From assembly GCA_046050355.1 (NCBI GenBank), contig JBJOPW010000007.1, positions 1 through 49,210 of the forward strand: a DNA stretch of 49,210 nt. Direction: 5' to 3'. The first letter of the stretch is position 1, and each line of letters opens with the position of its first letter. The notes under the pieces are model-generated. The model was not told the DNA's origin and made no database searches. It saw nothing but the letters and a program-made list of their open reading frames with translations. This document shows positions 1 through 49,210 of this stretch, one piece after another. Source of the DNA: Candidatus Parcubacteria bacterium (lineage in GTDB: Bacteria; Patescibacteriota; Minisyncoccia; Phycocordibacterales; UBA918). The position numbers and the translations under genes are program-made.

Positions 1-99
1 AGCGTAGCGCTTCTTTGAGCCACCAAGAATCTTGAACACACGTCCGACCTTGGCGCCCGAGTTGTCCGTAATTCGAACAATTGTCTGTGGCTGAATCAT
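1..99 (-). CDS. rplN: 50S ribosomal protein L14, N-terminal part (runs off window)
   Basis: Manual translation from ATG at 99: MIQPQTIVRITDNSGAKVGRVFKILGGSKKRYA; follows rpsQ as expected. Confidence 0.95.
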   Translation of the reverse strand, partial: MIQPQTIVRITDNSGAKVGRVFKILGGSKKRYA

Positions 100-109
100 A
101 GTGAATTCA

Positions 110-361
110 TTACTTGGTTAAAAGGGTGAAGCGCTTGCGCTTTGACATTGGGCGAGTTTCGCGGATTTCTACAATCGCACCTTCTTTCGCTGTATTGCCA
201 GCATCATGTACCAAAAACTTCTTGGTACGGCGCATGAACTTCTTGTACTTTGGATGCATCACGTACCGCTCGACAGCGACCGTAATAGTATCCTTCATCT
301 TCGTAGAAACGACAGTCCCTTTGAGGACACGACCGTTCTGTGTAGTTGAATCTGTTGTCAT
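110..361 (-). CDS. rpsQ: 30S ribosomal protein S17
   Basis: GTVVSTKMKDTITV, HPKYKK and ETRPMSKRKRF motifs; synteny. Confidence 0.97.
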   Translation of the reverse strand: MTTDSTTQNGRVLKGTVVSTKMKDTITVAVERYVMHPKYKKFMRRTKKFLVHDAGNTAKEGAIVEIRETRPMSKRKRFTLLTK

Positions 362-367
362 ATCCTA

Positions 368-565
368 TTACTTCTGGTCGCCACGGTTAGCGCGAGCGGT
401 CAATTCGGTGAGCGCGCGAGCAATCGTAAGCTTTGCCTGTCTGATAATTGATGCCTTGCGGGTAAAGCGATCTTTGAAGCGTTCACTCTGGAGTTCGCCA
501 CGAGTGGTGGTCACAAGCTCTTCGAGCTCGTTCACACTTTTCTTTGCAATATCTTCGTATTTCAT
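368..565 (-). CDS. rpmC: 50S ribosomal protein L29
   Basis: Short helical basic protein (ELEEL...IRQAKLTIARALT) between rplP and rpsQ; start taken at MKYED. Confidence 0.9.
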   Translation of the reverse strand: MKYEDIAKKSVNELEELVTTTRGELQSERFKDRFTRKASIIRQAKLTIARALTELTARANRGDQK

Positions 566-577
566 ATGCAATGAGGG

Positions 578-1018
578 TTACTTGGCGATAGTGTCCGCTT
601 TCGCGACTACCTTGGCTTTTAATGGGAGCTTGTTTACTGCTTTACGGAGCGCCTTGCGTGCGAGTTCTTCACTCGTCGCACCTTTTACTTCAAAGATGAT
701 GCGTCCTGGTTCTACTTCAAAGACGTAGTGGTCAAGGTCACCCTTACCTTTACCCATCGGTACTTCAGCAGCCTTCTTCGTAATTGGTCGGTCTGGGAAA
801 ATACGGATGTAGATTTGACCAGTCTTACCAAGAGTGCGTGAGATAACACGACGAGCGGCTTCGATTTGGTTTGAGCGAACACGTGATGGAGTGGTCGCCT
901 GGAGGCCAAATTCACCAAATGAAATGGTGGTACCACGAGTGGCTGGACGATTTCGTTTGACCTCACTCTTGCGGCCTGTTTGCCACTTGCGGTGTGCTAC
1001 TTTTTTTGGAAACAACAT
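578..1018 (-). CDS. rplP: 50S ribosomal protein L16
   Basis: MLFPKK, QIEAARR, IRIFPDRPITKK, MGKGKG motifs. Confidence 0.97.
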   Translation of the reverse strand: MLFPKKVAHRKWQTGRKSEVKRNRPATRGTTISFGEFGLQATTPSRVRSNQIEAARRVISRTLGKTGQIYIRIFPDRPITKKAAEVPMGKGKGDLDHYVFEVEPGRIIFEVKGATSEELARKALRKAVNKLPLKAKVVAKADTIAK

Positions 1019-1024
1019 ACCAAT

Positions 1025-1759
1025 TTAGCGGTTACGTGGCGCTCGAGGAGCGCGATCAGTGGCGTCATTGCGAGCTGGAGTAGCCTCCTCGCGCGCTTTG
1101 CGATCACCAAAGATATCACCCTTATAAATCCAGACCTTGATACCGATAGCGCCATATGGCAAACGAGCAGTAACGCGCGCAAAGTCAATGTCTGCACGGA
1201 GTGTCTGGAGTGGAATTCGACCCTTCTTCAATTCTTCAATACGAGCCATATCAGCGCCACCAAGACGACCTGAGAGCTTGATACGAACACCCTGAACATC
1301 ACGACTGGCCATCACTTTTTCGATCGCCTGTTTCATGACGCGACGGAAAGTCATACGCTTTTCGAGGCCTTCAGCAATCATCTGACCGACGATATTCGCA
1401 CTACTTTCAGGGGTGCGAATCTCTTCGATATCAAGCTTAATTTCTGGCTTACTGATGAGTCCCGCTTTGCGGAAGAGCATATCGAGCTCAGCCTTGAGCT
1501 TCACTGCCCCTTCACCACTACGACCGATCACAAGACCGGGACGAGCAGTTTTGATAATGATACGAACCATCTTCTGGTTACGCTCAATTTCAACTGAATC
1601 AACGGACATTCCTTTAAGACGCTTTTCGAGGAACTTACGAATCGCGGCGTCAACGCGAATGTATTCACGGTACTGCTTTGGGTCGGTGGTGAACCAGCGA
1701 CTCTTCCAGTCGCGGATGATACCGACACGCTGTACGTATGGATGTGCTACGTGTGTCAT
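1025..1759 (-). CDS. rpsC: 30S ribosomal protein S3
   Basis: WKSRWF, ARPGLVIGRSG, GRIPLQTLRADID, GIKVWIYKG. Confidence 0.97.
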   Translation of the reverse strand: MTHVAHPYVQRVGIIRDWKSRWFTTDPKQYREYIRVDAAIRKFLEKRLKGMSVDSVEIERNQKMVRIIIKTARPGLVIGRSGEGAVKLKAELDMLFRKAGLISKPEIKLDIEEIRTPESSANIVGQMIAEGLEKRMTFRRVMKQAIEKVMASRDVQGVRIKLSGRLGGADMARIEELKKGRIPLQTLRADIDFARVTARLPYGAIGIKVWIYKGDIFGDRKAREEATPARNDATDRAPRAPRNR

Positions 1760-1762
1760 AGA

Positions 1763-2086
1763 TTATTTGGTACCGAGCAGAATAGTAATGTGACTGGCAC
1801 GCTTGTTGATGCGTGAAGCCGAACCACGGGCTCGTGGCATAAAGCGCTTCAAGGTTGGTGCCTTGTCTACAGACACGAACTTTACAATAAGATGATCAGG
1901 ATTAGCACCCGCCTGCTTGGCGTTTGCTACCGCAGAAGCAAGGAGCTTACCAAATTGTACGGCTGCACGCTTTTCAACGAATTGAAGGGCGTGGGTAGCG
2001 ACAGCTACTTTCTTGCCGCGAATCACATCAGCCACAAGGCGAACCTTGCGTGGTGACTGGCGATAGTTTTTGAGAGTTGCTTTCAT
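1763..2086 (-). CDS. rplV: 50S ribosomal protein L22
   Basis: SPRKVRLVADVIRGK, PRARG, SHITI. Confidence 0.97.
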   Translation of the reverse strand: MKATLKNYRQSPRKVRLVADVIRGKKVAVATHALQFVEKRAAVQFGKLLASAVANAKQAGANPDHLIVKFVSVDKAPTLKRFMPRARGSASRINKRASHITILLGTK

Positions 2087-2091
2087 ACAAT

Positions 2092-2439
2092 TTATTTCTT
2101 CTTAGCGACTGGACCAGCTGACTTAGCAGCCTTAGCAGCAGCGATTTCAGCTTCCTTCTTCTTCTGTTCAAGTTCCTTCTGCATCTTACCGCCGTGACGA
2201 TGGAACTTCTTCGTTGGTGAAAATTCACCAAGTCGATGACCAACCATTTCTTCTGCAATTGTTACTGCAATATGGTCTTTCCCATTGTGAACGCCGAAAG
2301 TGAATCCGACCATTTCTGGCGAGATCATAGATGCTCGCGCCCAGGTTTTGATTACACCACCTTCTCCCGGCTTCTTACCGGCGATCTTTTTAAGGAGTTT
2401 TTCATCGATATACGGCCCTTTATATAATGATCTCGACAT
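2092..2439 (-). CDS. rpsS: 30S ribosomal protein S19 with Lys/Ala-rich C-terminal extension
   Basis: [37 protein letters not shown]. Confidence 0.97.
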
Positions 2440-2449
2440 ACTGAGATTC

Positions 2450-2565
2450 AAACTCTGTAGTGGCGAATTTCTTTGTCGCTACAGCTGAGTCCGTCGTCAC
2501 GGTACAGAAGTACCGCTCCTCGAACTCAACTTAGGCTCCTCGAACTTCATCCACTCCAGACGTTT
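2450..2565. repeat. Long imperfect palindrome, ERIC/RPE-like element, in rpsS leader
   Basis: Arms AAACTCTGTAGTGG / CCACTCCAGACGTTT; minus-strand core GAGGAGCGGTAC-TTCT-GTACCGTGACGAC. Confidence 0.6.
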
Positions 2566-2767
2566 TCATAGTTAGTTAACTGGTAAACCGCATGATAGAT
2601 GCTCATTTCATACTGAAACGAGCCGCACAGTGGCGGCTGTTTGAGAATCCCCTCTAAAGACAGGTAACGGCCGGCCTTATGGGGAATTCCCAACGTCTTT
2701 TATCCCTTTGTTTTGACACTTTCCTTGGTACCGGTACGGACCGATACCCGAGGTTGGAACGCCGCCA

Positions 2768-2796
2768 ATACTACGTGAAATAAAGAAAAAAGTCAA
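2768..2796 (-). promoter_or_regulatory. sigma70-type promoter for the rpsS-rplN block
   Basis: TTGACT-17 bp-TAGTAT on minus strand, ~330 nt upstream of rpsS. Confidence 0.7.
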
Positions 2797-2900
2797 CAAA
2801 TTAAGCTTTGGTTTGAAAGTGTAGTAGTTTTAGTTGACATAATAATTTTTAAGTATATTATTAATATAATTTAGAATTATTAAAATCATTACAAATTATT

Positions 2901-3149
2901 ATGTTTCAAACTAAAATAACCAGCCAGGGCACCATTTCTATCCCTGCCCCACTGCGTAAAAAGTACGGCCTCATGCCGGGCGACACTGTTACTCTCGAAG
3001 ATACCGGCAAGATAACTATCACAAAAAATCCTGATTTTGCTTCATTACGTGAACAAAATGCCAAATATCTCACTGGAAAAAAACCTTTTATTGCCAAAAG
3101 CGGGGACGGCTTTGCTATGCATGTAATGGAAAAATATGGCCAAAAATAA
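2901..3149 (+). CDS. AbrB/MazE/SpoVT-family antitoxin (VapB-like)
   Basis: KITSQGTISIPAPLRKKYGLMPGDTV swapped-hairpin signature; overlaps downstream PIN gene. Confidence 0.85.
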   Translation: MFQTKITSQGTISIPAPLRKKYGLMPGDTVTLEDTGKITITKNPDFASLREQNAKYLTGKKPFIAKSGDGFAMHVMEKYGQK

Positions 3150-3540
3150 ATCTGGTTCGCTCGATACCAATATCTTGCTTCGTCTCATTGTCGGCGATGT
3201 ACCAACTCAAACTACCGTGATCGAAGACCTGCTGGCCAATGCATCATCCCTTCAAGTGGCTGATGTGGTGATATTTGAAACAGTATTTGTACTCCAAAAC
3301 TACTACGCATTTTCGCGTGAAGACATTTATCTATCACTCATAGCCATCGTACGACACCCAAAGATTAACTGTAATCGACGGCTATTTGAGCAGGCTTTTG
3401 CTCTCTATCGAGAGTTTCCAAAACTTTCGCTCGTTGACAGTGCTTTGCCCGGATATGCCAATCTGAATAACGCTGCCCCACTGTATACATTTGATAAAGA
3501 CTTGGCGAAATCACTACCAGATACCGAATTGCTAGCATGA
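3136..3540 (+). CDS. PIN-domain toxin (VapC-like)
   Basis: LDTNILLR, E in VIFETVFVL, SLVD, LYTFDKDL acidic PIN motifs. Confidence 0.88.
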   Translation: MAKNKSGSLDTNILLRLIVGDVPTQTTVIEDLLANASSLQVADVVIFETVFVLQNYYAFSREDIYLSLIAIVRHPKINCNRRLFEQAFALYREFPKLSLVDSALPGYANLNNAAPLYTFDKDLAKSLPDTELLA

Positions 3541-4136
3541 TCACCCCCTCACACCTCATCTATAGCTGGGCTTTAGCCAAAAAAACCGCAAACAATCCTG
3601 TGAATCCAGCAGAAAAGCACCGAGTAGCCGCTTTTATCCTCGGCGCCCTCCTGCTCGATATCCCAGTGTATGTTTTCTTTTTGGTCTGTGGGGTAATGCT
3701 CGACTATGGTCACGAGACCCTCTGGGACGATATGTACTTTAATTCGGGCTGGTCAGTCGTGTTTACCCTGTCCCATTCACTCCTCCTCTGGCCAACAGTG
3801 CTCGTGGTGGCACGGTGGAGACAATGGTTATTCCTCAAATGGCTCTCAATTTCTGCCTTGTTCCATATCGTCGTGGATTTTTGTGTCCATACAGCAGACG
3901 CGTATAAGCACTTCTGGCCACTATCTGATTGGCGTTTTGTCAGTCCAATCTCCTATTGGGACCGCGCTTCGTACGGGGACTATGTTAATGCCTTTGACAG
4001 TATCCTTATCGTCTCACTCCTCGCCTGGCTCCTCACCACATATCCTCGTAGCAACATTCGATTTTTGATCTTTGGCTTGTTAGCACTGGCTTTTGCTCGC
4101 CTCATTATGAGTCTCTTATTCTTTACTCATGCCTAG
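3537..4136 (+). CDS. Membrane-associated putative metal-dependent hydrolase (YdjM-like)
   Basis: TPSH, D, SHS, FHIVVDFCVH, HFWPLSDW motifs with TM segments; ATGA overlap with the PIN gene. Confidence 0.6.
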   Translation: MITPSHLIYSWALAKKTANNPVNPAEKHRVAAFILGALLLDIPVYVFFLVCGVMLDYGHETLWDDMYFNSGWSVVFTLSHSLLLWPTVLVVARWRQWLFLKWLSISALFHIVVDFCVHTADAYKHFWPLSDWRFVSPISYWDRASYGDYVNAFDSILIVSLLAWLLTTYPRSNIRFLIFGLLALAFARLIMSLLFFTHA

Positions 4137-4443
4137 ACCCCGCGGCAGTGAACATACCACCCTTACCGAAACAGCCGAGCTCCTCGTCCGCGAGCTCAAA
4201 CGCTACCCTGGTATCAAAATGATCGCCCCTGGTATTATCGATGCTAAACGTTCGGGTAAACGCTATATCACTGCGGTCTATACCACCGCTGGTATTCATT
4301 TTATCGTTTCGGGAACCGGTGTGCAAAAAATTGCAGTGCACCTGATTGATCCAACCACTGGCCAGAAATTGATAGTTTCTCTTAAAAACTCCAAGACCCT
4401 CAAACAATTCAACTGGAGTGAACGAAGGGGATATATCACCTGA
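4129..4443 (+). CDS. Hypothetical protein, DUF2103-like
   Basis: HTTL...PGIKMIAPGII pattern; overlaps previous stop. Confidence 0.55.
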   Translation: MPRPRGSEHTTLTETAELLVRELKRYPGIKMIAPGIIDAKRSGKRYITAVYTTAGIHFIVSGTGVQKIAVHLIDPTTGQKLIVSLKNSKTLKQFNWSERRGYIT

Positions 4444-4501
4444 TCGTATCTAAACCTCAAATATAAAGGTTTTGAACACAATTGTATTCTAATCATTTAG
4501 T

Positions 4502-4996
4502 TTACGTACAGACGATACGAATTTCTATACCACACCCCTTACCAGCATCACATTCGTCGCCTAAACTCCCTACTGTCCGACCTGAAAACACACCTCCTCT
4601 TGTACCAATATTATTATTCAAAGCAAAACCGCGCCAAGGTGTCGTATTATCACCATCCCATACATTACGATATTCGATACGACAATTAGCCATTGGATTT
4701 GATGATGTGGAGCTTATGTTGTTAATCGTGTTAATCATATTATCTGCATTAATACAATTTGTCCCGGTTGCGTTGCAATACAAATTCGAGCGCATTTGGC
4801 TTGTCGCGGCAAAGATGTTGGCGACAATATTACCAGTCTTAGTTTGAGTAACACCACTGACATCTACCGGTGCTGCGGTGTTGTTATTTGGTGGAGTGGC
4901 GGGAGCGGGTGTCCAAGCGGCACCTAAGAAGTTGTACGCGAGGAGGGCAAAGACGGCAACTAATAATACAGTGAGGGAACGATACGATGTAATCAT
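4502..4996 (-). CDS. Secreted constant/variable cassette protein, copy 1 (Cys-containing variable C-terminus)
   Basis: Signal/TM segment plus AWTPAPATPPNNNTAAPVDVSGVTQTKTG...MRSNLYC shared with 9167-9703 and 12837-13394. Confidence 0.85.
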   Translation of the reverse strand: MITSYRSLTVLLVAVFALLAYNFLGAAWTPAPATPPNNNTAAPVDVSGVTQTKTGNIVANIFAATSQMRSNLYCNATGTNCINADNMINTINNISSTSSNPMANCRIEYRNVWDGDNTTPWRGFALNNNIGTRGGVFSGRTVGSLGDECDAGKGCGIEIRIVCT

Positions 4997-5076
4997 ATAG
5001 AATATGATACAACGATTCTACTGGTATTGGTGGAGGATGTGGGGATATACAAAAAGCACCCGAGGGTGCTTTTTGT
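4776..5076 (-). repeat. Cassette repeat copy 1 (hairpin + promoter region + constant coding region)
   Basis: ~300 bp direct repeat of 9477-9785 and 13168-13476. Confidence 0.92.
5049..5076. terminator. Intrinsic terminator-like hairpin
   Basis: ACAAAAAGCACC-CGAG-GGTGCTTTTTGT just after the 1302 aa gene. Confidence 0.8.
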
Positions 5077-5095
5077 GTTGTTCTGGAGTGTTTAT

Positions 5096-8000
5096 TTAAT
5101 TTGTACTTTTTAGTGCCGCTAACAACGCTTGAAGTTTGGTGATTTGTTTGAGTAGCTCAGCCATTTTTGCCTGCCTCTCTGCTTCTGTTAGTAATTGGGT
5201 TGACGGTTGAGTTGAAACTGTAGTCGGCGATATCACCGTTGGTGCAACTGTAGTAGTTTCATTGGTTAGATAGTTGGTCACCACGTAACCGTCGGCGGCT
5301 GCATCGAAGTTGACATATGTCCAAGTATATTCACCGGCAGCTACCGTAGTGCCAGTTTGTGTACCCTTAGCACCTTTTGGTTGTACACCAATCTTCTCAC
5401 CATTAGCAGTTGACCGCACGTTGAGATTGTCAGTGGCCACAACTCGTTTGTTGCCGGTAGTTGGTTTCACTGGCTCTGTCGGCTCCCCGTCTCCACTTGT
5501 GCCGGTGCCATTTACCACCACAGTAACTGTCTGTGTGACAGTACCTCCGGTACCAGTACAGGTTAATGTAAAGGTTTGATTGGTGGTAAAAGTTTCACTA
5601 AATGATCCACGTGTTGACTTTGTACCTGACCAATTACCGCTAGCTGAACATTTCTTCGCATCAGTAGTTGACCAGCTTACCACAGCTTTTGAACCTGCAA
5701 GCAGGGGATTTGGAGTAGCACTCAAAGTGAGCGTCGGCGCTGGTGTTTCATCACCTGAACCACCTGATCCGCCACCTGATCCGCCACCAGTTGTTGTGCC
5801 ACACGTAGTCGCTGGATTAAGGGCACAACCACTCTTCTCATTAGTATCGAGAATACCATCGTTATCATCATCGCTGTCGCAAGCGTCACCTTGGGTATCT
5901 CCGTCGTAGTTGGCTTGGGTGGCGTTGGCGATGAGTGAACAGTTGTCAGTAGTATCGGCTACCCCATCTTTGTCGGTGTCGGTGATGGTTGGAGGGGTGT
6001 ATGTGGCAAGAAACTCGTCGGCAACCATACCATCAATACCACTGTCGAAGTTTACCGGGATGTAGGTGTAACCATTGCTTGCAATAGGGGTGCCGGTCTG
6101 CACGGTACCCACACTGCCAACCGGTTGTGTCCCCAATACAGTAGCCATATTCGTACTACGAACGTTGACGATGTCTTTGGTTTGGATGCGAGTACCAGCG
6201 GTGAAGACTGACGTCACCGGTGGAACAGCGCCACACGTAGTCGCTGGATTGAGCGTACAACCACTCTTCTCATTAGTATCGAGAATACCATCGTTATCAT
6301 CATCGCTGTCGCAAGCGTCACCTTGGGTATCGCCGTCGTAGTTGGCTTGGGTTGCATTAGCAATGAGTGAACAGTTGTCAGTAGTATCGGCTACCCCATC
6401 TTTGTCGGTGTCGGTGATAGTGGGCGCGGTGACGGTGACTACGGCTGTAGCAGTGCCTGAACCACCGGCTCCGATACAAGTGAGGGTGAAGGTCTTCGTG
6501 CCAGTAGTAGTAAGAGCACCAGTTGAGCCCGTACCACTCGTGGTCTTAGTACCGGTCCAGGCACCTGAAGCGGTACAGCTAGTGGCATTAGTGCTACTCC
6601 AGGTGAGGGTGGCACTGTTACTGGTGGTGAGGGTGGTTGGTGCAGCGGTCAAGGTGACTGTTGGTGCTGGGGTGGTTGGAGTAGTAGCCGTGACAGAAAC
6701 ATTCGTTGACTGGGTCACTGAACCACCAGCGCCCGTACAGGTAAGCGTGAAGGTCTGGGTACCGGTGGTCGAGAGGGCACCAGTACTTTGTGAGCCACTG
6801 GTTGACTTACTACCAGTCCATGCGCCTGAGGCGGTACAAGTGGTAGCGTTGGTGGCAGTCCAGGTGAGGGTGGCACTACTACCGGAAGTGATACTGGTTG
6901 GGGCGGCACTGATGGTTAGGGTTGGAGCTGGTGTTGTTGGTGGAGGAACAGTGCCTGAACCAGCCTCCAACGGTCCAATATCGTATGCTCCAAGTGGTCG
7001 GCTCGCTCCACCAAGACTGGTATGAGCACTAACCCCAGCCACACTTGAGACCATAGCCCGAGTATCAAAACCAGCATCAATGGTTGGACTACCAGCAGCA
7101 AGACTATAGCTACCATTGTATTGGGAGAACAGTTTACTGAGATTAGTTTCAGTTTTATCAGTTGGTTTAGCTGTCCAGCCACGAGAACTCGTCTGATTCC
7201 AGGCAAAACCAGTCCAAAGGTTGTTTGAAGCATCTACACCAGCGGTATTAAATTGGTTGGTTGAACCATCAATGATGTTATTTTTTACTACAAACGTTAC
7301 CCCTGCGGCTTGATTTGCTAGAGAAAATGCGGTATCGCCAGGCATCCGTAGGAAGGCATTATTGAGAACATAGTTTGTACCCTGAGCGCCACTACGAATA
7401 GCAATAAAACTTGAAGATAACTCGGGATTATCGTTACCATCAAACACATTTCCGATAATCTTCATATCAATACCATCATTGATCGCCAGCATGATACGTC
7501 CAGTATCATAGGCACGGTTATTTTTTATGAGTACGTTCTTACAGTTGATGTAACAAGTGTATGCATTGCCGTGTGTACTTGTATAATCGCTTACATAGTT
7601 ACCTTCCATGACACCATCTACTACGGTAAAGAACGCCATGGCACTACTTCCCACCACCTTTACTTCGTTGTTCAAAAACTTGACCCGTGAAGCTGAAGAC
7701 GAGAAGAAACCTCGAGTGTCAGCGAGAATATTGAGTGCTTTTGAGTTTGAGACAGTGAGGTCATCAACACTACTGATATTGAGCGCAGCTGAGCTTGGTG
7801 CATTAATGTTTGAGAAAATCACATCATCAATAGTGACATTACTTCGGGCCGTACCCTTTGGGTGAGCAATACCACCTGATCGACTTGTATCGCCGTTGTA
7901 GGCAGTAACAGCAAATTGACTAAAATTAAAGTAAGATGGCACAAATACTATACCAACGTTACGGTGCGCAATTTCAATCGAATTTAGATTAGCTTTATTA

Positions 8001-9004
8001 GTTGGCCAAACGTACACAGTATGTTCGTTATTTGCGTCTGGTGTACGAGTAAATACATATTCGCCCGGCTTACTCATTACTTTATCTTTGAGACTGTTCA
8101 CAAACATAAAAGCGTCTATTTGTGAACCTTTACTGATCGCCTTCGAAAGTGGCGAAGCGAATAACACCTCACCATTACTGTAGGTTCCGACTCGTTGTCC
8201 AACAATATAATTATTGGCTGCGTGTAGCCAAAAACGCATCTCAGCTCCATCCCAATAACCATTTGATTCAGTTAAACGTGTTGACGTAAATCCATCAGAT
8301 CGACCAACCGAACCAGCATCAACTGGCCATAAATCACTGGTATATTCTTTGGATGGATCACTTAACTTAGGATATGAAGCAACCGCCAGTTTCTGACCAT
8401 TTTCCATAAGTTGTGGCATGGCAACATTTGAAAACATTGAAGCTGGGAGCTTCGCGTAGTACATATTTGCCCAGTTTGGATTGTTGCCACAGGCAGCAGC
8501 GGTACAAGGTTGCCAGGCCGCGATATTGCTTACCACTGAAGCGCCGCTGAGAGTTGGTCGTTCCGATCCATAACCAGAAATACCAATTTGATTTGTTGCT
8601 GTTCCTCCAAGACCAGATGGCATTGAGATCGATTCACGGTACGTCCCAGCTCGAACCTTTATTTCTGTACCTGGCGTTAGTACTTTCACCGCCGCACCAA
8701 TAGTTGGATAGGCATCGCCATTTGAACCTGAACAATTACGGTTAGCAATAGAGTAATTACCACTACAATTGCCGGACAAATTAGCATCAACATAAATAGT
8801 TCGCGCGTATGATACGTTACTTATACCAAGCACTTTTGGTGCTCTTTTAGCTTGTAATTGTTTCAATGCTTCTTGCAACTGTAGCACCTGTCGTTCCAAA
8901 TCAGCCAACGAAACGGCTGCGTGAACTGACGGTGTCAGGAAAGCCACACTGACAATAATAGTGAGAGAGAGTAATATTCTGCGACTCCAGTTTTTGGTAA
9001 ACAT
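5096..9004 (-). CDS. Large secreted multidomain surface protein: right-handed beta-helix (pectin lyase-like), Thr-rich Ig-like repeats, thrombospondin type 3 repeats, SH3-like domains
   Basis: Signal peptide; TIGAAV...VRAGTYRE beta-helix start; LAAGSPTIDAG...YDIGPLE; LTWxxTNATxCTASGAW repeats; two DTDKDGVADTTDNC...DDDNDGILD repeats; two NVRST...GxQPxG...VNFD modules. Confidence 0.85.
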   Translation of the reverse strand: MFTKNWSRRILLSLTIIVSVAFLTPSVHAAVSLADLERQVLQLQEALKQLQAKRAPKVLGISNVSYARTIYVDANLSGNCSGNYSIANRNCSGSNGDAYPTIGAAVKVLTPGTEIKVRAGTYRESISMPSGLGGTATNQIGISGYGSERPTLSGASVVSNIAAWQPCTAAACGNNPNWANMYYAKLPASMFSNVAMPQLMENGQKLAVASYPKLSDPSKEYTSDLWPVDAGSVGRSDGFTSTRLTESNGYWDGAEMRFWLHAANNYIVGQRVGTYSNGEVLFASPLSKAISKGSQIDAFMFVNSLKDKVMSKPGEYVFTRTPDANNEHTVYVWPTNKANLNSIEIAHRNVGIVFVPSYFNFSQFAVTAYNGDTSRSGGIAHPKGTARSNVTIDDVIFSNINAPSSAALNISSVDDLTVSNSKALNILADTRGFFSSSASRVKFLNNEVKVVGSSAMAFFTVVDGVMEGNYVSDYTSTHGNAYTCYINCKNVLIKNNRAYDTGRIMLAINDGIDMKIIGNVFDGNDNPELSSSFIAIRSGAQGTNYVLNNAFLRMPGDTAFSLANQAAGVTFVVKNNIIDGSTNQFNTAGVDASNNLWTGFAWNQTSSRGWTAKPTDKTETNLSKLFSQYNGSYSLAAGSPTIDAGFDTRAMVSSVAGVSAHTSLGGASRPLGAYDIGPLEAGSGTVPPPTTPAPTLTISAAPTSITSGSSATLTWTATNATTCTASGAWTGSKSTSGSQSTGALSTTGTQTFTLTCTGAGGSVTQSTNVSVTATTPTTPAPTVTLTAAPTTLTTSNSATLTWSSTNATSCTASGAWTGTKTTSGTGSTGALTTTGTKTFTLTCIGAGGSGTATAVVTVTAPTITDTDKDGVADTTDNCSLIANATQANYDGDTQGDACDSDDDNDGILDTNEKSGCTLNPATTCGAVPPVTSVFTAGTRIQTKDIVNVRSTNMATVLGTQPVGSVGTVQTGTPIASNGYTYIPVNFDSGIDGMVADEFLATYTPPTITDTDKDGVADTTDNCSLIANATQANYDGDTQGDACDSDDDNDGILDTNEKSGCALNPATTCGTTTGGGSGGGSGGSGDETPAPTLTLSATPNPLLAGSKAVVSWSTTDAKKCSASGNWSGTKSTRGSFSETFTTNQTFTLTCTGTGGTVTQTVTVVVNGTGTSGDGEPTEPVKPTTGNKRVVATDNLNVRSTANGEKIGVQPKGAKGTQTGTTVAAGEYTWTYVNFDAAADGYVVTNYLTNETTTVAPTVISPTTVSTQPSTQLLTEAERQAKMAELLKQITKLQALLAALKSTN
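5798..6421. repeat. Intragenic ~190 bp duplication of the TSP3 module (5798-5989 and 6230-6421)
   Basis: Near-identical DNA copies seen directly. Confidence 0.9.
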
Positions 9005-9166
9005 AGAACAATAATTGAAGTAAATAATATCGTATACGAACGAAAGGTAGACCGCATAAACGATCTACCCCCATTTCAAGTATCATTATAGTATAGATAT
9101 CACTAGATTTTTTTTTGGTTGTGTATAACTCCTGAGATTATCACGGTATCATCTGAATATAACTGG

Positions 9167-9703
9167 TTATTGCACTTTGCAACAGCGTGCGGTTGCTTGG
9201 GCACGATTGCCTGTTGTACAAGCCCAACCATTTGCATTCGGGACTGAACTAATCACTGTTTTCGTACTACAATTACCGGTAGTGACGCCAGCACAACTAT
9301 CCACACAACCGCCTCCAGTAACTTCTTCATTAGGGCCACATGATGCTGTTATATTACCCGGTCCACCAGTAACATTTGCACTCAACGCTGAAGTAACATT
9401 GCGACACGTCAAAGACTGTGGTGCAGCCGGAGTCAAATTAGCAATGGTGGTTGTAGAAAAACAGCCACGGCCCAGTGCATCACAATACAAATTCGAGCGC
9501 ATTTGGTTCGTCGCCGCAAAGATATTGGCAACGATATTACCAGTTTTTGTTTGGGTAACACCACTGACATCTACCGGTGCAGCGGTATTGTTATTTGGTG
9601 GAGTGGCGGGAGCTGGTGTCCAAGCGGCACCTAAGAAGTTGTACGCGAGGAGAGCAAAGACAGCAACTGATAATACGGTGAGGGAACGATAGGATGTGGT
9701 CAT
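9167..9703 (-). CDS. Secreted constant/variable cassette protein, copy 2 (SC...VTGGGC...P..NGWAC...ARCC C-terminus)
   Basis: Same constant N-terminus; the Cys-rich tip resembles shufflon PilV-type variable C-termini (by motif recall). Confidence 0.85.
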   Translation of the reverse strand: MTTSYRSLTVLSVAVFALLAYNFLGAAWTPAPATPPNNNTAAPVDVSGVTQTKTGNIVANIFAATNQMRSNLYCDALGRGCFSTTTIANLTPAAPQSLTCRNVTSALSANVTGGPGNITASCGPNEEVTGGGCVDSCAGVTTGNCSTKTVISSVPNANGWACTTGNRAQATARCCKVQ

Positions 9704-9785
9704 ATAGAGTATGATACAACGATTCTATTCGTATGGGTGGAGACGGTAGGGATACGCAAAACCGCCCAGACGGGCGGTTTTGCGT
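9477..9785 (-). repeat. Cassette repeat copy 2
   Basis: Direct repeat of 4776-5076 and 13168-13476. Confidence 0.92.
9754..9785. terminator. Intrinsic terminator after rplB
   Basis: ACGCAAAACCGCCC-AGAC-GGGCGGTTTTGCGT. Confidence 0.8.
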
Positions 9786-9812
9786 TGTTTTGAGACAATA
9801 CTGTAACGAGAC

Positions 9813-10673
9813 TTATGACTGTCCGCGCATTAAGCGACCTGGTTTGCGGCGAGAAACAATAAACTTGTTACTGAACTTCTTTGGTGAACGAGTCTTTTGA
9901 CCCTTGCCCACTGGACGACCCTGCTTCGTACGAGCACGACGGTGACCACGTGGACTGCGTCCTTCACCACCACCATGGGGGTGATCTACCGCGTTCTTCG
10001 CACTACCGCGAGTCTTTGGGCGAATACCCATATGGCGAGCCCGTCCGGCCTTACCAATCTTCACGAGACGGTATTCTTCGTTTGATACCGCACCAATTGA
10101 GGCCCAAGCAGTACCAATAATCTTGCGCACTTCACTTGATGGTAACTTGACGAGGGTGTACCCCGCGTCTTGCGCTACAACTTCGGCGTAATTACCAGCC
10201 GAACGAGCGATCCGGGCACCGGCTCCTGGCTTCAATTCAATATTGAAGATAAAGGTACCAACCGGAATCTTCCCCAAGGGGAGGCGGTTACCAACTTTTG
10301 GTTTTGCCTCCGCACTGGTAACGATTTCATCCCCCACCGCCACTTGCTGTGGCACAAGGATATAGCGTCGTTCACCGTCTTTATAGAGAACCAGAGCAAT
10401 GAAGCCTGAACGGTATGGGTCGTACTCGATAGTCTCAACCACAGCTGGAATATCTTTCTTATCGAACTTGAAGTCTACGAGACGATAGGTTCGTTTGTTT
10501 CCACCACCACGGTTAAGTGTAGTCGTACGACCAAGGTTGTTACGACCACCAGTACTGCGACCACCGGCTGTCAGCGCCTTTCGTGGATTACTCTTCGTAC
10601 TCGTGAGCTTCTTCTTATACTCAATCACGGTTCCATCACGGCGTCCGGCTGAGGTAGGTTTATATGCTTTCAT
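9813..10673 (-). CDS. rplB: 50S ribosomal protein L2
   Basis: YKPTSAGRR, GGRNNLG, IEYDPYRS, DHPHGGGEG; start taken at MKAYK. Confidence 0.97.
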   Translation of the reverse strand: MKAYKPTSAGRRDGTVIEYKKKLTSTKSNPRKALTAGGRSTGGRNNLGRTTTLNRGGGNKRTYRLVDFKFDKKDIPAVVETIEYDPYRSGFIALVLYKDGERRYILVPQQVAVGDEIVTSAEAKPKVGNRLPLGKIPVGTFIFNIELKPGAGARIARSAGNYAEVVAQDAGYTLVKLPSSEVRKIIGTAWASIGAVSNEEYRLVKIGKAGRARHMGIRPKTRGSAKNAVDHPHGGGEGRSPRGHRRARTKQGRPVGKGQKTRSPKKFSNKFIVSRRKPGRLMRGQS

Positions 10674-10683
10674 ACGAATTGAA

Positions 10684-11046
10684 TTACGCAATACTGATAA
10701 TATCACCGGCCTTTACATAGACATATGCTTTTTTGTAGCCAGCGTGCTTCTCTTTGCGACCACGACTCATCGAGACCGTGGTACGTGGCATTTTATTGAC
10801 GATGTTGACCGACACCGGCGTCACCTTGTAGAGGGCAACCACTGCTTCAGACACGAGGCGCTTTGTTGCATCTTTGCGAACAAAGAAGGTGTACACGCGT
10901 GCGTCCTGAGCCAAAACCGCTTTTTCGGTTACTACCGGCGCGATAATCACTGAAGTGAGGTCGCGGTCGATTGACCGAGCGTTGGTTTTTGCTTTGGCAG
11001 GAGTTGTCTCTTCGGTTGTTTTTTTACTGCGACTAAAGAGTGCCAT
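10684..11046 (-). CDS. rplW: 50S ribosomal protein L23 with N-terminal extension
   Basis: PVVTEKA, YTFFV, ATK, YKKAYV; synteny. Confidence 0.95.
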   Translation of the reverse strand: MALFSRSKKTTEETTPAKAKTNARSIDRDLTSVIIAPVVTEKAVLAQDARVYTFFVRKDATKRLVSEAVVALYKVTPVSVNIVNKMPRTTVSMSRGRKEKHAGYKKAYVYVKAGDIISIA

Positions 11047-11052
11047 AATACG

Positions 11053-11772
11053 TTACTTAGTAGCTGATACACTCGCGACACGAGCAGAGAGTACTTCGAG
11101 AGCTGCGACAGGCGCAGTCACCACGACATACTTGTACGTGAGGAGTTCAACTGGGTTAATATCCTTTGCCATTACTACTTCGATGTTGCCGAAGTTGCGG
11201 AAACTCTTTTCGATGGCGAGATCACGCTTCGGGAGGATGACTACCGCTGCGTTCTTGCGCTTCGTAGCCAAGTCCGCCTTACCACTACCAGTGGCAAGGG
11301 CCTTGACGATGGTCTTCGCGACCGCTGTCTTTGGTTCACTAAACGAAACACCATCGAGGAAGATTACTTCGCCATCAGCCTGCTTCTTTGAAAGCACGGT
11401 GGCGAGTGCTTTTGCCTTCACCTTGCGGTTGAGCTTGGTGGTGTAATCCTTATCACTGCGTGGACCGTGTGCGACTCCACCCTTGACCCAAATTGGACTA
11501 CGAGTAGAACCGTGACGGGCCCGACCAGTTCCCTTCTGCTTCCATGGCTTCTTACCACCACCACTCACTTCACTACGGTCTTTGGTGTGAGCAGTACCAG
11601 CACGACTATTTCCTTGCATGGCGAGTACGACGTCGTGCACGAGGTCAGCATTCCAAGCAACACCAAATACAGCTGCTGGAAGTTCTACACTTCCGGTTTC
11701 TTTTCCTTCTACAGAATAGATTTTTGCCTTCATCCCGTTAGAAGTACTCTTTTTTGTTTCTTTTGTTTCCAT
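11053..11772 (-). CDS. rplD: 50S ribosomal protein L4
   Basis: TKDRSEVSGGGKKPWKQKGTGRARHGS. Confidence 0.97.
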   Translation of the reverse strand: METKETKKSTSNGMKAKIYSVEGKETGSVELPAAVFGVAWNADLVHDVVLAMQGNSRAGTAHTKDRSEVSGGGKKPWKQKGTGRARHGSTRSPIWVKGGVAHGPRSDKDYTTKLNRKVKAKALATVLSKKQADGEVIFLDGVSFSEPKTAVAKTIVKALATGSGKADLATKRKNAAVVILPKRDLAIEKSFRNFGNIEVVMAKDINPVELLTYKYVVVTAPVAALEVLSARVASVSATK

Positions 11773-11829
11773 ATAAGTTTTTGTATGAATCTCGCTAGAT
11801 ACTTCTAACGGGATTCATATTATTTGGTC

Positions 11830-12456
11830 TTACTTTACGCTTCCACGTACTTCGACTAATGTACCCGGACGACCTGGAATCGCTCCCTTCACAAGGAGGA
11901 GATTCTCTGCGGGATTTACCTGGAGAATAGTAAGGTTCTTCACGGTAATACGATCACCACCCATACGACCAGCCATGCGGAGACCCTTGATCACGCGCTT
12001 GAAACCGGTAGCACCAATGGATCCTGGTTCACGTTCTGAGTGCTTCTGACCGTGACTACGACGTCCACCGCCGAAGCCGTGTCGCTTGACCACACCCTGG
12101 AAGCCCTTACCTTTTGATACAGCACTTACGGTAACTGTATCGCCCGGAGCGAAGACTGAGGCATCAATAGTAGCGCCCACAGCCATATCGCCTGGTACTG
12201 TTTCACCGTACGATGTTTTTGGACGGAACTCGCGCACAATCGCGGCGCCACTGAATTGACCCTGTTGTGCCTTCGCAATACGGTGGCTCTTTTGTGAGCC
12301 AGTCGCAAGCTGAACAGCATCATAGCCATCAGTCGCAGCAGTCTTGACCTTGGTAACTGTTGCCTTTTCTACCCGAAGGATAGTAGCTGGGTGACAGTTG
12401 CCCTGAGCGTCAAAGACTTGCGTCATGCGGTCTTTGGTTCCAACAATAAACTTCAT
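11830..12456 (-). CDS. rplC: 50S ribosomal protein L3
   Basis: SKGKGFQGVVKRHGF, PGSIG, MAGRMG, VKGAIPG. Confidence 0.97.
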   Translation of the reverse strand: MKFIVGTKDRMTQVFDAQGNCHPATILRVEKATVTKVKTAATDGYDAVQLATGSQKSHRIAKAQQGQFSGAAIVREFRPKTSYGETVPGDMAVGATIDASVFAPGDTVTVSAVSKGKGFQGVVKRHGFGGGRRSHGQKHSEREPGSIGATGFKRVIKGLRMAGRMGGDRITVKNLTILQVNPAENLLLVKGAIPGRPGTLVEVRGSVK

Positions 12457-12487
12457 TTATTCTGGACTTATGCTTATAAAAGCTTCA

Positions 12488-12647
12488 GAGCTGATTCAAT
12501 AAGCTTCTGTCAAGATAAAAGTTTCAAATTTTGAGCGAAAATTATTAAGTCCGAGGAGGCATATAAATATATGTCGACGAGGAATCAGTAATTTGGAGCC
12601 GAATATTTGGAATCTTTTAGCTGACTACGAGATTATTGAATGAGCTC
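12488..12647. repeat. Long imperfect palindrome, ERIC/RPE-like element, in rplC leader
   Basis: Arms GAGCTGATTCAATAA / TTATTGAATGAGCTC; core GAGGAGGCATAT-AAAT-ATATGTCGACGAG. Confidence 0.65.
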
Positions 12648-12792
12648 AGACCACAATGACAAACCGCGCTATGTTAGGGCGCGAGCACAAGCTCGACACC
12701 TAAAATAGCGCGGTTTGTGCCCATTGGTTCTCCGGTACCTACCGATATAATTCGGTACCTTCTACGAACATAGGTCTTATAAAGCTCACGGC

Positions 12793-12820
12793 AGTATACC
12801 GTTTTTGTTTTGAAATGCAA
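12793..12820 (-). promoter_or_regulatory. sigma70-type promoter for the rplC-rplB block
   Basis: TTGCAT-16 bp-TATACT on minus strand. Confidence 0.65.
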
Positions 12821-12836
12821 GTACTTCCCGTACTAT

Positions 12837-13394
12837 TTAGTACCCAACTGCAATCCAATTAGTACAACCCGCTGAACCACCGTTACTGGCCACAAATGAA
12901 TTCCGATTGCGCAACTCAAGTGAGAAATTACTCATTGTAGCTCCGTTATGTGGAGTGTCTTTCACGCCAACAATCTGGAGAGCTGCATTTGGAAATACCG
13001 TTGGATAGTTATAGACAACTCCAGTTGGAGACAAACCGGGACAGGCCTTCCCCCATTGCACCAATAAACCATCGACCCAGGTATAACCGTTTTGCACGAC
13101 TAAACTTGAACTAGCGTTTGAACCTCCACCTAGTACTGCAGATGGTGCAAAGCAGTTACCTCCCAGCGCATCACAATACAAATTCGAGCGCATTTGGCTT
13201 GTCGCCGCAAAGATATTGGCAACGATATTACCAGTTTTTGTTTGGGTAACACCACTGACATCTACCGGTGCAGCGGTATTGTTATTTGGTGGAGTGGCGG
13301 GAGCGGGTGTCCAGGCGGCACCTAAGAAGTTGTACGCGAGGAGAGCAAAGACAGCAACTGATAATACGGTGAGGGAACGATAGGATGTTGTCAT
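12837..13394 (-). CDS. Secreted constant/variable cassette protein, copy 3 (phage tail-fibre gp53-like C-terminus)
   Basis: Same constant N-terminus; tip GLLVQWG...YPTVFPNA...NSF...WIAVGY is typical of tail-fibre C-terminal domains; start set at MTTSY by paralogy. Confidence 0.85.
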   Translation of the reverse strand: MTTSYRSLTVLSVAVFALLAYNFLGAAWTPAPATPPNNNTAAPVDVSGVTQTKTGNIVANIFAATSQMRSNLYCDALGGNCFAPSAVLGGGSNASSSLVVQNGYTWVDGLLVQWGKACPGLSPTGVVYNYPTVFPNAALQIVGVKDTPHNGATMSNFSLELRNRNSFVASNGGSAGCTNWIAVGY

Positions 13395-13476
13395 ATAGAG
13401 TATGATACAACGATTCAATGGGTGTTGGTGGAGGATGTGGGGATATACAAAAAGCACCCGAAGGTGCTTTTTGTAT
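13168..13476 (-). repeat. Cassette repeat copy 3
   Basis: Direct repeat; about 5 mismatches versus copy 2 over the ~250 bp constant part. Confidence 0.92.
13445..13476. terminator. Intrinsic terminator after rpsJ
   Basis: ATACAAAAAGCACC-CGAA-GGTGCTTTTTGTAT. Confidence 0.8.
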
Positions 13477-13494
13477 TACTTTCGCCACTAATGA

Positions 13495-13827
13495 CTAAAG
13501 CATCTTCACATCAATGTTGACCCCGGACGGGAGGGAGAGATTCGTAAGAGCCTCAACCACCTTTGGTCCTGGGTTCAAGATATCAATCACTCGCTTATGC
13601 ATCCGCATTTCGAATTGTTCTCGCGCGTCTTTGTACACGAACGTCGAACGGTTGACTGTGTATTTCTTGATCTCAGTTGGGAGCGGGATTGGTCCGACTA
13701 CCTTGGCATCGAAACGCAAGGCAGTATCAATGATCTGCTTGACTGAAGCATCGAGAATTTTGTGCTCATAGGCGCGAACGCGAATGCGCAACTTGTTCAC
13801 GGCTTCGGCTTTTTGGGTTGTTGCCAT
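13495..13827 (-). CDS. rpsJ: 30S ribosomal protein S10
   Basis: LRIRVRAYEHKILD, GPIPLPT, REQFEMRMHKRVIDI. Confidence 0.97.
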   Translation of the reverse strand: MATTQKAEAVNKLRIRVRAYEHKILDASVKQIIDTALRFDAKVVGPIPLPTEIKKYTVNRSTFVYKDAREQFEMRMHKRVIDILNPGPKVVEALTNLSLPSGVNIDVKML

Positions 13828-13845
13828 AGTAGTGTTAATTACTCG

Positions 13846-13968
13846 AAGTGAGGTCTGATTGCCCGAGATGCACGGCGGAACGAACTTTTGGAAGAAGGCG
13901 TATCTCTATACGACGACTGAAAAAAGTGAAGTTCCAACAAAGCAGATTGGGTAAGTCAGGACTCACTT
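13846..13968. repeat. Long imperfect palindrome, ERIC/RPE-like element, filling the tuf-rpsJ spacer
   Basis: Arms AAGTGAGGTCTGATTGCCCGA / TTGGGTAAGTCAGGACTCACTT; core GAAGAAGGCGTAT-CTCT-ATACGACGACTG. Confidence 0.65.
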
Positions 13969-15160
13969 ACGCGATGATCTTGGTTACTACACCGGCCCCT
14001 ACTGTCTTCCCACCCTCACGGATAGCAAAGTTGGTCTGTTCTTCCATCGCTACTGGAGCCACAAGCTTTACCTTGAACTTAGCAGTGTCGCCTGGCATCA
14101 CCATCTCAACACCTTCAGCCAAAGTCACGTCACCAGTTACGTCTGTAGTACGAACGTAGAACTGTGGCTTGTAACCTGAGAAGAATGGCGTGTGACGACC
14201 ACCTTCATCCTTTGAAAGCACGTATACTTCTGCTTCAAACTCTGCGTGTGGGGTGACTGAACCCTTCTTTGCAAGTACCTGACCACGGTGGATGTCTTCC
14301 TTCTTCACACCACGGAGGAGAATACCAGCGTTGTCTCCGGCCTGAGCCTGATCAAGTTGCTTGTTAAACATTTCAACACCAGTAACGGTAGTAGTCGCCG
14401 TGTCCTTGATACCAACGATTTCTACTTCTTCACCTACCTTAACGGCACCTCGTTCTACACGTCCAGTTACTACCGTACCGCGACCTTCAATTGAGAAGAT
14501 GTCTTCGATCGGCATAAGGAATGGCTTGTCGAGCTGACGTTCTGGGAGTGGGAAGTATGAGTCCATAGCATCAACGAGCTCGATGACCTTGTCGCCCCAC
14601 TTTGAAGCTGGATCATTAAGGGCCTGAAGGCCTGAACCGTGGATGATTGGAGCGTTGGCACCATCAAAGCCGTTGTGAGTAAGAAGTTCGCGGAGTTCTT
14701 CTTCCACGAGCATGAGCATTTCTTCATCATCAACCATATCGCACTTGTTCAAAAATACGATGATGTTTGGTACACCTACCTGCTTCGCCAAGAGTACGTG
14801 TTCACGTGTTTGTGGCATCGCACCGTCAGTCGCTGCTACCACGAGTACTGCACCGTCCATCTGGGCAGCACCGGTAATCATGTTCTTGATGTAGTCAGCG
14901 TGACCAGGCGCGTCAATGTGCGCGTAGTGACGATTTGGCGTCTCGTACTCACTGTGTGAGAGCGAAATAGTAATACCACGAGCCTTTTCTTCTGGGGCCT
15001 TGTCGATTTCGTCAACACCCTTGGTAGTAGCACCGTACCCATTGCCACGAGCGTGGAGGGTATTAAGAATCGCAGCAGTGAGCGTAGTCTTACCGTGGTC
15101 AACGTGACCAATAGTACCTACGTTTACGTGCGGCTTTGTGCGGTCAAATGAACCTGCCAT
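13967..15160 (-). CDS. tuf: Elongation factor Tu
   Basis: [33 protein letters not shown]. Confidence 0.98.
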
Positions 15161-15348
15161 AAACTTTAGTTAGTTATCGTAAATAATAAACCGCACACAG
15201 CTGCTTTTGTATAAAAAAGCGGTGCTTTTATGAGTTAGAACCGTAACGGCGCGAGAACAAAGTCGCGCTACGCTTATAACCCAAAAAAGGGTGTGAAAGA
15301 GCAAATATAATCGCTCCGCCACTAGCCAACGCTAGTGCAGTAGGGAGA

Positions 15349-15376
15349 ATAGTAACAAACACTGAGAATTATGCAA
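15349..15376 (-). promoter_or_regulatory. Promoter for tuf-rpsJ
   Basis: TTGCAT-16 bp-TACTAT with TGn extension. Confidence 0.55.
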
Positions 15377-15401
15377 GTCTCTTTCCCGAGCAGGGGTGAT
15401 G

Positions 15402-15731
15402 CTACTGAGGGAGACTGTCCAAAATGACTGTAGCGTCAACGATATTGGCATCATCAACGGTTTCGAGTGCGTCCACCACTTGAGCAAACTCCTCATCTGA
15501 TGCCATCGGAGCGCCCTCCAGAGCCTTGATAATCGGGTCTACTTCGGGAGTCGCGTCCACTTCTGTAATTGGCTCAGCTACCTGGTTCGTAGTTGACGCT
15601 AATCTCATACCGTAATAAATGTACCCAAAGAGAAGTGTCACAAGGAGAAGTGCTAGCCCAACAACAATGAGCGTCCGCATGGTCTTTGATTCTTGATTAC
15701 TTTGATTATAAATTGGCAGTTCAGGACTCAT
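15402..15731 (-). CDS. Hypothetical single-pass membrane protein with acidic C-terminus
   Basis: One TM helix then an acidic region; directly downstream of 15754-16899. Confidence 0.7.
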   Translation of the reverse strand: MSPELPIYNQSNQESKTMRTLIVVGLALLLVTLLFGYIYYGMRLASTTNQVAEPITEVDATPEVDPIIKALEGAPMASDEEFAQVVDALETVDDANIVDATVILDSLPQ

Positions 15732-15753
15732 ATAATTAGAATGTATTTTAGTA

Positions 15754-16899
15754 TTAAACTTCGACAGCTACTGGAACCACTTCAATCATGCCTCGCTGCT
15801 CTGCGATACCGTATGAACCAGTACAAGTCAAACGAACCGTGACGGTGCTCATAATCGGACCAGTTTGCATAGAACCCGAGGTACTGGTAATTGGTACATT
15901 AGAAAGGCCTGGCGCGTTAATCACACAGCTACTGCCAGCTAATGAAGAAATGTTCCAGCTCAGAGAGGCTGTATTACCAAGACGGACTATTGGCGGCATG
16001 ATTTGAAGACCAACAGTTGGCATTGGGGTGGTTGTAGTACCAGTGGGTGTAGTTGTTCCGGTAGCTACACAGATCCCCCCACTGACAGTAAGACCAGCAT
16101 CGCAGGCAACATTGAGAGCTACCGAGGCAAGTATGCCAGTGCCACTACGTGCTTGAAAGGTATTTGTGCCGAGGTTAAGGGTCACTGACTGGTTGCTGGC
16201 ACTATATGCTGTACTGAGCTGACCAACGGGTGCAGTAGCTCTATATGCATTGGGTGTAGGTGACGATGACGAAATACTCCAAGTCAACTGCCCACCACAT
16301 GAACTTGCACCCTGAGGAACAACGCAAGTGGAACCAGAGATAGTAGCTAAAGCTGGGGTCAATTGAACATTTGAGAACATATCGATCCAACCAACAACTT
16401 CGTTGCCCCAAGCATATGAATTAGGATTCATTCCCGACGTCAGGTTGGCACTGACGGTATGATTAGTGCCCCGTAGAGCTATCCACCCGTCCCAACTCCC
16501 GGCATTGCCATTATTGCTCATACTTGAACAATTACCACCAAGCGTCCCCGCACAAGCACGCACCCAGCCTTCCCAAGTTAAATTGGGATAGGTGCCCGTT
16601 AGCTGAGCATTGGCAGCGACATTACCACCTCCAGCTGGAAAAGCCGAGAGTCCGCCGAATTTCACCCAGCCTATATTACTACTCCAACCCCAACCGGTGA
16701 TTGTCCGGTCACTGTTAATTGTTACTTTGTAGTTATTGGTTGCGGCGCAACTGCCATCATTTTGACAATTGAGTGAGATCCACCCAATGTTACTACTCCA
16801 GGCATAACCACGAAGATCAACCGCCGGAATACTCTGCGCCTGGGCGAATTGCGAACTCAATAACATCAAACCAATAATACATAGCTGGTACAGTTTCAT
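15754..16899 (-). CDS. Secreted protein with G(Y/W)AWSSNIGW repeats and a C-terminal Ig-like module
   Basis: Signal peptide; GYAWSSNIGWISL, GWGWSSNIGWVKF, SYAWGNEVVGWI; LSWN...C...LTC. Confidence 0.8.
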   Translation of the reverse strand: MKLYQLCIIGLMLLSSQFAQAQSIPAVDLRGYAWSSNIGWISLNCQNDGSCAATNNYKVTINSDRTITGWGWSSNIGWVKFGGLSAFPAGGGNVAANAQLTGTYPNLTWEGWVRACAGTLGGNCSSMSNNGNAGSWDGWIALRGTNHTVSANLTSGMNPNSYAWGNEVVGWIDMFSNVQLTPALATISGSTCVVPQGASSCGGQLTWSISSSSPTPNAYRATAPVGQLSTAYSASNQSVTLNLGTNTFQARSGTGILASVALNVACDAGLTVSGGICVATGTTTPTGTTTTPMPTVGLQIMPPIVRLGNTASLSWNISSLAGSSCVINAPGLSNVPITSTSGSMQTGPIMSTVTVRLTCTGSYGIAEQRGMIEVVPVAVEV

Positions 16900-17007
16900 A
16901 TACTAGTAGTATATGCTACGAATGACCAAGCAAGCGTAGTTTGTGCACAAATGAAAGAAGTGACTGTGGGAGGACTGTTCTTATTTGCTTCCTCCACGAG
17001 GTCTTCA

Positions 17008-17766
17008 ATCCTTACAGGATCAGTCCGTCTTACAGACGCAGTACAGGTTGTCGTTATTTTTAACAAAATAACTGACAACCTTCTGAAATAACATCCCATG
17101 TTATTTCAGCCTTGTCGCTCGTTTGTTTCGGTGCGCCTCATCTACAATATCCTTCAAAGTCAAATTGCCTGATATAATTTTCACTTTTATTGTTTCAGGG
17201 TCGCCTCGTCTCCTTACAGGAGCTGTCCCCTTGTTGGTTTATTTATTTCGTTTACTCATAAATAAACTCAACAAGTCTTGCGAAAGTGATATTTAATCAC
17301 TTTCTCACACTGCGGCCTGTAAAAGATATTGTAGGAAGCATAACAAGAAAAGCACCCTTTGCAGGGTGCTTTTCTTGTTAGGGTTCTTCTACATCTTTTA
17401 GGGTCAAGTCACTAAGCATATTTCTTCACTGCGTTCGAAATCTACTAAGTGCTTGCTCCTTACAGGAGCTGTACACCTTTTGGATAATTTGTTTCGCTTC
17501 ACTTACAAATTATCACAAAAGGTCTTGCGAAATGGGTCCCATCCCATTTCTCACCCCCGCCTCGCTGGTTCGGCTCTTTTGGAGGTCGCCTCACATCGCT
17601 GCGGCTCGTCAAAGACATAACGGGAAGCATATATAAGAAAAGTACCCCTTTCAGGGTGCTTTTCTTGTTATGCTTCTTCTACAATATCCTTCTTCTTACA
17701 GAAGCTGTACACCATTTGGATATTTCATTTCGCCCTGACTCATGAAATCTCTCAAATGGTCTTGCA
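17008..17766. repeat. Non-coding array of multi-hairpin units with covarying stems
   Basis: TTACA-loop hairpins at 17008, 17026, 17210, 17456, 17692; four of them are followed by a long bulged hairpin; palindromes at 17320-17400 and 17622-17691. Confidence 0.85.
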
Positions 17767-17782
17767 GGACGTGGACGGATTG

Positions 17783-17814
17783 ATAAAAAGGCGCTCTCTG
17801 GAGCGCCTTTTTAT
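17783..17814. terminator. Intrinsic terminator after fusA
   Basis: ATAAAAAGGCGCTC-TCTG-GAGCGCCTTTTTAT. Confidence 0.85.
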
Positions 17815-19985
17815 TAATCCTCTTCCACCACGTCCTTCACTCCTCTCGCTTTCTTGATGTCCATTGCCACGTTTGGTGGTACCACATCATAGTGATCAAA
17901 GGTCATGGTCATACTCGCGCGACCCTGAGTCATAGAACGGAGGGTATTCGTGTAGCCAAACATTTCAGAGAGCGGCACCTGGGCGGTAATCACCTTCTTG
18001 TCGCCAAGATCACCCATTCCTTCAACTTGACCACGCTTACTTGAGATATTGCCGTTGACGTCACCCATGAACTGCTCTGGGGTACGTACTTCAACCTTCA
18101 TCACCGGTTCAAGGAGAACCGCACCGGCCTTGGCCGCGGCCTCCTTAAAGGCGTAAATAGCAGCGAGCTTGAAAGCGATTTCACTTGAGTCCACATCGTG
18201 GAATGAACCGTCATAGAGCTCTACGGTAACATCTTCCATCTTGTAGCCGGCCACAAAACCGCGAGCCATCGCTTCACGACATCCCTTCATGACGGCTGGG
18301 ATGAATTCACCTGGAATCGCCCCTCCCTTGATACTGTTGACGAATTCAAAGTGATCTTCACGAGTAACGTTCTTTGGTACGTCCTTACCTTCTTCAAGCG
18401 GTTGCATTGGACGAATCTTAATTTTGACATGTCCGTACTGGCCACGACCACCAGACTGCTTGGCGTACTTGTAGTCCGCTTCAGCTTCGTGCTGAATCGT
18501 TTCGCGGTAGGCCACCTGTGGTGCACCAACGTTAGCCTCGACACCAAATTCACGCTTCATACGGTCAACGAGAATTTCGAGGTGAAGTTCACCCATACCT
18601 GCAATGATGGTCTGCATGGTTTCTTCATCGGTTGAAACGATAAAGGTTGGGTCTTCGTCAGCGAGCTTCTTCAAGGCTGTACCCATCTTTTCCTGGTCAT
18701 TCTTAGTCTTTGGCTCAACACTCATCGCCACCACTGGCTTCGGGAAGACAATCTGTTCGAGAATAATTGGGTTAGCTTCATCACAGAGGGTGTGGGAGGT
18801 TTTTACATCCTTCAGTCCCACTCCGGCTGCAATTTCGCCAGCGTATACTTCTTCAATTTCGGTGCGCTTATCAGCCTGGAGACGAACGATACGACCGAGG
18901 CGCTCTTTTTGTCCGGTAGTAGCGTTGTAGATATAACTACCAGCCTTCACCACACCTGAGTACACACGGAAGAACGTCAACTGTCCCACAAATGGGTCAG
19001 TCTGAAGCTTAAAGGCGAGCGCACAGAATGGTTCTTCGTCGGAAGCTCCACGAGTGATTTCACTATCATCTTTTGGATTAGTACCCTTCACTGCCTCGAG
19101 GTCAGTTGGAGCAGGAAGGTAATCAACCACACCGTCGAGTACGAGCTGCACACCAATATTCTTGAGGGCTGACCCAGTAAAGACTGGGAAGAGTTCATTT
19201 GCGATTACCGCCTTACGTAGTGTTGTTTTGATTTGTTCAAGCGTTGGTTGTTCACCACCGAGGTACGCTTCCATGAGCGCATCATCATGTTCCACCACTC
19301 GTTCAATAAGTTCGGCTCGGTACATGTCAGCATCATCCTTCAGTTCACTTGGGATTTCGTGCTCTATAATAGTAGTACCCATCTCACCCTCAAAGGTGTA
19401 CGCCTTCATCCGAATCAGATCTACCACCCCTTTGAACTGGTCTTCGGCGCCCCATGGCAATTGCACTCGTACCGCCTTCTTTGAGAGACGATCGAGGATA
19501 CTCTGGTATGACTTTTCAAACGAAGCACCAAGTCGGTCCATCTTGTTGATAAAACAGAGACGAGGTACTTTAGCTTCATCCGCATAACCCCAGTTAGTTT
19601 CTGACTGTGGTTCTACTCCTGCTACGGAGTCAAATACCACTACGGCACCGTCAAGCACACGCATTGAACGCTTTACTTCAGCGGTAAAGTCGATGTGACC
19701 TGGAGTGTCAATGATGTTAAAGGTGTACATCTGTGACTTATCCTTGCGGTCAAGTACATCAGTCTTTGACCAGTTACATGAAATCGCTGCCGCGGTAATG
19801 GTAATACCACGTTCACGTTCCTGTTCCATCCAGTCGGTGACCGTTGCACCATCGTGCACTTCACCGATCTTGTGTGACATACCGGTGTAGAAAAGCACAC
19901 GCTCTGAGGTGGTGGTTTTACCAGCGTCTACGTGAGCAACGATACCGAAGTTACGAAGTTTATTAAGGGGAAATTCTCGAGCCAT
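17814..19985 (-). CDS. fusA: Elongation factor G
   Basis: [44 protein letters not shown]. Confidence 0.98.
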
Positions 19986-20082
19986 ACTATATATATAAAA
20001 GTTTATTAATGTGCGTCTTTTGCAAAAACACGATTGGGGCGCGTACTAGAAAAGAAAAAGCCAATGAAGGCGTCGCGCGAGT

Positions 20083-20111
20083 ACTATACGGTATTTGGTG
20101 TCTTTCGGCAA
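20083..20111 (-). promoter_or_regulatory. Promoter for fusA
   Basis: TTGCCG-17 bp-TATAGT. Confidence 0.6.
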
Positions 20112-20157
20112 TAGGAAATGAAATGCCCGTGACCGGAAATAGCTGCGGGTGGTTTTG

Positions 20158-21483
20158 CTACGAGCCAAGCACCTTCATGGCCGCAAGTACCCGCTTAGCA
20201 CCGGCGATGTTCGCCCCCTTTACGTAGTCTATGCCCCACTCCTCACGGCCGGACTCCCGGCATAGTTCGTGGATACGTTCCATAATCGCCACCAACTTTT
20301 CTTCGACGTCTGCAGCTGTCCAGGGATAATGGGAGGCGTTTTGCGCCATCTCTAGCCCAGACACTGCTACCCCACCGGCGTTGCTCGCCTTCCCCGGAGC
20401 GTGAGCGATGTGGGCATCATGAAGGACTGCTACCGCCTCGTTTGAAAGCGGCATATTGGCACCTTCAACCACCAGTTTGGCATGACCAGCCATCACTTTG
20501 GCGTCTTCGACCGACACCTCGTTTTGGGTGGCGCAGGGAAAATAGCCATCAGCCGCAACCGACTGCCACGGTGTACCCAGAGTAAAGGTTGCCCCCGCTA
20601 TAGTAATGCTATCGAGATTAGCATCAGTCGCTTTGTGCGCCATAATCGCATCAATATCACTGACGGTCAGACCTGCTTCTTTATAGAGGTACCCCGTACG
20701 ATCTGACAGGGTGAGTACTAATGCTCCTTCCTCAACGAGTTTGCGCGCTGTGTGTTCGGCCACATTACCAGAGCCTGAGACCACCGACCGCAGGCCGACC
20801 AGTGTCTTCTCGGTTTCGCGGAGCATCGCCCGGGCAAAATATACAACTCCATGTCCCGTCGCCGCCGTTCGTCCATAGCTACCACCGATAAGTAGATCTT
20901 TACCAGTCATCGCACCCTCACTCCGATGGGTTAATTCTTTATACATGCCCATCATGTACCCAATTTCACGCCCACCAACACCCATGTCTCCTGCTGGGAC
21001 ATCCAGCTCAATCCCAATATGGTGATGGAGCTCAATCATGAACGCCCGACAAAAACTCCGGATTTCACTTTCACTCCGACCCTTGGGGTTAAAGTCACTA
21101 CCACCCTTGCCGCCGCCAAGTGGTAGTCCCGTGAGGGCGTTTTTGAAAATTTGCTCAAACCCGAGAAACTTGAGAATGTCTTCGTTCACACTTGGATCAA
21201 AGCGCAAACCACCTTTGTATGGTCCAAGGGCTGAATTAAATTGCACCCGGTAACCGATATTGTGTTCGATCGCTCCACGGTCATTCGTCCAGAGTACCTT
21301 AAAAGTAATGATGCGCTCGGGGATAGCGAGCCGTAAAAGCCGAGCATAATCATCACTGGTGGCACCAACTGATTTGAAATAAGGCTCAAGTGTCGTTACC
21401 ACCTCAGCCACCGCCTGAAGGAAGGTTGGTTGGTGCGGATAACGCGCTGATAACTCAGCCACTATATCATTGGTCGATGTCAT
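20158..21483 (-). CDS. gdhA: NADP-specific glutamate dehydrogenase
   Basis: GYRVQFNSALGPYKGGLRF, GGGKGGSDF, DVPAGD, SGSGNVA, EGANMP, NAGGVAVSGLEM. Confidence 0.95.
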   Translation of the reverse strand: MTSTNDIVAELSARYPHQPTFLQAVAEVVTTLEPYFKSVGATSDDYARLLRLAIPERIITFKVLWTNDRGAIEHNIGYRVQFNSALGPYKGGLRFDPSVNEDILKFLGFEQIFKNALTGLPLGGGKGGSDFNPKGRSESEIRSFCRAFMIELHHHIGIELDVPAGDMGVGGREIGYMMGMYKELTHRSEGAMTGKDLLIGGSYGRTAATGHGVVYFARAMLRETEKTLVGLRSVVSGSGNVAEHTARKLVEEGALVLTLSDRTGYLYKEAGLTVSDIDAIMAHKATDANLDSITIAGATFTLGTPWQSVAADGYFPCATQNEVSVEDAKVMAGHAKLVVEGANMPLSNEAVAVLHDAHIAHAPGKASNAGGVAVSGLEMAQNASHYPWTAADVEEKLVAIMERIHELCRESGREEWGIDYVKGANIAGAKRVLAAMKVLGS

Positions 21484-21523
21484 ACGTACCAGTATACGCC
21501 TGTTTGTCAGGGTCTACCAATAC

Positions 21524-22522
21524 TCACTCATCATCGCTTCCTGACTGATCAGAATGATCATCTTCTGTTTCTTTAGCTTCGTCTTCATCTTCTTTATCAT
21601 CGTCCTTGCCGGAGCCTGAGTGGTCGCCCTCGTCGTCTTTGTCATCATCGTGACGGTCACGGTCAGCAGACTCATCGTTTCGGTCATTGTACTTATCTTT
21701 GTGTGCATCTGATTCATCATCACGGTCAGCTTCCTCTTGTGATCCACTTCTCGTTTGTCGATTATTACTATCGTCCCCGTCACTACTACCCGAATGTTTC
21801 GTATCGCCACCATCGTCATCGCCATCACTATCGTCATTGTCGTTATACCGCACGGCACTTGCTTCACCCTCACGACTCCGAATCCGCCTATCCTCAGTCT
21901 CGATTTCAAAACGATCATCGTCAATCCGTAAACGGACATCGTCACCCTCCCGACCATGCACACGAACTCCATTAATGAGTGCTACGACTGCTTGGCGCCG
22001 TCCTTCGGTATCTGACTTCGGCAGCTGCTCCGCTTGACGCAGAAACTCATCCACCGCCCGGGTGATTCTCGCTTCGCCTCGTTCGGTAACAGACTCCTTA
22101 TTGGTGATGGTTGCAATTTCCCGCACAGCCTTGGCCAACTCTTCGTCAACGATAGCGGCGAGCTCTTGTTGCCGCTCATCCAAAAACTGCAACTGGAGGA
22201 CAGCTTTTTGTTCATTGTCGGCCAGCAAAAGTCGCACCGCTTCAGTCGCTTGATCAACTGGGAATAAAACGTCACCGGGTTTGGCTTTTTCGGACGCAGC
22301 GACCGTGCCACCGGTGGCAATAATGAAACAAACACCAACTACACCGGCCACCACCCGCGATGATGACTTTTCTAACCAAGCGGTATAGGGCGACTTGATA
22401 GCAATTGTCTCTTGATGCCCTGTAGCAACTTGGAACATGACATGAGCAAACATCGCTGCCCGAGCCGAGGTAGTTTGCTCCGGTCGGTTAGCTTCCATGA
22501 TTTCATCAATTCTATCTTTCAT
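21524..22522 (-). CDS. Putative anti-sigma / DUF5667-like membrane protein with long Asp-rich tail
   Basis: Downstream of ECF sigma; TM helix then AKPGDVLFPVDQATE...ERQQEL; acidic low-complexity C-terminus. Confidence 0.7.
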   Translation of the reverse strand: MKDRIDEIMEANRPEQTTSARAAMFAHVMFQVATGHQETIAIKSPYTAWLEKSSSRVVAGVVGVCFIIATGGTVAASEKAKPGDVLFPVDQATEAVRLLLADNEQKAVLQLQFLDERQQELAAIVDEELAKAVREIATITNKESVTERGEARITRAVDEFLRQAEQLPKSDTEGRRQAVVALINGVRVHGREGDDVRLRIDDDRFEIETEDRRIRSREGEASAVRYNDNDDSDGDDDGGDTKHSGSSDGDDSNNRQTRSGSQEEADRDDESDAHKDKYNDRNDESADRDRHDDDKDDEGDHSGSGKDDDKEDEDEAKETEDDHSDQSGSDDE

Positions 22523-22532
22523 GATGTTTGTC

Positions 22533-23063
22533 TTATGTCAGTAGAGTTCCTAATAATGCTTTTGCTCGGTGATGCCTCGTTCGAACCGCCCCTTCTTCCA
22601 TCGCCAAGAGTGTCGCAATCTCTTTAAACGTAAACCGTGACCAATGGTGCAACACCATAATCTCGCGTGAAGTATCATCAAGGGTCCGCAGTGCAGCGAC
22701 TATATCCTGGCGTCTGGTGGCAACCTCAAGACTTGCAGTTGGTCCGGCCTCATGTAGCACCGCCTCATCAAAAGTATCTGGGGTGTGCTTTTGATGCTCA
22801 TACACACGAGCGAGCTGCCGGCGGACAATGGTAAAAATATATTGATACAACTGTGGTGTTGTCGTGTAGGTAAACATAGGTAAGGCGCGAAAAAAAGCAA
22901 TGAGTGTCTCTTGCACCACATCAACGGCCTGTTCGGCATCATTGACGCGCGACCGCACGTAGGCAGAGAGCCGTGGTTCAAGCTCATCAAACAACGCTCG
23001 GTAAGCCAATTGGTCACCCGCCTTTGCGTTATTACACTGTGTTTGCCACTCGTGGTCATTCAT
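22533..23063 (-). CDS. ECF-type RNA polymerase sigma factor
   Basis: GD.LAYRALF, DVVQETL (region 2), FTFKEIATLL..EEGAVRTRHHRAK (region 4). Confidence 0.92.
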   Translation of the reverse strand: MNDHEWQTQCNNAKAGDQLAYRALFDELEPRLSAYVRSRVNDAEQAVDVVQETLIAFFRALPMFTYTTTPQLYQYIFTIVRRQLARVYEHQKHTPDTFDEAVLHEAGPTASLEVATRRQDIVAALRTLDDTSREIMVLHHWSRFTFKEIATLLAMEEGAVRTRHHRAKALLGTLLT

Positions 23064-23124
23064 AATGGTGCGCCCACTACCCTTTAATGGGTCACGGTGA
23101 GCAAAACGTTACAGCATGAATTGA

Positions 23125-24138
23125 TTACTCTCCACCCTCTGCCGCTGCATCGTCAGCATACTCCAGGGCAGTACCTTCGCGGACAAATACCATCGTGCTA
23201 CCGTCCGCGAGCGTAAAGGAGAGGTTGCCATTTTCCGCTTCGGCATACGACTTAATCTGGCTAATCATTTCAAAGTACGGACCTTCGTCTTTAGAATCAC
23301 AGAACTTCTTGGTGGCAGCCACCGCCCCAAAGCTCATGGCTGACGAAGTACCGGTTGGCGGTACATACTCACTACTACCGGTATTACAATCAGTGCCAAG
23401 TGATACTCGCGGTCCATCAAAGAGCATGGTGAAGACATTGGCGGTAGATGGTTTTACTACCGTCCCATCTGGTTTTGTGACATCCCGCCAGAGATAGTTA
23501 CCCTTGAACTCCTTGGCAGCCAAAGCTGCCTCCTGCCAAGGCTTTCTCCCCTCCTGTATAAAGGTGCCAGTGGTAATATCGATGATGGCGCTCGTTTGTA
23601 CTCCCGGCACTTCAGTCATAGCCTGATTACGGTCATGCACAAAGTAAGTCACGGTGACATTATTTCCCTCTCGTGTCACTTTTGTCACCCGAATCCGATC
23701 ACCCAGAAAAACCGACGTTGCATGATTAAAAGTCGTATCGGTTTCATCAATCAAAGCCAAATACACAAATGCGCCTGTGCCCGGGGTAGAGACGACAATT
23801 GGTACCGCCCGTCGACCATTTTGAAGATCAGTCGCAAAATCATCCATGGCATACAGTTGACCCTCTCCGGTGCCGGTTGCAAGCGTAAAGCGACTCATCG
23901 GATAATCTCGGGTGGCAGATGGATAAATTAAATTGAGTGTAATCTTTGTATCTGGTTGGTCTGGCACCACAAAGGTTTTACCTTTCATGCTGAATGCTAC
24001 TGGCGGAATAGTCCAGGCATTTGGGTCACGCGTATAGCGCGGAGGCTTTTCTGGTTCAAAAAAGAAATACCAGTACGCGATACCGGCCACAACGGCCAAG
24101 AGCACTACTCCTAATGCAGCAAAAAGATATTTTTTCAT
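23125..24138 (-). CDS. Membrane-anchored META-domain protein
   Basis: N-terminal TM; GTDCNTGSSEY...FGAVAATKKFC META motif; start at MKKYLF. Confidence 0.75.
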   Translation of the reverse strand: MKKYLFAALGVVLLAVVAGIAYWYFFFEPEKPPRYTRDPNAWTIPPVAFSMKGKTFVVPDQPDTKITLNLIYPSATRDYPMSRFTLATGTGEGQLYAMDDFATDLQNGRRAVPIVVSTPGTGAFVYLALIDETDTTFNHATSVFLGDRIRVTKVTREGNNVTVTYFVHDRNQAMTEVPGVQTSAIIDITTGTFIQEGRKPWQEAALAAKEFKGNYLWRDVTKPDGTVVKPSTANVFTMLFDGPRVSLGTDCNTGSSEYVPPTGTSSAMSFGAVAATKKFCDSKDEGPYFEMISQIKSYAEAENGNLSFTLADGSTMVFVREGTALEYADDAAAEGGE

Positions 24139-24177
24139 AACCAAACAAAAAACTATGACGGTAGTATACCAGAAGTA

Positions 24178-24806
24178 AACAACCACCGGACTTAGGTCCG
24201 GTGGCTTTGGTTCATCCTAGCCGGATGAACGTCATGCCTTCTACGAAGGCTTTGGTGGTAACTAAGAGATTAGTTTGCTAAATAGATTAGGTTGATCAAT
24301 TTCGTTGTGGTGGTGCTGGTGTTGCACATACCGCCTGATAATCATTTCATCCAGTCCGATGGTGGAGACAAAATAGCCTCGTGCCCAGAGACTTTCTCGT
24401 TCGTAGAGTCCGTGGGTACGTTTAATCTTTTTCTTCATCCAGGCTGATGATTTCCCCTTCAGTAACTGCATGATGTATGAAATGGAGTCTCTTGGTGATG
24501 CAGACAGTACAAGATGAATATGATCATCTTGTATATTGAGTTCGATGATTTCCCAGTGTTTCCACTTGGTAATTGATTCGAACGTTCTCCGTAATTCATC
24601 CTTTACCTTGGCTGGACCAAGTACCTTGCCGCGGTATTTGGGAGTCCAGACTAAGTGGTATTTCATTTCATAGTAACAGTGTGATAGTGTTTTGATGGTA
24701 CGTTTGCGCATACGTATTTGAAGTTATTACTAAAGCCGTGCTGCCGCACGGCTTTAGTATATGCGTTGCCTTCAAACGGACACTCCGGCTAAAGCCGGAG
24801 GTTTTT
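24178..24806 (-). mobile_element. IS200/IS605-family insertion sequence (tnpA only); boundaries approximate
   Basis: tnpA flanked by subterminal hairpins CCACCGGAC-TTAG-GTCCGGTGG (24183-24204) and CTCCGGCT-AA-AGCCGGAG (24783-24800). Confidence 0.8.
24262..24711 (-). CDS. tnpA: IS200-family Y1 HUH transposase
   Basis: YHLVWTPKYR, DHIH, LKGKSS, LWARGYFVST, IRRYVQHQ. Confidence 0.95.
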   Translation of the reverse strand: MRKRTIKTLSHCYYEMKYHLVWTPKYRGKVLGPAKVKDELRRTFESITKWKHWEIIELNIQDDHIHLVLSASPRDSISYIMQLLKGKSSAWMKKKIKRTHGLYERESLWARGYFVSTIGLDEMIIRRYVQHQHHHNEIDQPNLFSKLIS

Positions 24807-24812
24807 AGGGAT

Positions 24813-24844
24813 AAGAAAAAACCGACTGAACGTCGGTTTTTCTT
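24813..24844. terminator. Intrinsic terminator after ABC-F gene
   Basis: AAGAAAAAACCGAC-TGAAC-GTCGGTTTTTCTT. Confidence 0.7.
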
Positions 24845-24847
24845 TCT

Positions 24848-26326
24848 TTAGAGCGACTTTGCTAGGTCAAGAATCTCATCAATCCTAATTTGTTCAACAA
24901 AATCAGGCACGTGTGACACAAGAATCATGGCCCCTTTGTAGTTATGAAGGGCTTCAGCAATCACTGGAATATGACGGAAGTTAATGTGGTTAGTCGGTTC
25001 ATCAAGAATGAGGAGTCCCGGGCGTTCCATCGTAAGTTTCGCAAAGGCCACGAGCCCTTTCTGGCCTTCAGAGAGATTGCCAACTTTGTTTTTCATCACG
25101 TCACTATAGAGAAGAAAGCCGGCGGCAATCGAGCGCATATCTTCTTCGATTTTTTTCGGCATCGAATCCATCAAAGTTTCAAACACTGTTTTATCAAAAT
25201 CGAGGTTTGAGAAGTCTTGGCGGTAGTAGCCAATCTTGACACCGGGTGCCACGTGCTCACCTTTGGCATGTCCCGAGGCGAGGGATTCGAGTAATGTCGT
25301 CTTTCCGATGCCATTGGGTCCAATTATCTGTAAATGTGAACCACGTTTCAAAACCAAATCACAGGCAACTTCTTTTGGTTGGTGGTTCTTAATTACCTTA
25401 TAGGAAGTCAGGCGAACTACTTCGAGTGGCACTTCCCCTTGTGTTTCAATACTAAACGGGCGAATCGTGCGATCTTCTTTTCGAACGTCAACTTTATTCT
25501 CTTCAGCCTCTTCAATATCTTCACGCATGCGCTTGGCTACAAGACGCATCTTCCCACCTTTACTGGCAAAGAAGTTTACTTTGTCTTTGTCGGCTTGAAT
25601 CTGTTTGGCTAGTTGAGCGTTTTGTCGTTGTTCCTTTTCCACCCGCGCCGCAATATCTTTGAGTACCGTGTGATAGTTACCATTATACTGTTCTACCTGA
25701 CGATTCTGCGTATTGAGGTACAACACACCATCAGTAAATGAATTCAAGAATTCAGCATCGTGTGAAATTACCAGTACAGTCTTGCGGTATTCCTTGAGGA
25801 AGGTAGTGAGGTGTTCAATACCAGCAACATCGAGATTGTTCGTTGGTTCATCAAGTAAAAGTACATCCGGGTCTTGAATGAGGGCTTGGGCGAGGAGCAG
25901 TCGCGCTTGCTGACCGCCAGAAAAACTACCGATGACGCGATCTTTAAATGTGGCTTTCATTTTTTCGGTTGGAGTCAAATTGACAATTTCGAGCACCGCA
26001 TCTATCCGGGGATCAATATCATAAACCTTTTCCTTAAAACAGCTCTCAAAGAAAGTGCGTACCGTATGGGTCAGCTCTTCACGAGGAATGATTTGTCGAG
26101 CAATTGCAATCGTTGTGCGTGGTTGAATATTGATATCACCAGCATCGGGGTGCAGAGTGCCCGAAATGAGACCAAAAATGGTACTTTTTCCAGCACCATT
26201 TTGACCCATTAAGGTCATTTTGGCACCGCGACGCACCACAAAACTCGCCTCTTTAAGGATAGGGCGAGTGGGATCGTGTTCAAATGACACTTCACTAAAT
26301 ACAATGAGACCATCGGCGCGTGACAT
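24848..26326 (-). CDS. ABC-F family ATP-binding protein
   Basis: Two ABC domains (GQNGAGKST/FSGGQ/LLLDEPTN and GPNGIGKTT/LSEGQ/LILDEPTN), no TM. Confidence 0.93.
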   Translation of the reverse strand: MSRADGLIVFSEVSFEHDPTRPILKEASFVVRRGAKMTLMGQNGAGKSTIFGLISGTLHPDAGDINIQPRTTIAIARQIIPREELTHTVRTFFESCFKEKVYDIDPRIDAVLEIVNLTPTEKMKATFKDRVIGSFSGGQQARLLLAQALIQDPDVLLLDEPTNNLDVAGIEHLTTFLKEYRKTVLVISHDAEFLNSFTDGVLYLNTQNRQVEQYNGNYHTVLKDIAARVEKEQRQNAQLAKQIQADKDKVNFFASKGGKMRLVAKRMREDIEEAEENKVDVRKEDRTIRPFSIETQGEVPLEVVRLTSYKVIKNHQPKEVACDLVLKRGSHLQIIGPNGIGKTTLLESLASGHAKGEHVAPGVKIGYYRQDFSNLDFDKTVFETLMDSMPKKIEEDMRSIAAGFLLYSDVMKNKVGNLSEGQKGLVAFAKLTMERPGLLILDEPTNHINFRHIPVIAEALHNYKGAMILVSHVPDFVEQIRIDEILDLAKSL

Positions 26327-26422
26327 AGGTAAACACCATACACCATTTTTAGTGGTTTGTGAACAACAAACACTAGCTTGGGGGCTAGTGTTTTGTTTTG
26401 CTTTTTCTCAATGGCTCTGTAT

Positions 26423-27061
26423 TTATGGGCGAGGTACTGATATCCCGTCTATACCCTCCATCATTTTTTGCATCTCACTCATATCCATAAATTCGATAGT
26501 GGCAGGCGGTACAAACACCGACCCATCAACTCGCCATGGCTTACAGGTATAATCGACATCCATATCAGGAGTAACTGTCGGCGCATTAGTTGGAGTTTGA
26601 GGATTGTTCATAGGGGCTGGGGTTGTATCACCCGCTGACGAGATTGTCATCTTGATACCCTGATCTCCTTGGGTAGATCCCCATAGGTACATCGTGTTAC
26701 TCCTTTTATCCATAATCATGTACGAGGCAATATCTTCTGTTGCAGCTCTTTTAATAAGAGTATCCACACGCGCATTGTCGCCATCATAAAAAGCCGTTCC
26801 TTCTTGTACCATACCATCGGTCCGCACTACAAACGTACATTCTTGACTGCGCCCGAGCGCCATGAGGCCAAGGAGACTACCCTTGCCTGATGTCGTTTCA
26901 TCTTCTAGTGTCTCAATGGTTGCATTCTCAGCACTCGTATTGAGATTTTGACTATTATCTTCCACTGTTAAAGCGTCTTTGGTTACTTTTGTTGCGAGAT
27001 ACCCTCCCCCAGCAATTACCAATAGAATAAGCCCTCCTCCAATCATGATGTTTCGTTTCAT
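26423..27061 (-). CDS. Hypothetical membrane-anchored/secreted protein
   Basis: N-terminal TM; QECTF, MYLW, YTCKPWRVDGSVFVPP. Confidence 0.75.
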   Translation of the reverse strand: MKRNIMIGGGLILLVIAGGGYLATKVTKDALTVEDNSQNLNTSAENATIETLEDETTSGKGSLLGLMALGRSQECTFVVRTDGMVQEGTAFYDGDNARVDTLIKRAATEDIASYMIMDKRSNTMYLWGSTQGDQGIKMTISSAGDTTPAPMNNPQTPTNAPTVTPDMDVDYTCKPWRVDGSVFVPPATIEFMDMSEMQKMMEGIDGISVPRP

Positions 27062-27078
27062 ACATCAATTATACCACT

Positions 27079-27117
27079 GGGCACACAAAACCCGCCATTG
27101 GCGGGTTTTGTGTGCCA
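27079..27117. terminator. Intrinsic terminator
   Basis: GGCACACAAAACCCGCC-ATT-GGCGGGTTTTGTGTGCC. Confidence 0.8.
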
Positions 27118-27123
27118 TCATAT

Positions 27124-27204
27124 TTAGATAAGACTGTCTTTATCTTTTTTATCTTTCTTTGGTTTTTTTGCTTCTTTTTTATGTCGAAATTCACCTTTGG
27201 CCAT
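27124..27204 (-). CDS. Small Lys-rich protein, 26 aa (below ORF-track cutoff)
   Basis: MAKGEFRHKKEAKKPKKDKKDKDSLI*; TATACT upstream and terminator immediately downstream. Confidence 0.6.
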   Translation of the reverse strand: MAKGEFRHKKEAKKPKKDKKDKDSLI

Positions 27205-27261
27205 ATATCTAATCTTAACTGCTCTTACTAGTATACAACTTGTCCTCTCATACGAACATCT

Positions 27262-27825
27262 CTATTCTGCAAACAACACGGGGATTTCGTGCGAAGCATC
27301 ATGTTCTGGCAATCCTGACGGATTATCCTTTTTTAGGATCAGTGATCCCCGCTTCATAAAATCTGGATCGCCTACTTGGTACGGTGAGGTAAAGGTGAGA
27401 CTGGCGGTAAATGGCACAAACTCACTAGTCATCCAATCACCCTGGGCCGTAGCAATTCCTTCAGCAATAATGAGTCCGTCCCAATTGGTCAAAACCACCG
27501 GGAATGACCCTTCAAAATACCAACCTGCCGCGGCACCAGTGAGAGTAAGGGGGCTCGTCACGACAGTGTTTGGTTGGGGCGAAGTCAGTCGTACTCGTTC
27601 AGTGGTGGTAACAGTCGGACACACGAACTCGCAGTTTGGCCCAGTGCGCCCGACATACGAACCATCCGGACACTGCATGGCGTCTTGTTTACACATCGTA
27701 CCTTCAGGAAGTGGCGACGGTACCATCCCCTCTGGCTGCGGAGCAGTGACCCGGCCAATCATCAACCCACCAAAAAATACCACAAGGACTAGTAAGGCAA
27801 CCGTCAGCGCAATGAGGTGCTTCAT
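27262..27825 (-). CDS. Gmad2 immunoglobulin-like domain protein with Cys-rich motif
   Basis: TM; CKQDAMQCPDGSYVGRTGPNCEF; SPLTLTGAAAGWYFEGSFPV...KDNPSGLPE. Confidence 0.8.
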   Translation of the reverse strand: MKHLIALTVALLVLVVFFGGLMIGRVTAPQPEGMVPSPLPEGTMCKQDAMQCPDGSYVGRTGPNCEFVCPTVTTTERVRLTSPQPNTVVTSPLTLTGAAAGWYFEGSFPVVLTNWDGLIIAEGIATAQGDWMTSEFVPFTASLTFTSPYQVGDPDFMKRGSLILKKDNPSGLPEHDASHEIPVLFAE

Positions 27826-27874
27826 ATTGGTATAGTATAGCAAAAAATGCCCACCGTGTGGTGGGCATTTTTTG

Positions 27875-28933
27875 TTATTTACCTTCGAGCTCCTTTACCT
27901 TTTGGAGGGCGATTATATACATACTTTCGGCCCAACCAAGGGGAGTGTTGTCGTTTGGCACGGGACTCTGAGAGAAATAAAGTTCGGGCACTTCCCCATT
28001 TGCTGTCACCGTACCCCGGGCTTGTCTCAAGTAATACCAGGCGCGTTCTTTTTCACCCCGCATGGCATAAATAATCGCGAGCCACGAGAGACCAAAGCAC
28101 CATTCTGCCTCTTCACTGTATCCATCTTCGTTCGCGTTATAGTAACGGTCGAGCTTGTAGCGGATAACTCCACGATCACGGGTGAGATGGTACACGACAT
28201 TTTTAATAATTGTATCGGTCTCGGTTTTGGTCGTCACCGCAAATGGGTAGATGAGAGAAAGGAGGGCGAGGTCAGCAAACTTCGTTTTTGATTCTCGGGG
28301 CAAAAGCTGACGGAGTGCCTCTTCACCGTAGTGGATAGCCACCAGCGGTACTTTGAGCCACTCAATCTGACTCGCAAGCTTGAGCGCAGCCACCCCCGCT
28401 CCCACCGACGAAGCATGCACCTCCATATTCTCTTCCCAAATACCATTGTCAGCATCGTGCCAGTACTCCACCCGCACGAGGTAATCAACAATCATTTGGA
28501 TAACCTCCTGCTCATCGCGACTGGTGGCGACGCCATGTCCGCGTAGTTCCAGGTCACTCAAGAGGTAGAGGACTTCAGCCACCGCATCATTCTGACTATT
28601 CCCCCACTCTTCCCAATATTCTTCAAACGTCTCCGGATGGAAGCGAGCGTGGATGTACTGCCAGGTCTCGTGTGGCTTGTTGGCTATCGCCCAGTTGATT
28701 TTGTCTTTATGCTTAAGGAAGACGCCAAGCAGTGCCCGAGCAGTAGTTTTGACCGTCTCCAAATCACCGGTCTCAAGAAACGCGAGCACGGTGAAAAAAT
28801 TGTCTCGCAACCACGCTTTATCGTAGCCAGTGTCTACCGTGTGCGCTGCCGCCGTAAAGACACCCGTTGGTTTCTGGAGTTTTTTGATGACCGCGAGGTG
28901 AGCGCGAATTTCTTGTTCAAAATCAATACTCAT
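27875..28933 (-). CDS. Glycoside hydrolase family 15 (glucoamylase-like)
   Basis: YDKAWLRD, GIWEE, GVIRY..DRY, VPELY...PLGWAES; start uncertain (28933 or 28957). Confidence 0.85.
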   Translation of the reverse strand: MSIDFEQEIRAHLAVIKKLQKPTGVFTAAAHTVDTGYDKAWLRDNFFTVLAFLETGDLETVKTTARALLGVFLKHKDKINWAIANKPHETWQYIHARFHPETFEEYWEEWGNSQNDAVAEVLYLLSDLELRGHGVATSRDEQEVIQMIVDYLVRVEYWHDADNGIWEENMEVHASSVGAGVAALKLASQIEWLKVPLVAIHYGEEALRQLLPRESKTKFADLALLSLIYPFAVTTKTETDTIIKNVVYHLTRDRGVIRYKLDRYYNANEDGYSEEAEWCFGLSWLAIIYAMRGEKERAWYYLRQARGTVTANGEVPELYFSQSPVPNDNTPLGWAESMYIIALQKVKELEGK

Positions 28934-28935
28934 AG

Positions 28936-29391
28936 CTATTTGTTGAGACTCTGCCAAGCTTTTTCACCATGTTTCGCAATAGCTGCCAGTGGCGGCAACA
29001 CGGCTTCAATATCGCCAGCCGCCCGCGGGTAGTAGGTGCGGAGTTCAGCATAGACCGCTACCGTACGCTCGTACGCGGTGAGGAGCTCAAGGAGCTTCGC
29101 TATCGCCTGCTCCGCCCGGTAGTGGTTTTGTGCGACGATATCCTGATGAAGGGCCTCAACCGCCTCGCGGTTCTGCTGCACAAAGGCCACCATGCAGTCC
29201 TCGGCACTGGTCAGTGCATACTCTTTTTCGTGGGACATGAAGCTGCGCTTCAATTCCTTTGGCCAACGGGCTTCAAGCGCTTCCATCACCAAATCAAACG
29301 CCTCTTGGCGCTGCGCCTCAACAAGCGACAATGGTCGCTCACCACTACTTTCGCCTCCCGATTCTTTACCACGCTTCGGAGTCTTTTCCAT
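28936..29391 (-). CDS. Hypothetical helical protein
   Basis: ORF with TATACT 6 nt before ATG at 29391; abuts GH15 gene. Confidence 0.65.
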   Translation of the reverse strand: MEKTPKRGKESGGESSGERPLSLVEAQRQEAFDLVMEALEARWPKELKRSFMSHEKEYALTSAEDCMVAFVQQNREAVEALHQDIVAQNHYRAEQAIAKLLELLTAYERTVAVYAELRTYYPRAAGDIEAVLPPLAAIAKHGEKAWQSLNK

Positions 29392-29455
29392 GTACGTAGT
29401 ATAGCGCACCCTCCTTACCAAAAGAGACACTCATACACAAAATTATTACTCGTTC

Positions 29456-29884
29456 CTAAAAACTTGTTGTAACGTCTACTTTCGATATGACTTTCTCAAC
29501 ATCGGGTAATTCATTTAAGTTATTCACTATAGGAACTAGAGTTATGTATCCATCATCCCATAAAGCGACTTGGTTTTCTTTTAATTCTAAAAAAGCTTCG
29601 GCGGAATCGGCTTTTTTCAACTCAAAACTAAAATAGAAATCAGGTTTATACAAAACTACATCTTTAAGAAAATCTGTATCTGTAAAAACAGTATTGAGAC
29701 AATTCAAAATATACTGCAAATCGTCTACAGAATTGTTTTCTTTAATCCAGTCAGCAATAATTAACAAATCCCATTTATCCTCATAATCAGTTCTATGGAT
29801 AAGTCCTAGGAAGTACAAAATTTCACCTTTCTCTTTTAAAACAAGGTCTGCTAGTTCTCTAAGTTTATTAATGTTGCCTTTCAT
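29456..29884 (-). CDS. Hypothetical protein, partner of HEPN gene
   Basis: AT-rich; ATGA overlap with HEPN stop at 29881-29884; WDLLIIADW motif. Confidence 0.65.
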   Translation of the reverse strand: MKGNINKLRELADLVLKEKGEILYFLGLIHRTDYEDKWDLLIIADWIKENNSVDDLQYILNCLNTVFTDTDFLKDVVLYKPDFYFSFELKKADSAEAFLELKENQVALWDDGYITLVPIVNNLNELPDVEKVISKVDVTTSF

Positions 29885-30294
29885 GGTTTTGATATCCAAT
29901 TTAACACATTTCTCGATGCTTCGATAATCCCAAGCGTTTCTGACTCAGACCACTCACCTACTCTACGATAGCGTTGATCAACTTGCCAACTTTTAGCTAC
30001 ACGCCAATATGCTTCTAATTTCGTATCGCTTTTAATTTTAAGTTCCAAACCACTAAGATGTAGTAAGTCCGATAGATCGTGTGTTTTAAATGAGGCCAAG
30101 TGCTTGAACTCATTATCAAATTCAGGATATCCATCCTTCCAGTCGAGGTGTATTGAGATTTGACGTTTCAAAATCAATTCTAATGCGTAACCACAGAGAT
30201 ATGCAGCACTGTCAAATCGCTTATGATCAGCAAGTAGCTTCGCATCTTCAAATCGACATTTTGCTATTTTAAATAAATCATCTGCCGATAACAT
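29881..30294 (-). CDS. HEPN-domain protein
   Basis: RFEDAKLL, AAYLCGYALELILK, KTHDL, W...RY pattern. Confidence 0.85.
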   Translation of the reverse strand: MLSADDLFKIAKCRFEDAKLLADHKRFDSAAYLCGYALELILKRQISIHLDWKDGYPEFDNEFKHLASFKTHDLSDLLHLSGLELKIKSDTKLEAYWRVAKSWQVDQRYRRVGEWSESETLGIIEASRNVLNWISKP

Positions 30295-30468
30295 GATTAT
30301 TTCAAGAATACTTTACAGACCCCATTCCTGCAAATCTACAAAATCCAACAAACAATATTTGAGCTGTACTTAAAGAAACATACGCTCATCCGAATAAAGG
30401 AAAATTGAGTTCTTACTCATAGTACTAATATCAAAATCAAGATTTGAGATGAATCACGCGAAGCACAA

Positions 30469-30514
30469 GAAAAACCGCCCGACTGGGATATTAATCCAGG
30501 GAGGGCGGTTTTTC
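30469..30514. terminator. Terminator-like hairpin after rpsG
   Basis: GAAAAACCGCCC...GGGCGGTTTTTC. Confidence 0.7.
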
Positions 30515-30553
30515 GTAGGGCGACAAAGTGAGTCGCTCAAATATTGGTTTTGA

Positions 30554-31024
30554 TTACCAAGCGAAGTGTGCAAAAGCCCGGTTAGCCTCAGCCATCTTGT
30601 GCACATCATCTCGCTTCTTCACTGCCACACCTTCTTCCTTGGCAGCAAGCACGAGTTCGTTTGCGAGTGCCTTGTGCATTGGGATGCCCTTAGCGCCACG
30701 TGCTGCTCCGATGATCCAACGGAGAGCAAGCGCGAGACGACGCTCAGGACGGACTTCACGAGGGACCTGGTAGTTAGCTCCACCGACACGGCGTGAACGA
30801 ACTTCCATGAGTGGTCCGGCATTGCGGAGCGCAGTCTGATAGATTTCGAGCGGATCTCCACCGTCCTTGCGATTCTTGATTTCTTCAAACGCTGCGTACA
30901 CGATCTTGCGAGCTGTTTCTTTCTGGCCGCGCAACATGATGTAGTTGATGAGGCGCTCTACGTCGGTTGAAGCAAACTGGACGTCTGGCTTCACGACGGG
31001 GCGCTTCTTGATTGGTCGTCGCAT
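30554..31024 (-). CDS. rpsG: 30S ribosomal protein S7
   Basis: EVRSRRVGGANYQVP, HKMAEANRAFAHF. Confidence 0.97.
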   Translation of the reverse strand: MRRPIKKRPVVKPDVQFASTDVERLINYIMLRGQKETARKIVYAAFEEIKNRKDGGDPLEIYQTALRNAGPLMEVRSRRVGGANYQVPREVRPERRLALALRWIIGAARGAKGIPMHKALANELVLAAKEEGVAVKKRDDVHKMAEANRAFAHFAW

Positions 31025-31043
31025 TATTGATTTTCTTAATGAG

Positions 31044-31123
31044 CGTAGTGAGTTTTTGAAAATCTGTAGTTCTAAAAATTCTATTCCTAATGAATTTTTA
31101 GAACTGGTTCAAAACTTGCTACG
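31044..31123. repeat. Long imperfect palindrome in rpsL-rpsG spacer
   Basis: CGTAGTGAGTTTTTGAA...GTTCTAAAAATTC / GAATTTTTAGAAC...TTCAAAACTTGCTACG. Confidence 0.7.
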
Positions 31124-31308
31124 AATTTCTTAATAAGTTGTTTTGACTTCATTAAGAATGAGAGTATGGCAATCGCCTCCTTTCATTCTTCGCATATTCT
31201 GATGCCGAAGGTTGCCCTTGCATCTCAGCCGTTATCTGTAGCGAATATAGACTATTTGTAATGTTCTCTTTCTAAGATACGTTATGTCTTAGTTTTTGCC
31301 TGAGCATT

Positions 31309-31435
31309 TGGCGATTTTCAAAATAAGATGAGAAGCGAGGCGAACCAGGAAATTGAAGTGAAATGTATGTGTAATACTTTGAACTTCAATTTGCCGCAGT
31401 TCAACAAAGCTTATCGCTTATTTTGGAAATTGCTA
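31309..31435. repeat. Long imperfect palindrome, ERIC/RPE-like, overlapping rpsL stop
   Basis: Arms TGGCGATTTTCAAAATAAG / CTTATTTTGGAAATTGCTA; internal GAGGCG-AAC...GTT-CAACAAAG loop as in 13846-13968. Confidence 0.65.
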
Positions 31436-31846
31436 TTTAGCTTTAGGCTTTTTCGCACCGTAGCGTGATCTACCCATCGTTCGGTTAGCAACGCCAGTAG
31501 CGTCGTACTTACCGCGCACGATAGTGTAGTTCACACCGATGTCCTTCACACGTCCACCACGCACGAGGACCACTGAGTGTTCCTGCAAGTTGTGCTTGAT
31601 ACCTGGGATGTACGCAGTAATTTCCATACCGTTTGAAAGACGAACACGAGCAATCTTTCGGATCGCAGAGTTCGGCTTACGCGGCGTCTTGGTCGTTACC
31701 TTGGTACATACACCACGCTTAAATGGTGAATTGTACGAATTTGGCTTGTTGATGATTGAGTTGAACCCAACCGTCAAGGCACCAGTTTTCGTACGAGTGA
31801 CCGGATCACGGCGCTTCTTCTTGGTTAATTGATTGATTGTTGCCAT
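31433..31846 (-). CDS. rpsL: 30S ribosomal protein S12
   Basis: [41 protein letters not shown]. Confidence 0.97.
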
Positions 31847-31857
31847 AAAGCCCGCGT

Positions 31858-31886
31858 AGGATACTACAGCTATCCTTGTTTTGCAA
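31858..31886 (-). promoter_or_regulatory. Promoter for rpsL-rpsG
   Basis: TTGCAA-17 bp-TATCCT, 11 nt before ATG. Confidence 0.55.
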
Positions 31887-31894
31887 GCTGAAAA

Positions 31895-32003
31895 TCAAAA
31901 TGGCCGCTATCCGGAGATAGTGACCATGCGAAGGTGGAGGGGCGCTTGTTGCTTGCCCCCCTCCGACCCGCAGTCCCGTAAAACTGGCTGCGACTCTGCA
32001 ACC
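31895..32003 (-). ncRNA. Candidate small RNA (~110 nt, three hairpins)
   Basis: TAGACA-17 bp-TATGCT at 32010-32038; GC-rich hairpins; final hairpin followed by T-tract. Confidence 0.35.
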
Positions 32004-32054
32004 AAAATAAGCATAACCAGAAAAAATAATGCTGTCTAGTACCCTGAACGCAAA

Positions 32055-32687
32055 TTAGCCAATGAGTATCTTAGCGATACTAAAAACAATGCTATACAAG
32101 TAATCACCCAAAACCACCACAAAGAGGAAAATCACCAAAGCAAAGGCCAAAAAGACGTTTTGTTCCATGTAGCGACGGAAGCCCTCATATTGCATACGGA
32201 CTGAAAACGGCAAGAAACGAGGCAAAATCTTTGAACCATCCAGTGGTGGAATTGGTACGAGATTAAAGAAAGCCAAAAAGAGGTTCATCACCACGAGCTG
32301 CGCTGCGAGGAAGAGGAAAGTTTCACTAAGACTCGTACCAGCTCCCACCTGCACCACCACCGCAAATATAAGCGCCAAAAGGATATTTACCGCTGGACCT
32401 GCGGCGGCCACAATCGCTTCGCCCCACTTTTGGTTACGGAAATTATAGGGATTGTACGGCACGGGCTTCGCTGCACCAAACAAGAGGGGTGACCCCGTCA
32501 TAATGAGGAGCCCAGGCACCAACACGGACATAATCGGGTCGATATGGACGAGCGGATTGACCGAGAGGCGACCCTCGAGGCGGGCGGTTGGGTCACCGAG
32601 CCAGTTTGCGGCATAGGCATGCCCCACCTCGTGAAGGACAATTGAAACAATAAGGCCAATAATCAGGGCAATGGTCAGTGGTTCCAT
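32055..32687 (-). CDS. Site-2 protease (M50 family)
   Basis: HEVGH, AAGPAVN, FNLVPIPPLDG. Confidence 0.93.
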   Translation of the reverse strand: MEPLTIALIIGLIVSIVLHEVGHAYAANWLGDPTARLEGRLSVNPLVHIDPIMSVLVPGLLIMTGSPLLFGAAKPVPYNPYNFRNQKWGEAIVAAAGPAVNILLALIFAVVVQVGAGTSLSETFLFLAAQLVVMNLFLAFFNLVPIPPLDGSKILPRFLPFSVRMQYEGFRRYMEQNVFLAFALVIFLFVVVLGDYLYSIVFSIAKILIG

Positions 32688-32865
32688 AGATACCCATTAT
32701 ACATTTAGCCCGTTAAAAATCCTACCTACACTGCTCGTTTCTTACATTATGACCCGGTATACAACCATCAATCGCAAGGAAAATGTCCATTCGTAGGATT
32801 TCTAACGGGTTGAACTTGCAATATTACCCGTCCGTGGTAGGATAGCGGGACTAAAAAACATCGAT

Positions 32866-33108
32866 ATGGCAAAAGTTTGCGACATTACCGGAAAAAAGAC
32901 CCAGATTGGCGGGAAGTACAGTAACCGTACTCGTGCTACGCAGTTCAACCCATCAGGGAAGACCAAGCGCGCTCCTAATCTCCAGAAGCGTCGGATTTTC
33001 GTTCCAGAGATTGAAAAGACTGTGACTATCACTGTCTCAACCAAGGGTCTTCGCACGATTGCTAAGAATGGCGCGTTTAAGACGCTCAAAGAAGCTAAGT
33101 TGATTTAA
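32866..33108 (+). CDS. rpmB: 50S ribosomal protein L28
   Basis: MAKVCDITGKK, PNLQKRR, VSTKGLRTI; promoter TTGCAA-16-TAGGAT at 32816-32843. Confidence 0.92.
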   Translation: MAKVCDITGKKTQIGGKYSNRTRATQFNPSGKTKRAPNLQKRRIFVPEIEKTVTITVSTKGLRTIAKNGAFKTLKEAKLI

Positions 33109-33116
33109 GATCACTC

Positions 33117-33151
33117 ACAAAAACTGCCAGTCACTGACTGGCAGTTTTTGT
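33117..33151. terminator. Bidirectional terminator
   Basis: ACAAAAACTGCCAGTCA-C-TGACTGGCAGTTTTTGT between convergent genes. Confidence 0.8.
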
Positions 33152-33182
33152 TTGCTATAAATACTACTATATATAGTAGTAT

Positions 33183-34058
33183 TTATTCTTCCCACACCGT
33201 TTTCCCATCAGTGACAAATTTCACTCGCTTCCCCTCAATTGTACTGCGGATGGCTATGCCCGCCGCTGTGACCCGCTCCACCACTTCCCCGTTCGGGTGA
33301 CCATATCGGTTGTCAGCACCGGCGGACACAACCGCATATTGCGGCTTCACTGTCTCGAGGAAAAGCTGACCAGTCGAGGTCTTCGAGCCATGGTGTCCGA
33401 GTTTGAGAACTTCACTTTGGAGAGTGTCGCCATAGGTGACACTGAGATAATCTTCAATTCCAGAAGGAGCGTCACCGGTGAGCATAAAATCGATTTCCCC
33501 GAACGACAGCTTCGCCACAATCGAGGCCGTGTTGCTCTCGAGCATCGACGGATTGCGAGCTGGCGAGAGGATGGTGAGCGTCGTTGAGGCACCAAGGGTG
33601 TACACCTGTCCGGCTCTCGCCATATGGACGATATTCGTCTCGGTTGTTAATGCCTTTTGGTACTGGCTTGCAGTCGTGGTCTCACCGGTATTTTCGGTGG
33701 TCAGTATACTCGCTACCTTATACCGGGCGAGCACATCTATCAGTCCCCCGATGTGATCTTTATCGGGATGCGTGCCAATCACGAGGTCGAGCGTGCGGTC
33801 TCCCCAGGACAATTCGCGGGCGAGTTCGCGCAGTACCGTCCCGTCGGGTCCGCCATCAATCAGTGCCTGCACCCCATCTGGCGTTTCAATTAGTATCGCG
33901 TCCCCCTGCCCCACATCAAGAAATGTCACCTCAAGATACGGCGACGGTGTCGAAAAGAATCCTGCTCTCTGTCCTCCTTGTTCATCAAACACCAGTGCGG
34001 CGAGGAGCAATAGCAGTGCCCCAACCATCCCCCACCGCCCGAGTATTTGTCGTTCCAT
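33183..34058 (-). CDS. ComEC/Rec2-type metallo-beta-lactamase-fold nuclease domain protein
   Basis: FLDVGQGDA, THPDKDHIGG, LTGD, LKLGHHGSKTS, NRYGHP; start at MERQ after TATACT. Confidence 0.9.
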   Translation of the reverse strand: MERQILGRWGMVGALLLLLAALVFDEQGGQRAGFFSTPSPYLEVTFLDVGQGDAILIETPDGVQALIDGGPDGTVLRELARELSWGDRTLDLVIGTHPDKDHIGGLIDVLARYKVASILTTENTGETTTASQYQKALTTETNIVHMARAGQVYTLGASTTLTILSPARNPSMLESNTASIVAKLSFGEIDFMLTGDAPSGIEDYLSVTYGDTLQSEVLKLGHHGSKTSTGQLFLETVKPQYAVVSAGADNRYGHPNGEVVERVTAAGIAIRSTIEGKRVKFVTDGKTVWEE

Positions 34059-34110
34059 ACCTGCAAGTATACCTTGTGCTACAATGAGATTATAATCACC
34101 AAACAATAAT

Positions 34111-34689
34111 ATGCACTACACCCCGCTCACATTTGATATCCCTGAACTTGACGGTATTTCGCGCGAGACTCTAGACGAGCATATTGGCTTATACAACGGT
34201 TACGTGAAGCACGTGAATCTTATCGCCGAAAAAATCGAAGCCTTCAGTCATGACCCCGAAAATAACAGTTATGCTATTGGTGAGATGCAGCGCCGGCTTG
34301 GCTTTGAGTTTGGTGGAATGCGCAATCACGAATACTACTTCACGGAGCTTGAAGGGGGCGCTAAGGCGCTCCCCGAGGGCAAGCTCAAAGAACTGATTGA
34401 ACGGCAGTGGGGTTCGGTTGATGCCTGGAAAACACGCTTTGAAAAAATCGCTATGACTCGTGGTGTTGGTTGGGCTATGCTCTATCATGACCCCCACACC
34501 GACCAACTGGTCGCCACCTGGGTGGATGAGCAACACATCGGCCAACTTGCTGATGTCGATATTGTCCTCGCCCTTGATATGTGGGAACACTCATACATGC
34601 GCGACTATGTGCCAAGCAAGAAAAAGGAGTACGTCGAGGCCTTTTTCCGCAACCTCAACTGGGAGGTAGTTAGTGGACGCGTGGTCTAA
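34111..34689 (+). CDS. Fe/Mn superoxide dismutase
   Basis: EH..LY.GYV, NHEYYF, GVGWAML, LDMWEHSY..DY, NLNW. Confidence 0.92.
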   Translation: MHYTPLTFDIPELDGISRETLDEHIGLYNGYVKHVNLIAEKIEAFSHDPENNSYAIGEMQRRLGFEFGGMRNHEYYFTELEGGAKALPEGKLKELIERQWGSVDAWKTRFEKIAMTRGVGWAMLYHDPHTDQLVATWVDEQHIGQLADVDIVLALDMWEHSYMRDYVPSKKKEYVEAFFRNLNWEVVSGRVV

Positions 34690-34690
34690 A

Positions 34691-36331
34691 CTAGCGAAAA
34701 AATATTGGAGTATCTGAATGGGGTGACGCCACAGTGTCAGCCTGTTTAGTAGTGGTCGGTGCCGGTAGTCCCGCCCTGAATGCCGCTTCATCGACAATTT
34801 CCCAACCGACCAGTTCGTCTGCTGCCACTTTTAGGAGTGCATTCATCGAGGCCCTTTGACGCTGCTGCCACCAATACCATACTAGTGCTAATAACCCATA
34901 CGCCACCGGTAACCAGTACCCGTTAAACGCTGGTACCGAGATAGTCGAAAGTGAAAGACTGGCAGCAAACGATGCAATAGTAATAATGTATGCCAAGGAC
35001 AGTTCGGCCATGAGTGCCAAAGGTTGTGCCAACAGCGGAGACATGAGAGCAGCCAGGCCGGTCAAAAAGGTCGCAAGCATTGCTACCGGTACCATCGGGA
35101 GTACGATGAGATTGACCGGTACTGCGACCAAAGACCACTCACCGATATGGTAGAGAATGAGCGGCAGGACCGCTATCTGCGTTGCAATCGTCGCTACAAG
35201 AAATGTCCGGATGGAGAACCAGACGGTGATCTTGGTAAACAACTGTTCGAATTGTGGTGCTAACAGGGCCAGACCAAGCGTCGCCATACATGATAATTGG
35301 AAGCCAATATCGAAACGAAGGATGTATGGGTTCACGATAATCATGATAGTGCCCGCCAGCACCAATATGCGAAGTAGCTGGTAGGGGCGGGCGAGGAACA
35401 TTGTCACGAGTAGTAGCAACGCCATCGTCGTGGCACGGAGTACACTCGGTGTATACCCCACAAGGAGAGCAAAGACGACAATGGCACCGCCCGCCACGAA
35501 GAGTCGATACCGGAACGGGAGAAACAGTGCCGTCACGGTGAGTATAAAGGCTACCACGAGCATGATGTTATACCCGGATAGTACGACGATATGAACAATC
35601 CCAGCTGCACGAAAATCATCAACTAATTCTTCACCAAGCGCTGACTGTACACCGAGAAGCAGCCCGGCACCAAGACCATAAGCTGGTTCGGGTAATACTA
35701 ATGCCAAATGCTCAAGAAAATATCGCTTCAGCTGGTAGAGCCGGGCCAGGAATGAAGTCTCATCGCGCTCGATAATGGTCGGTGTCACAAAGGACAGCGT
35801 ATGGGTTATCCCCCGTGCAGCGAGATACCCTTCATAATCAAACTCACGTCCAAAATCGGTCACAAAGGCTTCGGGGCGTTTGAGATTGCCCTCGACTGCA
35901 ATCGTGTCGCCATAACGAATATCGCTATAGCGATCGACCTGTATAAGTACCCGTGTCTCGGGAGTCGCTACGGTGAGAAGCGTTGCTGATTCACGCACAT
36001 CAGGCTCACGTACGACCCGACCAATGATGGTAGTCTTCCCTTCCACTACAGTGGCGATTTTTTCGGTTAAAGCATCTTTGGCCACATCCATCCGCACTAT
36101 ACCAAAAATAAAGGAGACCAAACTTAGGCTCATAATCAGTAATAACCCTAGCGACCAAGATAATTGCTGTTGCTTCTGCTTAAATACTTTAGTTCGCCAC
36201 CACAGTAGATAAAATCCTCCCGCGATAAGGAGAAGCAAAAGGACGACCGGGAGACTCATATCAACAAATGAGCGGACTAGGACCCCGAGGACAAACCCGA
36301 GCGTAACGGTATAAAACAGCACCGTTTGCAT
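34691..36331 (-). CDS. comEC: ComEC competence protein (OB/DUF4131 plus membrane domain)
   Basis: FDYEGYL, GIVHIVVLSGYN, PSVLRA, DIGFQLS, NLIVLP; start at MQTV after TACACT. Confidence 0.92.
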   Translation of the reverse strand: MQTVLFYTVTLGFVLGVLVRSFVDMSLPVVLLLLLIAGGFYLLWWRTKVFKQKQQQLSWSLGLLLIMSLSLVSFIFGIVRMDVAKDALTEKIATVVEGKTTIIGRVVREPDVRESATLLTVATPETRVLIQVDRYSDIRYGDTIAVEGNLKRPEAFVTDFGREFDYEGYLAARGITHTLSFVTPTIIERDETSFLARLYQLKRYFLEHLALVLPEPAYGLGAGLLLGVQSALGEELVDDFRAAGIVHIVVLSGYNIMLVVAFILTVTALFLPFRYRLFVAGGAIVVFALLVGYTPSVLRATTMALLLLVTMFLARPYQLLRILVLAGTIMIIVNPYILRFDIGFQLSCMATLGLALLAPQFEQLFTKITVWFSIRTFLVATIATQIAVLPLILYHIGEWSLVAVPVNLIVLPMVPVAMLATFLTGLAALMSPLLAQPLALMAELSLAYIITIASFAASLSLSTISVPAFNGYWLPVAYGLLALVWYWWQQRQRASMNALLKVAADELVGWEIVDEAAFRAGLPAPTTTKQADTVASPHSDTPIFFR

Positions 36332-36351
36332 ATCTATAAGTGTAGCAGACA

Positions 36352-36688
36352 AGGAAACGCCCCGATTTATGGTCGGAGCGTCTGGCCATAAGGCCATCTA
36401 CCTCGTTGAGAGGGTCGGCGTAGTTCAGGCCCGGCATGGACAGGTAGAGGAGTCTTTGGCGACTTAACCTTTACCATTCACCTCGAATGAACGAGATGAA
36501 TGCCGTCCGGGCCTCAGTGATTGAAGAACAGAAACTCGTTGTGCGGACTACTGTCACCCGACTTCCCTACCATCGGGACACAGTTTGAAGGAACAACAAT
36601 CAGCAGGGGCATCTCTGCACTCCTAGAGAGTTATAAGGGGAGGAAACTTAGACATGGCGATTTATCTCTCCCAAGCACGCCAAGTCTA
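36352..36688 (-). ncRNA. Candidate structured RNA (~335 nt) with partial RNase P RNA-like motifs
   Basis: TTGCGT-17 bp-TAGTCT at 36694-36722; terminal hairpin 36357-36381; multiple helices; canonical P4 motifs not clearly present. Confidence 0.4.
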
Positions 36689-36797
36689 CTTTTAGACTAC
36701 GCTTCATTTCCATAATACGCAAGGAAAAACTGGGTAAAGGAAAAGGCTGGCACGTGTCCAGCCGTCAGGGGCGCGACGGCGTCGCGCCCCGAAGCAA

Positions 36798-37007
36798 TTA
36801 TTTGGTCGGAGTGAGACTCCAAATTGACACGACTTTGGACTCACCCAGTGGTGGCCAGATGCGCACCTGCCAATTCGGCAACCGCTGAGCTTTGCACCAC
36901 ACACCGCGCCAAAGTGCTATCCCTTGGTGAATACAGCGCTGCGCGTGGGACCTCACTTCCCGCCGACCTTTCGGTCGCCGACATGGTTTCGGTTTCTGTC
37001 GACTCAT
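36798..37007 (-). CDS. Possible small basic hypothetical protein
   Basis: 69 aa ORF followed by GC hairpins at 36745-36790; alternative overlapping frames exist. Confidence 0.3.
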   Translation of the reverse strand: MSRQKPKPCRRPKGRREVRSHAQRCIHQGIALWRGVWCKAQRLPNWQVRIWPPLGESKVVSIWSLTPTK

Positions 37008-37136
37008 CAGCGTGTTCCGCCACCGTCCCCCTTCGGCTTATGTGTTTCTTTGGGACCACTATAAGATACCGACATGTAATACTCCCTGTTTTCTACTGCA
37101 CCCATTGCAGCAGACCAACGACTACGGTACACCGTT

Positions 37137-37559
37137 TTATCGCTTGCCGTCAAGGGCTTCGTTCACCAGACGATCCGCTTCTTTGTTCTGCTCCCGCGGG
37201 ACGTGTGTCAGGGTGACGTGTGGGAAGCTCGCTACGCGGAGGTTGTGGATGGCGATAAAAAGTGGTACGAGGCCCGGTTCTTTGATTTGGTATTCGGCAT
37301 TCAGCTGCTTTTTCACGAGCTCACTATCGAGACGAATCTCGACTTGGGTAGTCTTCGTATCTTTGCCGAGGACTTGTTTCAGGGTTTCGAGACCGACCAT
37401 CACCGCATGGTATTCAGCAAAGTTGTTCGTGCTGTTCCCGATGGTCTGACCTAATTCGCGCAACAGCTTACCCGACTCATCAGTAATATAGACACCAATC
37501 GCTGCTGGTCCAGGGTTCCCCCGCGCACCACCATCGGTATAACAGATAATTTTTTGCAT
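37137..37559 (-). CDS. rnhA: Ribonuclease HI family protein
   Basis: YTDGGARGNPGPAAIG, TNNFAEY, LDSELV, HVPREQNKEADRLVN. Confidence 0.93.
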   Translation of the reverse strand: MQKIICYTDGGARGNPGPAAIGVYITDESGKLLRELGQTIGNSTNNFAEYHAVMVGLETLKQVLGKDTKTTQVEIRLDSELVKKQLNAEYQIKEPGLVPLFIAIHNLRVASFPHVTLTHVPREQNKEADRLVNEALDGKR

Positions 37560-37612
37560 ACTGGTATGCTACCACAAATAGATTAAGGGCGCCTGCATCG
37601 ATGCAGGCGCCC

Positions 37613-37831
37613 TTACGTCGTTGGTGCGAATTCGAGCTTCGACTCCACCCACTTACCGTTTGGCATTTGAGCTTTGTAGGTATCGTCCGAAACCGGCACC
37701 AACCGTGTCCATAGACCTTCTCGTGTACCAAACTTCACCAGCCCGAAGCAGTAGACCTGACCGCGGTAAGTGCCAACTTCAATGCTGGCACCAGCAAATG
37801 TAGCAGGTCGCAACATCATTCGATCACGCAT
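37613..37831 (-). CDS. Small hypothetical protein
   Basis: ORF between recJ and rnhA ending in a palindrome; start uncertain (37831 or 37873). Confidence 0.45.
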   Translation of the reverse strand: MRDRMMLRPATFAGASIEVGTYRGQVYCFGLVKFGTREGLWTRLVPVSDDTYKAQMPNGKWVESKLEFAPTT

Positions 37832-37869
37832 AAAGAACCCCCTTTCTTTGCCACTAGAATACGGAGAAA

Positions 37870-39537
37870 TCAAATGATGTCAACAATCCGCAATCGGGTT
37901 GACCGGCGACCCATAAAAAATGATTCTTCGATATGCGCAACGAGGGTACATGACTGCCCTTCGTTTGGAGCCGTCGTGAAATCTGCTGGCGTCGCAAAAA
38001 AAGCAATGGCTTCCAGTGGTCCCCGATTGGTCGTAAAGGTGAGTTTGAGGTGTTCCTTGGCTTTACCAAAAGCCGCTACCGTATCAGGGACCACGGTACT
38101 AAAGGCAAAAAGTGGCTTCGAGTTGCCAGTACCAAATGGCGCCAATTGACCAAGGAGCTGTCGTACCGGTCCATTAACCTCATCAAGCGTAAGGACAGCA
38201 TCAACCCGAAGTGGTTCCACCACCAGCGCTTCACTCCCCAGGCGAACGAAGGCTTCGTTGAGGAAATCACCAAAGGTATGGATATGTTCATCATGGACGG
38301 CAAAGCCACCGGACGCATGGTGTCCACCATACTCATGAAAGATATCAGGCACCGCCTCCATAAGACGAACCACACTCACCCCACCACCCGATCGGCATGA
38401 GCCTTTAATTACGTCATTGCCATCACGCCCCCATAGGAACACTGGTCGTTTGTATTCTTCGGCCAACTTGTTTGCAGTGAGTCCGACTAAGGCCGGGCGC
38501 CAGAGCGGGTTACCCATTACCAAAACTGCTGGCATATCGGTCATTTCCTTGAGACGCCCGTGCACTTCACGGGTCATGGTCGCGACCGCACCCTTGCGCT
38601 CATTGTTGAGATGTTCGAGTCGCTCGACATACCCACCCGCTTCTCCTTCGTCTTTGGTCGTGAGGAGATGAAAGGCGTGCTCAGGTGCATCCATGCGTGA
38701 GGCGGCATTGACCCGCGGACCAATAGTGAAACCGATATCTTCCTCGGTGAGGTACGCTTGCGGAATACGGGCTTTGCGGAGGAGTTGTTGCAGTCCCGGC
38801 CGACGTGATTTCCGGAGGACCGTCAGTCCATAGTGGGCAAAGATGCGGTTCTCACCCACGAGTGGCACCATGTCCGCAATCGTCGCTACCCCAACCATAT
38901 CAAGCCACCATTTCTCTTGACCTGGGAGGATCGTATATGCACCAGTATTAATGAGTGCCTGCACCAGCTTGTACACTACCCCCGCACCACAGAGATGTGG
39001 GAAGGGGTAGTCGCCAAGCTTGGGATTAACTATCGCAACAGCGGCCGGCAGTGTTTCACCCGGTTCGTGGTGATCGGTCACAATCACATCCACCCCAAGT
39101 TCGGTTGCTCGCAGAATCGCTGCCTCGTCGTTGGTGCCGCAATCGATAGTGACAATCAGCCGAGCGCCCGTCTTGGCAATTTTTTCTACTGCACTGACGC
39201 TGAGGCCAAACCCCTCGTAGTGACGATGGGGGATGACGTTCGAAAAATGTGGGTAGCCTATCGCAGTAAAAAAATCATGGAGCACCACTGCGCCCGGAAT
39301 ACCATCACAGTCATAGTCACTAAAGATAACAATGGGTTCGGAAGCGAGCATAGCGGCTGCAATCCGTGACACCGCAGCATCCATGGTGTGCAAAAGCTCT
39401 GGTGCATGAAGGGTGGTGTAGTCGGGCTCTAAAAACGCTGCTTGTTCAGATTCGGTCGAGAGACCACGTTCTCGCAGTAGTGCCTCACGGAGGGTATCAA
39501 GTGGACCATCATGAAGAAGCGTGTACGGGAGAGCCAT
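37870..39537 (-). CDS. recJ: ssDNA-specific exonuclease RecJ
   Basis: SDYDCDG, TIDCG, VTDHH, ATIADMVPL, GPRVNAASR, GGHHASGG. Confidence 0.95.
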   Translation of the reverse strand: MALPYTLLHDGPLDTLREALLRERGLSTESEQAAFLEPDYTTLHAPELLHTMDAAVSRIAAAMLASEPIVIFSDYDCDGIPGAVVLHDFFTAIGYPHFSNVIPHRHYEGFGLSVSAVEKIAKTGARLIVTIDCGTNDEAAILRATELGVDVIVTDHHEPGETLPAAVAIVNPKLGDYPFPHLCGAGVVYKLVQALINTGAYTILPGQEKWWLDMVGVATIADMVPLVGENRIFAHYGLTVLRKSRRPGLQQLLRKARIPQAYLTEEDIGFTIGPRVNAASRMDAPEHAFHLLTTKDEGEAGGYVERLEHLNNERKGAVATMTREVHGRLKEMTDMPAVLVMGNPLWRPALVGLTANKLAEEYKRPVFLWGRDGNDVIKGSCRSGGGVSVVRLMEAVPDIFHEYGGHHASGGFAVHDEHIHTFGDFLNEAFVRLGSEALVVEPLRVDAVLTLDEVNGPVRQLLGQLAPFGTGNSKPLFAFSTVVPDTVAAFGKAKEHLKLTFTTNRGPLEAIAFFATPADFTTAPNEGQSCTLVAHIEESFFMGRRSTRLRIVDII

Positions 39538-39568
39538 ATAGTATCGACTATGGTACCATACATTGCAT

Positions 39569-39988
39569 ATGTCGACCGAACCATCAATTTTCACCCGCAT
39601 TATCAGTCGGGAAATCCCCGCTGAAATTATTTATGAGGACGAGTATACCATTGCCTTTTTGACCATCGGACCAGTAACCAAAGGCCATACACTGGTGGTG
39701 CCAAAAGAGGCAATTGTAAATATTCTGGATGGCGAAGTGACAGTATTTGGTCACATGATGGCAACTGCCCAGAAAGTTGCACGAGCAATGATTGCGGCAG
39801 GTTTTGGTGAAGGAGTAAATTTATACATGAATAACGGCGAGGCAGCCGGCCAAGAGGTATTTCATGCCCATTTGCACGTCATTCCACGACGGGCGGGTGA
39901 TGGGGCTATAAAGATTCCAATTAATCTACAATATTCTGAAGGTGAGGCCACAATGGTAAGCAAACAAATTACTAACCATTTGAAATAA
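39569..39988 (+). CDS. HIT family hydrolase
   Basis: SIFTRII, GHTLVVPK, GQEVFHAHLHVIPR. Confidence 0.93.
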   Translation: MSTEPSIFTRIISREIPAEIIYEDEYTIAFLTIGPVTKGHTLVVPKEAIVNILDGEVTVFGHMMATAQKVARAMIAAGFGEGVNLYMNNGEAAGQEVFHAHLHVIPRRAGDGAIKIPINLQYSEGEATMVSKQITNHLK

Positions 39989-39997
39989 GTACCGAAC

Positions 39998-40043
39998 TAA
40001 AATCAAAAGCTACTATCATATATGATAGTAGCTTTTGATTTTA
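39998..40043. terminator. Perfect 46 bp palindrome between convergent HIT and pgk
   Basis: TAAAATCAAAAGCTACTATCATA|TATGATAGTAGCTTTTGATTTTA. Confidence 0.7.
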
Positions 40044-40055
40044 TGCATTAACTGA

Positions 40056-41183
40056 TCATCCTTCGTAACCTAAGGCTGCGAGAGCTGGTGTATTGCCAGC
40101 TTCAAGGAGGGTGAGCATCGCACCACCACCAATGGAGACAAAGCCAAATTGATCATTGAGTCCAAGTTCTTCTACGGCCGCGACGGTGTCGCCGCCACCA
40201 AGGACACTCATGGCACCACTCGTGGCAATAAGCTTTGCTACCGCTTGGGTACTGCCTGGCACGCCGTTTTCGTAAAGGCCAAGTGGGCCATTCCAGAGAA
40301 TGGTTTTGGCGGCTTGTATCTCCGGCGCCAGGAGAGCAACGGTTGCTGGTCCCATGTCAGTGATTTTTTCATCTGCCTGGACGTCGTGTATCGCGGCCAC
40401 CCGTACACCACGCACACTTTCGACAATCACATCAACTGGACGGATAAGTTTTGGGTTAGTGAGAAATGGTGCACCTTTGATTGATACATCAGAAACCAGT
40501 GATGTCCCGACCTCCAGTCCATCAGCAAGCATGATATCGTTCGCCAACGCCCCAGACACAAATACCCGGTCATACGCCGCGAGGTATTTTTCGACCAGTG
40601 GCATCTTGGTCTCAAACTTCGCTCCCCCAATGATAAAGAGGGCAGGATGCTCTGGTTCCATCACCTTTTCGATATGGGTCACTTCCTCAAGGAGGGTAAT
40701 GCCCGCATACGCTGGCATTAGGGTTGGGAGCGTCACCATCGATGCGTGATCACGGTGGATATTATCAAAGGCATCATTCACGTAGATTTCACCAAGGGTA
40801 GCGAGGGTAGCAGCAAAGACAACCTCATTGTTCGACTCTTCCTCATGCTGCCGGAGGTTTTCAACAATAAGCACGTTCCCATCCGCCATCGCAGCATGAG
40901 CAGTGGCCAATTCCGGACTACCAAGGTCTCCACCCCAGGAACAAGGGATGAGGGTGTTGAGCGCCTCATACACCGGCTTTAAGGTATCAGTCGCATCGCG
41001 ACCAATGTGTGCAATCAAAACTACTTTGGCGCCAGCTTCATGAAGATAGGTCAAGGTCGGCAAGGCCCGTTTGAGGCGATACATATTACCTACCTTCCCA
41101 TCCACCAATGGTACGTTGCAGGATGAGCGAACAATCACATACCGTCCTTTAACCTCTCCCACCTCTGTAATTGATCGCATCAT
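40056..41183 (-). CDS. pgk: Phosphoglycerate kinase
   Basis: NVPL, AHIGR, ENLR, YVNDAF..HR.HAS, GGAK, WNGPLG, GGGDT, SIGGGA. Confidence 0.95.
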   Translation of the reverse strand: MMRSITEVGEVKGRYVIVRSSCNVPLVDGKVGNMYRLKRALPTLTYLHEAGAKVVLIAHIGRDATDTLKPVYEALNTLIPCSWGGDLGSPELATAHAAMADGNVLIVENLRQHEEESNNEVVFAATLATLGEIYVNDAFDNIHRDHASMVTLPTLMPAYAGITLLEEVTHIEKVMEPEHPALFIIGGAKFETKMPLVEKYLAAYDRVFVSGALANDIMLADGLEVGTSLVSDVSIKGAPFLTNPKLIRPVDVIVESVRGVRVAAIHDVQADEKITDMGPATVALLAPEIQAAKTILWNGPLGLYENGVPGSTQAVAKLIATSGAMSVLGGGDTVAAVEELGLNDQFGFVSIGGGAMLTLLEAGNTPALAALGYEG

Positions 41184-41193
41184 ATATACTAGT

Positions 41194-41952
41194 TTAAATA
41201 CACGCGGAAATAATTTTTTGGAACTCAAGTGGTTTCAGACTCGCGCCACCCACAAGGAATCCACCAACAGCGCTCTCTTTATATAACTGTGGAGCGGTAT
41301 CCCCCGTAACCGATCCGCCGTAGAGAATAGTCACTGCACTCGCACCAGCTCGTCCCCCAATTTTAGTGAGAATCTTTTGGATAAAAAGTTTCATCTCAAG
41401 GACATCGGCTGGTGTCGCGGTAGCCCCAGTACCAATCGCCCAGATCGGTTCGTAAGCAATAACAATTTCTTTGTAGCGTGCGACTGGTACCGTGGCGAGG
41501 GCTTTCACAATCTGCGCTTCAATCTCAGCATAAAAATTCGCCTGCGCATCACGCACCCGTTCACCAACACAGATAACTGGTCGCATGCGCTGCTTGAGAA
41601 GCATCACGATATTCGCATTCACCATTGCATCTGTCTCACCGCGGGCGCGACTCTCTGAGTGTCCAACTATTGCATACGTCACACCATACTCACGAGACAT
41701 AGCTGGTGAGACCATACCGGTGAAGGCACCAACGGGGCCAGGATGCACCTGCTGCACCCCGAGGTGCATTGTTGATTTCTTTACTGCTTTACTCACCGCA
41801 CTGATAAACAAGCTTGGTGGTGCAACCACTACCGTGGCGCCAATGTTTTTTTTGGCGATAGTGGCAACGGCTTTAGCGAGCGTCACGGCCTCACTTTCCT
41901 TTTGGGGGTTCATCTTCCAGTTGCCGATAATGAGTGGGTATTTTTGGGCCAT
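41194..41952 (-). CDS. tpiA: Triosephosphate isomerase
   Basis: GNWKMN, GHSE, AYEPIWAIGTG, LYGGSV, LVGGASL. Confidence 0.97.
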   Translation of the reverse strand: MAQKYPLIIGNWKMNPQKESEAVTLAKAVATIAKKNIGATVVVAPPSLFISAVSKAVKKSTMHLGVQQVHPGPVGAFTGMVSPAMSREYGVTYAIVGHSESRARGETDAMVNANIVMLLKQRMRPVICVGERVRDAQANFYAEIEAQIVKALATVPVARYKEIVIAYEPIWAIGTGATATPADVLEMKLFIQKILTKIGGRAGASAVTILYGGSVTGDTAPQLYKESAVGGFLVGGASLKPLEFQKIISACI

Positions 41953-42265
41953 AACTCAATAAGTGTAGCATATTCAACCTGCGAAAATTGCTCTGGGATA
42001 AATTTAGCACGCATCAAATGACCCTAGATTTGAGGTAAAATGCGGTATGGTAAAGGGTGATGGGTAGTATTCTCTACGAGGATGCCAGCTGTTCTGATTA
42101 AAAATAGCGACAACCTGTACTGGTCATGTAATGACCCATTTCGCAAGACTCATTGTGAATATTTGTGAGCTTTGCAGAACAAATAGTCCAATGAGTGGAC
42201 AGCCTCTGTAAGAGGTACACTCACGGAAATTCGCCATTGTCGCACTATGCGCTCTGTGACTCATT

Positions 42266-43690
42266 TCAATTGGTATCGCGCCAATCACTGTAGTCATACA
42301 CATCCGATGTCTCTGGAATAAATGGTGGTGGACTTTCAACCAGATTGCGGTCATATGAGGTATAACGATTTTGAAACCCTGACGTAGTCACCCCACCACT
42401 CGTCCACTGTGTGCCAACTCGACCATTTGAGACAATCGTTCCGTTATGTGTTTCAGAATTCCGAATCACGTATGGATCAAGTGAACTTGGGAGACCGCGG
42501 CTGTTGCCACTCACTGAGCACGACGTACAGTAATAGTTCCGACCATACCGACCATTTTGAGCAATAAAAATACCATTTAAATTCATATCATTTGGCACAT
42601 TCACTCCGATTAACACATCTTGTTCAGCGATCGCTAAAAGTCCAGAAGTAGTTGGTGACGTATATGTAATATTATTAGCAAGAATAATTGATGGATTGAT
42701 AGTTGTTGACGTAGCAAAGCTCGCTGCTAGTGTCACTTTACCCGGTACCGTACCTTGTAGCCATACTTTATCTTGGGCAATTATCAGCGGACATGATGTT
42801 GGGATAGTGTAATTGGCTACTGAGCTCGTAGCGGTAATAACATGTTGTTCACTCAGCCAACCATTTTCGGTGGTGTACCCCCAATATGTCTGTACACCGG
42901 TAACACGATTCACTGTTATGGTGTTATTACTATTAAAACGGATTTGATAACCATAATTACCGGCAGCTAATTTGTCGAGGAAGATTCCGTTGCTTCTGGC
43001 TTTGGTCTCCATTTCAGCCAAATCTACCGTAATCCCACCAAAATTCACCGGTGCGGACGGGAAAGAAAATAAACTGGCATTAGCATTAACAGTACTCGTA
43101 AATACGCCGTTTTGAGTGGTAGTTGGACTACAGCCAAAACTTGGTGTACACGCCCAATCGGTCTGTCCACTTGTCACACTCGAATTGTTGGTACCATCCA
43201 TTCGTACTCCACCATTACTATGGTACGGACCATTAATAATACGGTCATCTCCTGCCCACACGTTGTTATTAATAATAAAAGAATACTCGGCCACATTTGG
43301 TCGTGCATAGCGAGCCGACAAGGTACGAGAAACGCTGGGATCTTTGTATGTATGGCCCCGTGACGATACCTGACGCGACATAACAGTGCCGCAGTAACTA
43401 GTGCTCGCCAAAGTGAGTTGATACTCACCAATGGCTCCTAGCTCTGGGTCATTATAAACGCCAGTCAATGACGTTGTAGTGCTATTTGGATTATGTGCAA
43501 GGTACCACTTGTAGTAATCAAGACCAGCCTCAGCAATCTGTCCAGATTGTTCAAACTGCATACGTTGCTCAATGAGGCGACTTTGGGTCACAATAAAAGT
43601 TACAAAGGATGTCAAAATAACCATAAAGACACTCGCAAAAACCAAGACATAAATCATAAGAAACCCTCTATTGATTGTTTTTGCTGTCAT
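42266..43690 (-). CDS. Minor pilin / PilX-like pilus assembly protein
   Basis: RG|FLMIYVLVF class III-like signal without Glu5; IAEAGLDY; GPYHSNGG. Confidence 0.75.
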   Translation of the reverse strand: MTAKTINRGFLMIYVLVFASVFMVILTSFVTFIVTQSRLIEQRMQFEQSGQIAEAGLDYYKWYLAHNPNSTTTSLTGVYNDPELGAIGEYQLTLASTSYCGTVMSRQVSSRGHTYKDPSVSRTLSARYARPNVAEYSFIINNNVWAGDDRIINGPYHSNGGVRMDGTNNSSVTSGQTDWACTPSFGCSPTTTQNGVFTSTVNANASLFSFPSAPVNFGGITVDLAEMETKARSNGIFLDKLAAGNYGYQIRFNSNNTITVNRVTGVQTYWGYTTENGWLSEQHVITATSSVANYTIPTSCPLIIAQDKVWLQGTVPGKVTLAASFATSTTINPSIILANNITYTSPTTSGLLAIAEQDVLIGVNVPNDMNLNGIFIAQNGRYGRNYYCTSCSVSGNSRGLPSSLDPYVIRNSETHNGTIVSNGRVGTQWTSGGVTTSGFQNRYTSYDRNLVESPPPFIPETSDVYDYSDWRDTN

Positions 43691-43691
43691 A

Positions 43692-44303
43692 TTACAAATT
43701 CTCTTTTAGATTCCTTGGTGTAGCACTCCCTTGGAGCATAAACTCACCGGGTGATCGAGCCGGATCAATATTAACCACCAAGTTAATTCGCATATATCTA
43801 ATGTCGGAGATCATTGCGCTCGAAGTGGCAATCTCAATACCTGTATCACTATAATACCTGAAGGTCGTTTGTCCTTGGGGCAGATTTTGAATATATTGTG
43901 ATAAAATCTCAGTGTACGTTGGTGTTGTAGTACTGTACACGGGAGGATTTCCAACAGGCTCATAGGTATCTTTGTATAGTGTTGTAGTCGCTAGACGATA
44001 TTCAACATATTCAACATTGAAATCTTTATCGATATCACTATAAAATCCCATGCGGTGACTATCAGCAAGACCCAAAGGAAACGCGCCGTCAGCACCGTAT
44101 GTCATTTCCCGTGTGTCTCGTACCCAGGTCAAAAGACCGCGCCTTGCCACTTCAATTTCGTTTGCTTGTTCAAGAGTTATGCTGTTGTGCTTATACAGCT
44201 CAGTAACCGAACTCATTAATCCCAATAATAGAATAGTGAACATGGCGATAACAATGATTGTCTCAACAAGTGTGAAACCCTGACATGTGCGACTTATGAT
44301 CAT
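43692..44303 (-). CDS. Prepilin-type (PilW/PulJ-like) minor pilin
   Basis: QG|FTLVETII N-methylation motif; C-terminal PRN. Confidence 0.85.
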   Translation of the reverse strand: MIISRTCQGFTLVETIIVIAMFTILLLGLMSSVTELYKHNSITLEQANEIEVARRGLLTWVRDTREMTYGADGAFPLGLADSHRMGFYSDIDKDFNVEYVEYRLATTTLYKDTYEPVGNPPVYSTTTPTYTEILSQYIQNLPQGQTTFRYYSDTGIEIATSSAMISDIRYMRINLVVNIDPARSPGEFMLQGSATPRNLKENL

Positions 44304-44314
44304 ACTATGATTTA

Positions 44315-46033
44315 TTATAGCGCAACCTCAACAACGACATCACCTGAGACTGACAGCGGATCTGTTACAGCCATGCTGTAACCACTTGCATTCACCTCAA
44401 GTCGATAATCACCAGCTGCCGCCAAGCTACCAAAATAAACTTGGCCACAGCCACCCGTAATAGCACTCATACTGCTGCCACCAAGTGTAAGAGTAACAGT
44501 GGCATCACGGAGCGGTAAACCACCAGCAGTAACAACGACCCGTAAACTATTAATAGAAGCTGGGGCGGTCACAAGGGTCAGTGTCTGTGCATTATTTGGT
44601 GGGACAGCTACTGGGTGTGCTTGACACGCTTCGGAAATATCAAAACCTCCAATGTCTATTGTATAGGTATCCCATTCCACATTTGCCACTAATCGTTCAC
44701 CATTACTATCAGTAGTTGACGAAAAACTATGTTTGTAAATCGGCGAAAAATCAATTTGTGAACCAATAACTTTGTTACCACGCCACGAAAAAGTAGCTAT
44801 CTGTGGAGTCTCGCTTTCAATGTAATGTGTGGTGATACTCTGGATTTGTGGTGATACTGCTGTATTTGTGGTATCAAGCGAGATACCAATCACGAGTGTT
44901 CCATAGGTAGTAACATCGAGTTGACTGATATCTATCCGAGTAGCAGCAAATCCTGCACTGTTACCAGGGAGATCGACATCAGAGATCAATGAATCCGGTG
45001 TTGTGCTTGAGTAAAATCGAATCAAACGAGCTGTTTGCGCAGGTATGATTTCAACAACAGATATTTCCTGCCACCGAGCAATCACCCCTGGTGTAATTGG
45101 TGCCAACATTGCCACACCCGAACTTTGATACACACCCAGTGTTGACTCTAATTCAACCATACCACCCGCCACTATTGTATTAGTTGAAGATGCGACGTCG
45201 GTAATTATATCAAATGATCGAGATGAGGAGGCCTCGACTTGATTAGACAGTATCTGTAATGCAACCGTGCTGAGCACATCAATTTGTACGTTCACGGTTG
45301 ATATATCAGCCGTTAACAATGAGATTGGTTGTAGAACAGGATTAGGAACTGAACTCGTTGCCTCGTATGTCTGTTCCGATGAATAGCCAGCCTTGGTCAC
45401 AAATATCTGGTATCCAGAACCAGCTGGTGCTCCACCAAAGAGAACAGCCCCGGTACTGTCAGTCAGTTTTGTGACATCAACAGTCGTCGTGCCAGTTGTA
45501 TTCAAAAGACGCACTGAAGCTCCGCTTACCGGAGCAATATTAGCATCGGTAACGTTGACTCGGATAGTTCCGCCTCCAATATTTGTCTCAATTGACCGGG
45601 GAACAATATTAGTGACCAGTACAACTTGTTTAGTCTCACCCTGCAACACCCAACTTATTTCTATCTTGACTCGCTTGTAATCAGTCGTAATGGCATTGGC
45701 ATCACTAACTCCAATGCCGTCAGCTTCATCATCAATGTATTCGATGAGTGTTCGTTCAGAAAACAAAAAACCATTAAGCGTAGATGTGCTCATTTGAAGT
45801 ATGTTGCCAGCTGGCAATCCACTGACTGTTCCAACCTCATCATATGAAAGCGACCGTATGTATTCGAGTCTATCATTTGCAATTGATAAGGCGGATAATC
45901 TAGCTCTACTATCCGAAACTAATTTGAGCGATGTTTGAATTGTCACAAACAATCCGCCAATAAAAAGCGCCATAACTGCTGCTACAATCAACAGTTCAAT
46001 CAGTGAAAACCCTCTGGTTTGCTGTGTTGGCAT
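44315..46033 (-). CDS. Large prepilin-type protein with carboxypeptidase-regulatory-like beta domains
   Basis: RG|FSLIELL motif; VNVTDA..PVSGASV...TDSTG...YQIFVTKAGY repeats. Confidence 0.85.
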   Translation of the reverse strand: MPTQQTRGFSLIELLIVAAVMALFIGGLFVTIQTSLKLVSDSRARLSALSIANDRLEYIRSLSYDEVGTVSGLPAGNILQMSTSTLNGFLFSERTLIEYIDDEADGIGVSDANAITTDYKRVKIEISWVLQGETKQVVLVTNIVPRSIETNIGGGTIRVNVTDANIAPVSGASVRLLNTTGTTTVDVTKLTDSTGAVLFGGAPAGSGYQIFVTKAGYSSEQTYEATSSVPNPVLQPISLLTADISTVNVQIDVLSTVALQILSNQVEASSSRSFDIITDVASSTNTIVAGGMVELESTLGVYQSSGVAMLAPITPGVIARWQEISVVEIIPAQTARLIRFYSSTTPDSLISDVDLPGNSAGFAATRIDISQLDVTTYGTLVIGISLDTTNTAVSPQIQSITTHYIESETPQIATFSWRGNKVIGSQIDFSPIYKHSFSSTTDSNGERLVANVEWDTYTIDIGGFDISEACQAHPVAVPPNNAQTLTLVTAPASINSLRVVVTAGGLPLRDATVTLTLGGSSMSAITGGCGQVYFGSLAAAGDYRLEVNASGYSMAVTDPLSVSGDVVVEVAL

Positions 46034-46034
46034 T

Positions 46035-47267
46035 TTATTTTATGCTATCACCAATTGAATAAATAGGGGCAATTAAGGCTAACGCAAAGAATCCCACTCC
46101 GGTGCCAATCGCCACCATAAGCAGTGGTTCAATAATAGTTGAAAGGTCTTTGGTTTTTCTTTCTACTTCTGTTTCGTAAAACTGTGCTAACTCCCCAAGC
46201 ATTTTTGCGATCGAGCCTGTCTCCTCGCCAACCAGGATCATCTCCCCGACCAAAATGGGATACAGATCATGTCGTTCAATAAACGTCTCAGACAAAGCCG
46301 TCCCCTTTTCAACCCGCTGTGCGGCCTCGCGAATAATTTTTTTATAAAAATGATTTTGGACCACTTCTTCGGTAATAGTGAGCGCTTGGAGTACATCAAC
46401 CCCTGAGTTGAGTAGCGAGGAAAGGGTCCGAGCGGTTCTGGCGGCATTGGTTTCTTTGGCCATAGTACCAATGACCGGTAGTCTCGTTACTAACCAAGAG
46501 GTGGCAACTCTACCTGGTCGTGAACGTAATAGATACATCATACCCATCACAGATCCGACGATAGCAGCTAACACCAGGACCGTGTGAGCGACCATAAAAT
46601 CACTCGCCGCAATCAAAAATTGGGTGGTCGCTGGTAATTCCGTGCCCATTTGCTTAAAAATACCGGTAATTGATGGTAGGACGAACATCATCATCAGAAT
46701 CCCAATAATCACCATCACGGTAATAACGATAGCGGGGTAAATCATTGCACCTTTGATTTTCTTTTTGAGTGTGGTTGATCGTTCCATCTGAATCGCGAGA
46801 GTCCGTAGTGATTCGGCGAGATTACCCGCTTCTTCACCAGCTCTGATCATCGCTACATACAAATCATCAAATACTTTGGGGTGGCTGTGGAGTGCCTCAA
46901 AAAACTGCCCGCCTTTATTGATTCGGTCAATAATATCTCTGATGGTCGCCTTGAGCTTGGCGTTTTTACTCTGGCGTTCGATCACCGACAGTGCCCGGGT
47001 CACGGTGAGTCCAGCATCAAGCATTGAACCAAGATTACGGGTAACCATAACCAGTTCGTCTTGCTTTACTTTACCAAGCCACGCATTGATTTTCTCCATA
47101 TCAAGACCTCTCAAACCAAGTGAAAATCCGCCCGCTTCAGTGACGCTCGATACAGTATGGCCATTGGTTCGGGCAACATCGTACACAGCGTAGCGATCAG
47201 TAGCAGTGACGGTTTCGCGCACCTTTTTTCCTGTGGTATCTTCCCCTTCGTAGACAAACTTAGCCAT
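46035..47267 (-). CDS. pilC: Type IV pilus platform protein (PilC/GspF)
   Basis: AGEEAGNL, GAMIYP, VGEETG, IIEP; two T2SSF domains. Confidence 0.92.
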   Translation of the reverse strand: MAKFVYEGEDTTGKKVRETVTATDRYAVYDVARTNGHTVSSVTEAGGFSLGLRGLDMEKINAWLGKVKQDELVMVTRNLGSMLDAGLTVTRALSVIERQSKNAKLKATIRDIIDRINKGGQFFEALHSHPKVFDDLYVAMIRAGEEAGNLAESLRTLAIQMERSTTLKKKIKGAMIYPAIVITVMVIIGILMMMFVLPSITGIFKQMGTELPATTQFLIAASDFMVAHTVLVLAAIVGSVMGMMYLLRSRPGRVATSWLVTRLPVIGTMAKETNAARTARTLSSLLNSGVDVLQALTITEEVVQNHFYKKIIREAAQRVEKGTALSETFIERHDLYPILVGEMILVGEETGSIAKMLGELAQFYETEVERKTKDLSTIIEPLLMVAIGTGVGFFALALIAPIYSIGDSIK

Positions 47268-47275
47268 AGCTATTG

Positions 47276-49027
47276 TTACTCACTAATAACACGCAACACC
47301 TCCTCCACGCTGGTTAATCCTTTTGCGGCTTTATAAATCCCATCCTCAAGCATTGTGAGCATCCCTTCTTTGCGCGCTTGTATCTCAATCTCATCACTTG
47401 TCTTATGGTTCATCACCATATCTTTAATAGTCGGCGACATTTCGAGTACTTCGTGAATACCCATTCGACCATGGTAGCCATCGGGGGTAACACCATTTTC
47501 AGTTGGATGATAAAATGAAATATCATTCCAGGTCGCGTCACCTGGTACTACTTTCTCCTCTTTAAGCGTGGCTAGTACCCGATCAAGATCGGCATGTCGA
47601 GCCAAATCTTCTCGCTCAGCCTTTGATAGGATGTAAGGAATCTTATCATCACAGAGTTTACGGACGAGGCGCTGTCCAATGGCGACGCGAAGGGTGGATA
47701 CGAGGAGGAAGGCTTCTGATCCCATATCAATCAACCGAGCAATGGTACCTGATGCACTATTGGTGTGTACGGTAGCCAGCACTAAGTGTCCGGTTAGGGC
47801 AGCGTTGATAGCCAATGACACTGTCTCTTCGTCACGGATTTCTCCAACCATAATGATATCGGGATCCTGTCGCATGAGGGAACGTAGCCCAGCCGCAAAG
47901 GTAAAACCAATTTCTGGTTTAACCTGAGTTTGATTAACGCGTGCCATCTGATACTCAATCGGATCTTCAATGGTCGAAATATTGACTTCAGGGGTATTGA
48001 GGAGATCAAGTACCGTATACAGTGTGGTTGATTTTCCTGATCCAGTTGGACCGGTGACTAAAATAATACCGGTAGTTGCACGCGTTGCACGGTGAATACG
48101 CTCAAGTGTTGCCCCGTGGAATCCAATCCCTTCTAGTGAAAAACCGGTCCGATTCTCACGAAGGAGACGCATGACGATCTTTTCCCCGTAAAATACCGGC
48201 AACATAGACACACGAAATGCCACTTTTTGGCCATCCATCTCCATCTTAAAACGACCGTCTTGCGGGAGTCGCTTTTGGTCAAGCTTCAAGTTTGAAAGCA
48301 CTTTAATGCGGGCTACAATCGTACCGGCGGCGATTTTTGGCAGTTTCATCGCATCATTTAAGATGCCGTCAATGCGGTAGCGAACGAGCACTTCATTTTC
48401 CATTGGTTCAATATGAATATCAGAGGCCCCTTGAATAATTGCATGGCGCAAGAGCGTATCAACAATACGAACGACCGGAAGATCCTCAGCCATTTTTTTG
48501 AGGTCGGCCTCAGATACCTCTTCCCCATCAATCTCACTGACTACCGTCAATGAGGAGGCATCTTTCATGATCAAGTCACCAAACTCGTCTTTGAGAGTCT
48601 TTTGGTATTGTCTCAAAGCACCACGCATTGATTCGGTGTCGGTGAGGCGCGGGAGAATCTTGAGCCCTACTTTCTTTTTAATAAAATCGATAGCTGGCAA
48701 ATCAGCGGTATCAAGCATGGCCACTTCAAGCGCAGTTGCCGTCTTCTTATACGCAATAATATTGTGGGTACGGGCTACTGGTTCAGGAATCAGTGAGAGG
48801 ATTTCAAACTCTATCTTGAGGTCCTTGAGGGAGACAAACGGCACGCCGAGAATATACGATTCAACCCGGCGCATATCGTCTTCGGTAAGATACCCCCCCG
48901 CCATGAGGGCGTGCGCTAGAGTTTTATCTTCGGCTCGAGCGGCTTTCTCAGCCGCACTCATATCAGCCTTTGATACGAGGTTTGAATCGAGAATGAAGCG
49001 CTTGAGCTGATCATCTAATATACGCAT
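47276..49027 (-). CDS. pilB: Type IV pilus assembly ATPase (PilB/GspE)
   Basis: ASDIHIEP, LPQDGR, GPTGSGKST, TIEDPIE, RQDPDIIMVGEIRD, TGHLV. Confidence 0.93.
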   Translation of the reverse strand: MRILDDQLKRFILDSNLVSKADMSAAEKAARAEDKTLAHALMAGGYLTEDDMRRVESYILGVPFVSLKDLKIEFEILSLIPEPVARTHNIIAYKKTATALEVAMLDTADLPAIDFIKKKVGLKILPRLTDTESMRGALRQYQKTLKDEFGDLIMKDASSLTVVSEIDGEEVSEADLKKMAEDLPVVRIVDTLLRHAIIQGASDIHIEPMENEVLVRYRIDGILNDAMKLPKIAAGTIVARIKVLSNLKLDQKRLPQDGRFKMEMDGQKVAFRVSMLPVFYGEKIVMRLLRENRTGFSLEGIGFHGATLERIHRATRATTGIILVTGPTGSGKSTTLYTVLDLLNTPEVNISTIEDPIEYQMARVNQTQVKPEIGFTFAAGLRSLMRQDPDIIMVGEIRDEETVSLAINAALTGHLVLATVHTNSASGTIARLIDMGSEAFLLVSTLRVAIGQRLVRKLCDDKIPYILSKAEREDLARHADLDRVLATLKEEKVVPGDATWNDISFYHPTENGVTPDGYHGRMGIHEVLEMSPTIKDMVMNHKTSDEIEIQARKEGMLTMLEDGIYKAAKGLTSVEEVLRVISE

Positions 49028-49210
49028 ATAAAAAACCTAACGAAAGGAGCACCAAAGAGCTTTTCGTAACTTTATTATACACGTGACAAGACAGTGCTTT
49101 ATGATCTGTCCACGTATGCTCGTTTGTAACGGGGTGTTTTGACAAGCAGGGTAATACCAGTTATAGTACAAGGGACTTCTGCGCGGGCCTACGGCCCGCG
49201 CTTCTTGTCA

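Follow-up and report, generated by a model that had tools for sequence, protein, structure and literature searches.

A mosaic array of small hairpin cassettes at the 3′ end of fusA in a Parcubacteria genome, probably assembled by serial insertion

The BIMEs and REP elements of enterobacteria, and the REPINs, are mosaics of extragenic hairpin modules that act at the DNA level and often lie behind genes and beside terminators. In IS608, the target tetranucleotide is read by base pairing with a guide internal to the element. Integrative elements at the 3′ ends of tRNA and tmRNA genes supply a replacement gene end and leave the old one behind as a direct repeat. Bacteria of the candidate phyla radiation have tiny genomes with few recognized mobile elements. 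Here, we describe an array of hairpins behind the elongation factor G (EF-G) gene, fusA, of a Candidatus Parcubacteria bacterium (contig JBJOPW010000007.1; the 49,210 nucleotides [nt] analyzed are referred to as the window). The feature is real, and it is a mosaic non-autonomous repeat or insertion cassette.

Each of the nearest described systems shares features with the array, and the array lacks at least one feature that defines each of them. BIMEs, REP elements, and REPINs also form extragenic mosaic arrays of hairpin modules in variable combinations with structure kept over sequence, and the modules described here are likewise extragenic, repeated, and recombined in different orders. Unlike BIMEs and REP elements, however, they show no GTAG-type REP head and no consistent link to a RAYT gene, the units are ∼95 nt long with three hairpins, and some carry direct and inverted copies of the 3′ ends of neighboring genes. 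Direct repeats of a gene 3′ end at both borders, with the gene left intact, are shared with the integrative elements of tRNA and tmRNA genes and with the integrase-less derivatives of these elements, but the cassettes here are 95 to 190 nt long, encode nothing (no integrase lies within them), and target many different genes. Integron cassette arrays and attC sites resemble the array in serial stacking at one site, in a cassette order that varies between relatives, and in bulged, folded sites in which structure, not sequence, is conserved. Unlike integron cassettes, those described here contain no open reading frame (ORF), and no integron integrase was found (an Xer-like protein scores 71.8 bits against a cutoff of 265). 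An attC reading of the long hairpins was rejected, as their feet, judged by eye only, do not read RYYYAAC...GTTRRRY. Rickettsia palindromic elements are also small palindromic repeats able to join a reading frame, and the last seven EF-G codons lie in the cassette nearest fusA (cassette A); compared by description, they differ in residing in frame within genes, whereas the cassettes here enter at the very 3′ end and bring a new stop and terminator. RtT RNA of the Escherichia coli tyrT operon (RF00391) is another parallel, in that its tandem repeats follow a tRNA gene and contain that gene's 3′ end in copied form, but the array has no RtT match at an E value of ≤10, the architecture differs, and the family described here is not confined to tRNA loci.

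The fusA gene (17814..19985, minus strand) is separated by a 914-bp gap from its downstream neighbor (15754..16899, minus strand), which encodes a 381-amino-acid repeat protein with no NCBIfam family match, and the gap contains the hairpin array. The original prediction, made from the letters of the window, described TTACA-loop hairpins with differing but complementary stems, and all five were found on the plus strand with perfect 4-bp stems (starts at 17008, 17026, 17210, 17456, and 17692). Each is followed by C(A/T)GT(A/C)C, as described. Also recovered were the long hairpins, each with a single bulged base, GTCTTGC in three units, and the three further hairpins, and the unit spacing, given as ∼185 to 245 bp, measures 184, 246, and 236 nt from start to start. 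The array had been called noncoding, which holds, but relic fusA coding ends, translated below as X1, X2, and X3, are present in it. The array also reaches as far as 17814, where fusA has its stop codon, and the hairpin of the first cassette includes the last seven fusA codons. The strand running with fusA and the neighboring tRNA genes is the reverse complement, on which the loop reads TGTAA.

The array had not been recognized as a tRNA, riboswitch, or ribozyme, and the searches agree. ARAGORN found 0 tRNA genes in the window, and a search of positions 16700 to 18000 against Rfam 15 returned 40 matches at an E value of ≤10, 0 of which reached their own gathering score. No ribozyme or riboswitch class was among the matches on the array at this threshold, save weak leader-peptide noise on the terminator hairpins. 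The top match, mir-9457 (35.8 bits against a gathering score of 90), falls on a relic terminator hairpin (T2), and the terminator-like hairpin directly behind fusA (T0) has a weak match to STnc320, a terminator-like small RNA (29 bits against a gathering score of 50). Of three short ORFs compared from the array, none has an NCBIfam match (0/3). A tRNA-like or T-loop reading of the short hairpin was dropped, since nothing beyond shape agrees, and group I P1-like and group II EBS/IBS-like readings were rejected because the element is too small and is antisense to genes.

The fusA gap (931 nt) folds far better than its shuffles on both strands (z scores of −15.9 and −17.6, 20 shuffles each). A genome-wide scan found 45 perfect N4-TTACA-N4′ hairpins, most of which share the flanking motifs, against a chance expectation of ∼7 in 2 × 0.94 Mb (simple arithmetic, equal base use); with five of them within 700 bp at the fusA gap, chance does not explain the hairpins. 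Pairing was evaluated on an alignment of 32 copies from the same genome, read on the fusA strand, with a consensus of 15 pairs in the long hairpin and 4 pairs in the short hairpin. Paired cells make up 94.0% of 588, compared with 59.1% in shuffles and 34 to 43% in slid controls, all counted on 32 paralogues from one genome. Double changes occur in 19/19 pairs, and 0/500 shuffles reach any of the measures, although the shuffle test overstates independence because the alignment rows are paralogues of a single genome. G-U cells are few (16/588, ∼3%) and A-C or C-A cells fewer (5 on the fusA strand), and the pairing is therefore almost purely Watson-Crick with a mild wobble excess on the fusA strand. 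The TGTAA loop and two junction motifs are invariant among the aligned copies. These tests support the original proposal that structure is kept over sequence, through selection for, or generation of, a folded structure.

On the fusA strand, the unit core comprises GTGA, a short hairpin, GCAAGA, a bulged hairpin of 38 to 48 nt, GTAC(A/T)G, and a 4-bp hairpin with the TGTAA loop. A covariance model of the unit (R1) was built, and it found copies in its own genome and in relatives. Counted at an E value of ≤0.01, R1 has 39 matches in its own 0.94-Mb genome, 7 of them outside the training set, and all 37 matches examined lie outside long ORFs. Matches were found in 35/41 genomes of a sample of the order, the own genome included (34/40 relatives); the unit-bearing relatives are 24/24 of the other genomes of the genus and 10/16 from other families. 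Copies per unit-bearing genome range from 2 to 93, a span reached within one genus. In an even draw across the phylum, 1 R1 match was obtained among 150 other genomes under stricter filters, which recovered 25/39 of the own matches. As far as these sequence searches reach, the family appears to occur mainly in this bacterial order of the candidate phyla radiation. A distant-mode comparison of one canonical unit (unit B) with phage and plasmid records gave no match, and literature searches covering titles and abstract openings gave nothing on the hairpin-cassette family.

Read on the minus strand from fusA outward, the array contains the following features, whose coordinates were counted on the extracted sequence and verified by coordinate-only extraction. 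L074 is a metagenome contig, and G007 is a relative.

17814..17837, minus strand: X0, the live last seven fusA codons and stop (KDVVEED*), the 5′ arm of the cassette A large hairpin, which pairs with X0′ across the terminator
17785..17812, minus strand: T0, a G+C-rich terminator-like hairpin between A and T runs, immediately past the fusA stop
17766..17784, minus strand: X0′, an inverted copy of the fusA end, the 3′ arm of the large hairpin
17692..17765, minus strand: cassette A core, consisting of GCAAGACC, a 48-nt long hairpin, TGTACAG, and the short hairpin CTTC-TGTAA-GAAG (R1 match)
17668..17691, minus strand: X1, a relic fusA end (KDIVEEA*), 24/24 identical to the live fusA end of L074
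17635..17667, minus strand: T1, a relic terminator hairpin (repeat analysis and terminator scan)
17611..17634, minus strand: X1′, the inverted partner of X1 (from the sequence)
17555..17610, minus strand: spacer common to L074 and G007 (alignment)
17460..17554, minus strand: unit B, a canonical 95-nt element (insertion relative to L074)
17456..17459, minus strand: GGAG, the 3′ strand of the unit B short hairpin, which pre-exists at the empty site of L074
17405..17455, minus strand: a separate hairpin module, present in L074 and at two further loci of the own genome
17378..17398, minus strand: X2, a relic fusA end (KDVEEP*) (translation)
17344..17377, minus strand: T2, a relic terminator hairpin (repeat analysis and terminator scan)
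17321..17343, minus strand: X2′, the inverted partner of X2 (inverted-repeat search)
17210..17308, minus strand: unit C (R1 match at 17206-17304, E value of 3.4e-18)
17134..17154, minus strand: X3, a relic fusA end without a stop codon (KDIVDEA), which recurs as a direct repeat at 17672 and in the live fusA end at 17818
17008..17133, minus strand: composite D (R1 match at 17022-17109, E value of 2.1e-15)

Three relic fusA 3′ ends (X1, X2, and X3) are thus retained in the array, two of which (X1 and X2) keep a stop codon and terminator. Because X0′ is an inverted copy of X0, the segment of X0, T0, and X0′ forms one long hairpin; T0 itself is an inverted repeat with 20-nt arms (95%) and is absent from the output of a simple terminator scan. 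Cassette A (R1 match at 17688-17788, E value of 4.3e-17) is followed by an extra AAG codon between its short hairpin and X1. Unit B is the best R1 match of the genome (E value of 1.1e-20) and runs GTGA, an 8-bp hairpin, GCAAGA, a 47-nt long hairpin, TGTACAG, CTCC, and TGTAA. Unit C has the same plan, with a 9-bp hairpin after GTGA, GCAAGA, a 46-nt long hairpin, GGGACAG, and the short hairpin CTCC-TGTAA-GGAG, and is separated from X3 by a spacer. Composite D is one unit nested in another, in the order 3′ half of a long hairpin, 12-bp hairpin, second long hairpin, and two short TGTAA hairpins, and it has a counterpart at C11:22271-22374 (91 to 93%). The separate hairpin module recurs in the own genome at C2:44510-44552 and C2:59413-59455 (86%).

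Comparison with relatives identifies both filled and empty sites behind fusA. R1 units occur at 6/30 fusA loci, the own locus included (own, 4; G007, 2; G001, 2; G018, 1; G015, 1; and G021, 1), and all 11 matches lie on the fusA strand. The site is without units in 24/29 relatives, and the filled relatives carry 1 or 2. The loci with a single insert (G018, G015, and G021; the G015 sequence stops 228 nt past fusA) share one layout: a new gene end with stop, in some cases followed by a small terminator, then an inverted copy, the core, the short hairpin, the old gene end with its stop, and the old terminator. EF-G ends in RGVKDIVEEA* in G007, whose C terminus corresponds to the translation of X1, and in KDVVEEA* and KDVVDEA* in G020 and G015, other close relatives; in more distant members of the genus, the protein ends shortly after RGV, and the tails are highly variable.

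Metagenome contig L074 has no unit cores. Its fusA end is identical to X1 (24/24 bases) and is followed by a terminator, an inverted copy, the spacer, the hairpin module, and then another gene end with another terminator. Against this contig, the window shows three gains, namely, cassette A upstream of X1, unit B, and ∼430 nt after T2. Window 17692..17554 aligns with L074 771..908 at 83%, and unit B is a clean 95-nt insertion, as L074 907/908 joins window positions 17554 and 17459 with a 2-nt overlap. At this empty site, the four bases of the future 3′ strand of the short hairpin are already in place. In G007, the segment nearest fusA aligns collinearly with the window starting at X1 (74% over 472 nt), and cassette A (window 17839..17735 and 17731..17657) aligns at 82% and 88% with a distal position 274 to 548 nt further down, where the counterpart is interrupted by a nested unit. 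The cassette is proximal in the window and distal in G007, so one cassette occupies different gene-end copies in two lineages. As the closest relatives are only ∼74 to 85% identical in this region, exact insertion boundaries come from the comparison with L074 alone, together with low-depth contig joints; a 20-kb comparison with G007 for exact empty sites yielded no boundaries that could be drawn, at ∼74% identity and with different repeats in the gap. The low-depth joints come from metagenome runs X4 and X5 and bypass unit B (17454 to 17561), cassette A (17688 to 17842), or both (17342 to 17811). These joints, seen in contigs at 88% likeness and possibly from other organisms or repeats, are compatible with array variants in relatives. 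One of two metagenome stretches found, L075, was rejected as unrelated DNA sharing the 23-mer by chance.

Direct repeats of the gene end and terminator inside the array could also be produced if the fusA 3′ end and its terminator had been duplicated in tandem on the spot and had then diverged, without any mobile element, and the two flanking copies of gene end plus terminator in G001 are nearly identical by eye. We consider this explanation highly improbable. The unit cores recur in other genera and at over 30 further loci of this genome, unit B is inserted cleanly, cassette A takes different positions in the own genome and in G007, and T0 and T1 are unrelated hairpins.

The context of the other copies in the genome bears on whether the units function as RNA or as DNA. 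A tRNA gene is found no more than 160 nt upstream of 15 units, each of which runs in the direction of that gene. In 9/15 of these, a copy of the 3′ end of the adjoining tRNA follows the short hairpin (scores of 13 to 21, against shuffle means of 4.7 to 6.1, with a threshold of ≥13 in the 30 nt starting with the 3′ strand of the short hairpin), while a tenth has a better match to another tRNA-Ser end. The cassettes at gene ends carry the last bases of the gene, a small terminator, and an inverted copy of the gene end. Away from tRNA genes and fusA, the orientation of units is mixed: of the 30 for which the surrounding genes lie clearly more on one strand, 12 follow that strand and 18 oppose it, in a count in which clusters are not independent.

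Under an RNA interpretation, the units would be cotranscribed with the upstream gene as a 3′-end stabilizer, processing signal, or small RNA, and the covariation would reflect RNA folding. Such a role is suited by the co-orientation of the tRNA-linked (15/15) and fusA-linked (11/11) copies and by the excess of G-U over A-C (16 to 5) on the fusA strand, two observations that stand as a counterpoint to a DNA reading, and also by the invariance of the loop and the two junction motifs. Contigs of metatranscriptome library X20 contain related units, though DNA carryover is possible; these contigs do not show transcription. We nevertheless judge an RNA role quite unlikely, as units A to D lie behind the terminator-like hairpins T0, T1, and T2, 18/30 of the units not linked to tRNA genes or fusA run against the genes around them, and wobble is limited to ∼3% of cells. 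Copy number, moreover, ranges from 2 to 93 in one genus, the fusA site is empty in 24/29 relatives, and no Rfam family reaches its gathering score. Two options had originally been put forward, a structured RNA motif and a BIME/REPIN-like single-stranded DNA element. The second fits much better than a locus-specific structured RNA, because the family is a dispersed mosaic repeat of 39 copies with presence and absence at the same site, a position behind terminators, near-absent wobble, and mixed orientation.

We consider, with moderate confidence, that small non-autonomous DNA cassettes integrated one after another at the very 3′ end of fusA to form the array, with the hairpins as cis-acting sites at the DNA level. 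We infer that a cassette, most simply circular or otherwise free when it arrives, would integrate by a single crossover within a short gene-end segment. The incoming cassette would then supply new C-terminal codons and displace the prior gene end and terminator downstream, and repeated rounds of integration could have left the relics X1, X2, and X3. Such a crossover model reproduces the hybrid ends, the extra AAG codon, the direct repeats of 20 to 55 nt, the forced orientation relative to the gene, and a possible movement between gene-end copies. The smaller canonical units of 95 nt enter the array itself as well, with no duplication or one of only 2 nt. Neither a circular form nor a junction read was observed. 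Pairing that is conserved while the sequence varies suggests that the hairpins are needed in DNA, probably in single-stranded form, and in at least one case (unit B), half of the short stem is target sequence that was there before. Target pairing is not general, since the nested composite D has a short stem whose 3′ strand does not come from the target. For the inverted gene-end copies, templated extension of the terminator palindrome is one possibility, although speculative.

The machinery that might move such cassettes was considered among the genes of the genome. It encodes an IS200 transposase (E value of 9.4e-37), three RAYT-like genes, and single copies of an Xer-type recombinase, a P4-type integrase, and a group-II-intron-like reverse transcriptase (score under its cutoff); none of the last three is linked to units. 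Members of the TnpB families PF07282 and PF01385 were not found in the genome. A search for Y2 transposases (PF04986) also gave no match, but its control matched 0/14 control genomes, and the result therefore carries no information. A P4-type integrase acting in trans was rejected, as one integrase cannot account for many different target genes.

The IS200 and RAYT-like genes raise an alternative in which the units are non-autonomous single-stranded DNA elements of the IS200/IS605 type (PATE- or REP-like), mobilized in trans by a Y1 HUH transposase. On the TTACA strand, such an element would begin with TTACA, end with TCAC, and be inserted 3′ of a tetranucleotide read by pairing with element bases 6 to 9. 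As in IS200/IS605 PATEs and IS608, unit B is an insertion (95 nt) with little or no duplication (≤2 nt); it lacks terminal inverted repeats and has hairpins close to both ends, and the 4 nt flanking its TTACA side, which the empty site already contains, are the complement of an internal 4-mer. At least 13 units terminate in TCAC behind the second hairpin (by reading of the sequences), the stems are essentially Watson-Crick, and genomes with a Y1 match carry a mean of ∼24 units, compared with ∼9 in unit-bearing genomes without one (simple arithmetic over related genomes that are not independent). Guide-type agreement of the 4-mer, however, is uneven: unit B against L074 is one clean case, nested insertions in short-hairpin loops agree in 3 of 4 nt, and composite D disagrees. 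In contrast to PATEs, the 4-mer differs from copy to copy, a search for a matching autonomous element gave none, and the units show no strand bias relative to the local gene or GC-skew direction taken as a proxy for replication (12 same and 18 opposite). A Y1 match was not found in 12/35 unit-bearing genomes, such as G020 (22 units) and G010 (14 units, 99% complete), and is present in 3/6 genomes without units. The resident IS200 (window 24262..24711) has end hairpins unlike the units, and the three RAYT-like genes are flanked by other palindromes. Furthermore, many copies, including the fusA- and tRNA-linked cassettes, are flanked by gene-end direct repeats of 20 to 55 nt, which peel-and-paste transposition does not make, and the predicted junction of cassette A is off by 2 to 3 nt. 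On this balance, movement by a Y1 transposase seems unlikely.

Serial integration of gene-end cassettes could take a more specific form, which we put forward tentatively and regard as doubtful. The family may be a minimal, protein-less integrative cassette that homes to the very 3′ ends of essential genes (tRNAs and fusA) by pairing variable stem strands with the target, with the TGTAA loop and junction motifs as the handle for a host or other single-strand DNA recombinase. If so, the covarying stems would be a natural programmable guide, with a logic like that of IS608 guides or IS110 bridge RNAs, and the cassettes would keep altering tRNA gene trailers as well as the C-terminal tail of EF-G.

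Although few mobile elements are recognized in the tiny genomes of the candidate phyla radiation, this hairpin-cassette family reaches 2 to 93 copies per genome in one genus; it reshapes the 3′ ends of core genes time and again yet does not inactivate the genes. The array behind fusA can be read as a record of successive insertions, in which old gene ends and terminators are retained in order. If the target is chosen by pairing with the cassette's own stem strands, the family would be a very small natural system of guided DNA insertion; if it is not guided, the family is still an uncatalogued source of false structured-RNA and small-ORF calls in these genomes. Insertion of such cassettes would also explain the hypervariable C-terminal tail of EF-G in the genus.

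Across the genus, at the fusA loci L021 to L050 compared in the genome and its relatives, the C-terminal tail of EF-G is hypervariable in both length and sequence past the conserved ...ARG. This variability would fit a history in which incoming cassettes repeatedly replaced the end of fusA. The array behind fusA and the rest of the window hold the following features.

Features in the window
15754..16899, minus strand: gene for a 381-aa protein with GW-rich repeats
17405-17455: separate 51-nt hairpin module inside the fusA array
24262..24711, minus strand: a single gene coding for an IS200/IS605-family transposase of 149 aa (NF033573, E 9.4e-37)
42051-42219, plus strand: second cluster of the TGTAA-unit family, two R1 units (matches to the covariance model)

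The GW-rich protein, which had no match in NCBIfam, is encoded by the downstream neighbor of fusA, a gene conserved in a relative's genome (G007) and in L074, a relative's metagenome contig whose fusA end lacks unit cores; sequence is also conserved immediately 5′ of its start codon. The 51-nt module is likewise present in L074, and copies that match it at 86% lie near tRNA-Arg and tRNA-Leu genes elsewhere in the genome (G000 C2:44510-44552 and C2:59413-59455). In the second cluster, one R1 unit sits within the short-hairpin loop of the other, and both adjoining genes run antisense to it. The hairpins flanking the IS200/IS605 transposase gene bear no likeness to TGTAA units.

Features elsewhere in the genome (G000)
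C5:47685-47802: truncated unit downstream of tRNA-Leu(CAG)
C11:987-2036, minus strand: group-II-intron-like reverse transcriptase (349 aa; TIGR04416, 156.5 bits versus a cut-off of 300)
C2:111287-111997, C1:5784-6458, and C1:69071-69706: three RAYT-like Y1 proteins (211 to 236 aa)

The tRNA-end copy trailing the truncated unit does not correspond to the acceptor end of the adjacent tRNA-Leu(CAG) but to that of tRNA-Leu(TAG), whose gene is on a different contig; this hints that units, or whole tRNA genes, move between tRNA loci. The reverse transcriptase gene lies at a contig end. The RAYT-like protein on C2, the one of the three scanned against NCBIfam, gave a REP_Tyr_transpos match below the cut-off. 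Each of the three RAYT-like genes is surrounded by its own, different set of palindromes, which suggests additional REP-like families in this genome.
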